Shown here one piece after another: positions 1 through 64,000 of a stretch of DNA of 64,000 nt. This DNA is from the human T2T-CHM13v2.0 reference genome, Homo sapiens, in the NCBI RefSeq assembly GCF_009914755.1, contig NC_060925.1. One strand, written 5' to 3'. The notes beneath the pieces are model-generated. The model had not been told where the DNA came from and made no database searches. It was given only the letters and a program-made list of their open reading frames with translations. The translations under genes were made by a program, and so were the position numbers. Position 1 is the first letter of the stretch. Each line of letters opens with the position of its first letter.

Positions 1-830
1 CTCTCTTGAGATGGTAGAAAGCTGCCTTGTCACATTAGGCTGCAAAAGTCGTCCTGTTTCCTCCTTTCTCTAAAAGAAGAATGAAGTTCACCTCTGGTGG
101 CTTTATCTTTCCAGGAAAAGGAAACTCAGGTCTAAAGCCATCCATTTACAGATGAGGACACAATTATAAACTGGGACACTTGATGGCTTTCAGCTCACAG
201 CTCTTGTGGCTTAGGTCTCTGGGTGCCAGGTTCCAGACCTGGACCTGCCACAGAAGTATCGGCTGATCTTGGAAAAATCATGAAACCTGTTTGTTTCTAA
301 TATCTCCTTGGGATACATTTGGTAAACAGTGCTTTGGCTGAAAAGAGTGGATGCTGGCATGAGGAAAATGGAGATCTTAACAAATGTGTAGAATGTTAAT
401 TCTTCCATGTCTTTCTCTTCCTTTAGGTGTTTTTCAGCCCTAGCTATACATTGGAATCAACTGGCAAACTTTGAAAAAATCACAAAGCCTATGCCACAAC
501 CCAGAGGTTCTGAGGTGCAGCCAGAGTATAGAACCTGTAATCTAGGTAATGGCTCTCACTGGAAAACAGCTGTGGCACTGGTATAGGAGCAATGAGGGGC
601 TCACGCAGAACTCCCTGTGTGGGCTCACCTGGCCTTCCAAAGGCCCAGCCTGACCACTTGGGACCAAAGTGACCCTTACTATTAAAGGCTTCTAACATTC
701 ACAGAAAGAAAGTACGTCAAGGGTGTGTGAAATCATGACAGAAGCTCCTCCTCCTAGGAACTATCACAGGAAATTACCCTTTATACCTAAGAATAAAGAC
801 CGAATAGAGAGAAGCCAGCTCTATCCACAA

Positions 831-844
831 CCAACAGATGGCGC
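831..844 (+). promoter_or_regulatory. Candidate CTCF site
   Basis: CCAACAGATGGCGC matches CCASYAGRKGGCRS at 13/14, is followed by TA and retains its CpG. Confidence 0.5.
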
Positions 845-1823
845 TATTGTCCAATGCCCTGCCATTTAGGTCTCTGCCAACCACTTACTCCTTAATACTT
901 GGTAATTTGCTGCATTTGTGCATGATTTTGAAATGTTCTAGAAACATTTTTGACTCCACATATCTGAGAAGTGCAAAAGTAGCAATAATATTAAAAGTGT
1001 TACTTAAAAAAGGAGCATAATTATGACAAAATGAAAGTAGAACCATTTTTAAAATCAGAAGGCAGTGAGAAAATAAAATGTAAGTTTGTACATGCATGTG
1101 GAATTAATTTTTAGACAGTAGGAACAATTCCAAAGGGCAGAGTTGATCATGAATCCTGAGAAAAGTGTTGTGCCTCTGCAACTGACAATAAAGAGCAAGA
1201 GATACGGAAATGAATGAAATGGAAAAGTTTATAGTGTGCGGCTAGATAATTACAATGCCTGATATGTGCTTTATCTTCACCATAAACTATGCAAGTGCTC
1301 TCCTTTCTTTCATCATCACCCAGCCAGCCAAAATCAACCACTGTCAATTAGACTGTTTTTAACTTTGGAGAAGGCTGGGGGTTGTTCTAGAATTTGGAAC
1401 TAAGCATGGTAAAAGCTCTGCTACTTAACTTCTGGAGTAAGTCAGGGACTAGTTCTGTAATCTGAAAGACAATCTATACTCTCAAATCTACGCTACTTCA
1501 AGGTGGCAAGGCAGCCCAGTCTGACACTAACCATAACTTCTAAGGAGGTCTATTCTCTACCACACCTGCAGAAATGGCTGGGGAGAAGGGTTAAATTAAT
1601 GAACTTAAAACATCTTTGGCAAGTGACGCTATTTCTTGGAAAAAAAAAAAGAAAAATAAGACATTTAACTGGTCCATGTTAGGAAAAGATGCTTGGTAGA
1701 ATGTATCAGCAGGAATAAGAGTATGTCTGATTTAAAGCTCTGAAAGTTTGACATTCTGTTATTTACTGAAAGTACACTGGGAAACTGCAAGCTCAGCCTC
1801 TCTAAGACACTTTGAATTTATAG

Positions 1824-2236
1824 TGTATCAGTCAGGATCCAATTAGAGAAGTAGAATGAATAGGACATAAATATTAAGAGATTTATTACAAAGAATTGGC
1901 TTATGTGATTGTGGGGGATGGCTAGGCAAGTCTGAAGTCTGTAGGGCAGGCACTCAGGAGGGCAGACTGGAACTGTCAGGCACAGGTGGAAGCTGCCATC
2001 TGCAGGTGGAATTTCTTCCTCTTCAGGGAAGCCTCAGCTCTGCTATTAAGGCCTTTCAGCTGATTAAATTGGGCTCACCTGGATTATCTAGGATACGCTC
2101 CCTTTGTTAAAGTCTACTAATTATAGTCTTAAATTACATTTAAAAATTCCATTCACAATAACACCTAGATTTGTATTTGATTCTGTAACCAGAGACTGTA
2201 GTCTATCCAAGTTGACACAACAAAAAGACAATCACA
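1824..2236 (-). mobile_element. MLT2-family (ERVL) solo LTR
   Basis: TGTATCAGTCAGG start, GATTTATTACAAAGAATTGGCTTATGTGATTGTGG and CAAGTTGACAC...ATCACA end match MLT2 in reverse. Confidence 0.8.
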
Positions 2237-2548
2237 GGCTAGATGCGGTGGCTCATACCTGTAATCCTACAGTTTGGGAAGCAGAGGCAGGAGGATGGCT
2301 TGAGGCCAGGCATTCAAGACCAGCCTGGGCAACAAAATGAGACCCCATTTCTACAAAAAATTAAAAAAAAAAAAACTTAGCTGAGTATGGTGGCATGTGC
2401 CTGTAGTTGCAGCTACTTGGGAAGCTGAGGCAGTAGGATTGCTTGAGCCCTGGAGTTCAAGGCTGCCGTGAGCTGTGATCACTGCACTCCAGCTGCCTAG
2501 GTAACAGAGTAAGACACTCTTTCTAAAAAAAAAAAAAAAAGAAGAAAA
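2237..2548 (+). mobile_element. AluJ
   Basis: Dimeric Alu with J-type GGATTGCTTGAGCCC, poly-A tail, degenerate TSD AAGACAATCACA/AAGACCATCATA. Confidence 0.92.
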
Positions 2549-2716
2549 TTAAGACCATCATAAATAGTGTTTGGAAATAAGACTGTTTCTGAGTAGAAGC
2601 GCTTCTAGATTAAAAAAAAAAAAAAATCCCGTATGCCCTAGGAACTGGATTCTTTATATAGAAACCACAGATGTCATGGTCTGGGGGATCTGGTGATATT
2701 CTTATGTACATAAACC

Positions 2717-2975
2717 CATTCATTTATTTAGTTATTCAACAAATTTCATTGCATACTTACTATTTGCTAGTCTCTGTAGTAAGTGCTGACACTATAGGAA
2801 CATGATCCTTACCCTCGAAGGCCCACAGACTAGTAGGAGAGACAGAGACACTCTGAGTTCCAATACCTTGTGACAAATGGTAGTTCAGTTGAGCCTCTAA
2901 ACCTAGTTGTGAAATTAAGGAAGAGGCACTTAAACAGAATCTAGACTTAAGCCCAGGGGGATGCAGCATTTAGAG
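2717..2975 (-). mobile_element. L2 3' fragment
   Basis: CATTCATTTATT...ATTCAACAAAT tail and CCCTCGAAGGCCCACAGACTAGT motif typical of L2. Confidence 0.6.
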
Positions 2976-4789
2976 ATGGAGAGAAGGGGTGGAAGAAGAG
3001 TCATCATAGTGATAATCCCAGCCCCAGACCATGCTGACCCCCACAGAGCTGGTGCTCAAGTGGTCAAACATATTGTAAAGGGCCAACTCAGGGAAGACTC
3101 TCCTAGGTCACTCCTACTTTATGTGTTTTTCAGCCTTCCTGTTAATGGTATGTCCACAGCACCTTCAGCCTAGCCTCTAGGTCTTCATGGAGGTGCTGCT
3201 TCAGCCAGAGGTGAGTTTGCTGCCAAAACTGAGAACCTGCACCTGCTCCAGGTGCTCAGAGCAATGGCTTTCTCTTCCCATCTCAGCTTGGCCAGTTCAT
3301 CTGCTTCCCTTCAGAACATCTACCCCCTTTACCCATGTTTTTCCTCCCTTGATGTTTTTCCTCCCTTGACTTCCTTTCAAGTAATCAGGCATGTGCACTG
3401 GTCATCTGCACTATTCGTTAGCCTAGGAATCTATTCTTTTTCAAAATGGATTAAGCAATGTCTTCCCTACCTCCATCTCAGGACAGTGAGGGTAAATGAA
3501 GCCCACTGTGAAGCTCCTTAGAACTGGTACTGCCACACAAAAGTAAAGTACAGGTTGGGTATTGCCATCATCTGTCTGTCTCTATATCTATCCATCCATC
3601 CATGCTGTCTAATCACTCCTAAGCTGTGTGTCACAGAAGGATAGAAAACATTGTTGAATCTATAATACCTAGTACAGTTTCTACAGCTTCTGCACAAAGC
3701 AATTGTTCATTAATTTTCTAGTGAAGACAATGATAATGAGACCATCTGAGGGTTTGGGAGACAGATCATTGCAAACAGCTACACCACTGATACTAGAATT
3801 CCTAGAATGTCCCATCTCCTACCTCTGGCTAATTGCTTCTTTGAGACTCAGTTTAACACACCATCTTTGCTAAGAAAGCCTTCTGTCCTCAGTACCTTAG
3901 TACCAGTACTCATGTCTGAGTTGAGTACCTTCTCCTGCTACCATAGAATCCTCTGCACACTTTGGTCATTTCTCTTACTGTGGTGGACTTTGTCTCTTGA
4001 CATGAAGGGAAGGTCTATGAAATGAGGGATTATGTTCTAATAATATTTATCAGCATGGCTCAATTCCTGGCACAATGCAAGAATGCCATAAATAATAAAT
4101 TAGTAGTATGATGTGTATTCCCTTGATTTTTGTCTGAATATTAGCCTCATGCCATATAGACTGTTGTGTAGAGGAAATATTACTTAGATAGGTGCTTAAA
4201 GATTTCTTTTGTGGCCTTGTCAAATGGGTAGAAAAAATGAAGTCAGGAGGTCTGGGTTGAGTTTTTGACCCTACATTTTCTTAGAGAAGATATGATTCCA
4301 AGCATTGTGCTTCTTTGAAGCTTCTCTTGAGCAGATGTTGTGGGTTTTACTCAGACTGTGTCCCTCACAGGGGCTGGAGACCTAGGAGGTTAGCTTCAAA
4401 CAGGGACAGCAAAATGCACCAACACCCAAGGAACTTCTAAAGGGTTACTGGTGGAATAATATTATCCTTCCATTTGTGTTAGTTTGTTTTTTAAACCTCA
4501 GAGTGTTCATATGTGTCCACAATATTGTGGACTCTTTAAAAGGAGTCAGAATGTCAGAATTTGTTTTTGTATGTCTCGTTTCTAGCACAGAGTAAGCACT
4601 CGGTAAATATTTACTGATTTATATTAATATATCTGTCGAGCATGTACCTTCAAGTTTGGGACAAGGTTCTGATTTTATTGCCCCTAGTTATTGATCCATT
4701 TCTCTACTAGACCATTTCTTTTTGCTCTGAGGTGCCCGGCAACGTGATAACACAGCACACATATGGAATAGCCTGGCCAGGTTACCTCT

Positions 4790-4945
4790 TTAGACAGTGA
4801 GTCAGAAAGACAAAGGCAAAGGAATTGTGAGTCATGCATTCCAGGGAGGACATACACAGCAACGTAACTCATTTTTAATAACGGGCTCAGAATTATGAAT
4901 TAAAGCATTAACTAACACCCTGTGGTGTCCTGGAATGTGACCACC
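4790..4945. promoter_or_regulatory. Enhancer-like AP-1/TEAD/RUNX motif cluster
   Basis: TGAGTCA at 4798 and 4828, CATTCCA at 4837, TGTGGT at 4921, TGGAATGT at 4931, in non-repeat sequence. Confidence 0.45.
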
Positions 4946-6099
4946 AAAAAGTCATTGCCATAGGGGCAGGTCTGGGTTGGTTCAGCAACTTTCAAATGCC
5001 AGCTGGACTACAGGAAGAGTTTGTTGCATTAAGTAATTTATGGGGTGCTACGAAGTTCCTTAAGCTATTATTAAAAACATGCAAACTCCTCCTTGGTTAG
5101 ACCTCTAGTAAGTCAGACTTCTAACTAAGCAGAACTGATAGGCCTGTCTTTTGATGTTTAACGAGTTCTGCAGCAGATGTGAGATGTGATGGACAGGGCT
5201 GTGGTGGTGATTTACTGGTCATGAAACAGAATGATGAGAGCCCTCTCCTGAAAAAAGAAAATGTAGCCAAAGGACAGGTTCCCCCCGGCCCCCCACAACC
5301 CCTGGCCTTCCTCTCCCACCAATCCCTTCCCCTTCTTTCTTTCTGCATGTGTTTTTGATTTCCTTACCCCCCTGCCTCTCAAGACTGGGATCATTTCCAT
5401 TCAGGCACACACAGAACACTGCAAGCTAATTAGCCTTGGATACAGCCACAGGAAGTCAGGCTGCCAAATCCTCTTTCCCCCACAATTCCTCAACTTTCTG
5501 AGCCTGCCTCAGGCCCATGGCCTTGCACTAGGCCTCTCTGTATAAGTTGCCAGTTCTAATTTTGCAATTTCCCTTCACCTTATCGAATATGCCCCAAGCC
5601 TGCCAGTGGATGGAGAGGGAAAGGCTTTGGAGTCAGTCTTGTCCTCTGGACTTTTTCCACCAGCCCCTTCTCTGCTTTCTCCCTACAATTAGGGAGACTT
5701 GTTTGGATACAGTTTCAGTGTTGACTTGTTAATCTGACCTTTGTTAATGCTTTTTAAAGGAGAGCATTGCCCATAATGCAAGAAGCTTGGGAGAGTTCCC
5801 CACTAGGCTCTTCCATCCCACTCACATCCCCAACTCCCAGGGGCCCTGTACCTCTGACTTTTCATAAAGGTTAAACTATTTTCCCACAAACTGTAGATGT
5901 CAGCCCTTCCCTAACTGATTTAGCTTGAGAGCCCTTCACACTTACTGGAATAGGGTGTGAAAGGAAGACGAGGAGAAGAGAGAGGGCTGAGAGGTGGAGA
6001 GTTGATAGCCTGGGCTCTGGGACCCATACAGGGGAGGCATGGCGTGTGGGCTCCTCATAAGGGGCACCACTCTATGGAAGCCCTGAATTGGAGGCAGTC

Positions 6100-6395
6100 A
6101 ATGGTAGTTCTCAGGTCACATCTAAGCCACAAAATAGAAAATTGGTTGCCAACATTTAAAAATCAGAAGATTTCACATAAAAATCCAAATTGCTTGCTTC
6201 CTAGAAGAAAATTAGATCTGGCAACACTGAATCAACGTTCAGGCTTCCATGATACAATTGGCTGAAGCTGAGTAGCTCCTCCATCCTAGAAGTGGAGCAT
6301 AAACTCTCCAGGTCACTAAAGTCCCCACTCCCCACTATTGTCTTACTTGATATTACCTACCTGGCTCATGAAAACATTTGAATTTGCCGCTTGTG
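6100..6395 (+). mobile_element. MER102-like hAT-Charlie relic
   Basis: GTTGCCAACATTTAAAAATC...GATTTCACATAAAAATCC...AGATCTGGCAACACTG...CATTTGAATTTG. Confidence 0.7.
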
Positions 6396-6489
6396 CTCTA
6401 AATAGAGAAAGGGAAATTTAATATTGAATCATAAGATACTTGGCAGGCTAGAAAGTATGACTTTTCCTCTTTTCTATATCATTCAATCA

Positions 6490-6905
6490 CATCAATGTAC
6501 ATACCATGTTAAAGTAATTGCCTGTTGAGTTCTTGGGCTTCCTTCCCTATTAGATTGTGAGCTTGCTGAAGGCAGGGGCCTTGGCTGTCTTGTTCATCAT
6601 TATACCCCCAATGCTTTGCATAGTGCTTAGGCATTCAACACGTTTTTTGACAGAGTTTGTTGATTTGCTTTCTCATTCATCAAACTTTGTTGAATATTTC
6701 ATGCATTGTGCTAGGTATCATGAAACATGTTCATGATATGTGACATGTTCCTCAGTGAGTTCAGAGAGCAGAAAATAAGATGTGCATAAAAGGCACAGAA
6801 TTCAAGAAGTACCAAAAAATGTGCTTTTGTAAAGCAAGTTCTATGGGTGAGCTTCTTAGAGAAGGATGCATTTGAGTAGGCTTTATAGGATGGGTAGGAT
6901 TTGGC
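6490..6905. mobile_element. L2 fragments, two orientations
   Basis: TAGATTGTGAGCTTGCTGAAGGCAGGG L2 3' motif followed by a reverse CATTCATCAAA-type tail. Confidence 0.5.
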
Positions 6906-9050
6906 ATGGTATTCACTTACTTTTTTTTAACCACATACTTTATCTCACCTGTGCATTACAGGGCCCATTTTTTATCTCCAATTTTTATCTCTCTCAGTCT
7001 GCCAGTGACTGAATTATATTAATTTCTAATAGTTGTTAAATGGCTTTGTTGCTGTGTGGTGGAGGCCAGATACTATGGAAAGCCATGAGCTCCAGCCCAC
7101 ATTGTGGTAAGCCTAGCAGAATAGAAATAGATGCATAATAAATACTTCCCATGATAATGGGGAGGATTATCAAAAGTCTTGATAATGATGATAATGAAAT
7201 AGCTTGGGCAGAAGGCGAAAACATTAAATGTACCAAATGTGAAATGCAAAGCAGTAAAATCATCCTGTTTTCATGAGCTTCAATGAAAGAGATGTGCACT
7301 GTCACCTAAGCACTCCATGGGGTGCTTTTCTGGACCTATTGCCACCTACAGTGGCACCTAACACCTAAGCTATGTTAGGTAGCAGAGTTCACCCAATCCT
7401 TGTGAATCAAAGAAGTCCTCTTGCGCTCTCAGTTCAGTACTTGGAATTCCCTTTTCTAAAAGCCTGTTCACTGTAACCATCATTTGCCATTCAGATGGGA
7501 ATAATCTCACGTCACCTTTGTTCATTGGGCCTTGCTCCAGAGAGGCAGGAAAACTATGGTCAGGAGTGTTACAGGGAGGGGAAGGTACTTAACCAGGAAT
7601 ATTTCAAAGAAAATAAATCTATGCCTAACATGTTTTCTTTTACACAAACTACATAGCACTTGAATTATGTTACCATTGATAGAGTGTCATTAAATATATG
7701 CTTAAACTATGATCAAATCATGATGGGTGTCATTAGTAAAATACCACTAAAGGGCAAGTATTTGAAAGTTCAGTATTATTAGTTCAGTAGAAATTAGTAT
7801 ACACAGTTCATGGCAAAATGCTCATTCCAGGAGCCCTATAGAAAGATATCTGCAATAGTCATTATCAATACAATCTTAGACCTCTTAAAAAATCTGAAAT
7901 TATAAATTATATACATATAATAATGGTATAGATATGCTAACTATAAAATGAAAACCTCAGCTCCAAAGAGGCTTGAGTTTTCACATTAGATATTTAGTCA
8001 TCTAAATTCTGGATAGGAAACACTTAACATCTATATTGTGACTCAACCCTCCCATACCCATTACAGACATTGCTAATTGATCACAGAGCTTGTTCCTATG
8101 GTACTAAGAGTTGTCCCTCAAAGACTTTTCAGATTATATTGGCTTCATATGCTTTAAATTTGCATTGTATGGTTAATTTGAACGTGATGATACTTTCAAT
8201 ATATTCCTGCTGGCAAGCTGGGTTTTTTAATAATTTTAATTTGCTAAGATCTTCAGATCTGAAATTTTGGAAAGGGCTCCACTTGTTGAATAACATGCTT
8301 GAATACTTCTATGTTTACAGTAGATGGGAGAGAATCTCAGCATATTTTTCTTCTGGTTTTCATGTGGTCAATGATATCATTATGGCACCCATGGTGGATG
8401 GGGCAAATGTTTACAAACAGCCATAAAAGCTGCGTTGCTTTACAAATATTACAAATGTTTATTAATTTGAGAGCTTCACAGATAGCATAAGTCTATGAAT
8501 GAATGCTCAAAGAAAACTTAAGAAACAAAGATTTTTCAGCACTGTGCTCAGACTGCCACTCCCAACTACTGAACTTAACATTCAAGTTGAAACTTATTTT
8601 CCATCCATAATGTAGATCTTCACAAAAACAAAATGTTTCTGAAGATATATTTCAGGTCACATCAAAGAGTACTTGTAGAGTGCTTAACAGCTCACCTGCA
8701 GTATTCAATTTAATCCACCTAATATCCCTGAATGAAAGATATTAAAATTCCTATTTTACAGATAAGGACACTGAGATTTGAAGGATGATATTAAAGAAAG
8801 ATGGATATTTTACTGCAAGTTAGTTATCTGGTCTCAGAGCCAATAGAGACTTGATTATATGTGACAACTCCAAATTGTCAGGTTATACCAGGATTTATAC
8901 AGCAGAATTTCTTAAATACATCTTACCCCTCACTCTGTTCCCAATTTTACTCTGGTTTTTAGAATCAATCTCTCTCTTTGTGCTTAACCATTATTCCTCT
9001 TTCTTCTTCCTCTTTTCCCACTGAAGTGTGCTCTGTAGCTCTACAGATTA

Positions 9051-9087
9051 TAGCACAAGACTCCATCTCAAAAAATAAAATAAAAAA
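9051..9087 (+). mobile_element. Isolated Alu 3' terminus (~35 bp)
   Basis: CAAGACTCCATCTC plus A-rich tail with no upstream Alu body. Confidence 0.6.
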
Positions 9088-10519
9088 GACTTCTCAAGTG
9101 AAGAGGTAGAGCCCATGCCCAGCCCAAGCCACCAGCACTCAGCTATCTCAGGAAGACAGTTGAGTCCTCACTCTGGTTAAAGCCACTCAAGCTGACAGTC
9201 CATATCCAATAAAGATCTGTGTCTCTGGAATCTTTGATCAGAAGAATTCTGATACAATGCAAATAATTGGTCCAATTTGTCTTCTGGTTCCCAAAGAAGA
9301 TCAGGTAGAATGACCACTTGAAATTAGCCAAAAAACCTCATCTCTAATTACAGGAGCAATTTGGCATTTAGTGATCTATCCCAGCATTAGTTCACAAAAG
9401 ACCCTTCTATGTGTGCTGCACAATAAGATATGATGTAACAAGCTTGGATTCCATAGTACATAGTATTCAAGAAGGACTACATAAAGCAAGTTGCTGAGAA
9501 GGGGTTAACAGCGGTGCAGGTATTACTTTGAAGCATATCATTCCAATAATTGATATGAGCATTAGAGGATTCTCTCTCTTTCTCTCCCTCTAGCCTAACT
9601 AATTTTCAAAAGGCATCAACCCTTAAGATACCATCAATTTTCTTGCCCTGGTATTTGAAATGGGGTACCTCCACAGCTTATCAGTACAGGTTTTCTAAAG
9701 TTTCCATGGTATTCAACCACCAAGTAAAAATTTAGGAGAATACAGTTGTCAAAACCATTGTCACCCTAATAAAAATATATGCTAAAAATACATGTGCTTT
9801 TGATTCAGATCTTAAATTGTGAAGTACACTGGATCTACATAGGTCAAGCTGAGCCACAGCCCAGTGATTTTTGACCTGTATATAATCTATATGATTCAAG
9901 TTTTCACAGTCTTTTGTAGATAACTTAAGGGCTGCACTTTAGCAATGGTGAAAATTGGACTTGAGAATCTACGTGTCTGAAATTCTTCAAAACCTAGGAA
10001 TGACTTTTAAGATGTATCTAATATCTAATCTCATATGATCATAGTGCAGAAATAAAATCTTCCAAGGAGTTATGTTGATTATGAGAAAGTGCTTCTGTGT
10101 GTTCTCCTCAAACTATGTGTTCTTAGTCTCCCCAGAGAACCATGAAATCTGCTTATTTCTTATGTAGTCAAAGAATTATCATGAAATTCTCCTCACTGGG
10201 CAGGAATTTTGTGCTCCATACCTTCTTTCAGTTACAATTCACAGTTAACATACAATAAATAAATAAATAAATAACTGAAATACACATTTTCACTACACCA
10301 TTCATTGTAATAATTGTCATCACCTTCTATAGACTTCTTTGCCTGTGATTAATGACAAGTTGAGGTACTGATTTGGACACTAGCATAGGAAATCTGGGTG
10401 ACATTTGGCTAAATGTACTTGGATTAGGAGCCTCCTGAGTAGTGAGACCAAAACCCAAAGATAATTGTTAATAGTTTATTATTAAATATAAAAGCATTAC
10501 ATTATTGGTGTTCAATCAC

Positions 10520-11107
10520 TGAAATCTTCCCTATAAACTTTATAAAATTAATCAGGGAAGAAGGGAGGGAGATAAACAAAAATAAACAAGCTTGCAGCAC
10601 ATTCCGCATTACTCATGAGGGAAGCCTGCTCTCGGACCTGCTTCCTTACAGTTGTTTGGTGCCTACTGTGCTAGAATCAGGTAGACCCTAGATTATAGTT
10701 CTCCTGAACTGTTCTATAGATAATGACTTGAATATTATGAAACATTACATTTTCCAGTTGAGATATTCCTTCAGTTTCTGTGTACTGATGAAACTACTGA
10801 CTCAGCTGGTCTGAAGGATCCCAAGAGGAGCTGACTCACCAAACAAGGCAGTTTCCACATCCTAATGTTTTCATCCCTGCTTGCCCCAACCAATCAACAG
10901 CCTCAAGTTTCCAGCCCCTCACCCTCCATAATCCCCTTAAAACCCTAGCCAAGGACTCCTCATGGAGATGGATTTCAGAGTCTCCTTCCACCTCCTTGTG
11001 CAGTGCCCTGAGATCGTTAAACTCTTTTTCTACTGCAAATCCTGCTGTCTCAGCGTATTTAATCTGTTACTGCACAGGGGGCATATGAAACTGTTGGTCC
11101 TATAACA
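10520..11107 (+). mobile_element. ERV1 solo LTR, MER39/MER39B-like
   Basis: TG...CA termini, CCCTATAAACTTTATAAAATTAATCAGGGAAGAAGGGAGG start, 4-bp TSD-like TCAC/TCAA. Confidence 0.7.
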
Positions 11108-11380
11108 TCAACAGTAAAGCAACTATAGAGTACTGACCTAGAACACTTACTTCCTTCTTCCTATTATCCCTTTATATCTTACATGATTATATTCTAAGAA
11201 TACCCTCTATTATTGAGGAATAAAACCATACACAGGCATATTGGACACACCTGGCTCAACATTTCTTAAACTGTTTACTCTAATAAAAATGTTATCAAGA
11301 TGGAAAAGATTTTAGTTCAATTTATTCTGAAGTGGAGCAGAAAAACATGGTAACCATGTTACCATCCCTGACAGCTCAGC

Positions 11381-11707
<327 letters not shown>

Positions 11708-12031
11708 TGACTCCCAAAACACCTCTCTGGAACACTTTGGTCTCCATAAGGCATAGTTTGAGGAGCAGTAAGTAGAAAAAATGACCTCTAAAGTTTTTTC
11801 CTTGCTAATACCATGTGGGTTAATACGGACCTGGAGGACAAACCTCTTAGAGGTGCAAAGTGGAGTGGTACTATCACCAACTCCAGTCAACTAGTTCTTA
11901 ATCAACAGAGCAAGACTGGGGAGAAGGATCCAGTCAAGGAGTATGGAAACCTATTCCAGCAACAGGAGGTCCCCCGACCCTCCACTACAGCCCCACCCCT
12001 GAACCCACGGTGTGCAAAACACCTAGTCAAA

Positions 12032-12045
12032 CCACTAGGTGGAGC
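12032..12045 (+). promoter_or_regulatory. Candidate CTCF site
   Basis: CCACTAGGTGGAGC, 13/14 to the core consensus. Confidence 0.4.
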
Positions 12046-12389
12046 CAAAATCTTTGAAAAAGATGCGTGCTGAGTTGTCTGGAAGCATGTGTAACCTTCG
12101 CATGAGAACTGGGTTCCTTGATAGGTTAAAAAGGAAAAAAAAAGGAGAGAGCATTCTGTAATGTCATGAGTCTATATTGGTTTCCGCCTGCCCAGAGATT
12201 ACTTCTCAATTTTATCTAAGCCCTTTGTAAAATTTTGAAGTAAAAGGCCTCAGTATTTAAGTTACTGATTGGGTCCTACCGCCATCTCTAGATTTCTTGT
12301 AGTGTCCGGTTCAGATGCTGGTTTAATAGAAACATCACTCCACAGGCAGAATGTGTGTAAGCAGACCTGGAGATGAGCAAATCCAACTA

Positions 12390-12670
12390 TCTCAAAGTGA
12401 CCATCTAACCTCAGCTGAAGCACCTCTAGGTATATGGAGTCACCAGCACTCGAAGCAACCCATTTCCTTTTCTGCCACATATGTTTATCACACAATTCTT
12501 GCTTTCTATCAAGCCAAAATTTGTTTCCCTGTATCTTCCACTTTTTGTTTCTGGGTCTAATCTCTATATTGTAGGGAATTAGTCTAGTCATCTTAATAAC
12601 AGTCCTTCAAGCATTCAAACAGCCACCATTGCTCCTGGGTGTCTTCGGTTTTCTAAACCAAAATCTCTTC
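12390..12670 (-). mobile_element. L3/CR1 LINE fragment (ORF2 C-terminus)
   Basis: Minus-strand peptide WKIQGNKFWLDRKQ...SIYLEVLQLRLDGHF resembles CR1 ORF2 end (KLQQGRFRLDIRKN...PSLEVFKKRLDKHL). Confidence 0.65.
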
Positions 12671-12964
12671 CTTATTTATTGGTTGTTCCCTTAAACAGAC
12701 TATAATTCTGTTTTTATTGTGACACTAGAATCATCTTCATAGCAACAACTGATATAACATATCAAGGCATTTTTGTCTTGCTAAACAGCAGCAGAGGCAG
12801 TAAACACAGTGTCATCTTAATAATAGTTTAGTAGCTTTAGGTGACTGGAATGCAAGAGACATAGAGGAACCTTGAAAAATCAAGGCAGAGAGTATGGGAA
12901 ATGGAGCTGGGAAAGGCAAATCAGGCCAGGATAGGAAAGGTCACATATTTCTCCTTTGCATTTA

Positions 12965-13540
12965 TCTGTCATCCACCCATCTTTCCTTTTATTCTACCAA
13001 CAAATATATATTGAGCAATTGGCACCATAATAAGCCCTGGGAAGAAAATAGTGAGCAAAACAGACATAGTTCTTGACTTTAGGCAACATGCATTCTAGTA
13101 GAGAAAAAATAGACATTAATCAATAAAATCATATGAGTATATATTTATAAATGGCAGCAAGTTCTAGGAAGTAAAAGTGTAGGCATCTATGAAGGAATGT
13201 AATGGGGGGCTGATCAAGTTGGGCATGGAATGTTCAGGGAAGGCCTTCCTGGAGGAAGGACCATTTCAGCTGAGATGTAAAGGAAAAGAAGTTAGTTATT
13301 AGGCAAAGAGGAGGTGGACAGGGTCAGATGGAGGAAAGCATTCCAGACGGAACAGCATGTACAAAGATCCTAAGGTAGAGAAACTAAAGCAGTGCCAAGA
13401 TACCCTGAGGATGAAGATGAGGGTAGAAGTGGTGAGAAATGAAGTTAGACAGGGGCACGGTTAGGGGACATTGAAGGCCAAGCTAAGCAGTTTAATCTTT
13501 ATTTCATGAACAGCTAGAAGCCATTAAGGGAGTATTATCA
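12965..13540 (-). mobile_element. L2 fragment
   Basis: CAACAAATATATTGAGC, CAGGGAAGGCCTTCCTGGAGGAAG, AACAGCATGTACAAAG motifs. Confidence 0.7.
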
Positions 13541-13541
13541 T

Positions 13542-13665
13542 GTCCAGAGATGGTGGCTTACCCTGTAATCCCAGCACTTTGTGAGACAGAGGTGGGAAGA
13601 TCACTTGAGGCCAAGAGTTTGAGTCCAGCCTGAGCAACATAGACTCTATCTCTACAAAAATAAAC
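13542..13665 (+). mobile_element. Free left Alu monomer (FLAM-like)
   Basis: Single Alu left arm ending CTCTACAAAAATAAA. Confidence 0.8.
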
Positions 13666-13693
13666 ATTTTTCAAAAGAAATATATTTTTTAAA

Positions 13694-14031
<338 letters not shown>

Positions 14032-14356
14032 CTAGATGTATGCTTAGAAAAATGCTGTGGCCATAGGTGTAGGAGGTTGGACCAAGGACACACTTGGCAC
14101 AGGGCTGACTGCTGGGGGTCAGGGAGTAGAATGAACCACGTGTGAGAAGAGGAGGACTGAATGAAGAAGGTGACGGTGGGGAGTCATCACTTCAGAATGT
14201 ACCAGTATGGAAGCTGGAGCAGCTACTATATTTATCTCATAGGACTGAAGGCCGGAAAGAGAAAGAATTTAAATGACTTGCTCAAGGTCACATAGCTGGT
14301 TGGTGTAGCAGAAGAAGTGTGGGAACCCAGACCCAAACTAAATAACAGTCCACTAG

Positions 14357-14730
14357 TGATATGGTTTGGCTGTGTCCCCAACAAAATCTCATCTTGAATT
14401 GTAGTTCCCATTATCCCCTCATGTAGTGGGAGGGACCTGGTGGGAGGTAATTGAATCGTTGGGCAGTTACCCTCATGCTGCTGTTCTCGTGATAGTGAGT
14501 TCTAACACGATCTGATGGTTTTATAAGGAGCTTTTCCACCTTTTGCTGGGCACTTCTCCTTTCTGCCACCTTGTGAAGAAGGACAAGTTTGCTTCCCCTT
14601 CTGCCATGACTGTAAGTTTCCTGAGGCCTCCCCAGCCATGCTGAACTGTGAGTCAATTAAGCCTCTTTCCTTTATAAATTACACAGTCTTAGGTATGTCT
14701 TTATTAGCAGCATGAGAATGGACTAACGTA
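14357..14730 (+). mobile_element. THE1-family MaLR solo LTR
   Basis: TGATATGGTTTGGCTGTGTCCCC start, GAGAATGGACTAA end, 5-bp TSD ACTAG/CCTAG. Confidence 0.92.
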
Positions 14731-14806
14731 CCTAGTCATCCCACTTTCTTTTTTCCTGGAAAAGAGATCTTGGGAGTATCAAGAATGGATAATAATGTCT
14801 AACAAC

Positions 14807-15251
<445 letters not shown>

Positions 15252-15315
15252 TCATTAACTTGCTTTGTCATTTTCCCTATTCTCTGTTGTGATTATAAAA
15301 ATGGATGTTAGATCT

Positions 15316-15618
15316 CTGCATATACTCAGGAAATGGTTGCCACAATTAAGGTAAGAGACATATATAGACCACCTCCAAAAGTTTCCTCGTGACTCTTTGT
15401 TTCTTGGGGGTTTTGTTTGCTTTTGTAATAAGAAAATACAAGATCTACCTCTTAACAAATTTTTAAGTGCACAATACAGTCTTGTTAACTACAGTCACAA
15501 TTAAATTGCACAGCAGATCTCTAGAACTTACTCATCTCAAACTCATCAAGTTGTATACATTAAATGTGTACAGCCTTTTGTATATCAATTATACCTCAAT
15601 AAAGCTGTTTAAAAAAAG
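15316..15618 (+). mobile_element. Old L1M 3' end with inverted 5' segment
   Basis: 15316-15537 is L1M 3'UTR in reverse; 15538-15618 is the sense 3' terminus with AATAAA and A-tail; GTTAGATCT flanks both sides. Confidence 0.7.
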
Positions 15619-15721
15619 AGGTTAGATCTAGAAGGGATTTGGTCTAACGTTTAGTCCAGAGTTTTGCAACTGTGTGTCACAGCACAACAGGGAAGTACAG
15701 TCCCTCCAGAAGGGTGCTGCT

Positions 15722-16019
15722 GGCTGGGCATGGTGGCTCACGCCTGTAATCTCAGCACTTTGGAAGGCTGAGGTGGGTGAATCACCTGAGTTAGGGAGTT
15801 GGAGACCAAACTGGCCAACACGTGAAACCCCGTTTCTACTAAAAGTACAAAAATTAGCTGGGTGTGGTGGTGCTAACTTGTAATCCCAGCTACTGGGAAG
15901 GCTGAGGCACAAGAACCACTTGAACTCAGCAGACAGAGAGGTTGCAGTGAGCTGAGATTACACCACTGCACTCCAGCCTGGGCAACAGAGTGAGACTCCA
16001 TCTCAAAAAAAAAAAAAAA
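15722..16019 (+). mobile_element. AluS
   Basis: Full Alu, poly-A, TSD-like AAGGGTGCTGC/AAGCGTGCTGC. Confidence 0.93.
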
Positions 16020-17007
16020 GCGTGCTGCCAAATGTTCACTGATATGTCCATTTCTGTTATATGTGAATTGCCATTATGGCAATACTGTCCAACAGAATAC
16101 AGAATTGAGCAGGTCATGTGATCTGGTAAGAAGAGATCACTGGGACCAAGAGCTAAGGGGTATGACCTTTACCAAAACACACACGAGAATATTGGGAGCA
16201 GGCAAGAGAAGCCAAGGTCAGAGCAGATTCTACTGAAACAGCCGCCCAGAACTAAAGGGTGACTGTGCTTAGAGCCCTAAGAGGACACTGTTAACAGGCA
16301 CCGTGAGACTTTGCTGTACTGATATGATGATTATGGGGTGAATTCATGTGGTTCAGAGGCTTTTCATCCCTTCAGGGAGTACTACCAGAACTCCTAGTGT
16401 ACCTCAAATCCCAAAAAATTAAAACTACTCTTCTAGTCCATAGGGAAAGACCAGGTGACATGACACCAAACACGATTAGGACCCAGTTCTCTATCACGTA
16501 TCTACTACTAAAGCCATCCACATAAAAGACCTCCCATTTCGAAGTAGAACAATAATAAATATGAATTTTAAAATATGTAAGGTAATGCCTAAAAATCTAA
16601 ATTTAAAATAAAAGCACTGGTGATTTGAATGCCAGGGTTCCAAATAAAAATTTGATTTCAAATATTATTTTATTCGTTCCTCCAAATAAAATTTAAGAAG
16701 CTGATAGATGAGAAGCTTAGATTTGGTTATTTATAAATGACTCGAAGTTTTTTTAATGTCAAAGTCTCCAGAAGCAAGAGAAATACATTCAATATTAAGG
16801 AAATGATTACTTGGAATGAGCCAATTTCCATCTTAAGAAATTAACTTTCTGTATCAGACTCATCTTAAGGGTCTCCACAGATTTTCTCAGCCGCACTGTC
16901 TCTCAGGCCCTCAATTGCTTGCTTTGCTGTCAGGGTGACCAGCTTTGCACCAGCTAGAGTCTCTAGCTCCTACCACCAAGTCCAAATTTGGATGAAGCTC
17001 CACACCA

Positions 17008-17084
17008 CAAGGCATGGAATCTGGCTTCCCCAAGGCATGGAATCTAGCTTCCCCAGGGCATGGAATCTGGCTTCCCCGGGGCAT
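17008..17084. repeat. 23-bp minisatellite, 3.3 copies
   Basis: CAAGGCATGGAATCTGGCTTCCC units at 17008, 17031, 17054 plus a partial copy. Confidence 0.95.
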
Positions 17085-17192
17085 AACCAAAGGACTGGTC
17101 ATACAACCCAGAAGTGCCAGGGAGTTACTTTTCTAGGGCAGAACATTAACCAATTGGAGGCAAAGAGTGAGAGAGGAGTATTGGATAAATTG

Positions 17193-17345
17193 TCTCCCTT
17201 CCTTCCTTCCTTCCTTCCTTTGTTCTTCCTTTCTCTTTCTCTCTTTCTGCCTCCCTTTGTCTCTCTCTCTTTTTCTCTTTTTATCTCTCTCTCTCTTCCT
17301 CTCTCTTCTTTCTTTCTTTCTTTCATTATTTCCCTTTTCTCTCCC
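17193..17345. repeat. CT-rich polypyrimidine tract
   Basis: (CCTT)n/(CT)n/(CTTT)n mosaic. Confidence 0.9.
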
Positions 17346-17774
17346 CAACTTCTTTCTGCTGGGGGATTGTTTCTGTCTGTAGAGACTTGACTTTAAAGAG
17401 TAAACATATACACATTTAAGTGGTATTCATACACCCCCTTATCTAAGAATGGAGAATAGTACCTCTGAAGAATACTTAAATATGTAAATTTCAATGAGCA
17501 TAATTAGGACTTCAGTGGGACAAAATCACCATTTTTATCCTCTTCTTTGATGAATGCTGCATTGCTGAACTAAGAAAAGCAAGAAGACAGATGTGTATAA
17601 TGCCTTTACTTTTTCAGAGATAGGCCTTTAGTGCATTTGAAATTTCTCTGCATACTTTTTTATTGTAAAAACACGCGTTATCTTTATTACTATAGGTAAT
17701 AAAGAGAAGCCAAAATCCAAGGCGCCCACACCAAGCTCCTCAATGCCTTGGAAGATGTTCCAGCTTCCTCTTGT

Positions 17775-17919
17775 ACAGTATGTTAAGCATATCCTTGTGC
17801 CAGGTGCTGTTTTATATGCTTTATATACCTTCCTTTAGTTACTTTTTACAATGATCCAAGAAGTGGATGTTATTGTTACTTCCATTTTCCAGGGGAGAAA
17901 CTGATGCTCAGATTGCTTA
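17775..17919 (-). mobile_element. MIR fragment (host of the MLT2A LTR)
   Basis: TCCATTTTCCAGGGGAGAAACTGATGCTCAG core; resumes after 18430. Confidence 0.6.
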
Positions 17920-17924
17920 GGTAA

Positions 17925-18334
17925 TGTGGTGGTTAATACTGAGTGTCAACTTGATCAGATTGAAGAATACAAAGTATTGATCCTGGGTGTGTCTGGGAGG
18001 GTGTTGCCAAAGGAGATTAATATTTGAGTCAGTGGGCTGGGGAAGGCAGACCCACCCTTAATCTGGGTGGGCACAATCTAATCAGTTGCCAGTGAGGCTA
18101 GAATATAAGTAGGCAGAAAAATGTGAAAAAGAGACTGGCCTAGCTTCCTAGCCTACATCTTTCTCTCGTGCTGGATACTTCCTGCTCTTGAACTCCAAGT
18201 TCTCAGTTTTGGAATTCAGACTGGCTCTATTTGCTCCTTAGCTTGCAGATGGCCTATTGTGTGAACTTGTGACCGTGTGAGTTAATACTTAATAAACTCA
18301 TATATGTGTATATATATACACTCATATATGCATA

Positions 18335-18367
<33 letters not shown>

Positions 18368-18425
18368 CCTATTAGTTCTGTCCCTCTAGTCAGGGTCCCT
18401 CTAGGACATTACTCTGACTAACACA
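17925..18425 (+). mobile_element. MLT2A1-like ERVL solo LTR
   Basis: TGTGGTGGTTAATACTGAGTGTCAACTTGAT start, internal (TA/TG)n, CTGACTAACACA end, exact TSD GGTAA. Confidence 0.92.
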
Positions 18426-20914
18426 GGTAATGTCCGCCGTCACAAGGCATATCAAAGAAGCAAAGCTAATGGATTACAAAGTGCTTGCTCTCTGCCACAT
18501 TCTTACCCATGACTTCCATTCAGGGTGACAGGTGGCTACCACTCTCAGTTTGTAGGTAGGGAGCATAGGTGCCACCAGCATGAGGAGAATAGTGAAAATA
18601 GCACATGCTGCAGGAAAAGAAGCAGAGAATGATGCCACGTTGTCCCCATGTCCCTATCTCAGTGCTTTCACTCCTGGCCAGTCACCACCCTGTCATCTTC
18701 CCCCAGGGCAGATGTCAAAGTCAAGGTCCTAGAGAAAACCTTGGCCTCAGCCCTATCAGGTGGAAAGGAGGGGCGCTGGGGGAGAGAGCTCTTCCTTCCG
18801 TGGACCTCCGCAGCCCCAGGGGAGAGAAGGGGAAGGCCATTTGGGCACCGGCCATTTTTCTCTGTACCCCTGTATCTCACTTCAGTCTCCCATCACACAC
18901 CTCCAACCACAATTTAACCTACCACCTCCTCAGGTTCATCTGGGCTTTAGCAATTACTCCCTCACATTTTACTAAGACTTGTTTTAACTGCCGAGGGAAA
19001 ACAGACTCAACATGATGGACGCTAAAAAGTTCATAGGCAACTATTTTGGGGTTCTTTGGCCTTTGACTCCACTGCACCTGGGGCAGCAACCTTCCTGTTC
19101 CTTTCTGCCTTGCTAGCCAGGGTTTCCTAAGCTTTGCTCTGCCTCCTCTGCCTAACCCCCTCCTCTGGCTCTTGCTTCCTCTGTCCCTCCTCCCCACCCC
19201 AACCAAGTGTGCCAGGCTTGTCCCTGTGCTCATCAGCTCTGAGTCAGATTCCTACCCCTACCTTAGCGGCACCACTTCGAGTTAGGCCAAAGCACTGAAC
19301 AGGCCCTCTTGCAGTTCCCTGTTCCCAGGCGGGAGCCCCTAGCCCCTCTCTCCTCTCTTCCTCAGGCTTCTTAATGCCTCACACTCTTCCTTTCATTGAA
19401 AACCTGCAGAATAGAAAAACAAACAAACAAAAAACAGATACGCCATGGTGCAATTTATCTTTTTTTATTTATATGATAAATGTTTTCATGGCCTAATCTT
19501 TGTAAGGAACCAGGATAACATTTGACCTTTGGCTGGTGTTCCACCCCAGAGGACAGCATATCTTAAGGCAGGAGCAAGCAACTGCATGAATAGGGATGAA
19601 AAGCCACAGGACAGCTCAGGGCAATTGCTGGAGATTAATGTTCATGCAGGGAGGGGCAGACATGGGGACCAGAGGCTAGGCAGGGTCGAGGTCCTAGTGG
19701 GAAGGCGAGCCCTCCCAGGAACACATGCAGACTGCACCCTGTGCTCACCAGGAGCCAAGATACTTTTAGCTGGTATAATGACAAAATCTGAAATGCATTC
19801 TAACATGATACTTTTACTGAAGAGTGGGATAATATGGCATTTGTTATTGCCTGTCCTAGGAGGGGTTTATATTCTAATAAAAGTAAAAACTCAAGCTAAG
19901 CAAACTAAACCCTAGAATTCAGGAATCATTGTACAGGCAGGGCAGGGATTTGGGGGAAGATAGACACCTCAGCCCATGGAAATTACAACAGGAAAATCAC
20001 TCCCTACACCCACCCTCCTGCCTGTTCTCCAAAACTTGAAGAATAACATTACCAGCAGAAGGAAAAACCAGTCCCTGAATCCCACCCCCACCCCCATCCA
20101 GTTCCCTCCTTCTTTTGTTAAAGCTTTCTGTAGAGAGCAATGACTGAGAGGATCAAAGCATCTACTTCCTTCCCTTTGATGTGTGGTCTGAGACAGGCTC
20201 TGATGTCAGCCACGTGTTGTATTTCATTAGACCTGATATTAAGCTTCCTAGAGGTCAGGACGACCATGCTGCTTTAAGAACCAGGCTATAAGAAGGCTCA
20301 CTTTGCTGAAAATATCAGAGGTCTCAGCACCCCTTCAGACCCACTAGGAAATTATACAGGTAAAGAAGTTGGAGTGTCTTTTCTTGATCTTTACTGCTTT
20401 GTATTATGAGGCCTCTCTTCAAGCTTACTTTTCTGCCAGAACAGTCCATATTCTGCATTCTGAAATCATATTCCTTCCTCATGTCAAATTTTGGAGCTTC
20501 AAGCAGGTATGAAGAGGGCAAGTTTTGGAGAGAGCTCCTGCTTTCTCTAAAACTGAACCTCAGCTGATTTCAAGCCCTGGGTTATCCTCTGGCCAAGTAA
20601 GATGAGCTCTGGGTAATAGCATGAGATTTGCTAGTGGTATTTCAAGAACCAGAGTAGAAACTCTAATTAACCTCTCCCCAGAGTAAATTTTTAACCATAA
20701 ATTTTCTCCTGTTTGTAAAACAAGCGGTTTAAGCTGCACGTATGCCCCAGAGGAATAAATTTCATAGCACATCTTGATTTCAGGCTGCATTCAGAATTTG
20801 CTATGGGAAAGTGCTTTTAATGGAAAAACCGAGACTTTCATCTGAGTTAAGGCTGTTCATTTCCCAGGGCAGATTGAAGGCTCAGGCAAAGCCCTGGACC
20901 CATCTCTCCTGTGA

Positions 20915-21408
<494 letters not shown>

Positions 21409-22094
21409 CCTATTTTTTAATTTTCTATAACTTGATGAGAGTATCCTCTTTTCAGTGCTTAGGGCGTCTAATAGTCTTCATTAGCCCCAAATAGGAATAG
21501 GCCTCTTGACCCTTACCCCAAGCCTCCCTTTTTTGTCTCTGTGAGTCTCACAGCTGAGCCATTTACCTTCCTTCCTTCAGCTGTTTCTGGCCCTTTGGTC
21601 CTCTTAAGTCTTGCTCCTATTTGTGCAGAGCAAGGCAGATGCCCTTGCTTTGTCACTGTCCCTAAAAACAATTACAGAGCCCTTTCCTTTGTTGAGTTTT
21701 TTTCCCTGATAATTTTTTGGAGATGGATAAAACCAAGTGCAGGGAATTTGCTGCAGGCAGTCCTTGTTCTTGAAGTTCTTAGCAGATGGTGCAGATCTAG
21801 GCTCATGTCCTGGCTCTGCCTCTCAAAACCAGGTGGCCTTGGTGACTCCCCTAACCATTCTCAACCCAGTCTCCTCATCTGTAAAACTTACTTAGGGCAC
21901 TGTGTGAAGAGTAACTGAGGATCAAGTAAGGATTCAGAAGGCAGCTCTCTCACTTATCTGAGATAATTTCTCACTCCTCTTCCTCTCTCTCCCTCTAGTC
22001 TTCATTCTAGCCACAACAAACTGAAGATGGCATGTCCCATGCGGGCCTTTGCATGAGCCTTTCTCTGGCTAAAATGCCCTTTTTTCACTTCTCT

Positions 22095-22447
22095 GCTATG
22101 CTATCCTATCCTATTCTGTCCTGTCCTATACTGTTCTGTCTTGTCCTGTCTTGGCCTATCCTTTCTTGTCCTGTCTTGTCCGATCCGATCCTATCCTGTC
22201 CTGTCCTATCCTTTCTTGTTCTGTCTTGTGCTATCCTATCCCATCCCATCCCATCCCATCCCATCCCATCCCATCCTTTCTTATCCTATCCTGTCTTGTC
22301 CTGTCCTAGCCTAGCCCAGCCCAGCCCAGCCCAGCCCAGCCCAGCCCAGCCTAGCCTAGCCTAGCCTATCTTGACCTATCTTGTCCTATCTTATCCTACC
22401 CTGTCCTGTCCTATTTTATTCTATCCTGTAATGTCCTACGCTATCCT
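22095..22447. repeat. Compound pentanucleotide microsatellite
   Basis: Period-5 array of CTATC/CTGTC/CCATC/CCTAG/CCCAG blocks. Confidence 0.92.
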
Positions 22448-23618
22448 CAAAACTCAGCTCTATTTTCTCTGGGAAAGCTTCTCAGAGAGTTAGTTAACTC
22501 CCTCTCCAGTGATGCTGTAGTATTTCAAATGAACATTATGATGTGATAAGTACTGCAAGTTTGTCTACTTATTTCAACTAGACTAAGATCACTACAGAGC
22601 AGAGATCAAGTCTTTTGCAGTTTTCTAAATTTATGTGGCACTTCTGTTAATAATAATAGCTACCTTGAATTTACTATGTGCTAGGCAATGTGCTACTCAT
22701 TCATTTATTCATTCACTGACCCACAAATGTTTATTGAGTACCTGTGGTAGTCCGTAAAGCCTATTTTAAACGCTTACCATATGTGTGTCTCTATGCATCC
22801 AGAAAAGTTCAACACTTATAATTTTGAATAAAAATGATGTTTATGTCCATCTGCATAATGTACTAGTTAGTGGGCCTTCATAAATTGGTAAATTCTGTAA
22901 TTCTCAGCTCCGAATGCCAAACAGGATTAATAACGACAACAACAAAACTCTTTAGGACACATTATAATGAAAAGTAAGAGTATCAAAAACAGCTCTAGAG
23001 AGGAAAGGAAGACTGACTACAAAAGAATAAGAATCTGATTCATATCAGACTTAACACTGAAAACAAGAAGAACAAAAGGGTAGTTAATATCTTCAAAAAT
23101 GTACAAGGAAGAAAGGAACTTTGAATCTAAATTTTCTAATTTGCCATGGCCTGAGGAGGGTGCCATGAGTTGAGAAGTATAGTCATCTCATTTCTGTACC
23201 TTGAGGGTAAGTGAGAGCATGGAAAGCATAAGCCTGGGTAGGTATCACAGCTGAAGACCAAGAAAGACAGAAGTCTTGGTCCTCGAGACACTCTGTTCCC
23301 AGGATAATATATGTGATCTTAATGCCCGTTCCTCTGGTGCCAGCCTGTGGCACCAGTTAGGGTGGTGATAGTGGCAGTCAACCCCATATTTAATGTGCTG
23401 CCTAAAGTTCCACCGATAACTGACTTCATCACGCTCTCCTTCTTTCCTAATGATTGAAGTTAAATGGAACCCTAGGCGTTTCTAACCTAAAAGCGAGTGA
23501 TTAGGAAACATTTTTAATCACACTTACCATGCTCTATAGAAACTGTAAAGCTGGCCCAAAGAAACCAGCTAGAGTAGCCAGATTCCAAGTGTATATCACC
23601 AGATAACAGACCAATTTC

Positions 23619-23736
23619 TTTTTTTTCTTTTTCTTTTCTTTTTTTTTTTTTTTTTTTGAGACAGAGTCTCACTCTGCTGCCCAGGCTAGAGTGCAGTGGT
23701 GTGCAATCTCAGCTCACTGCAACCTCCACCTCCTGG
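23619..23736 (-). mobile_element. 5'-truncated Alu (right-arm 3' part)
   Basis: Long poly-T plus ~80 bp of Alu, TSD CCAATTTCT on both sides. Confidence 0.88.
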
Positions 23737-24189
23737 AGAACCCCAATTTCTGATCCCTCATCCTTGCCTATACTCTGGTGGTCAGATGTAACAGCAACAG
23801 AAATGGGGGTGGTGGAGGCAGGTGCTGTTCCTGGAGGCCCTAATAATCTGCTAAGCAGCAGCTGGAAGCAGACTTTCAGCTAATGCATATAACATTCTGG
23901 TTGCATCCAGTACCCTTTTGGTTTTGAGTAATACATCTCTTATTTAAGTAATATATTATCAGAGTTGTTACTTTTACTTTTGGCAAACCATAAAGAGGAA
24001 AAGTCAACCTACATGGTTTGGAGAGTAGAACATACATCAAACACAAAGACCAAACCTAAGCATTAGCAAAGAATTAGAAGAAAGAGATGCTTTGGTTGAA
24101 TAGGCAAAGTGCCAACCCTTAGTGGTTAGGCACTAAGCCAGGTGCTGGAGAACAAGACAGACCTATTCACTGGTCTCATAGTGTGCTAT

Positions 24190-24690
24190 ATAATTTTTTT
24201 AAATGAGTGCCATCAATTTTTTTCCTCCCTATATGTGCATAACTAGTGGGGTTTATTTCTCCTCCCCTTGGATTTATGACTACTTAAACCAATAAAATGC
24301 AGTAGAAGTGAAATCCTGGGACTTTTGACCCCAGGTTTTACAAAGACTTGCCATTTCCACTTTCTTCCTGTTGGAATCCAGCAACTATGCTGTAAGAAGC
24401 CAAGTCAAATGGAGAGGCTACATGGAAGGAATACTGAGGCCCTCCAGTCAACAGCCCTCACTGAATTTCCAGGCAACAGCCTGCATCAACTAACAGCTTT
24501 ATGGATAAGCTGTCTTAGACACACCAGCTGGTCCAGTCCCCAGATGACTGAAGCTCCAAACATCATTTAGAGGAGAAGAATCACCCAGCCTAGCCCAGTC
24601 ACCCTGCAGAATCATGAGAGTTAATAAAATCAATATTGTTTTAAGCCACTATTTGGTCATTTTTTATGATGGAGTAGATAATGAAAACAT
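24190..24690 (+). mobile_element. MLT1-family MaLR LTR
   Basis: CCAATAAAATGCAGTAGAAGTGA, CAGAATCATGAGAG, TTGTTTTAAGCCACTA, GTAGATAA end. Confidence 0.75.
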
Positions 24691-25653
24691 AATGCTTCTA
24701 GTGTAGCAGAGAAGAACGGCATTAAGTACAGTGGTAAAATGTGATGAGTGTCCAAGGTACTATGAGAGTATAGAATATGTCTCCAAGTTGAGATGTTAGT
24801 GTAGGAGTTAACCATTTATAAAAGAGATGTGGGTTCCAAAGTCATGGGCTTGTGTGAGGGCAAGAAAGAAAGAGTGCAGAGCTTTTCTAAGGAGCTGACG
24901 TAACTTTAGTGCCGCCTGATCCTGAAGTGTGAGGAAGAGGAATAAGATGAGAGAGGGAAGTATTATTTAGAATGTCATAAATATCATAAATGCAGTGGGG
25001 GGCCTTTGAAGCACTGTAAGCCTAGAAATAAAGTAACTGATTTTGTGATGTTTCATCTTGACTGAGGTATATGTGTGAGTACTAACAAATCCAGTAAATT
25101 TTTATTATACCTATTTTTAGATAGATAGATGGGAAAATGGGGACTCTTTTTGGGAGATTCCTCATCAGCACTCTTAGCTGGTTTGGGGCATATGGTACTT
25201 TTGTTCTTGGCTATGGGAGCTCTGGTCCCTAGGCTTGGCTGCCTTTGAGTTAGCTAATGAGTGGGACTGGGACTGATGGTTTCCACATGAGCTGCCTCTG
25301 AAAGGCTCTTGGCATGGACAGGTACAACTCCATCTCCAGTGTTAAACATTGTTGATCATCTATCCCAACAACCCACCAGAGACGCCTGCTGTCTTTCAGG
25401 AAATTCCATGCTCCTGGGCCAACCCCATTGTTTGAATGCCCCTGCACATCTCCCAGGGAGCTGCTCTAAAGCCTGGCCAGAAAGAAGAAATAGATACGGA
25501 CCCAATGTGACTGGAAAATTTGGGCAGGAAGCTATGAAATGAGATGCAACTTGGAAAAATACAGATTGCTACATCTGGGAGAGAAAATAATATGTCACTA
25601 GCAACCCCTGCAAGCACCATCACCAGATATAAAAATACATTTAAGCGTAGGAA

Positions 25654-25875
25654 CAGAGGTAGATTACGGTCAAGCTAACAAGGCTGAGACTTCAGACCCC
25701 TCAATTGTCTCAATTGTGTCGGCCCCTTCCAAGTGCTTGGGAGAGCCTAACAATGTGTTCTTCATATATTTTTGTAAATTTGCAAAGATATGCTATTTTA
25801 ACATTTATTTTTCTTAAATAGGGCTCCCCCAAATTGCATAAGCTTCATAGGACACAAAACCTGGATCTACCCCCA
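25654..25875. mobile_element. hAT (Tip100-like) non-autonomous DNA transposon
   Basis: Inverted termini CAGAGGTAGAT...ATCTACCCC; GGCCCCTTCCAAG and CACAAAACCTGGATC motifs. Confidence 0.55.
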
Positions 25876-27439
25876 GGGCAGGCTGAAATGTTCAGTAGCA
25901 AATCAACAACAATGTTGATGGTGCCCCTGCTAAATGAGAACCTCTCTTCCTAGCCCAGGAAACTCTGTTGGAATAGTTCCTTCAGACCAAATGTAATGAA
26001 GTTAGGTTCAAACTGCCAGGGCACATCACTGTATAAGGCTGTGGACAAATTCAGGGCTAGGTGTTTGCAGGCAAAGCTACAACATGACGTGATAAAGACT
26101 GATCTTTGGCACAGTCACGAAATCAGGGAAATACACTCTAACGCTACCCACATAGTGTTCCTCTCTCCTTTTCACCAGATTTTGCTTGGGTTTAAAAGCC
26201 CGATGGATTCTGTTCACACTGAATCCATCAGCTATAACTGACAATGGTCAAAAAGTGTTTGGAGACAGGGGTTGGTATCCTTATGTTACTGAAATTCGAA
26301 GCCTTAGAGTTAAAGAATTATATTCTACTAGTAGAATTAATTTCAGAAATGAAGAAGAACCCAAAGTATTTCTGAGAAGGCTTTTAAATCCACGGTGGGC
26401 TTAAGGGCAAGGCTGTCCCTCTGTAAGGGGTGACTCAAGCCTCCTTTTGGGAGTCTGCAAGGCACCACCTGAGGCAGCAGAAAGAAAGCTCAAAAGTACA
26501 TTTTTGAAATCTCATATGCAATTTTTATTCTATTCCATGCAGAAAAATGTTTCCAGCTATTTCCTGTTGAATAAAACTGACTGTATGAGAAGACGCAAAA
26601 CTATTATCCTGTGGTTCCCTGTCCCACCCTGCTATCTGTCACGGGCCCCCTTGGTTGTGTGTACCCCAGGTAGAGAAGCACACTTTCATTCATTTAGCAT
26701 GGAGCTTGCAGGAGCAGCTTTGGCTCAAGAGAAGGACTCTACAGCATGGGACACAAAGGAATATCCAGTATCTGGAAGAGTTTCATGCTTTCATATTTCA
26801 AATTACAATTCTACAGGGCTGTGCTTCTCAGCCTGTCCCTTAAGAGTGCACAGACATTTGGCAGAAAGAGCATCCCCCAACATGGCCAGGCTGGCTTTGC
26901 TAGAGGCACCATGGAGACATGAGGAATAGCATTATTAACAACAGAGATGTGCTGGGGCCTGGCTGAGCTTGGGCTCAGTGCTGAAGCCTGGAATCTGCCC
27001 CTTTACCGGTGATAACAAAATGCATCTCCCATTTGACTACTGGTGTTCTTGTCTGTGCTCCTTTATCTGAAGTTTACAGATATCACATTTACCAAACAAT
27101 AATAGCCTTCAAATTATTGAAGGTGGACACTAGACTCTTGACATTGAGGAAAAAGGTGACAAAAATGAGGTTTGTCTTTGATCCTTTCTGCCTAGTTTCC
27201 TGTCCCCTTCACTTTCTGTCCTTTGCCCCTCATAGGAGCTCCCTCTCCTCTGAGACATAGGACTCTACCAATGTAGACTTATAGTCAGCCCTCTAACCAT
27301 AGTGGAAAAAAAATGATCAGGAAATGTACATTGAGGTGTCTAGGACTTGGTGGCTAAATCCTCTTAGAAATACCCCCTGCAGTGAACATGGGAGAGCAGA
27401 TGTCTATATGAAACAGTGAATGCGCTACATATTAATACA

Positions 27440-27945
27440 TATTCTGCCTTCAAAAAGAATGAGACCTTGCCATCTGCCACAATATGGATAAGCATAGAGG
27501 ATATTATGCTAAATGAAATAAGCCAGACGCCAAAAGAAAAATATTATATGATCTCACTTACATAGGGAATCTAAAAAAAATTCCATTATACAGAGAGAGA
27601 GAACAAAACAGCGATTACCAGAAGCAGGTGGTGTGGAGAGGAGGAAATGGGGAAATGTAGATCAGAAGATACAAAGTAGCAGAGATATAGGATAAATAAG
27701 TCTAGAGATCAAAATACAACATGAGGACTACAGGTAATAAAATTGTACTTTACATGGAATTCATGCTAAATGAGTATATTTTAGCAGCTCATTTAACAAA
27801 CAAACAAAAGTGGTTAACTATGTGAGATGATGGATATGTTAAACTGCTTCCCTACAGCAACCTTTGCAGTATCAGTATGTATCCCATAACATCATATTGC
27901 ATACCTTAAATATTCACAATAAAACTTATTTTTTTAAAAAAGCAA
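27440..27945 (+). mobile_element. L1MA-type 3' end
   Basis: ATTATGCTAAATGAAATAAGCCAG, TATGTGAGATGATGGATATGTTAA, AATAAA plus A-tail. Confidence 0.85.
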
Positions 27946-28628
27946 AGAAAATGGCAAACAAGATGAATAAATCTTTAATGATAAACTCTCAAGCATCTAC
28001 AGAGGAATTCTATTTCATGTTGTTTTGCAGTGAAGCTTCAGCATCCCTCAAATCATCATTCCCCTTCTAGAAAAGGCAGGTCCTATCAGGAACCCCTCAA
28101 CTGGACTTTATGAGTACCTGAGAGCAAAATCTGCTTGGGGCAATGGTCAAGCATCCCAGGCTATCAGCGTAGCTCAGTTGAGCTGGGATTAATATTTTGA
28201 GAATTAGAAAAATGTACTTCCAAATCCCGGAGGAGATTTCCTTGAGCCAAACTGTACTCCTTCAATATGCAGTAATTGCTGCAATGTCTCTGCCTAGAGC
28301 TTTTAAATACACCTATGAATTCCCACAAGCTGTCTGTCCACTCCTCCCAGCCTGAATGTGGGATGAGGAGATGCCCAGCCACAGAAGCCTCTGCTGCATG
28401 GCGTCTAGGGGTCATGGTGACCAGTGCACTCAGTCTCAGAAAACCAGCCCCAGCCAGAGAGATGCATAGAGTCCCATGAAAGAAGAAGGTCCAGCCTCAT
28501 CTGAGACATTTGTTTGTAGGATGCCTCTTACATCTATTCCTTGACTTATTACTGACCATTCAGCTTTTGAGGGCACTGTGTTCCCTGACTTCTTCCCACT
28601 TTTTGATGTAATTCTGCTCTGCTTCCCT

Positions 28629-28631
<3 letters not shown>

Positions 28632-28669
<38 letters not shown>
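28632..28669. repeat. (CA)19 microsatellite
   Basis: Pure dinucleotide run. Confidence 0.97.
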
Positions 28670-28671
<2 letters not shown>

Positions 28672-29752
28672 GCATGACACCTTTGTTCCTTCCATCCAAG
28701 CCATCTCTCAAACTTCCTTCTTTGTTTCCCAAATGCTCCTTTCAGGCACAGCTCATCCAGGGAATGCCAGCCCTGGTTTTGTGCGGCATCAAATGCAGCC
28801 CTTCCCATGCATAGCCCAACCCCACAGGATTTCCCCTTCCTAGGTCAGCAGGAGAAACATGGGCTCAAACAGTAGGTCTTAACTGTTCAAGGGACCTGGC
28901 AAGATTTGGGGGGGAAAGTTCCAACAAGTTCAAATAAATCCAAATTATAGGGACAGTGTTAGTTGTGATTTAGAATCAGCTAAATAACAAAGCCAAAGGC
29001 ACGAAAAGAAGGTGGGCAACACTAAGCACATTTACCCATTTCTCCTTCTGTAGTCTTCAACTTTAAACCAATGTGATTTGTGGCCCCATTATTCTGGCTG
29101 GCTAGTGTCAGAAGCCAAGAAAAAAGCAGTTAATTTCCAAGTGAGCTTGGCTCTAAATGTAGAGAGCCTCTCAGCACATTGGGGCTAGCCATATTATGGG
29201 GTCACTGTCCCCTATGACAGCCTCCAGCAGGGAACAAAAAGCCTGTATCCTGGCTGCGTTCCCTTGCCCTGGACTCTGTCCCTGATTGGGTGGGTCTCAC
29301 TCACTTGGCATATGTGTGAAGGCATCTGTCTGTTTCCTGCATTCTTCTTTGGGCTGAAACTGATTTATTTCAAAATCTGTTATGTATTTAGGATGTGTCA
29401 TGCCCAGAATACTGGGTTTCAGGGCTTTTCCAGTAACTTGTACAATTAATTACACTTTATATACGGGCTATTAGGACTTGAGCTGGCATAAGGCATATAT
29501 ATTAGGCAAGAATAGTATGCAGATGGTGTATAACAACTAAACCAATGGCTGACATTTGTGCAATGTGCTGTAGTTTGCAAAGCACTTTCACATGCCGTAT
29601 CACTTTTGGTCCTCACGATAATCCCCTTGAGATAGGTAGTAGAGGAAGAAAGATTATTACTCCCATTTTACAAGTGATAAATATGGGACTTAGAGAGGCT
29701 AAAAATGGCAGAGTCAGAACTTGACAAATTCCACTTAAGAACTCCCAGGCTG

Positions 29753-30055
29753 GGCCTGGCGCAGTGGCTCATGCCTGTAATCCCAGCACTTTGGGAGGCC
29801 GAGGCGGGCGGATCATGAGGTCAGGAGATCGAGACCATTCTGGCTAACACGGTGAAACCCCATCTCTACTAAAAATACAAAAAATTAGCCGGGCGTGGCG
29901 GGCGCCTGTAGTCCCAGCTACTTGGAGGCTGAGGCAGGAGAATGGCATGAATCTGGGAGGCGGAGCTTGCAGTGAGCGGAGATCGTGCCACCGCACTCCA
30001 GCCCGGGCGACAGAGCGAGACTCCGTCTCAAAAAAAAAAAAAAAAAGAAAAGAAA
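29753..30055 (+). mobile_element. AluY
   Basis: Y diagnostics (GAGATCGAGACCAT, GGCTAACACGG), TSD AAGAACTCC(C/T)AGGCTG. Confidence 0.95.
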
Positions 30056-30628
30056 AAGAACTCCTAGGCTGAAAAATATGCAACTTTAGCCCTTGGAGTT
30101 CTTTAGTTACTTTGTTTGAAATTTCCTGTCATTAGCCTGCGTTTACTTTTTATTTAACATCTTTATTAAAGTATAATTGACATACCATAAACTGCACATA
30201 TTTAAAGAGCACAACTTGGTAAGTTTTGACATATGTATATACCCGTGAAATCAGCACCATAATTAAGATAGCGAACATATCATCATTTCCAAAAGTTTCC
30301 TTGGGCCTTCCTTCTTGCTCTCCCCAACTGTCCCCAGGCAACCACTGATTTGCTTCCTGTCACTATATATCAGTTTGCATTTCTTAGGATTTTACATAAA
30401 TGAAATCTTATGGTATGTACTCTTTTTTTATTGACTTCTTTCTTGCAGCATAAGATTCAATAATTTTGTAGCATGTATCAACAATTCATTTGTTTTTATT
30501 GGGGAATTGTATTGTATTCTATTGCTATGTCACAGTTTGTTTATCCATTCACCAGTTGATTAACATTTGGCTTGATTTTGGGTTTCGGCTATTACAAATA
30601 AAGTTCCCATAAATATTTATGTACAAGT

Positions 30629-30930
<302 letters not shown>

Positions 30931-31848
30931 AGTACAAGTCTTATATAGACAAATGTCTTCATTTCTCCTGGGTCAATATGTAGAAGTGGGATGTTTGCAT
31001 AACATATTAGGTGTATGTGGAGCATTTTACAAAGCTCCCAAATTGTATTCCAAAGCGGTTGTACTATGTTACATCCTACCAGCAGTATATGAGTGTCCCA
31101 ATTCCTCCCCTTCCTTGCCAACACTAGATATACTCAGTCTTTTAATTTTAGCCAATTTAATAGGTGTGTAGCAGTAATACCTCTTGTGTATTTCCTTAAT
31201 GCACATTTCCTCAATTTGCTTTTCTTAGTGACTAATTATGTTGAGCATCTTTTCATGTGCTTATTTGCCATCTGTATATCTACATTGGCAAAATGTCTGT
31301 TAACATCTTTCGTCCATTTTAAAATTATGTTGTTTTGTTATTGTCGGGTTTTTTACAGTTCTTTCTAAATTCTGAGTATAAGTCACTTATTAGATATATG
31401 CTTTGCAAATATTTACTCACAGTCTATGGTTTGTCTGTTCATTCTCTGTCTTTTTAAAACTTTTATTAAGTCCAACTTATCAATCTGTTCTCTTCTGGAT
31501 CATGCTTTTGATATTATAACTAAGAAATCTTTGCTAAACCCAAGATAACAAAGGTTTACTCTAATGATTTCTTCTAGAAATTTTATAGTTTTAGGATTTG
31601 CATTTATGTCTATGATCCATTTTGTGTTAATTTTTGTATATGGTGAGAGGTATGGATCAAAGTTCATTTTTGCATATGGATATCCAATTAATCTATTGTA
31701 TAAAAGACTATTTTCTCACTACTTTCTGCCATTGGACGTTTGTGGAAATCACTTGTCCATAAGTGTGTACTTTGCTATTTAGTCTCTCTATTCTATTCCA
31801 TCAGTTTATCTGTTTATCTTTATACCAATACCACATTGTCTTGATTAC

Positions 31849-32590
31849 TGTGAAGTCTAGTTTTATGTGCCAATTTGGCTAGGCTATAGTACCCAGTTGT
31901 ACAATCAGACATCTATCTAGATGTTGCTGTGAAGGTATTTTGTAGATTTTTTTGTGAAAACGTTTTGTAGATGTGGTTAACATCTCCAATCAGTTGACTT
32001 TTTTTTTAAATTATACTTTAAGTTCTAGGGTACATGTGCACAACGTGCAGGTTTGTTACATATGTATATATGTGCCATGTTGGTGTGCTGCACCCATTAA
32101 CTCGTCATTTACATTAGGTATATCTCCTAATGCTATCCCTCCCCCCCTCCCCCCACCCCACAACAGGCCCTGGTGTGTGATGTTCCCCTTCCTGTGTCCA
32201 AGTGTTCTCATGTCCAACAATGATAGACTGGATTAAGAAAATGTGGCATGTATACACCATGGAATACTATGCAGCCATAAAAAATGATGAGTTCATGTCC
32301 TTTGTAGGGACATGGATGAAGCTGGAAACCATCATTCTCAGCAAACTATCACAAGGACAAAAAATCAGTTGACTTTAAGTAAAGGAGGTTACCCTCAGTA
32401 ATGTGGGTAAGTCTCATCAATCATTTGAAAGGCTTTAAGAACAAAAACTGAGGTTTCCAGGAGGAGAAGAAATTCTGCTTCACAACTGCAATCTCAACTC
32501 CTGCCTGGGCTTCCAGTGCCACCCTGCCTTACAAATTTCATACTTGCCAGCCCCCACGATCGTGTGATATACATATGAATTGAGCCAACT

Positions 32591-32626
<36 letters not shown>

Positions 32627-32695
32627 ACGGAGAGTAAGAAAGAGAGGAAAAGCACCCTATTGGTTCTGTTTCTCTAGAGACTCCTGACTGACACA
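31849..32695 (+). mobile_element. MLT2-family LTR interrupted by L1PA; contains (CA)n at 32593-32625
   Basis: TGTGA...TTTTATGTGCCAATTTGGCTAGG start, CCTGACTGACACA end, TSD ATTAC/ATCAC. Confidence 0.85.
32002..32362 (-). mobile_element. Young L1PA, 5'-truncated with inversion
   Basis: Reverse 3' terminus 32002-32210 joined to forward segment 32211-32362; TSD AATCAGTTGACTTT at 31988 and 32363. Confidence 0.93.
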
Positions 32696-34724
32696 ATCAC
32701 TATAGCTTTATAGTGATTCTTCAAATCAAGTAGTCTTAATCCTCCAACTTTGTTCTTATTCAAACTTTCCAAATCTATACTAGTCTACTCACATATAATA
32801 AAAAAGAAGGGAAAGATCACATCCCACTGAATGTTCAGGAGGAATGTCCAAAAGAGATAGTCTGAACTGGACCCTGAGGATAGGAGAATTTTCACAAATA
32901 TAGCAGAATCAGTGTTATTCCATTATAAGGGGAGGAAAGCTGCTTGAGCGAGACCTCAGAAGAATAATTTTTCCAAAATACTCTGGAAATTGGAGTCATC
33001 CAGTATGGCTAGAAAGTAAAGGGTATAGAAAAAAAAAGGCAGTATGTTTGAAAAGATACCTTGGGTTAGTGCTCTGAAACTGCCTTATACAAAAAGAAAT
33101 TTATTAATACACATAATTGAGCGATCAAAGGTTATGACATCAGGCGTGGCTGGTTCCAGAAAGCTTATTCTCTTTTGTTTTTTCTCCCTCTGTTCCCCTT
33201 TCCCCTATCCCTCTCTCTCTCTCTCTCTTGTCAACTCTGCTTTTCTTTATGTTGATTTCAGTCACAGCCAGGTCTTCTCTATTAGGTGAACTCTGACAGC
33301 TATAGGTTTATACTACCTGTATAACTTCCAATCCTTGTAGGAAGAAAGCTTCTTATTTTTATACTAGTTCTAATAAAATAAAATACAAAATCCAAGAAAC
33401 GAGTCTTATTTGACTCATCAGGTTACATGTCTACACCAGAACCACTGTGTTTATGAGATTGGGATATACTGGCTTTCTCGACCTGGGACCTGTGACCATC
33501 ATCATGGGGGAGAAAGGTAAGGTGGAAGGTGCTGAGTGAAGTCAGCAGAATTACCACATCCTTTCAACTTCCTCCCGTGGAGACTAGGTTTTTGCAATTT
33601 CAGCATTTGTTTTTTCATTTCATCCTTAAGACTTCTCTGACTGCTGTTTTATACATTGCTTCTTCCCTTTAAAAAAAAATGTTTAAACTTCTGCTTCTTT
33701 CCCCTGCAGTGTCAGTATCACATGTGCAGGTTTCAGCATATCTTGTTGCTCCCTGCTTGTCAGTCAGTTCTCTCCAGAGTTCTAGTTTATTGCTGTCACC
33801 ACTGGAGTTTGCAACAGATTTCCATTTGGTTCCTTTTGTGAATCTTATTAATATGCAGTTATCACCTCTCTCCGCATCATTAAAAGACATTAACCAAAAC
33901 CAAACCTAATAATGAAGTCTGAAGATTCTGCAGCAGTAACTCCTTCATAGAAACTAAGAAACTTGACAGAGGAGGAATTTGGGTAGGAAAATGGAAAGGG
34001 CTTCTTTTTCTAACACACAGAGTTTTCATCAATCTCAAAAGGAGACTTGGAGAGGAAAATAAAAGAACTACAGTGTAAGGTCAGAGAGATAGAAAAGTAG
34101 GTCTCAGCATCTGTTTCTGTATGTGTAAAGTAAAAATCACAGCCATGAGCAGCTGCAAGGTTTGGAGGTCTGGGGTTACAAGCTGCTGTTTAAGTGAGGA
34201 CTCAATTATTAATAGTAAGGCTAAATGGAGGCGCGGTTGACAAAGAATTTTAGTTGTTGGCTTTCCTCCTTCATGCTCTGAAACACTCACCCTTTGGTAT
34301 TAGAGGTGCTTTTCTGTGGGTTGGTGGTTTTGTTTTAGCCTGAATGTCACTCAGAGTTATCATTGCTGAAAAAAAATCATCTTTCTCCACCAACCCACAG
34401 TTGGATTTGTTTGAGTTGGACCTTTCCCTGTCTTATTCACTGTCTTGATCTTGACTGATCTTCAAAAAGTTCAAATCCGTAAGTTCACGTCCATTATCAC
34501 TCTCACCTGGACCACTGAAGCAGGTAGATGTTATTATCAGTGGCCTGCTTTGTGTATCTAGGATAGGAAAGTAAAAAAGAAAAACCACTCAATGGATTAA
34601 GGATGTGACCCTTTGAAGGCAGCATGGCCATATGTCTAGTGCTACTTAATGAGTAGTACGGGGACACGATGCAAGTTCCTTTGAGGCTGGAGCATTTAAT
34701 TATCAGCCGAAGACCCTCCCATGC

Positions 34725-37106
34725 TGGGTGCAGTGACAGAGCCCCCATCAACCTGGGTGCCTATGTGATTACAATGAGCAAAGTCTTCCTGACAATCTTT
34801 GTTGAACACATAGTCTGAGTAACCAAAAACCTTTGTTGTTTTAAATTTCTAAAATTCTAGGGTGGTTGTTTACCAAAGCATAACCTAGACTATTCTACTG
34901 ATACAAATATTGGAGCCGAAAGAAGGGCTAGTATAACAATAGCAACAACAATAATATGGCCAAATGGGGGAAAAAAAACAGTCCCGAAATATATGACATT
35001 GGCTTATGTGCCAGGTGATAGGTTGTGAGAAAACTGATATTAGAGGCTTGAAAGTTGGTAATCCACTTCATTTAATGGCAAAGCATTTTATAAAGTTGCC
35101 ACCTTCAGTCATTTTGCAGGCATATCATGCATCTAACTATTTTGGAGCCATATCGTGCTTCTAACTAGGAGAAGAGGTTGGGAAAGAATATCGTAGTGTG
35201 CACTGGTTGCTGTTGGCTATACCTGTCAAGGTCCTATAAGCAAGAGATGGTCTCAGCAAAGAATTCACTTACTTGGAAATAGGAATGAAAGAGAATAGAG
35301 AGCATCTAAAACTTCAGGGAGTGGTGGGGTTGCAAAGTCAACTGCTTCTCAATTCTAAACTATAAAAGATAAGAATGAGGAAGACTGTGAAAAACAAAGG
35401 CTAATAAAACTCAGCCTTGTGGGGAGGATCAAATTAAGGGTGTAGTCATTAAATACAGTTGTTAAGAGCTCTGAGTGGAGTAAGGCGTCTTAAAGTAAGA
35501 TCCAATGAAGGACAGGGTGCCAGTAAATCCTTTTAATTGGATAAAAGCACTCAAGGAAGGAAAGAAAGATGTGGCATGCACTTAAGTCTAGAGATAGGTT
35601 TGGGAGTGAGAAATCAAACAGCAAATAAGGGAACCACATTTGAGAAAGGGCTGAGGGAATGGTTAGTGGCACTTAAAGAGACTGAAATACAACATACGGG
35701 GAGTCTCGGCTCACTGAATTTTTGAGAGAGGCATGCAGCCAAAGGAGCCATGGGGCTTGGCTAAAAGGGCAGTGACTGTTGAGACCCTGACTTCGAATCA
35801 TTCAGGGAAGGAAGTAGACTGGAATAGATGCTCCATCTCCTATGAAATCATATTCCCCAATGCCTATTTTAGATGTAGTCAAGAGGGACAAAGAAAAATA
35901 AAGAAGCTCCCATGGAGTAGACCAGAAGTGACAGAGAATAATGGATCCAAAAGCTCCTCTAACCTGAAGAATAAGAGATTAATTAAAATATATTTCCACT
36001 CCAAGGAGAGGGCCTCAAAAGTTAACCCAGCAGGATCCAGAACTTCCACAGGCCACTCACATCTCCCATTCTCCCCCTTTCTGAATAGGTGTTATCAAGA
36101 TGATCACTTTCCTCTTCTATCACTGTGTATTGGGTGCAGCAGAAAGGAGGACGCAGAGCACATGTTTTTTTAGTTCACAGCTCCTTAAGGTCAAGAGTTG
36201 TGCCAGGCGTGGTGGCTCACACCTGCAACCCCAGCACATTGGGAGACCGAGGCAGGTGGATCACCTGAGGTCAGGAGTTCAAGACCAGCCTGGACAACAT
36301 GGTGAAACCCTATCGCTATTAAAAAAAAAAAAAAAAAATTAGCCAGGCATGGTGATGGATACCTGTGGTCCCAGCTACTCAGGAGGCTGAGGCAGGAGAA
36401 TTGCTTGAGCCTGGGAGGCAGAGGGTGCGGTGAGCTCAGATTGCACCCCAACCTGGGCGACAGAGCGAGACTCTGTTTAAAAAAAAAAAAAAGAGTTGCC
36501 GCATACAGACCTGATGGAGAAACCACAAGGTGAGATTCCGTAAGGAAGATTCCATGACGCTTCATTCAGAGATCTGAGACTTTGAATTTAATGTATTGAC
36601 TTAGCAGGATATTTATGTTATCTTGTCGGGAAAGGGAGGAGTATGTTCCACATGTATTAAGAGGACAGAACTAAATATTTGGAGACTGAAGTCAGTCTAT
36701 ATCAGATCTTTCTACTGTTATCAATACTGAGTTCTCTTCTTTGAAGAATGTAGAGACTACACTTACCCACACCCTTGAAGTCAGACATGGCCCTCTAATT
36801 AGCTCTGGCCAATGGGTTGTGGGCAGAAATGATATGGGCCAGAGCACTAAAATAACAACTCAAGACCCTCTGTCTCTGCTCATTACTAACTTGAATGACT
36901 GTGGATTACTTGAAGACCATCTTACTCCATGCAGAGGAAGGAGCTTTCATCAGCCTGGGTCCCTGAGGGACTACAATGAGAAGAAGATTTCTACCAGTCT
37001 GTTTTGAACATGCAGTGTGAGTGAGAAATACACTTTTGTTTTAAGCCACTGAAATTTTAGCAGCTGCTTGTTCTGCAGCGTAAGTTTTTCTGTTCTGAAT
37101 GATACA
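34725..37106 (+). mobile_element. MLT1 (J-like) MaLR provirus: partial 5' LTR, internal region, 3' LTR
   Basis: LTR ends ...GATACA at 34905 and 37106 share motifs (TTGTTTTAA, CCTGGGT); MLT1-int-like sequence lies between. Confidence 0.7.
36201..36490 (+). mobile_element. AluS inside MLT1-int
   Basis: Full Alu, TSD AAGAGTTG. Confidence 0.93.
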
Positions 37107-38512
37107 CTTGCCATTCCCAAAGGCAGAAAGAAGAGGTAGAACCAGGATTCAAACTCAGTTCCGTCTGACTCAGAGGTCAAATCTTGGCCATTACCTCCCT
37201 GCCAGTTGCAAGGGTGTTACTAAAGCCAATCCTTGAACTAGGGCTGATGAGTAAAATTTAGCACTGCATAACTTTGAAAAAATTAAAACATAAAGACGTT
37301 TTAACGGTCTTGGGGAGGGTAGAGAGGGAGCCTAATGTGACTGATCAGAGGACTGAGGGATGACATTGCAAAACCTCAGTTAGCTGTTTTTTTGTCTAAG
37401 AGAGATGAAAGTTAGAGGTACTTACAGATTCACTCAATGAATTGCATAATAATCAGCTATAGAAGTAAATATTAATTATATCCTATACAAAAGTTTCTAC
37501 AGCAAAATCTGAGTGACAAGTGACTATTTCTGTGTAGAAAGGGGTAGGATGGGGGAGCAGGGAAAAGTGGGAAGGAAGGAATTGATAAAAGTATATTTAG
37601 ATGAATCAACCAAATTTAACATTTCTAATTTTAGATAAAAATTGTTGAAAGGACTATAACAGATGAAATTTGAACTAGGAATTTTAATTATTATATGATA
37701 GTTGAGAAATATATTTAGATATTTATAGAATTTGGCTGCTTTTATATTTTCCTTTGAAAGTGTTATATGTTTTGATTCTTACTATACTTCTTTAATGTTA
37801 TATTCTTTAATAAGATTTGTTTTTCATCACCATAACAATAGAACTTCATGATTATAAATCTCTGTAGGAGACTGAGCCTAAAGCTATAGTCTGGAACTCA
37901 AGACGTTGGTGAGCGTGATGAGACACATTACTTTACTGACATCTAATGACTGTGTAGCTTAATGGCAGAATTTTTCTTAAAGTGGCAAATAAAATGCATT
38001 GAAGTTATACGCTAAAATCATTTAGTAATAGCTGCAAATTTTTTTTAAAATTCCTTATTCTCTATCACTTTCTTTGCCTTCCTTTATATTATATTCCTCT
38101 ACCGAATCTTTCTTTCTCTTTCTTCCTTTATCTCAGGTGCAACATATGGTTATACAAACATATATAACCTATACACCCAAGATACTCAGCACATTTCTGA
38201 AAAAAAGTCAAAAGAAGTTACTGAGCCTACCAGAGACCTAAAGCCAGAATTTCAGAGCCTCAGAAACTTGTGTAATAAGAGATCTACCAGAACTTTTATT
38301 CATTTACTTATCTAACATTTACAAATCTCACTGTGTACCAGGAAGGAAGTTGGGTGCTAAGAATTATGGGATGAAAACTGTAGAACTTGCCCTCAAGAGC
38401 TCCACTATCTTATAGGGAATAAAGGAAGTAATTTTCGTATAGTAAAGTAGAGGTAATTATAGGTCACTCTGGAGCATCCCAGATAGTCAAACCCTACCTT
38501 TGCAGACATTTT

Positions 38513-38975
38513 TTTTCTTTCTTTAATTTAATTTTATGTTACATTCCAGGATACACGTGCAGGATGTGCAGGTTTGTTACTTAAGTAAACATATGTCATG
38601 TGGTTTGCTGCACCTATCAATCCATCACTTAGGTATTAAGCCCCACATGCATTGGCTATTTATCCTAATGCTCTCCTTCCCCTCGCCCCCCCCGACAGCA
38701 CCAGTGTGTGCTGTTCCCCTCCCTGTGTGCATGTGTTCTCATTGCTCAGCTCCCACTTATGAGTGAGAACAAGCGGTGTTTGGTGTTCTGCTCCTGTGTT
38801 AGTTTGCTGAGGATATTGGCTTCCATCTCTGTCCATGTCCCTGAAAAGGACATGATCTCATTCCTTTTTATGTCTGCATAGTATTTCATGGTGTATATGT
38901 ATCACATTTTCTTTATCCAGTCTATTATTGATGGGCATTTGGGTTGATTCCATATCTTTGCTATTGTGAACAGTG
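38513..38975 (-). mobile_element. L1PA (mid-age) 3' end, 5'-truncated
   Basis: GTGCAGGTTTGTTAC, CTCCCACTTATGAGTGAGAAC; 16-bp TSD CCTTTGCA(G/T)ACATTTT at 38497 and 38976. Confidence 0.92.
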
Positions 38976-39189
38976 CCTTTGCATACATTTTAAATCATTT
39001 TCAGTTGAGTTGAGAGCATTTAGGAAAAATCAATGTATATATTACACAGAGACATCCTAGACTTGTCTCCTCCTTCTCATTTTTTGGTACTTGATAAAGG
39101 AGTTAAAGCAAATTATGTATGTAAAGTACTTACGTTAGTGTCTGAAATTAAGGAAGCACTCAACATGTTACCTATTACCATTCCTCCAT

Positions 39190-40300
39190 TCTTGTACTCA
39201 TTAGACAAGATGCCAGGCACTATGGTAAGAGTTGAGGATACTAAAGTAAAAAGACAGCCCCCGACTTTAAGGAGCTTATGAGACTAGTGGAGGAAATAGA
39301 CATGCAAATAAGCGATTCAATGCAATATGGTCACTATTAGATTCAAGGATTAGGAGTGGGAGAGTGAGAGCTGTATTAGGCTAGTGGAACCATGTATAGC
39401 TAAACTCTGAACTGAACTGTCAAGTATTAACTAGGTTTGGCCAGGGTACCGAAAAGAAGAAGGGCATTCTAGGTTGAAGGCACAGCATAAGCAAAAACAT
39501 GAAGGTTTCTGGCTGCAACAGATGTAAGCTAAAAAGAAAAACAAAATGAAAGAAAAACATGAGGGTACAAGAACACATGATCTATTCTGAGAACTTTAGG
39601 ATTACTCATGTATAAAGTGCAAGAAGACAGGGATTGGTATGGGGCTACATAGGTAACGAGAACCACATCAGGAAAGGCCTTGCAGGTCATATCAAAGAAA
39701 TCAGAATCTACATGTTAGGCCAGGGGGGTGATTCAGACTGTTAGCCCAAGGGCTTCATGGCTAAGAGATGTTTCGTTTGGTTTGCACAGTTTTTAAAAAG
39801 CAACATGCCTAGCTAGACAAGTCACAGTGTGACTGCATATTGTTTTAGCAACATTCCATGGCATGAGTTTGTGTTGCCTGCCTGTCCCTGCCAGTGTCTG
39901 TGTTTGCAAAGACAGTTCAACCTGACAGATGATTGAAAACTACTGAGGAGTTCTGAGCAGGGGAACAACATAATTATATTTATATCTCCTTGGTAGTGAC
40001 ATGGTACATAAGGCAGAGAAATTAAGAATAAGAGATAGAGACAAGTAAGAGACAGCTAAAATAATCCAGACGGGAGCACCTGAATGAGGGCAGAGGAAGA
40101 GAGGACAGATGTAAAATTGATTTAAAAATTAGAAGAATTGGTTGTCCATTTTTTGTTTGTTTGTCTCATTCCTTGGTAGTAGTGGCGAGCCGAGAACAAG
40201 AGGGGAGACTCTAGAATGCTCTCCGGTTTTTAGTTAGGGCAGCTGAGTCAATGGTACACAGAGATGCCATTCCTAGAGAAGGGTTTAGAAGGATGTGAGG
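39190..40300 (-). mobile_element. L2 fragments
   Basis: TGCCAGGCACTATGGTAAG, GGCATTCTAGGTTGAAGGCACAGCATAAGCAAA, GAAAGGCCTTGCAGG. Confidence 0.6.
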
Positions 40301-40946
40301 GTAGGTTAAGGAGTAAGATCCTGTGTTAGGTTAGGAGGAGTAGGGTCTAAGGATTTTGGTAGATATTTGGGCAAGGATGGTGGTTGGGGTAAATCACAGA
40401 CCAGTAATAAACCATGGAACTGAAACTGGAATTGAGAAAGTTCTCAGATAGCCAGTTTATTTCTCCACAACTCACAGAGGAAGGCCCCATAAGCTTGGAA
40501 TCAGGATAAGAATGCACTAGCTCTTCCAATGGCTGGTCCAAAGAGTCACAAGAAGAACAATAGTGATAACAGTAATACAATTTTGTAATAAAACTGTGTT
40601 TTACAGAATTCTAACTATGTGTGAGGGGCTGGATTATTTCTTTTATTCCTCATACTAACCTTATAAATAATAGGTGTACTTATTGTCCCCGTGTCACAGA
40701 TGTGATCACTAAGGCTTAGAGAAGTTAAATAGGTAGCCCAAGTCACACAGTAGTAAGGGGTGGAGCCAGAACTTAACTCTTGTCTCCAGATCTCCATGCC
40801 AGTTACCAGTGCAGTATTCTGGCAACTTAGGCTGGCAGGGTAACATACGGAGTTCCAGGAAGGTTGATCTCTTTCAATAAAATATCAACCCCGTCCCTCA
40901 ATATGCGCATATGCCTAAAATTTTTAACTTTAAAAAATGTATTTCT

Positions 40947-41253
<307 letters not shown>

Positions 41254-41394
41254 TTATTTCTTAGGGGCCTGAAGGGTTAGGAGGGAAAGTTTCTCAAATC
41301 CACTATTCAGGTCTAAATACCTCTGGGAGGTGAAGAGCTGGTTTGAATATACAAAGGTTCTCAGCCTCAGGGCACTTTAGAAGCACCTGGGTTG

Positions 41395-41727
41395 TTTTTT
41401 TGTTTGTTTTTTGTTTTTGTTTTTGTTTTTCTTTTTTGAGATGGAGTCTCCCTCTGTCGCCCAGGCTGGAGTGCAGTGGCCTGATCTTGTAATCTCCGCT
41501 CACCGCAAGCGTCGCCTCCCGGGTTCGCGCCATTCTCCTGCCTCCGCCTCCCGAGTAGCTGGGACTACATGAGCGCCCGCCACTATGCCCGGCTAATTTT
41601 TGTATTTTTAGTAGAGACAGAGTTTCACTGTGTTAGCCAGGATGGTCTCGATCTCCTGACCTCGTGATCCGCCAGCCTTGGCCTCCCAAAGTGCTGGGAT
41701 TACAGGCGTGAGCCACCGTGCCCGGCT
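41395..41727 (-). mobile_element. AluY inserted in a MER5-like element
   Basis: Reverse AluY with (TTTTTG)n tail, TSD-like ACCTGGG...TGTTTTT. Confidence 0.93.
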
Positions 41728-43228
41728 TACCTGGGGGTGTTTTTAAAGCTATCAATGTGCTAATTGGTCTGGGCCACATATACTATGTATTTTTTAAAAC
41801 AGTGATTCAAATTTGCATCTAGGGTTGCAAACCAATGGTAGTGGCCTGAAATGCAAATTCTCAGTGAAAGGCAAATCATAAACTGTGGGTTGGACCTCAG
41901 CACTTGGTGTTTTCTTAAGCCTCCCAGGTGATCTGGGTCAGTCCTCTAGTGGGGTTAATGAGCCTCCATGGGAGAGAACAACAGGTACAGGGAGAGGACC
42001 TAGCCTTGGGCACTGGAGGGGTAAGAGAAGATTCTGGAAGGGGAGCCTGATCAGAAGATAAACTTCCTTTCTGTAGGATCTGAAAAATCTGATCTGTCCT
42101 TCCCCACGTGTGGGCTTGCCGCCCGTGTCTTGGCTTGTTCAAGGGAGCCTAGGACAGAGCGGGTTCTGCTTCTCTCAGAGGTCTTGTGGATGAGTAGCTG
42201 AAGCCCTCTGGAGAGAAAGGCCAGAGTCTCTCTGCGGCTGAAGCAGAGCCGCTGAGAAAGGTGAAGCTCCACCGCACGACCACAAGGTCGCGCCACACTC
42301 GCCCTCCCATCAGTATTTACGGGAGTCAGGAGTCCAAGAAAGGAGGAGAATGAGGAGGACGCCAAGGGAGTGGGGAAGTTCCGAGCAGAAACTGTGGGCA
42401 GAGTGGAACTCATGAGCTGGGAGGACAACTAGCATTTATTTTTGTATAGTTTTTTGAGGGAGAGTAAACAGAAATACCACTTGCTGGGAAAGTTACGTAA
42501 CGGGAGGATGCTTCCTCTTCATCCCCAGAGAACTAAATGGAACCATATTGGGCCCTCCTCAGCCACTCGGGGAGACGCTTTTCAAGGGAGTGAAATGTTT
42601 TATTAAAGAAACTCCAAGAAGGGAGGAAAGAAGCCCAAAAGAGAGGCAGCCTGACAGGTCGACAGATGGAATCAGCCCCTCTCATGCATGTGGCTGAAAG
42701 CTGAAAGTCAGTTCCTCCGAAGGTAGAGCTACGGTAGTTCACAGATCCACAACGCCTTTCATCTGCATGCTCACAGCTCCAGACTGATGGCAAATGGAGA
42801 GATTTACAGTGTCCCGGGAGAAGCAGAAATAGGGGTCCACGCTCCAAGTCTGCTTAGCTGATAGCAAATGGAGCGGAGCCCCTGGAGTTTGTAAACTAGG
42901 GCCTTCTATTCAGTTTTGTCATGTCCATAAAATAAGGATAAAAGAGATCTCTTTCTCTGGGCGGTTGTGAAGATTAAGTAAAATATGTATGGGAATTGCC
43001 TGGCATGTAATAGGTACTCAACAAATGTCTCTTCCATGTTCCTCTTCCTCAGAAGTGCTCAACAGCTGTATGGTCAAAATATCATCGACTAGTCACACTC
43101 TTCTCAGTTTTTTTTCAAGTGAAAATACAAAAAGGAAATAACACTTTCTTCTCCTGGATGAAGAAACCACAAATGCAATTCTTAATTCAATCTAAGGAAT
43201 TTTATTAGTTAAAAGTAACTGACCTTTA

Positions 43229-43263
43229 ATTGCTTCTCGGCCTTTTGGCTAAAATCAAGTGTA
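43229..43263 (+). pseudogene. U2 snRNA retropseudogene, 3'-truncated (nt 1-35)
   Basis: ATTGCTTCTCGGCCTTTTGGCTAAAATCAAGTGTA vs U2 5' end ATCGCTTCTCGGCCTTTTGGCTAAGATCAAGTGTA (33/35); degenerate flanking direct repeats. Confidence 0.92.
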
Positions 43264-43967
43264 ATAATAACTGCACTTTAGGTAAACTTCCCAAGTTATG
43301 ATATTGCCACTCTATAAGAATACTAATGAATAATAGGTAAACATCACTTTTCATTTCAGTTTACACAGCTTACGGTTTCTTTCAATTCTCAGGGTCTGTA
43401 CTTTTACAGGTCTTATCTCACCCCGTTAGCTAGTCATCAATTGCAAATTTATTAAACATTTCAAATGATACTGTCAGCTAAAGACAGACTACCTACCTGA
43501 ATTGCCACCATCACTTTCAGAAGACTTCTGGGGGCTATGGCCTCAGGAACACAGCCCTGTCCCATACAGCTCTAGAAGTGACCATTTTTTTCTAGAACAA
43601 AAACCTGGGTAAATATTCACTGCAAGGAGACACTTCTATTAAGACATTCTCCAGCCCCCTCTTGATGGTCAAATGCAGTGGAGACTTCAGTCTTTATCCT
43701 ACTGCTCCTCCAGGCTGTATTTGCTGCTCTGCACCTCTGTATAGACATACTTCCTTGGCTCGAGTAACACTATTGGCTCATAATTCTTAACTCTTTTCAT
43801 GTCACTTTTCGGTGTCATCCTTGGGCTCCTCTCTTCCTTGTTTCACTTATAGAAGGTGATTCCCTGGGTTTTGTCCTTGACTATTCTCTTTTCGTTCTGT
43901 GGGCTTTACCTTGATCGATCTTGTCCTTTCTCTTTCAGATTTAATCACCTCCCATATGCTGATGACA

Positions 43968-44365
43968 TGCAGCAGAGACAGTAACGCTCACCACAAGTTA
44001 CATTCGCACCTCTACATTTCTCAGCCCCTGCAGTTAGGTGGGGCCATAAAACTAATTCTGTCCATGAAATGTGAGCAGACATGATCTGTGTCACTTCCAG
44101 GCTGAGGAGTAAAAGGCATAGGTGTGATTATTTAGTCTTTCTTTTCTCTTTCCCAAGTGACTGAGACGCACTCATGTTCTAGATACTGAAGTTACAAGAT
44201 GATGCAACCTTGCCAACTTGAGTCCCTAAGTAATGATGGGAAACAGATTCCCTCAATAACACACACTTGACAGTATGAGTTAAAAAATAAACACTTTTTT
44301 TGCATTAAGTCACTGAGATGTGGGGATAGTCTGTTACTGCAACATGACCTGTCTTGTCCTGACTT
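43968..44365 (+). mobile_element. MLT1 (I/J-like) LTR within L2 sequence
   Basis: CCCCTGCAGTTAGGTGGGGCCAT, TGTGTCACTTCCAGGCTGAG, TAAGTCACTGAGAT...TGTTACTGCAACATGACCT. Confidence 0.75.
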
Positions 44366-45359
44366 CCAAGTCTAGTACCCAGCCTTATATCAACATCTAG
44401 TAGTTAATAAACAATTTTTATTAACAAAACAAATAGCCTTCTTTATCCCTCACTGCTTCCCAGAGTTTCATATTTATTGTTCCCATCTGCTTCTGGAGAA
44501 GTCCATTTCCCAGAACTGCTCCTCTTCTAGTATTCCATACCTCTGTTAGTAGCACAGCAGACTCTCAAGTTATTGAACCAAGAAAGAGGAGTCAGCCCAG
44601 AAACCTTCCATTGCCACCCCACTCCAGTGAATCACGAAATGCTTATAAAAATACCTCCTAAATATCTCTTCACCTTCCTCATCGGCTCTGTAAAGACTTG
44701 CCTGGACTGGTGGAATCGAATCTTGACCATTCTTCTCTCTCTTGCCCTGACCTCCACCTGTCAAATCTACCCTCCCCACTCTAGTCAGAGGAGATCGTCT
44801 AAATTACAAGTCTGACCATGTTTAAAACCACTTGTGAGTCTCTGACACCTACAAAATAAAGCCTGAACTTTTTGGCTTGTCACAGAGGCATCCTAGCACA
44901 CATGGCCTGGACCCTACCTGAACCTCTGGCCTGCTGTCTGACCTCTGCCACATTGCCTTTTGCAATTGTAATATTAATACTTCCTAATTCCTTATAGCTC
45001 CACCTGCATTGTGCAGTCTCATGCCTCCTTTCCTGACTCTGTGCCTGGCTAGACTGTATCAACTATCTAAGATTTACCTGGACATCATCTCTGCCAGAGG
45101 GCCTTCCCTAGTCCTCACCTTCACCCTTCCTCTGTATTTTCATAGCACCCAATTTCAATTTTTATTACAGTGTTGTGGCTCCACTGTTGTTCATACACAT
45201 GAGAGTGAACATGCACTTCTTGACAGGCAAAAATAGGCCAAGGATCTTTTTTGACTCCCTCAAGACACGTTTTATTTGGAGATTATTTGGTTCCAGATCT
45301 TTGTCATTTCCTTCCTTAGGTCTCATTATAATCTACCTGAGGAGTACTCAGTATGTAGT

Positions 45360-45625
45360 CTTCTTGCCTCCCCTCCCCTCCCTTCCCCTTCTCCCTCTCT
45401 CCCTCCCTCCCTCCCTTCCTTCCTTCCCTCCTTTCTTCTTTCCTTCCTTTTTCCTTCCTTCCTTTCTTCCTTCCATCCTTCCTTCCTTTTTCCTTCTTTC
45501 CTTCCTCCCTCCCTTCCTTTTCCTTCCTTCCTTCTTTCATTTTTCTTTCCCTACTCTTTCCTTTTCCCTTTCCTTTCCCTTCTTTTCTTTTTTCCTCCCC
45601 CCTTTCATCCTTTCTTTGTTCCTTC
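45360..45625. repeat. (CCTT)n/(CTTT)n polypyrimidine tract
   Basis: ~260 bp almost free of purines on the + strand. Confidence 0.92.
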
Positions 45626-45629
45626 TGGC

Positions 45630-45880
45630 TCTAGGGTCAGAATGACCAGGTTCAAATCCAAGCTTTACCACTACTTATTAACTGTGTGACTCTAGAAAAC
45701 TTTCCTAAATTCTCTGAGCCTTATTTTCTTCATTTGGAAAATGGGAATAGTCATATTCTCTATAGACATATTCATCTCACTGGATTGTTGTAAGGTTTAA
45801 ATAACATGTAAATATAAATTACTTAGAACAATGCGTGATACAGGGTAAGCACTCAAATACACATTTTCTATTATTACTTT
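45630..45880 (+). mobile_element. MIR
   Basis: GGTTCAAATCC, CTGTGTGAC, TCTCTGAGCC...CTCATTTGGAAAATGGGAATA, GTAAGCACTCAA. Confidence 0.8.
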
Positions 45881-47104
45881 CTTTTATCTGTTCAGTGAAT
45901 AACTAACTAGCAATCAACATTTAATAGCACTTTCTAACCCTGGAATCTAAGTTAAGCCGACCAGTATCTTGGATCTGGGCCCAATCCCTATTCATGTGCC
46001 CAAATCTTTCTGTCTAGGGTGCTGCAACCAACATTCCATACCAGAGTTTTTAGCCATTTGGTTTAAGACTTGTTCCCCCCTTAAAGCACAGATACCACAT
46101 AAAGTTTTATCAATCATTTATAATGCCCTCATTGAAGTAGGCCCAGACAACTCCAGCTGGAAACAATAATAATTCATATTTGTATGGCACTTTACAATTT
46201 ACAAAGCACTCTCACATGCCCTTGATCTCCTGATCTTTAGAATAGTGTTGTGGGTTACGAGAAGCAGACATGATCACGATTATTACCATTTAAGAGAAGA
46301 AAATACTGAGATTCAGAGTTTATGAGCGCAAGTTCCCACAGATGGCTTGCCATGTAGCGGAGGCTCATTTTCAAGCTTTGTGGCTCCTGGGCCCAGTCTC
46401 TTTCTGCTCCCCTATGCTTACGTAACCTCTGATACTTTCTAGCAGCAGTACAGGCCCTAGAAACCTGGGGCCTAATACAGAGTTGTAGAGGCAGGCAACT
46501 CATGTCGTGGTATGAATGGTTTTAGAGACTTGGGGAATATCAGGGTGAAATGAGACTTTAAAGATTATCTGTTCAAGAGCCCAAGATTGGAATCAAGTTT
46601 ACTGAATTCACACCCAGCTCTGTCACTTGCTATTGAATCTTGAGATAAGCATTTAACTTCTCTGTGCTTGAATTTTATCACCTATAACATGCCTGACAAT
46701 AGTTACTACACAGAGTTGTTGTGAGAGCAGATGAGATTACTCATTTACAGCACTTAATGAATGTTAGCCATTAGCACTAACATTATAGTGTAATTATTAT
46801 AATCTATGATGATATATTAGTTATAATAGTGTGGAAATCTGAGGTAGCTCCCTTTTCTGCAAGAAGTTTCTAAATCAGAATGGAAGGACATTGAACAGTT
46901 AGCAGGGGAAAATATCTACAGAGAGTAGATGGCAGGGAGAGGGGGTTTCAAACTGAAGTCAAAGGCTGGCCCTGCTGAGGTCATCCAAGGAGATGGATGG
47001 GGCAGAGGAGGGTAGAAACAGGGCAGGCTTTGAATTCCTCTCCCAAGCTATTAAACTTGGCAAGAGCCCTTGACATCTGGCTGGCTGATCATTGCCTGAC
47101 AGGT

Positions 47105-47495
47105 TGTATTAATCAGGGTTCTCCATAGAAACAGAACCAAAAAGGGGTGTGTGTGTGTGTATACAGTATACACAGACACACAGAGAGCGAGATAGAGAGA
47201 GGGAGAGATTTATTATAAGTAATTGGCTCACGCAACTATGGAGGCTGAGGAGTCCCAGGATCTGCAGTCAGCAAGCTGGAGACCCAGGAGAGCCAACGGC
47301 ATAGTTCAGTCTGAAGGCTTAAGACCCAAGAAAACCCCAATTTAGTCCAAAGTTAGGAAAAGGCCAGTGTCCCAGCTCAACAGCTCAGGCAGGAGGAGTT
47401 CCCCCTTACTCACATGAGGGTAAGCCTTTTTGTTCTTTTCAACCTTCAGCTTATTAGATGAGGCCCACCCACATTAGGAAATGCAATCCACTTAA
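47105..47495 (-). mobile_element. MLT2B-like LTR (partial)
   Basis: TGTATTAATCAGGGTTCTCC...AATTGGCTCACGC...CAAGCTGGAGACCCAGGAGAGCC...GATGAGGCCCACCCACATT. Confidence 0.85.
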
Positions 47496-49254
47496 CACAT
47501 TCGGGTGAATTCATGAGGTTTTTAGCACAGTATTTAATATTCAACACGTGGGAGTAGATGAGGGTACAGAGGAATATGCTCTGATTTGCAGATGTCACCT
47601 GTGCCACATAATGCTCTCCTCTTGTCTTGAATGGGGAAACATGGAAAGTTCCTAGGACAGGGACTGACTAGCACATACCAGGTATGCAACAAACATTAGT
47701 TCCTTTTATCCCCCATGAACACAGAAGGAGCAGCTTATTAGCAAGTCACAACTGATAAGATTATTTATAAATTCATTGCCCTTTAAAAATTTAGAGGACC
47801 GAACAAATGACCTGGACCCACCCTCACACTTTATAGGCAAGGAAACCAAGACCCAGAGTGCCATAGTAATGTACTCAGCTTGGAAAAGCAGAGACTGGAA
47901 CCCAAGTCCCTGAATCTTTATCTGGGACCTTTTTACCATTTGCATCATCCACTAGGTCTGCAGGAAGATAATTCAGTCATTCAACACTTACTTATGGCTA
48001 GCCCTGAAAGATACACTGTGGGGGATCACAGATATTTATAATCTAATGGGATTGACAAGTGTTAAGTAACAGCAGCATTTAAACCAGCATTTCATTGGTA
48101 GGACAATTAGTGTGAGGCCATCAGTGAAATGCATAAAACACACAGGAAAAGAAATGGCCCCATTATTTAAGTAATTTAATGATTAACAAACATTTTATTG
48201 AGCTCCTAATTGCATGAGGTATTTTGCTAGGCTTGAGAGATACATGGTCTCTACCCTTAAGGATCTTAAGTTTAGATGGGATGATATATATGGAAATAAA
48301 TAATTGCAACACGTTATTTTTTTTTAAATATCTGCAAGAAAGGTATTTGCAAGGACTGTGTAAGCTCAGATGACTTTAGGAGCACTAAAGAGATAGCTAA
48401 GACTGTTTCAGGAAGCCAAGTTCAGGGAAATGACACTGGAACTGGGTTCTCAAGTATAATTAAGAGTCCACTGGTGGGTAATGGAAGAAGCCGCTTCTCG
48501 GGAGGAGAAGAAAAAGGCTTTGCAAAGGCCTACCAGACAAAAAGCATGGCTTGTTACTTAGGGAACTGGAACATGGTTGTGTAGAGTGAGTTTGGGCTGT
48601 AAGCTATATTATGTCAGGCAGAGCCAGGATAGTCAGGAAAGGCCAGATCTCAGGGGCCATGACCACTCGGTCTCGAAGCTTAGATTTTTTTGGTGTAGGA
48701 AATGAGAACTTTGCAATTTTTTTTCTGTATTCCTATGGGAATGTTCTATAATATTCCTGTGGGAATATTTCTGTAATGAATGTAGATGACTACACTCATC
48801 AGAGGAAGCATGTTATTTTAAAAGAAAGCAAAATCTGCCTGGTGTCCGTATGGAGGGTAGAGGACATTCAATATCAGGAATAGAAACAGGAAGCCAAATT
48901 AGGAGAATTGCAAATTGTTGAGAAAGTGGACCAAAATTGGAGATGCAGAGAAGAGAAAACATCTGAGAGGATGTGAAAAGGAGAGGGGAGTAAGGGACTG
49001 AGTGGATGTGGGTAGCAGGAGAGGAAGTGGTCCAGTGAGACTCCCAGAGGGTGCTGACATGAGATGCAAGTCAAATGTCAAGCAGCTGCCTCTTGTGACT
49101 TCTGTATTCTCAGCTAGACTGAAAATGCCCTTAGGACAGAGACTTCTGTGTTCTGGAGGTCTTTGATCATGTCTCATACAGAGCCCTGCTCCTCTCTTGC
49201 TCTCTGTCTGAGGGGCAGAGCGAGGCTGAGGAGCACTGGAATATGAGTTATGGT

Positions 49255-49436
49255 TAGAGTTGTCAGATAAAAGACAGGACACCCAATTAAATTTGAATTT
49301 CTGATAAAAATGAATAATTTTTAACGTAAGTATGTTCCATGCAATATTTGAGATATACTAAAAATTTTATTGTTTATATGAACTTCAATTTTAACTGGGA
49401 ATCTTTTATTTTTATTTGGTAAATCTGGCAACCCTG
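49255..49436. mobile_element. MER53 palindromic hAT MITE
   Basis: TIRs AGAGTTGTCAGAT...ATCTGGCAACCCT with self-complementary arms around CCATGCAATATTTG. Confidence 0.85.
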
Positions 49437-49444
49437 GTTCTAGG

Positions 49445-49445
<1 letters not shown>

Positions 49446-49478
<33 letters not shown>
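49446..49478. repeat. (GT)n microsatellite
   Basis: Pure dinucleotide run. Confidence 0.96.
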
Positions 49479-49480
<2 letters not shown>

Positions 49481-49654
49481 AGAGTAGACAGCAGGAACAA
49501 AGAGTTGTGTGCAAGTAATGGGATATACAAAAGATTTAAGTGACCTTAAGAAGGCTTCATTTTCACAGAGGAAGTGGAGAAGGCACAAGAAACCAAAAAG
49601 TGAGAGTCACACTAAGGGAGGCAATTGAGCAGAGTGGCTTAGAGCCTTTCTCTG

Positions 49655-49927
49655 CTGGGTGTCTAGCTACGTGGGAGGCTGAGGTGTGAGGATCACTTAA
49701 GGCCAGGAGTTTAAGACCAGCCTAGACAACATAGTGACACTCCCTCTCTAAAAAAATAAAAAATAAATTAGCCAGGCATATGGTGGTGCATATCTGTAGT
49801 CCCAGCTACTTAGGAGGCTGAGGCAGGACAGTCACTTGAGGCCAGGAGTTGGAGGCTGCAGTAAACTGTGATCATACCACTGCACTCTAGCCTAGGCAAC
49901 AGAGTGAGACTCACCTCCCTTCAAAAA
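49655..49927 (+). mobile_element. AluJ with degraded 5' end
   Basis: Diverged dimer, TSD-like GAGCCTTTCT/GAGCCCTTCT. Confidence 0.85.
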
Positions 49928-50549
49928 TGAGAGCCCTTCTTCCGATCACTAGCTCCCCTGGATGAAACGTCCCGATAAGCAACAATCTAATAGTTAGCTT
50001 CCTACATAACTCACTTACGGACAGAAAATGCGCTGATCTGGGGCCAAGCCCTTTCTGACCCACATGAACAAGAAATAGAGGACACTATTTAGCGCACAGG
50101 TTTTGTAGTCAGACAGTCTGAATTCAAATTCTAGCTTCATAGCCTTGGGTAAATCATTTACCCTTTTAATCTGTTTTCTTTTTTCTAAATAAAGAAAATC
50201 GATTTAAAGGGTATTGTAATTATTTGTTAAAATTTAAGGATAATTATTTATTTTCATACAATAAAAATTATTTTGCAAAAAAATTTTGCATAATAATGAT
50301 GGTATCTTATCTTCAGAGACTACTTTAATGTTTTCACATCGACTTTTTTTTCTTGTCATCATATCTTCACAATAGCTCTGTAACATAGACAGTATGGGAC
50401 AAGTTTGATTATTCCCATGATACAGATATTTAAAAGAAGGAGAAGGTTAAAGAGCTTAGCCAAAGTCACAGCAGGGGTAATTGGTTAGTACCTGAACCAG
50501 GACTCCTCAATTGATACAATATTAAAACTAGAAAGTAAACAGGATCATC

Positions 50550-50718
50550 CAGCGGTTCTCAACTCAAGGGTTTTGGAAACATGAGGACCATTTTGATTAT
50601 CGCAATGCCTGGGGGATCTGCTGGCATTTAATGTCTGAAGCTCCAAATGCTAAAGATCCTCCAATGTGCATGACAGTCCTGACCCCAGATTCTAATAGCT
50701 CCCAGTTGAAAAACACAG
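50550..50718 (+). mobile_element. MER20-like hAT element
   Basis: CAGCGGTTCTCAAC...CTGCTGGCATTT...GTTGAAAAACACAG. Confidence 0.65.
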
Positions 50719-50899
50719 GTATTCCTGCCCCCTCATTTTACAACTGAAGAAACTGAAGACAGAGAGGTGAGTGACAGGTGGCTTTCACACAGTAGATTAT
50801 AAAAAAACTTTCTTGAGTGAGAGATATTAAAAAAGAGAAATGCAGTCCATTAAGGGAACTTTCTGCTTTTGCTCCTCTACATGGTGAATGTAGTACCTA

Positions 50900-51486
50900 T
50901 GTCAGAGGCATTGGAACCAGACCTTGAATAGGAGCAGCATAAAATGAGGCTGAGACCTGCTGGGCTACATCCCCAGGTGGTTGGGCATTCTTAGTCACAG
51001 GGTAAGGTAGGAGGTTGGCACAAGATACAGGTCACAAAGACCCCAGTAATAAAACAGAATGCAGTAAAGAAGCCAGCCCAAACCCACCAAATCCAAGATG
51101 GCAAAAGTGACCTCTGATCCTTCTCACTGCACATTATATGCCAATAATAATGCATTAGCATGCAAAAAAGACATTCCTTAGAGTGCCAAGACAGTTTATA
51201 AAGGCCATGGCAATATCCAGAAGCTGCACTATATGGTCTAAAAGGAAGAGAAAACTTTAGTTCCAGGAATTCCCCACCCCTTTCCCGGAAAATTCATGAA
51301 TAATCCATCCCTAATTTAGCATATAGCCGTTCTTGGGGCTGCTCTGCCTATGGAGTAGCCATTCTTTTGTTTCTTCTCTAATAAACTTGCTTTCACTTTA
51401 CTCTGTAGACTCTCCCAGAATTCTTTCTTGTGTGAGATCCAAGAACCCTCTCTTGGGGTCTGGATGGGGACCCCTTTCCAGTAACA
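50900..51486 (+). mobile_element. MER41 (B-like) ERV1 solo LTR
   Basis: TGTCAGAGGCATTGGAACCAG start, GAGATCCAAGAACCCTCTCTTGGGGTCTGGAT...CCCCTTTCCAGTAACA end, TSD CCTA/CCTG, tandem GAS motifs. Confidence 0.92.
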
Positions 51487-52489
51487 CCTGTACATGTTGG
51501 TGTGGCTGCGGAATGGGAAAAGGCCACTGAGTTCCAGTCCCAGGTGCACGGCTGACCATGTGATCAAGAGCCCTTCCCTTGTTATCTTTGAAGACTCAGG
51601 TTCTCAGTGTGAGACATGGGGTCTCCTATTCAATGACCTGTAGTGTTTCTCATGCAGATGTGACCAGGACATAGAAAGAGGCCCCCTGAATGGCTCCAAA
51701 GAAAGGCACTCATCAAAAGCAGAGCCAGACCTCGCCGACCTATGATGCTCAGGAGCCTCATGGTAAATGGCAGCATGAGGTCAGGCCTTCCTGGCAGAGT
51801 GGGAGCCGTGCAGCCGTAGCGCCCAGTGCCCAAGCTGCACTATTGGCTCAGGGCAAGCAGCTGAAAGCTAGAATGGCCTTAGTCCCAAATCAACATTTCA
51901 TAGATCAGGAAAATAATTAAAATGCAACTATCTCCTTTCCATGATTTTACTATATGAAATGCAGTGCTGAGCACTTGCTACATATGCCGCATTTAATTCC
52001 CACACCAATTCTGCGAACTAGAGACTTGTATTCCAATTTAGACATGGGGAAATTGAAAGTGAAGCTATAAGTAAATGTACTAAATCCAAAAGGTGAACGT
52101 GGCAGAGGTGGGATTTAAACCAAGGTCCATCGGATTCCACAGATACTATACTGCTATCTGGAAGACACTAAGGACTGAAAAGGGACTTACCCAAGAGGGC
52201 CCTTCTGCCTAGAAGGACTGGCACCTAAGTCCCCCGTCGTGTTTCAACTACTTGGTCATCCATGGCGATTCAAGATGGGGCAGTGTGGGTTGAAACCCCC
52301 CACCCCACCTTGTGTTGTGGGGAGGTCACCCAAACGTCCTTTGTAGCTTTCAATCCTCCCAAAGTAGCTGCAAAGAGGACGTGATGTGAATATTAAAAGC
52401 CCGAGGCTGGAGGACTTGCCTCCCCAACTCCAGTGCGGAGCCACAGAACTTCAAAGCGAAAGGAAGCACAAGCAGTAGGGGGAGGAGGT

Positions 52490-53150
52490 GTAAATTTCCC
52501 CCGCGGTCCCTTGGAACTGTGAACATTTGCAGATTCCCCAAGCCCTCCCGCTAGCTCCCTGCCAGGTGTCCGAGGCCCGACCGCGCCCCGCCCCCACCGC
52601 GCCCCCCTCCCCGCACCCCGCCCCTCCTGCTCCCGGCTTTCATGTGGATCAAGGCTGGAGGATGACAAGCTCCTGACTGATAGATACATGGAGACTTCGC
52701 TGGTGATTTATTGGCTTTCTGCACCTGACGAGAACCACTAGGCCTATCTGAGGAGGGAAATATATGGGCTTTCCTGACTCCAAGTGGCAGCCCCGGGGCG
52801 AGCATGTGATGTCAAGCTGGGCAGAGGAAAGCGGAGCTGTGCACCGGCCTGTGTACTGTAAGCCGGCCCGGGTCGTAAAAGTGTCAGCACGCGATATATT
52901 TCTTGCAGGGGATCCTCTCTGGCTCTTGCCAGCGCCTCTCCCCCGTGGCTGGCAGCCGCCCTAGCCGGGCCTGCAAGCAGCGGATGCCCCAGGTCGCTAT
53001 CCCTCCGCCCTGCCCCGGAGCGCCGGGCCCTCACGTTCTCGCTCCAGCCTGGGGTCTCTCACGTGGCATCTGGCCCTGGGGACGGTGCAGCGGAGGAGTT
53101 AATTGCTGTCACTCCTGACTTCAGCGAAAGAGGTCGATCGTGGGGTGAGA
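52490..53150. promoter_or_regulatory. CpG island / promoter-like element (non-repeat)
   Basis: Dense CpG and high GC; clustered Sp/KLF boxes CCCCGCCCC at 52585-52625; HOX cofactor sites. Confidence 0.75.
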
Positions 53151-53402
53151 TATTGAAGCTGGGGATTGACCTGTGGACCAAGAGTTTGATGGGGCAACTC
53201 AATAGCAAACTCAATGTTCCCAGAGATGAACCAAGTAATCAGTTATTTATTCAGAAAATTAAGTGCCATTCGTGTGCCAGGCACTGCGCCCCCTACCCGC
53301 AGGCCTCACCTTGGCCACCGGCCTGAGTTGTTCTCATTTCTCCTCCCTCTACCTCCAGGCTTCTTCCTCGGGGTTAGCAGGGGCCTGGAGTGGATGTTTA
53401 GT
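53097..53402 (+). repeat. Inverted duplication, copy A
   Basis: Aligns by eye at roughly 70% to the reverse complement of 56936-57263. Confidence 0.9.
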
Positions 53403-56148
53403 CTACCGGTCAGACTCCAGGTCTTATATCTTGAAACTGTAAGTCCCTGAATTCACAGACAATTCAGAGTAAGGATGGAGGCAAAGAAGAGGACCTTGGG
53501 TTTACTGTTCACGAGGTAGGTGGGGAAGGGCTTGAAAAACAGAGATATAAACTGCATTTGTACCCCATGTCAATGGGAGTTTTAAGATTTTGACCAATTT
53601 GATGAATTGGAGCTCATCTGTCACTAATTGTTCTGTCTTCAATTAAAGTGCAAGCTTATTCTTGGGCCCGCAATATTTGAAATATGTGCTTGTTACTCTG
53701 TCCTAAAACTCCATTCTGTCATCATCTTTGGAAATGGGCTAACTCTACATTTTGTATGCAAAAATTTTGTAAATATTCCAAATTGGGATATTGATAGGCT
53801 TTTTAAATTAGAAGATACATTTAATTAAATTAGGATTAATTAAATTATGAGCCAAATTAGGAGATAAATTTAATTTAAAGCATCGATATGCTCTTGTCTC
53901 TCATCTTCCCTCTTTTTTCATCTCCTGACCTGGTCTTGGAAAAAACATTTGCTGATTAAATGTCCTGCTAGATGACCTCATAAAGGTGTTCAGTGATGAA
54001 GAGGAGTGGCTGAAGAGGTAAGGAGAACACTCAAAGCAACAACAGCAAAACGTACAGTATGAAGGGGGTAGTCATAAGGTCAGTCCATAACCCTGCCAGC
54101 ATCATCCAGATAGAAGTGGATCTGCTATCCCTCCCCACACCTGACTTCACTACCTGCACACCCACAAGCAGGGCAGCACTAGCCCCCAGTGCTCTTCTGT
54201 GCATATTAGAGTCTTCCCTGGAGGGCTCAGTACCTTGCTGGGACTCATGGCATGGGGAGCAGAACCCAGGCTGAATTTCAGTCCCTACAAGGTTTTAAGT
54301 ACAGGGATCAGCCTGCACAACCGAATGGGAGGCCCGGCCCTCATCTGCCCTTCTGTAACTTGTCTTTCCCTGCCAGGCCTCCCTCGGAGCTCATTGTTGA
54401 AATCTGGCATCCAGAGCTATGGATTCCCCGCTCTGCCATTTACAAACTGTATGATTAGGGCTCATCAGTTCATCTCTCTGAGTTACTTTCTTTTCTGAAA
54501 TGGAGGTAGGGCTACTTCTCTCACATGGCTTTATGAGGGTGAAGTGGTTTCCAATGAGCACTCATCTGGATATTCTAGGCCCATCCACTCACATAGCTAA
54601 TGACACTCCTTCTTTACAAGATGAAGGATTAGGAGATGATTTTAAATCTTTTAGCTGGAAGGGCCTTTAAGAGATACCTGTGTCTGTCTTGGGCCTTAGA
54701 GTGAGTAAAGGGACAGCAGGTGGTCAGGCCCTGCCAACAGCAGGATATTTTCTGCAGGTGCCCAACAGCAGCCCTGGAGTTGCCTCAGATCCTCCCACTG
54801 GAGGCTTCATTGCTGTATCTGCCATTCCATCCCTGGCAGGGATAGGCCAAGGTCTTAGATACCCTGGCACCCAACACTCCATACAGGCTTGTCTCTGAGC
54901 AGACTCTCGGTGAAGGCTATTGTGCTAGTCTGAGCAGAACGGGAGGTGCAGGGATTGCAGCTGTTCCTTCACTGCAGTGTCAGTTTGGAAATTTTCCCAG
55001 AAGACTTAGCTGGTGCCTCTTCTTTGATATTCATGAGTGTGTGAACACAACGACCCTCCTCATCTTTGTCGAACCCATTCCTCTTGGACCACACCAAGTA
55101 TAGTCCAAAAAGAAGGTGATTTAGGAGAAGTGTGAAGGCACCCTCAGTTCTGGCAAATTCTTGGGTATCCTGCAATTCTCACTCAGCAGCATCCCAACAA
55201 AACCAGAGAAAAGACCCGGGGCCGGGAGATGAGCCAGGAAAATAGCTTCATGTTTGACTTGAGGGTACAGGCATCTGCAGAAGCCAGCCTGGAAGACTCT
55301 TCATGAGCCCAGCTGCAAGGGGCATCCTAGAGCCAGTTCATGAGCCCAACTTTACAGAGGCATCAAGCTTCCCCTCCCCTAGAAAGGAAGGCTATAGAGC
55401 AAGCAGAATGTTTAAGACACAGGCTTTCAAGTGAGGCTGACTTGGATTAGCGGAACTAAGGATGACGTGGCCCTGTGCAAGGAACTTAATATCTCTGGGC
55501 TTCATTCTTTATCTGTTTACCTACCCCCAGGTCCTGAAAGTACCACAGAAATATCTGTTTTTATTCAGAGGATAATAAAACAGAATATTTACATATTGCT
55601 TCATATTCCCCCAGGATATTTTTAGATTACCACAATATCCTAAGAGTTTGTTTATGCATGCTTTATAGACCTGTATCTGTGGTTAAAAAAGATACATAAA
55701 TACTTTAAAATTTTATAATACAAGAGTATAAGTTACCTGATTTTTTATGTGTTCCGCAGATGGCTGTCTAGAGTCAACACAAACCTACCCCAAAGTTTGA
55801 CCTTTGCCTTAAGTCAGTAACTGAGGAGGGCCACGGTCCTGAGTTCAGTCCAGACCCCAGGAAGATTCAGAGCCTGCAGTTGTCCTCTGGTTTCTAAAGT
55901 ATGTTATTGGGCTAAAGATTTCAAGACATTTATCCTTCTTTGCTTTCTATCGCAGCCATTAAATGTTTTAGATATTTTCTGCCAGAAGGCAGGAATCATG
56001 AAGATAACAAATATTAAAGACAAAACCAAATAACTTTTAATGAGAAGGTCAGTCCGTGGTTTGAGTCTTTGGAAAGAAATCAAGAACTCTGACTATACTT
56101 GCTATTTGACCATTGATTCTCTAGTGGAAATGGGCAAATCTTTTATAC

Positions 56149-56361
56149 CAGGGCAAATTTTTCAGTAACGGGCCAGACAGCAAATATTTTAGGAATTGTG
56201 GGCCATACAGTCTCTCTCCCAACTACTTAACTCTTCAGCATAGCATAAAAGCAGCCATAAACAATACTACAACAAGTATGGCTGCATTCCAATAAAACTT
56301 TATTTACAAAAATAGGCAGCACGCCAGATTTGGCCCACAAGCTATAGCTTTCTGACCCCTG
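56149..56361 (+). mobile_element. MER58A hAT-Charlie element
   Basis: GGGCCAGACAGCAAATATTTTAGG...TTCCAATAAAACTTTATTTACAAAAA...TGACCCCTG. Confidence 0.88.
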
Positions 56362-56364
56362 CTT

Positions 56365-56835
56365 TGCCAAACTCAATAACAAACAGAGAGGGAGACTCTT
56401 TTAAAAAAATTATATTCATTTGGGAGTAGCATTGCAATGGGAATACGTGTGCCATAGCAAATTATGAGCGTATTCAAAGAGATTGGGGCAAGGGGAAGTT
56501 TATAAAGGCAAAACGAAGAGGATTACAATTGTTCAAATCAATTATCCTTGGCTACAAGGGTGGCACAAGTCCAAGCTTGAACAGGCAGTTGCTAGACAGA
56601 CATCCTTACAGAAGTATTTTCTGTGTAAGGTTGCAGTGGTCTTTTTGCAAAGCTATAGTAAATCACAGGGGTCAGTACAACCGTAGTGCAATGGATAAGC
56701 CTTGCCCTCGGAAAATCTTCGTGATCATGGTATCTCCCCTGCCAAATAAATATTGTGACAGTTCTTATCAGGCATTCATGTGTAAGAACTCTCCCTTGAT
56801 GGCCTTCCCTGGCTCCATTTGCCAGGGTTTTAACA
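56365..56835 (-). mobile_element. ERV1 LTR (MER67/MER31-like) interrupted by a U1 copy
   Basis: Reverse strand starts TGTTAAAACCCTGGCAAAATGGAGCCAGGGAAGGCCATC and ends TTATTGAGTTTGGCA. Confidence 0.6.
56660..56753 (-). pseudogene. U1 snRNA retropseudogene, 3'-truncated (about nt 1-97)
   Basis: Reverse strand ATATTTATTTGGCAGGGGAGATACCATGATCACGAAG...GGCTTATCCATTGCAC...CTGACCCCTGTGATTT matches the U1 5' half. Confidence 0.93.
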
Positions 56836-56935
56836 TAAATTACTCCATTTTGATTCGGACAACTTTCATAACTGCTTACCATCTGTGCCTCTGTGTATAA
56901 AAGTGGACATACTAAAATTTTTCCTTAGGGCTACA

Positions 56936-57263
56936 ACTAAACATCCAGCCTAGCCCTTAGCCAGCACCAAGGAAGAGGCCTGGGGGATAGAGGAACAAAT
57001 AATGAGACCAAGTCAGGCCATCCCCCATGGGGTGAGGCCTGCAGGTAGGTGGGCCCAGTGTGGTGTACCTCTAGCACAGTGCCTGGCACAAAATTGCAGT
57101 TTATTTTCTGAATAAATAACTCTTGGATCAATTGGTTGCTCTCTGGGAATGTGACTTTGCTGTTGAGTTGTGCAGAGTACTCTCTGTCTCCAAGCCAATC
57201 CCAGCTTCAGTATCTCACCCCACAATCCACATTTCCCAGTGTCTGGAGTAACAACAATGACCT
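56936..57263 (-). repeat. Inverted duplication, copy B
   Basis: Shares GTGGGGTGAGATA(T/C)TGAAGCT, AGTTATTTATTCAGAAAAT, GCAGGCCTCACC and GGATGTTTAGT with copy A. Confidence 0.9.
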
Positions 57264-58809
57264 GGGGCTGGGCTCTCAGCAAGTCAAACCCTGCCTCAAC
57301 AAACCCAAACTGCTTTGGGGACCAATGTGATGCAAATGTGTACTGAATCCCCTGAATTCCCCCTGGTGATCCTGTCCTGTAACAGGCCCTCCCCATCCCC
57401 TCAGGCCAGTGCATTCAGGAAATCAGTGACCACAGGATGGTTTCTCAGCTGGAGGGAAGGTCAGCCTGCATCTGAGCATCTTAGAACATGTTATTTTGTT
57501 CCCACTGGTCAATCCCGTCCAAGCTGTACACATAGTGCCTAAGCCACGTTTGTTACTGCAGGCCTGTCTTCGGAAAGGTCACTGAACAGAAGGAGGAGGC
57601 ACCTTACTCTCTTTTGTTACGTCTTCACCACTTTTGTCTAAAGGGAAGTTTAGCTGGAGGGCTGAGCACGCAGACAGGTTTCTGACTGTGCCACATAGAT
57701 CCCACATTGCTTCTCTGCCATGATTTATCATCTGTGACTTGACATGTTCTGCACACACGGGCATGTTGTACACATTGAGACATGCTTCCTGCATTCAAAG
57801 ATTTTCCCATATTGAGGGCATTTTCCTGGTGCAGAATTGAAGACTGAATTGAGGCATTCAGATTGACCTCAACATCTACGGGTCTGGAGGAGGTTTGGGA
57901 CGTTTCCTTTTCTTCTCTTCAGGGGCCCACTCCTGTTGTAAAGAGCAGCAGCATTTATAATGAGGGCCCAGGAAATGCGGGGGAGAGGGGAGAGCCTGCT
58001 ATCTCTGCAGTGGGTGACTGTTGTTTCCCTGATCAACAATGTATCATATCCCAGCCTAAGCCTGCCTTTCTCCTTCCCCCTCCACATGGGGAGGGGCCGT
58101 GGGCTCAGAGCTCACCTGGAATGCCTCTGGTTGCTGAAGGGCTGGATGGAGACTCTGAGACAACCTGATGGATCATCTCATAAACAGAGCCTGCAGGAAG
58201 GAAAAGAAAATTATGCCAGCATAATGCACTTACGAGAAATAGATACGTGCGGTGCAGGGAGAAATGCTTTGATATTAAAATTTTTGTAACTTAAAAAGGC
58301 ATGAAAAATGATACCGACCACTAACTAATCAACATTCCTTTGCGAATACAGCTTCAGTTCCTAACCAAAAACACATCCCTGCTATTGTCTTGTCTGGATC
58401 CAGATGCAAACATGATTAATTAAGTTTCTGGTGAGGAGTGGGACGAGGGCAGTGGGAACTGATGGCTTGCTGAGGATCCTTTTCATATACAGGCCTGGGG
58501 AGAATCCCTTAGTCTGGGTGCCTATTTCCCTCCACATGTCAGGGCTTACCCCGTGCACTGACAGCCACGGGGGCAGTGAGTAGGCTGCAGCCAGACCCAT
58601 GGAGTGAGGCAGTGAGAGGCTGAAAGGAGAGGCTCTACAGACAGTACAGGGAGGCTCTTGGTATCTCCCATTGCCACTGCACAGCACAGCACGGCAGAGT
58701 AGCAAACGCATATGCCATGTCTTGTTGGGAGACCTGGGCCCTGCTCCAGACTGCTACCAAGTAGTTTGGGACCTTGGATGAGCTGCCTCAATTTCTCCAT
58801 TTGTGAAAT

Positions 58810-60532
<1,723 letters not shown>

Positions 60533-61004
60533 AAAGGAGAGGTTGGATTAAATGTTCCTCAAAGTCTTCCATTTCTGGCTTTTTATTCCAGTGCCCAAAG
60601 TCCTTCACACAAAGCAGGTGTCTTATCAGTTGATTGGTCAGGCATGGCCACTATTTTTGGCCGTGGGCAAAGGAGTCTGGTGGGGACGGGGCTGAGAAGT
60701 ATGCTAGGTGAGTGTCTCTGGCACAAATGGCTGAGCTGCAGAGCCCCAAGCGGCATGGCAGGGACCAGGAGACCCGATTCCTGATCTGCCGCAGTTAACC
60801 TGGTGACTATGAGTGAGACACACAACTGCTCTCCATCTCAGTGTCCCCATTAGGAAACAGAAACACCAGGCCCAACCTACCCAAGTGTGTCAGGAAACTG
60901 AGAACTGCTCTGGTCTCATGCTGGGACGGTGGCACAGTACACCAAGTGGTATCTTCTCCCAAAGTCTGCTCCTGTGGTAGGAGTCATAGGTCATTGAAGT
61001 ACAC

Positions 61005-61255
61005 TATAATTGAGTGGTTAAGGTGGTGAGATCCAAAGTCAGGCTGCCTGCATTCAGATCATCCAGCATCCTAACCATTAGGCAAGTTACAGAACTCCTT
61101 TGGGCCTTGACTTTATCTGTAAAATGGGAATAATAATCACAGAGCATACCTCATGGGATTATTATGAAGATTAAACACGTTAAAAACTTAAAAATGCTTC
61201 TAATTATGCCTGGCACGTTCAGCAGGTATTACATAGGTGTTAGTTTTGTTACTGC
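61005..61255 (+). mobile_element. MIR
   Basis: GAGTGGTTAAG, GGCAAGTTAC, ATCTGTAAAATGGGAATAATAAT, ACCTCATGGGATT. Confidence 0.8.
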
Positions 61256-63267
61256 CAACCTCTCTCAAGCTTTGGGTGCCCACCAAATGTCCCTTTAGTG
61301 TGCACAGACTTGTGTCTTCTTCCAGGAGAGGGTAAGGAAAGCTGCCCAAACTTTCAGCTGCATGGAACAAGTACCTTCATTCATTCATTTCCAGGACAGA
61401 GATCTCCGAGTGCCCACAAGGTACCAAGCCCTATGCTTTGGAGGGTCAACGTGACTTTCCACCTTGGCTACCACCTGCATCCACCAGGAGAGCACACAGT
61501 GGGTGCCTTCCCTGCATGGTGAACAGGAGCAGCCTTGTGTATGAGTGAAAGAGTTTTATAAGGCCAGCTGGACCCCAGGGTGGTGCCGTGCCAGGTATAA
61601 CGCCAGAAGCTTCCCATCATACTTTAAGACTCTAGTGAGGGGATTTGAGCCAGAGCCAAGACTAGGATTTAGTGAGCTATTTGATTGGAGGTTTCGCTGC
61701 CTCCATCTAAAGCCAATTGATTCCACTAGTGGTTTACCCTTTCTCAACATCAGCTGTGACTGGCTGATTTTTTAAGATTACTATCCACACCCTCTCAAAC
61801 ATTAGAACAATGAATTTCCCAGTTCAAGTTCTATATTTTCTCAATTCCAGAGGAAAGAAAATGACTACTACATGTGTGTGATTTTGTCCCTGGGAGCATC
61901 TATGAAATATGCAGCATTCTCTTTCTAGCTGGGAAATCACTTTAAAAATACTATCTCTAATTCATCTTCATGTTTTCGACAGGGAGTTTGTTATTCCCGT
62001 TTCCCAGATGGAGTAACTGAGAGCAGAGTCAGGAGACAGCTTGCTCAAGGACCTAGAACAACAGAATGATTTGGTGGTGGGGCCAAGATTGAGTTCTTAT
62101 TTCCTGCCTCTCAATCCATTGCAACCCAGGAATGACCTTTCTGGGCAATGTTAGAAACATGACCATATGAAATGGAGAATTTAGATTACAATTCCCTGGA
62201 CCATATCCAGGACACTAAAATGAGTGTGTTGCACTTGTGAAATGCATTCTAAGAATTGTTTACTGTTCTGAATGTAAGTTAGGATGAAGCAGATCTTCTA
62301 CGGAGGCTCCAGGCTAATCCCAGCTTCCCTCCCCACCCAAGCCCCGTGGACAATGACTTGCAATCCATGTCAACAAAGATTTAACCCTTACAGTGTGCAG
62401 GGGACTGCTGGGCTGGATGTTTATAAACAAACCAAGATAAGACGGAACCTCCCTTGAAAGAACGGCATGAGGATGAATACAAAAATGAAATGTCAGGCCC
62501 CAGCCTGTACATAAACAGCCTTGTATATGTGAGTGGCATGTCCCATGCTCCAGCTGACCTATCAGGAAGCCTAGGGACAGTAGCAATACTTTTAGCAGAT
62601 GTGGCAGGCCTCCTCTCTGCATTCTAGAGTGGCTCCCACTCCCCTCCAATTTCAAATGACTCCTTATTTCAGGCTGCTTCTCTTGCCCTGGGACTTGGCC
62701 TTGTTGTTTGCGCTTTGGTTTTCCCTGCATTTTGTTCTCAAGGCCTCGGGTTTGGACTCACCCCCCTCCCAACTCCACCATTCTTCTAAGCCAAAACTGA
62801 TCTGAGGTCCCCTTTTAAAAAATTTGACACAATTTAACAGACATGTGTTGAGTGTCCAAGAGATACAAATACACTATAATTTGCATATCACTCAATAACA
62901 AGAATGATACTGTTTTCAAGGAATTTATAATTTAATAGGATGAGAAAAGAACTCATTAGGTTTCTTTCAAAAAAAAATGGAGGAAAAATACCTCTTGGCC
63001 ACATGCATATTTGAACAAAGGCAGAAGCTTGCCCAAATTCTTTCTAGAAATAACTGTGTTGGTTGAAGGTGGGTGGAAAAGAGGATAAAGGCATGGTAAA
63101 CATGGGATGTATTTCAGTTCCATGGTGGACTGAATGAAAACGTTTACAGATGTTGATACATGTTTGCTTGCTTTTTCAATTACAGTGAAGCAAAGTTCTA
63201 TCAACAGATGTTGCCCAGGGCCAATGCAGACAGAACCAACCATAGAGAAAGAGAGCATTAAGATTAT

Positions 63268-63647
63268 TGTATTAGTCAGTTTGGGCTGCCACAAAAAATA
63301 CTAGCCTAGGTGGCTTAAACAATATAAATTTATTTTCTCACAGTGTTGGAAGCTGGAAGTCCAAGATCAAAGTGTCAGCATGGTTGGTTTCTGGTGAGGG
63401 TGTCTTCCTGGCTTGTAGACAGCACCAACATGCTGCAACCTCACATCGCAGGGAGAGAGACAGCACAAGAGAGAGCAAACACTGGTGTCTCTTCTCATAA
63501 GGGCACCAGTCCCATCATGAAGGCCCCACTCTCAGGACTTCATGTAACACTAATTACCTCCCAGAGGCTCCACTTCCAAAAACCATCATATCGTGGGCTA
63601 GGACTTTAGCATGTGAATTTTGGGTGGACAAAATTCAGTCCATGGCA
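63268..63647 (-). mobile_element. MLT1A/MST-like MaLR LTR
   Basis: TGTATTAGTCAGTTTGGGCTGCC, GGCTTAAACAA, GCTGGAAGTCCAAGATCAA, ATTCAGTCCATGGCA. Confidence 0.88.
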
Positions 63648-64000
63648 GACATATAAATGATTTTGTCAAATTTCAAGTCAAAGCTAAATTTTCTCTAAGA
63701 TTATACTGCTTAGCATGGAATTAAATGAAATAATATATCTGAAATGCTCAGAAAAGTGTCAAGTCCATAATACAGACTACATCAAGATTTGCTAATGTTT
63801 TTGAAATCCTATTTGAGGTAACTTTAAACACCAGAAATCTATAGAACTATTCTTGTTAATTACTTATTTATGTTGGTATCATTATCACCTTAGTATTCTT
63901 ACCAAAATATCTGGGAGGACAGTTAACTTTTCACTTCCCATTTTATATGTGCAGCCTTCAGTAGTAAGATAATTAAGTTGTATGGGAGATTTAGAAAAAC

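What the first reader, a model, noticed from the sequence alone, without database searches (positions are those of the whole stretch)
50900..52500. MER41B-type LTR with both STAT GAS motifs intact, 1 kb from a CpG island
TTCCAGGAA (51261-51269) and TTCCCGGAA (51282-51290) are perfect TTCN3GAA sites 21 bp apart. MER41B copies with this tandem are established STAT1-bound, interferon-gamma-inducible enhancers (e.g. at AIM2). The island edge also has an IRF-like AAAGCGAAA (52453) and a kB-like AAATTTCCCC (52492). Inference: a primate-specific interferon input onto whatever the island drives.
Basis: partly seen in the sequence, partly recalled or inferred. Interest (0 to 1): 0.7.

Follow-up and report, generated by a model that had tools for sequence, protein, structure and literature searches.

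The report
Ordinary MER41B solo LTR, STAT sites intact
This is a roughly 50-60-million-year-old leftover end piece (solo LTR) of the well-known MER41 retrovirus family that still carries the family's inherited pair of interferon-response (STAT1) sites, so it is an ordinary member of a known class and nothing here shows that it regulates its neighbours.

Summary
Both TTCN3GAA sites, the IRF-like and the "kB-like" strings sit at the stated coordinates. A GAS pair at 21 bp is expected 0.02 times per window.

The pair lies in a 587-bp solo LTR, window 50900-51486, + strand. It has TG..CA ends, a 4-bp target duplication matching at 3 of 4 bases, unique flanks, and thousands of genomic relatives.

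It carries the 43-bp block that print says MER41B has and MER41A lacks. It aligns over nearly its full length with a copy near IFI6 that print calls MER41B. Divergence gives about 50-60 Myr.

The GAS pair is inherited, not special. 11 of 29 and 5 of 14 sampled relatives keep it. The genome holds 1343 such pairs (control 573), and 134 in the strict form.

Three corrections:
- The AIM2 enhancer is a different LTR, ERV-Saru.
- The "kB-like" string fails the kB consensus.
- The IRF-like string is commonplace.

No STAT1 binding or interferon response at this copy could be tested. The only annotation is hESC enhancer tiles. Low interest.

The parts
50900..51486 (+). Solo LTR of the MER41 family, B (GAS-bearing) type, 587 bp, TG...CA ends
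   Evidence: Matches relatives over query 1-587. There is no second copy in the window and both flanks are unique in the reference. It holds the 43-bp GAS block and the 42-bp upstream block. CpG o/e is 0.07, with only 2 CpG left.
50896..50899 (.). Left target-site duplication, CCTA
   Evidence: The family habit is a 4-bp duplication: 14 of 17 full-length copies match at 3 or 4 of 4 bases.
51487..51490 (.). Right target-site duplication, CCTG (3 of 4 bases match the left one)
51261..51269 (.). GAS site 1, TTCCAGGAA (palindromic core)
51282..51290 (.). GAS site 2, TTCCCGGAA. With the preceding T it equals the printed STAT1 motif TTTCCCGGAA, and it holds one of the LTR's two remaining CpGs.
   Evidence: The motif is printed in PMC2897888 Table 1.
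51266..51275 (-). Perfect match to the kB consensus (GGGGAATTCC), overlapping GAS 1 and the spacer. It is rare among copies.
   Evidence: Only 1 of 29 and 1 of 20 other copies have a kB-consensus match beside a GAS.
51304..51329 (+). Match to the printed MER41B-derived motif M2, 20 of 26 bases
   Evidence: It is the only place in the window at 20 of 26 or better; the next best is 18.
51380..51385 (+). AATAAA, candidate LTR polyadenylation signal
   Evidence: for the sequence. The role is inferred.
51391..51399 (-). IRF-like AAAGTGAAA inside the LTR
51201..52063 (.). RefSeq functional element 'OCT4-NANOG-H3K27ac hESC enhancer'. It overlaps the LTR's last 286 bp, including the GAS pair.
   Evidence: annotation table.
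52453..52461 (+). IRF-like AAAGCGAAA. One half is off the GAAANNGAAA core.
52492..52501 (+). It does not meet GGGRNWYYCC.
52490..53160 (.). Modest CpG island (GC 0.62, o/e 0.65, 42 CpG), unique in the reference
53480..53515 (+). LINC01780 first exon. The TSS is 2.0 kb after the LTR's end, on the same strand as the LTR.
   Evidence: RefSeq table supplied with the finding.

Best explanation
SHOWN. Window 50900-51486 is a solo LTR left by one integration of a MER41-family, gammaretrovirus-like endogenous retrovirus. The interior was later lost, presumably by LTR-LTR recombination. It is of the B type: it keeps the 43-bp block that carries the family's two GAS sites 21 bp apart. It is about 12-14% diverged from the family root. 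That fits an insertion in the simian ancestor about 50-60 Myr ago (print bracket 43-69 Myr).

SHOWN. The GAS pair is inherited from the family. It did not arise at this locus. It survives in about a third of sampled relatives.

INFERRED. The copy is sequence-competent to dock IFN-gamma-activated STAT1 dimers, possibly as a tetramer across the 21-bp pair. Most likely it is a latent or weakly and conditionally occupied site with no demonstrated effect on the CpG island or on LINC01780. It is one ordinary member of a class of several hundred such copies.
For: Identity
- End-to-end matches to relatives: 4125 first-look candidates, 40 scored.
- A 22-base stretch of the LTR occurs 2314 times at up to 2 mismatches; control 0.
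- 4-bp duplication CCTA/CCTG. 14 of 17 full-length relatives show 3-4 of 4 bases matching.
- Unique flanks and no second copy in the window.

Type
- I took a position-ordered chr1 sample of 29 loci. 9 fragments under 430 bp were dropped, leaving 20.
- 6 of the 20 lack one contiguous 43-bp block that holds both GAS. This is the deletion that print gives as the MER41A/MER41B difference (PMC9963469 passages). One of the 6 has a larger deletion, so its class is less sure.
- 14 of the 20, and this copy, hold the block.
- Print says the MER41B consensus has two GAS 21 bp apart and prints the motifs TTTCCCGGAA and M2 (PMC2897888). Here they match exactly and at 20 of 26 bases.
- In 70 kb round IFI6 the only two relatives lie 18 and 23 kb from the gene. 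Print calls the IFI6-linked elements MER41B (PMC6292174 passages). The first aligns with this LTR over positions 24-587 at 76%.

Age
- K2P of this copy to the 29 top relatives is 0.217; among those relatives it is 0.187.
- In the chr1 sample it is 0.237-0.254 to GAS-block copies, against 0.21-0.22 among them.
- Print gives 45-60 Myr, and entry in the simian ancestor.

Ordinariness
- The pair is kept in 11 of 29 and 5 of 14 relatives.
- Genome-wide there are 1343 lax pairs (control 573) and 134 strict pairs (control 5).

Against a strong role
- LTR CpG o/e of 0.07 suggests long germline methylation (the reading is inferred).
- HeLa occupancy is below 18% even for the best GAS sites.
- Of 175 IFN-gamma-induced genes, only 3 contacted a MER41 (PMC6292174).
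Against: - No Dfam/RepeatMasker library was on hand. 'MER41B' therefore rests on print criteria and on one print-anchored copy, and my placing of that copy is an inference from 'about 20 kb' in the text.
- This copy is in the better part of the class. Both sites fit the strict TTCCNGGAA form, as at only 134 genomic places, and site 2 equals the top printed STAT1 motif. Binding is quite possible.
- It lies within 1-2 kb of a CpG island and a lncRNA start, on the same strand. Its 3' part falls inside a RefSeq hESC enhancer tile, so the neighbourhood is not inert chromatin.
Chuong 2016 itself is not held.
- The star-tree dating is rough. The substitution rate of 2.2e-9 per site per year is recalled, not from a call.
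Confidence: 0.6

Rival explanations
1. The LTR is a STAT1-bound, IFN-gamma-inducible enhancer that gives the CpG island or LINC01780 a primate-specific interferon input.
For: - Two perfect GAS at the 21-bp spacing that print finds among induced tandems (PMC2897888).
- One of only 134 strict pairs in the genome.
- MER41B as a class shows an almost 20-fold gain in STAT1 tags after IFN-gamma.
- It lies 1.0 kb from the island, on the same strand as LINC01780.
Against: - No binding, acetylation or expression data for this copy.
- HeLa had 292 STAT1 peaks in 7197 MER41 copies, against an excess of about 770 tandem pairs in the genome. At most about 38% of such pairs can be bound there.
- Most bound copies have no induced partner gene.
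- No interferon link in the LINC01780 passages I read, in 2 of 6 papers.
- 0 papers hold both MER41 and HAO2.
Confidence: 0.15
2. The LTR's 3' part belongs to a constitutive or developmental regulatory region (pluripotent or trophoblast cells) that works through other factors, independently of interferon.
For: - RefSeq lists three abutting hESC enhancer tiles, 51201-53786. The first, 'OCT4-NANOG-H3K27ac', covers the LTR's last 286 bp.
- Print: many MER41 copies are constitutive enhancers in trophoblast stem cells, bound by GATA2/3 and MSX2 and unresponsive to IFN-gamma (PMC10069462 passages).
Against: - The tiles look like one 2.6-kb region centred on the CpG island and cut into three equal parts. 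The LTR may only sit at its edge.
- No motif analysis for those factors was done here.
- The source assay behind the RefSeq names is recalled, not checked.
Confidence: 0.2
3. Naming rival. The copy would be filed by a repeat library under another MER41 subfamily (C, D, E or G), or as a mosaic, rather than MER41B.
For: - No library was available.
- Print says MER41E also has GAS 21 bp apart.
- Among GAS-block copies two 3' sequence variants exist. Only 6 columns separate them, and this copy sides 4 to 2.
Against: - Its relatives number in the thousands. MER41E covers only 135 kb against 1069 kb for MER41B.
- It shows the full pattern of blocks of the long, about 630-bp class.
- It aligns with an IFI6-linked copy that print names MER41B.
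Confidence: 0.12

Closest known systems
MER41B LTRs bound by STAT1 after IFN-gamma (for example the two copies 18 and 23 kb from IFI6)
   Same: - Full-length alignable sequence (76% over positions 24-587).
- Same 43-bp block with two GAS 21 bp apart.
- Same TG..CA ends and 4-bp duplication habit.
- Solo LTR state.
   Different: - No binding or enhancer data exist here for this copy.
- It has two private deletions (about 9 and about 31 bp), so it is 587 bp against about 630 bp.
- It has a private kB-consensus match in the GAS spacer.
- No interferon-stimulated gene is known beside it.
ERV-Saru LTR, the AIM2 interferon-inducible enhancer (Frith 2025, PMC11905727)
   Same: It carries a GAS pair at the same 21-bp spacing (L031 positions 740 and 761). 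Its sequence shares 28-90 bp round the pair with 9 of the 29 saved relatives of the window's LTR. It also has a 4-bp duplication and is simian in age.
   Different: The rest of the LTR does not align with this one. That family is tiny, with 30 first-look candidates and about 14 copies in print, against thousands here.
MER41A LTRs
   Same: They are close relatives and share the 22-base stretch and most of the sequence.
   Different: MER41A-type copies lack the 43-bp block with both GAS, and in my sample also a 42-bp upstream block. They are younger (K2P within the group 0.147). This copy has both blocks.
MER41-derived constitutive placental enhancers (for example beside FBN2; PMC10069462)
   Same: Same LTR family. 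They offer a possible non-interferon use of a MER41 copy near active chromatin.
   Different: They are defined by H3K27ac and by GATA2/3 and MSX2 binding in trophoblast stem cells. Neither was testable here.

Membership tests
MER41 LTR family (ERV1, gammaretrovirus-like) | Interspersed multi-copy repeat alignable end to end, with TG..CA termini | tested here: met
   matches over query 1-587, 4125 first-look candidates; ends read TGTCAG...GTAACA in 17 full-length copies; 2314 matches of a 22-base stretch, control 0.
MER41 LTR family (ERV1, gammaretrovirus-like) | 4-bp target-site duplication | tested here: met
   CCTA/CCTG, 3 of 4 bases. In relatives: 7 copies at 4 of 4, 7 at 3 of 4, 2 at 2 of 4 and 1 at 1 of 4, out of 17. 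Print gives 4 bp for the MER41E ERV and related group-I ERVs.
MER41 LTR family (ERV1, gammaretrovirus-like) | Restricted to simian primates (insertion shared by Old and New World monkeys, absent from strepsirrhines) | not testable with these tools
   No other primate genome was on hand. Divergence agrees with print's 45-60 Myr.
MER41B subfamily | Holds the 43-bp block with the STAT1 motif that MER41A lacks (print: PMC9963469) | tested here: met
   6 of 20 sampled chr1 copies lack exactly this block. This copy and 14 others hold it.
MER41B subfamily | Two GAS in tandem, 21 bp centre to centre; flanking sequence resembles printed motifs M1 and M2 (PMC2897888) | tested here: met
   spacing 21; M1 exact; M2 20 of 26, unique in the window.
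MER41B subfamily | Aligns full length with a copy named MER41B in print | tested here: met
   76% over positions 24-587 with the copy at chr1:27531435-27532025. Which of the two IFI6-linked copies print means is my inference.
MER41B subfamily | Best match to the MER41B library consensus (Dfam/Repbase) over A, C, D, E and G | not testable with these tools
MER41A subfamily | Absence of the 43-bp GAS block | tested here: not met
   the block is present.
ERV-Saru LTR (AIM2 enhancer type) | Full-length similarity to the LTR upstream of AIM2 | tested here: not met
   no BLAST hit at E<=1e-5; at E<=10 the only GAS-region match is a 9-base one; that family's copies are different loci.
STAT1-bound IFN-gamma-inducible enhancer | High-quality GAS motif or motifs | tested here: met
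STAT1-bound IFN-gamma-inducible enhancer | STAT1 occupancy and H3K27ac gain after IFN-gamma; induced target transcript | not testable with these tools
Supplements that list bound copies are closed.
CpG island | At least 200 bp, GC at least 0.5, CpG o/e at least 0.6 | tested here: met
   52490-53160, GC 0.62, o/e 0.65. With the looser cut, 52330-53320.
   it is not among the 7 matches in the window. A true match lies at 51266-51275 inside the LTR.
   it reads CAAAGCGAAA. The looser AAANNGAAA occurs 49 times in the window.

The most novel reading that the evidence does not exclude
This copy may be more than a bystander. It is one of only about 130 places in the genome with two strict TTCCNGGAA sites 21 bp apart. 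It has also gained, by a change that almost no relative shares, a perfect kB consensus overlapping the first GAS. It could therefore be a composite STAT1/NF-kB element that lets IFN-gamma and inflammatory signals act together on the unannotated CpG island and LINC01780, in the TBX15-WARS2-HAO2 interval.
Probability: 0.05. Interest if true: 0.45.

Novelty: already known. Interest (0 to 1): 0.15.

Why it matters
It matters little beyond good bookkeeping. MER41B LTRs with paired GAS sites are a textbook case of retroviral remnants carrying interferon-responsive sites, and this is one more copy.

The check is still useful in three ways:
- It shows the motif pair is inherited and common. About a third of relatives keep it and the genome holds hundreds, so intact motifs alone do not single out a functional copy.
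The AIM2 enhancer is an ERV-Saru LTR, not a MER41B.
- It removes the supposed kB and IRF support at the island edge.

If public interferon ChIP and RNA data did show induced binding here, the copy would join the list of candidate primate-specific interferon inputs. Its target would be a lncRNA of unknown function.

Tried and rejected
1. Using the AIM2 upstream LTR as the MER41B reference. Rejected: it does not align with this LTR. Its family is tiny, and print renames it ERV-Saru.

2. Looking for MER41A-type copies among the closest relatives of the LTR's first 341 bases. None of the 29 saved loci showed the 43-bp absence, so that sample could not test the A/B split. A position-ordered sample anchored on a conserved 22-base stretch did.

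3. Splitting the GAS-block copies into two 3' variants to refine the name. Only 6 columns discriminate, and this copy sides 4 to 2. My first regex classes failed, and those were loose. I dropped this as a naming criterion.

4. Internal proviral sequence or a partner LTR. None was found: the flanks are unique and there is no second copy in the window.

5. Rfam over 48000-58000 gave nothing.

6. Literature for this locus. 6 papers mention LINC01780; I read passages in 2 and found no interferon link. 'MER41' plus 'HAO2' gave 0 papers. Chuong 2016 and Buttler & Chuong 2022 are not held. I know their content only through the passages of PMC9963469, PMC10069462 and PMC6292174. Supplements are closed; they may list STAT1-bound MER41 copies, including or excluding this one.

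7. Retention of the CpG inside GAS 2 as a sign of selection. Rejected as unsupported. My estimate (an inference, not a call) is that a given CpG survives by chance in roughly a fifth to a third of copies of this age, and 1 of the 14 other GAS-block copies in the chr1 sample keeps it (read off the block printed).

8. Reading a TATA box at 51197. In the copies shown nearly all relatives read otherwise at that place, so no promoter anatomy is claimed.
Full report
OBSERVATION

A single TTCN3GAA is unremarkable in this window: 30 found against 24.0 +/- 5.0 expected, and 14 of 100 shuffles reach 30. Two of them exactly 21 bp apart are expected only 0.02 times per window, and 2 of 100 shuffles have one. 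The pair is real and not chance. The question is where it comes from.

WHAT IT SITS IN

Window 50900-51486 (587 bp) begins TG and ends CA.

Searched against the whole reference, it matches other places end to end (query 1-587). There were 4125 first-look candidates, of which the tool scored 40. The 29 saved copies other than itself are 74-78% identical and mostly about 630 bp long. A conserved 22-base stretch of it occurs 2314 times in the genome at up to 2 mismatches, with a control of 0.

Of the 29 saved copies, 17 match the full length. Among those, the four bases on either side match at 4 of 4 in 7 copies, 3 of 4 in 7, 2 of 4 in 2 and 1 of 4 in 1. The family therefore makes 4-bp target duplications. 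Here they read CCTA and CCTG.

The 964 bases after the element and the 800 before it are unique in the reference at this sensitivity. The window holds no second copy. It is a solo LTR and no inner genes are present, so none were read.

The RefSeq soft-mask table does not list it. That table is evidently not a RepeatMasker track.

FAMILY

1. Schmid and Bucher 2010 (PMC2897888; passages, sections 7 and 18) state that the MER41B consensus has two high-scoring GAS 21 bp centre to centre. MER41E also has 21, and MER41A has none at that spacing. They print two motifs from STAT1-bound sites, TTTCCCGGAA and a 26-mer 'resembling MER41B'. Here the first is exact at 51281-51290. The second matches 20 of 26 at 51304-51329, which is the only place in the window at that level.

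2. A review of Chuong 2016 (PMC9963469, passages) gives the A/B difference as a 43-bp deletion that removes the STAT1 motif from MER41A.
   - I took the first 29 chr1 places, in positional order, that hold the 22-base stretch exactly. 9 are fragments under 430 bp and were dropped.
   - Of the other 20, 6 lack one contiguous 43-bp block that holds both GAS. One of the 6 has a larger deletion.
   - 14 hold the block. The window's copy holds it, and also a 42-bp upstream block that the A-type copies lack.

3. Raviram 2018 (PMC6292174, passages) names MER41B elements linked to IFI6, one 'about 20 kb' away.
   - In 70 kb round IFI6 the only two relatives of this LTR lie 18 and 23 kb from the gene's 5' end. 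Both have GAS pairs.
   - The first aligns with this LTR over positions 24-587 at 76%.

So it is a MER41 LTR of the B type. The residual doubt is only what label a library would print.

THE AIM2 EXAMPLE

The LTR just upstream of AIM2 has a GAS pair at the same 21-bp spacing (L031 positions 740 and 761). It gives no BLAST match to this LTR at E<=1e-5. It shares only 28-90 bp round the pair with 9 of the 29 relatives.

Its own family is tiny: 30 first-look candidates and about a dozen long matches. Frith 2025 (PMC11905727, passages) describes exactly this. The AIM2 enhancer is a full-length ERV-Saru LTR (636 bp, about 14 copies), formerly taken for a MER41.

AGE

- Among the 29 top relatives, mean K2P is 0.187. 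This copy to them is 0.217. With present CpG sites left out, the figures are 0.174 and 0.210.
- In the position-ordered sample, GAS-block copies differ by 0.21-0.22 among themselves and this copy differs from them by 0.237-0.254. A-type copies differ by 0.147 among themselves and so are younger.
- Under a star tree this puts the average B-type copy about 9-11% from the root and this copy about 12-14%.
- At a recalled neutral rate of 2.2e-9 per site per year, that is roughly 43-50 and 56-63 Myr. The estimate is rough, because it also counts diversity among source elements.
- Print gives 45-60 Myr, with entry after the tarsier split (about 69 Myr) and before the simian ancestor (at least 43 Myr).
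- The copy has two private deletions of about 9 and about 31 bp, which nearly all relatives lack. They account for most of its shortfall from about 630 bp.
- CpG o/e is 0.07. Two CpGs are left, one of them inside GAS 2.

IS THE MOTIF PAIR SPECIAL?

No, though it is a good specimen.

- The lax pair survives in 11 of 29 top relatives and in 5 of 14 GAS-block copies of the unbiased sample.
- Genome-wide there are 1343 lax pairs against 573 for the backwards control, an excess of about 770.
- There are 134 strict pairs (TTCCNGGAA twice) against a control of 5. This copy is one of the 134.

SURROUNDINGS

- The CpG island is 52490-53160 (GC 0.62, o/e 0.65, 42 CpG). It is unique in the genome, lies 1.0 kb after the LTR and ends 320 bp before the LINC01780 start at 53480. 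The LTR has the same orientation as that gene.
- RefSeq lists three abutting hESC enhancer tiles, 51201-53786. The first (OCT4-NANOG-H3K27ac) covers the LTR's last 286 bp. A short 'active region' lies at 53062-53141.
One of those 7, GGGGAATTCC, lies at 51266-51275 inside the LTR and overlaps GAS 1. Only 1 of 29 and 1 of 20 other copies have such a match beside a GAS.
- The 'IRF-like' string fits only the loose AAANNGAAA, which occurs 49 times in the window. An equally good one lies inside the LTR at 51391-51399.

MECHANISM AND LIKELIHOOD

The following is established knowledge, not tested here. IFN-gamma activates STAT1 dimers that bind TTCN3GAA, and tandem sites about 18-21 bp apart are favoured among induced sites.

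This copy is competent by sequence. Whether it is used cannot be shown here.

- In HeLa, fewer than 18% of maximal-score GAS were occupied.
- 292 STAT1 peaks fell in 7197 MER41 copies. Against about 770 excess pairs, that caps occupancy near 38%.
- Of 175 induced genes, only 3 contacted a MER41.
- LINC01780 appears in print as a liver lncRNA that falls in hepatitis C progression and as a face-shape GWAS locus.

My estimates:
- About 0.6 that this is a latent or weakly, conditionally bound relic without measurable effect.
- About 0.2 for a non-interferon regulatory role tied to the hESC-annotated region.

VERDICT

This is a real, correctly recognised, ordinary MER41B-type solo LTR of simian-ancestor age. 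The functional inference is untested and rests partly on a misassigned example and on two motifs that do not hold up. It is already known in kind, and interest is low.

Noticed in passing
window 51266-51275 (- strand): A perfect kB consensus (GGGGAATTCC) overlaps GAS 1 and the spacer of the pair. It comes from a base that almost no relative shares: 1 of 29 and 1 of 20 other copies have a kB match there. Matches to this consensus are not enriched in the window (7 found, 10.2 expected).
   Followed up: partly
L031 (chr1:158213600-158215800), GAS pair at L031 740 and 761: The AIM2 upstream LTR is a separate small family, ERV-Saru in print. It shares only the GAS-pair module, at the same 21-bp spacing, with MER41B copies. 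A review (PMC9963469) still calls it MER41B.
   Followed up: yes
chr1 sample L074-L103: A-type copies lack the printed 43-bp block and, in this sample, also a 42-bp upstream block. One copy (L090) has the GAS block but lacks the upstream one, so it is an intermediate form. A-type copies are less diverged (K2P 0.147) than B-type copies (0.21-0.22).
   Followed up: partly
window 53102-53402 (+) and 56936-57258 (-): These two stretches are 70% identical in inverted orientation, 3.5 kb apart, just after the CpG island. From recall the sequence looks like an old MIR-type repeat. This was not tested.
   Followed up: no
window 56625-56753: RefSeq's U1 pseudogene RNU1-75P does not reach the Rfam gathering score. 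The scan of 48000-58000 returned no family.
   Followed up: no
window 59801-60400: A second CpG-rich stretch (GC 0.56-0.57, o/e 0.79 in 500-bp windows) lies inside the first intron of LINC01780.
   Followed up: no
window 50900-51486: The LTR is absent from the RefSeq 'masked_repeat' rows. Only 49662-49915 is masked between 48000 and 57000, so that mask misses old LTRs.
   Followed up: no
window 51140-51170: The 42-bp upstream block of B-type copies is AT-rich and holds octamer-like strings (ATGCAAAA here). It lies just before the RefSeq OCT4-NANOG tile, which starts at 51201. I read this off, and the octamer likeness is recalled.
   Followed up: no
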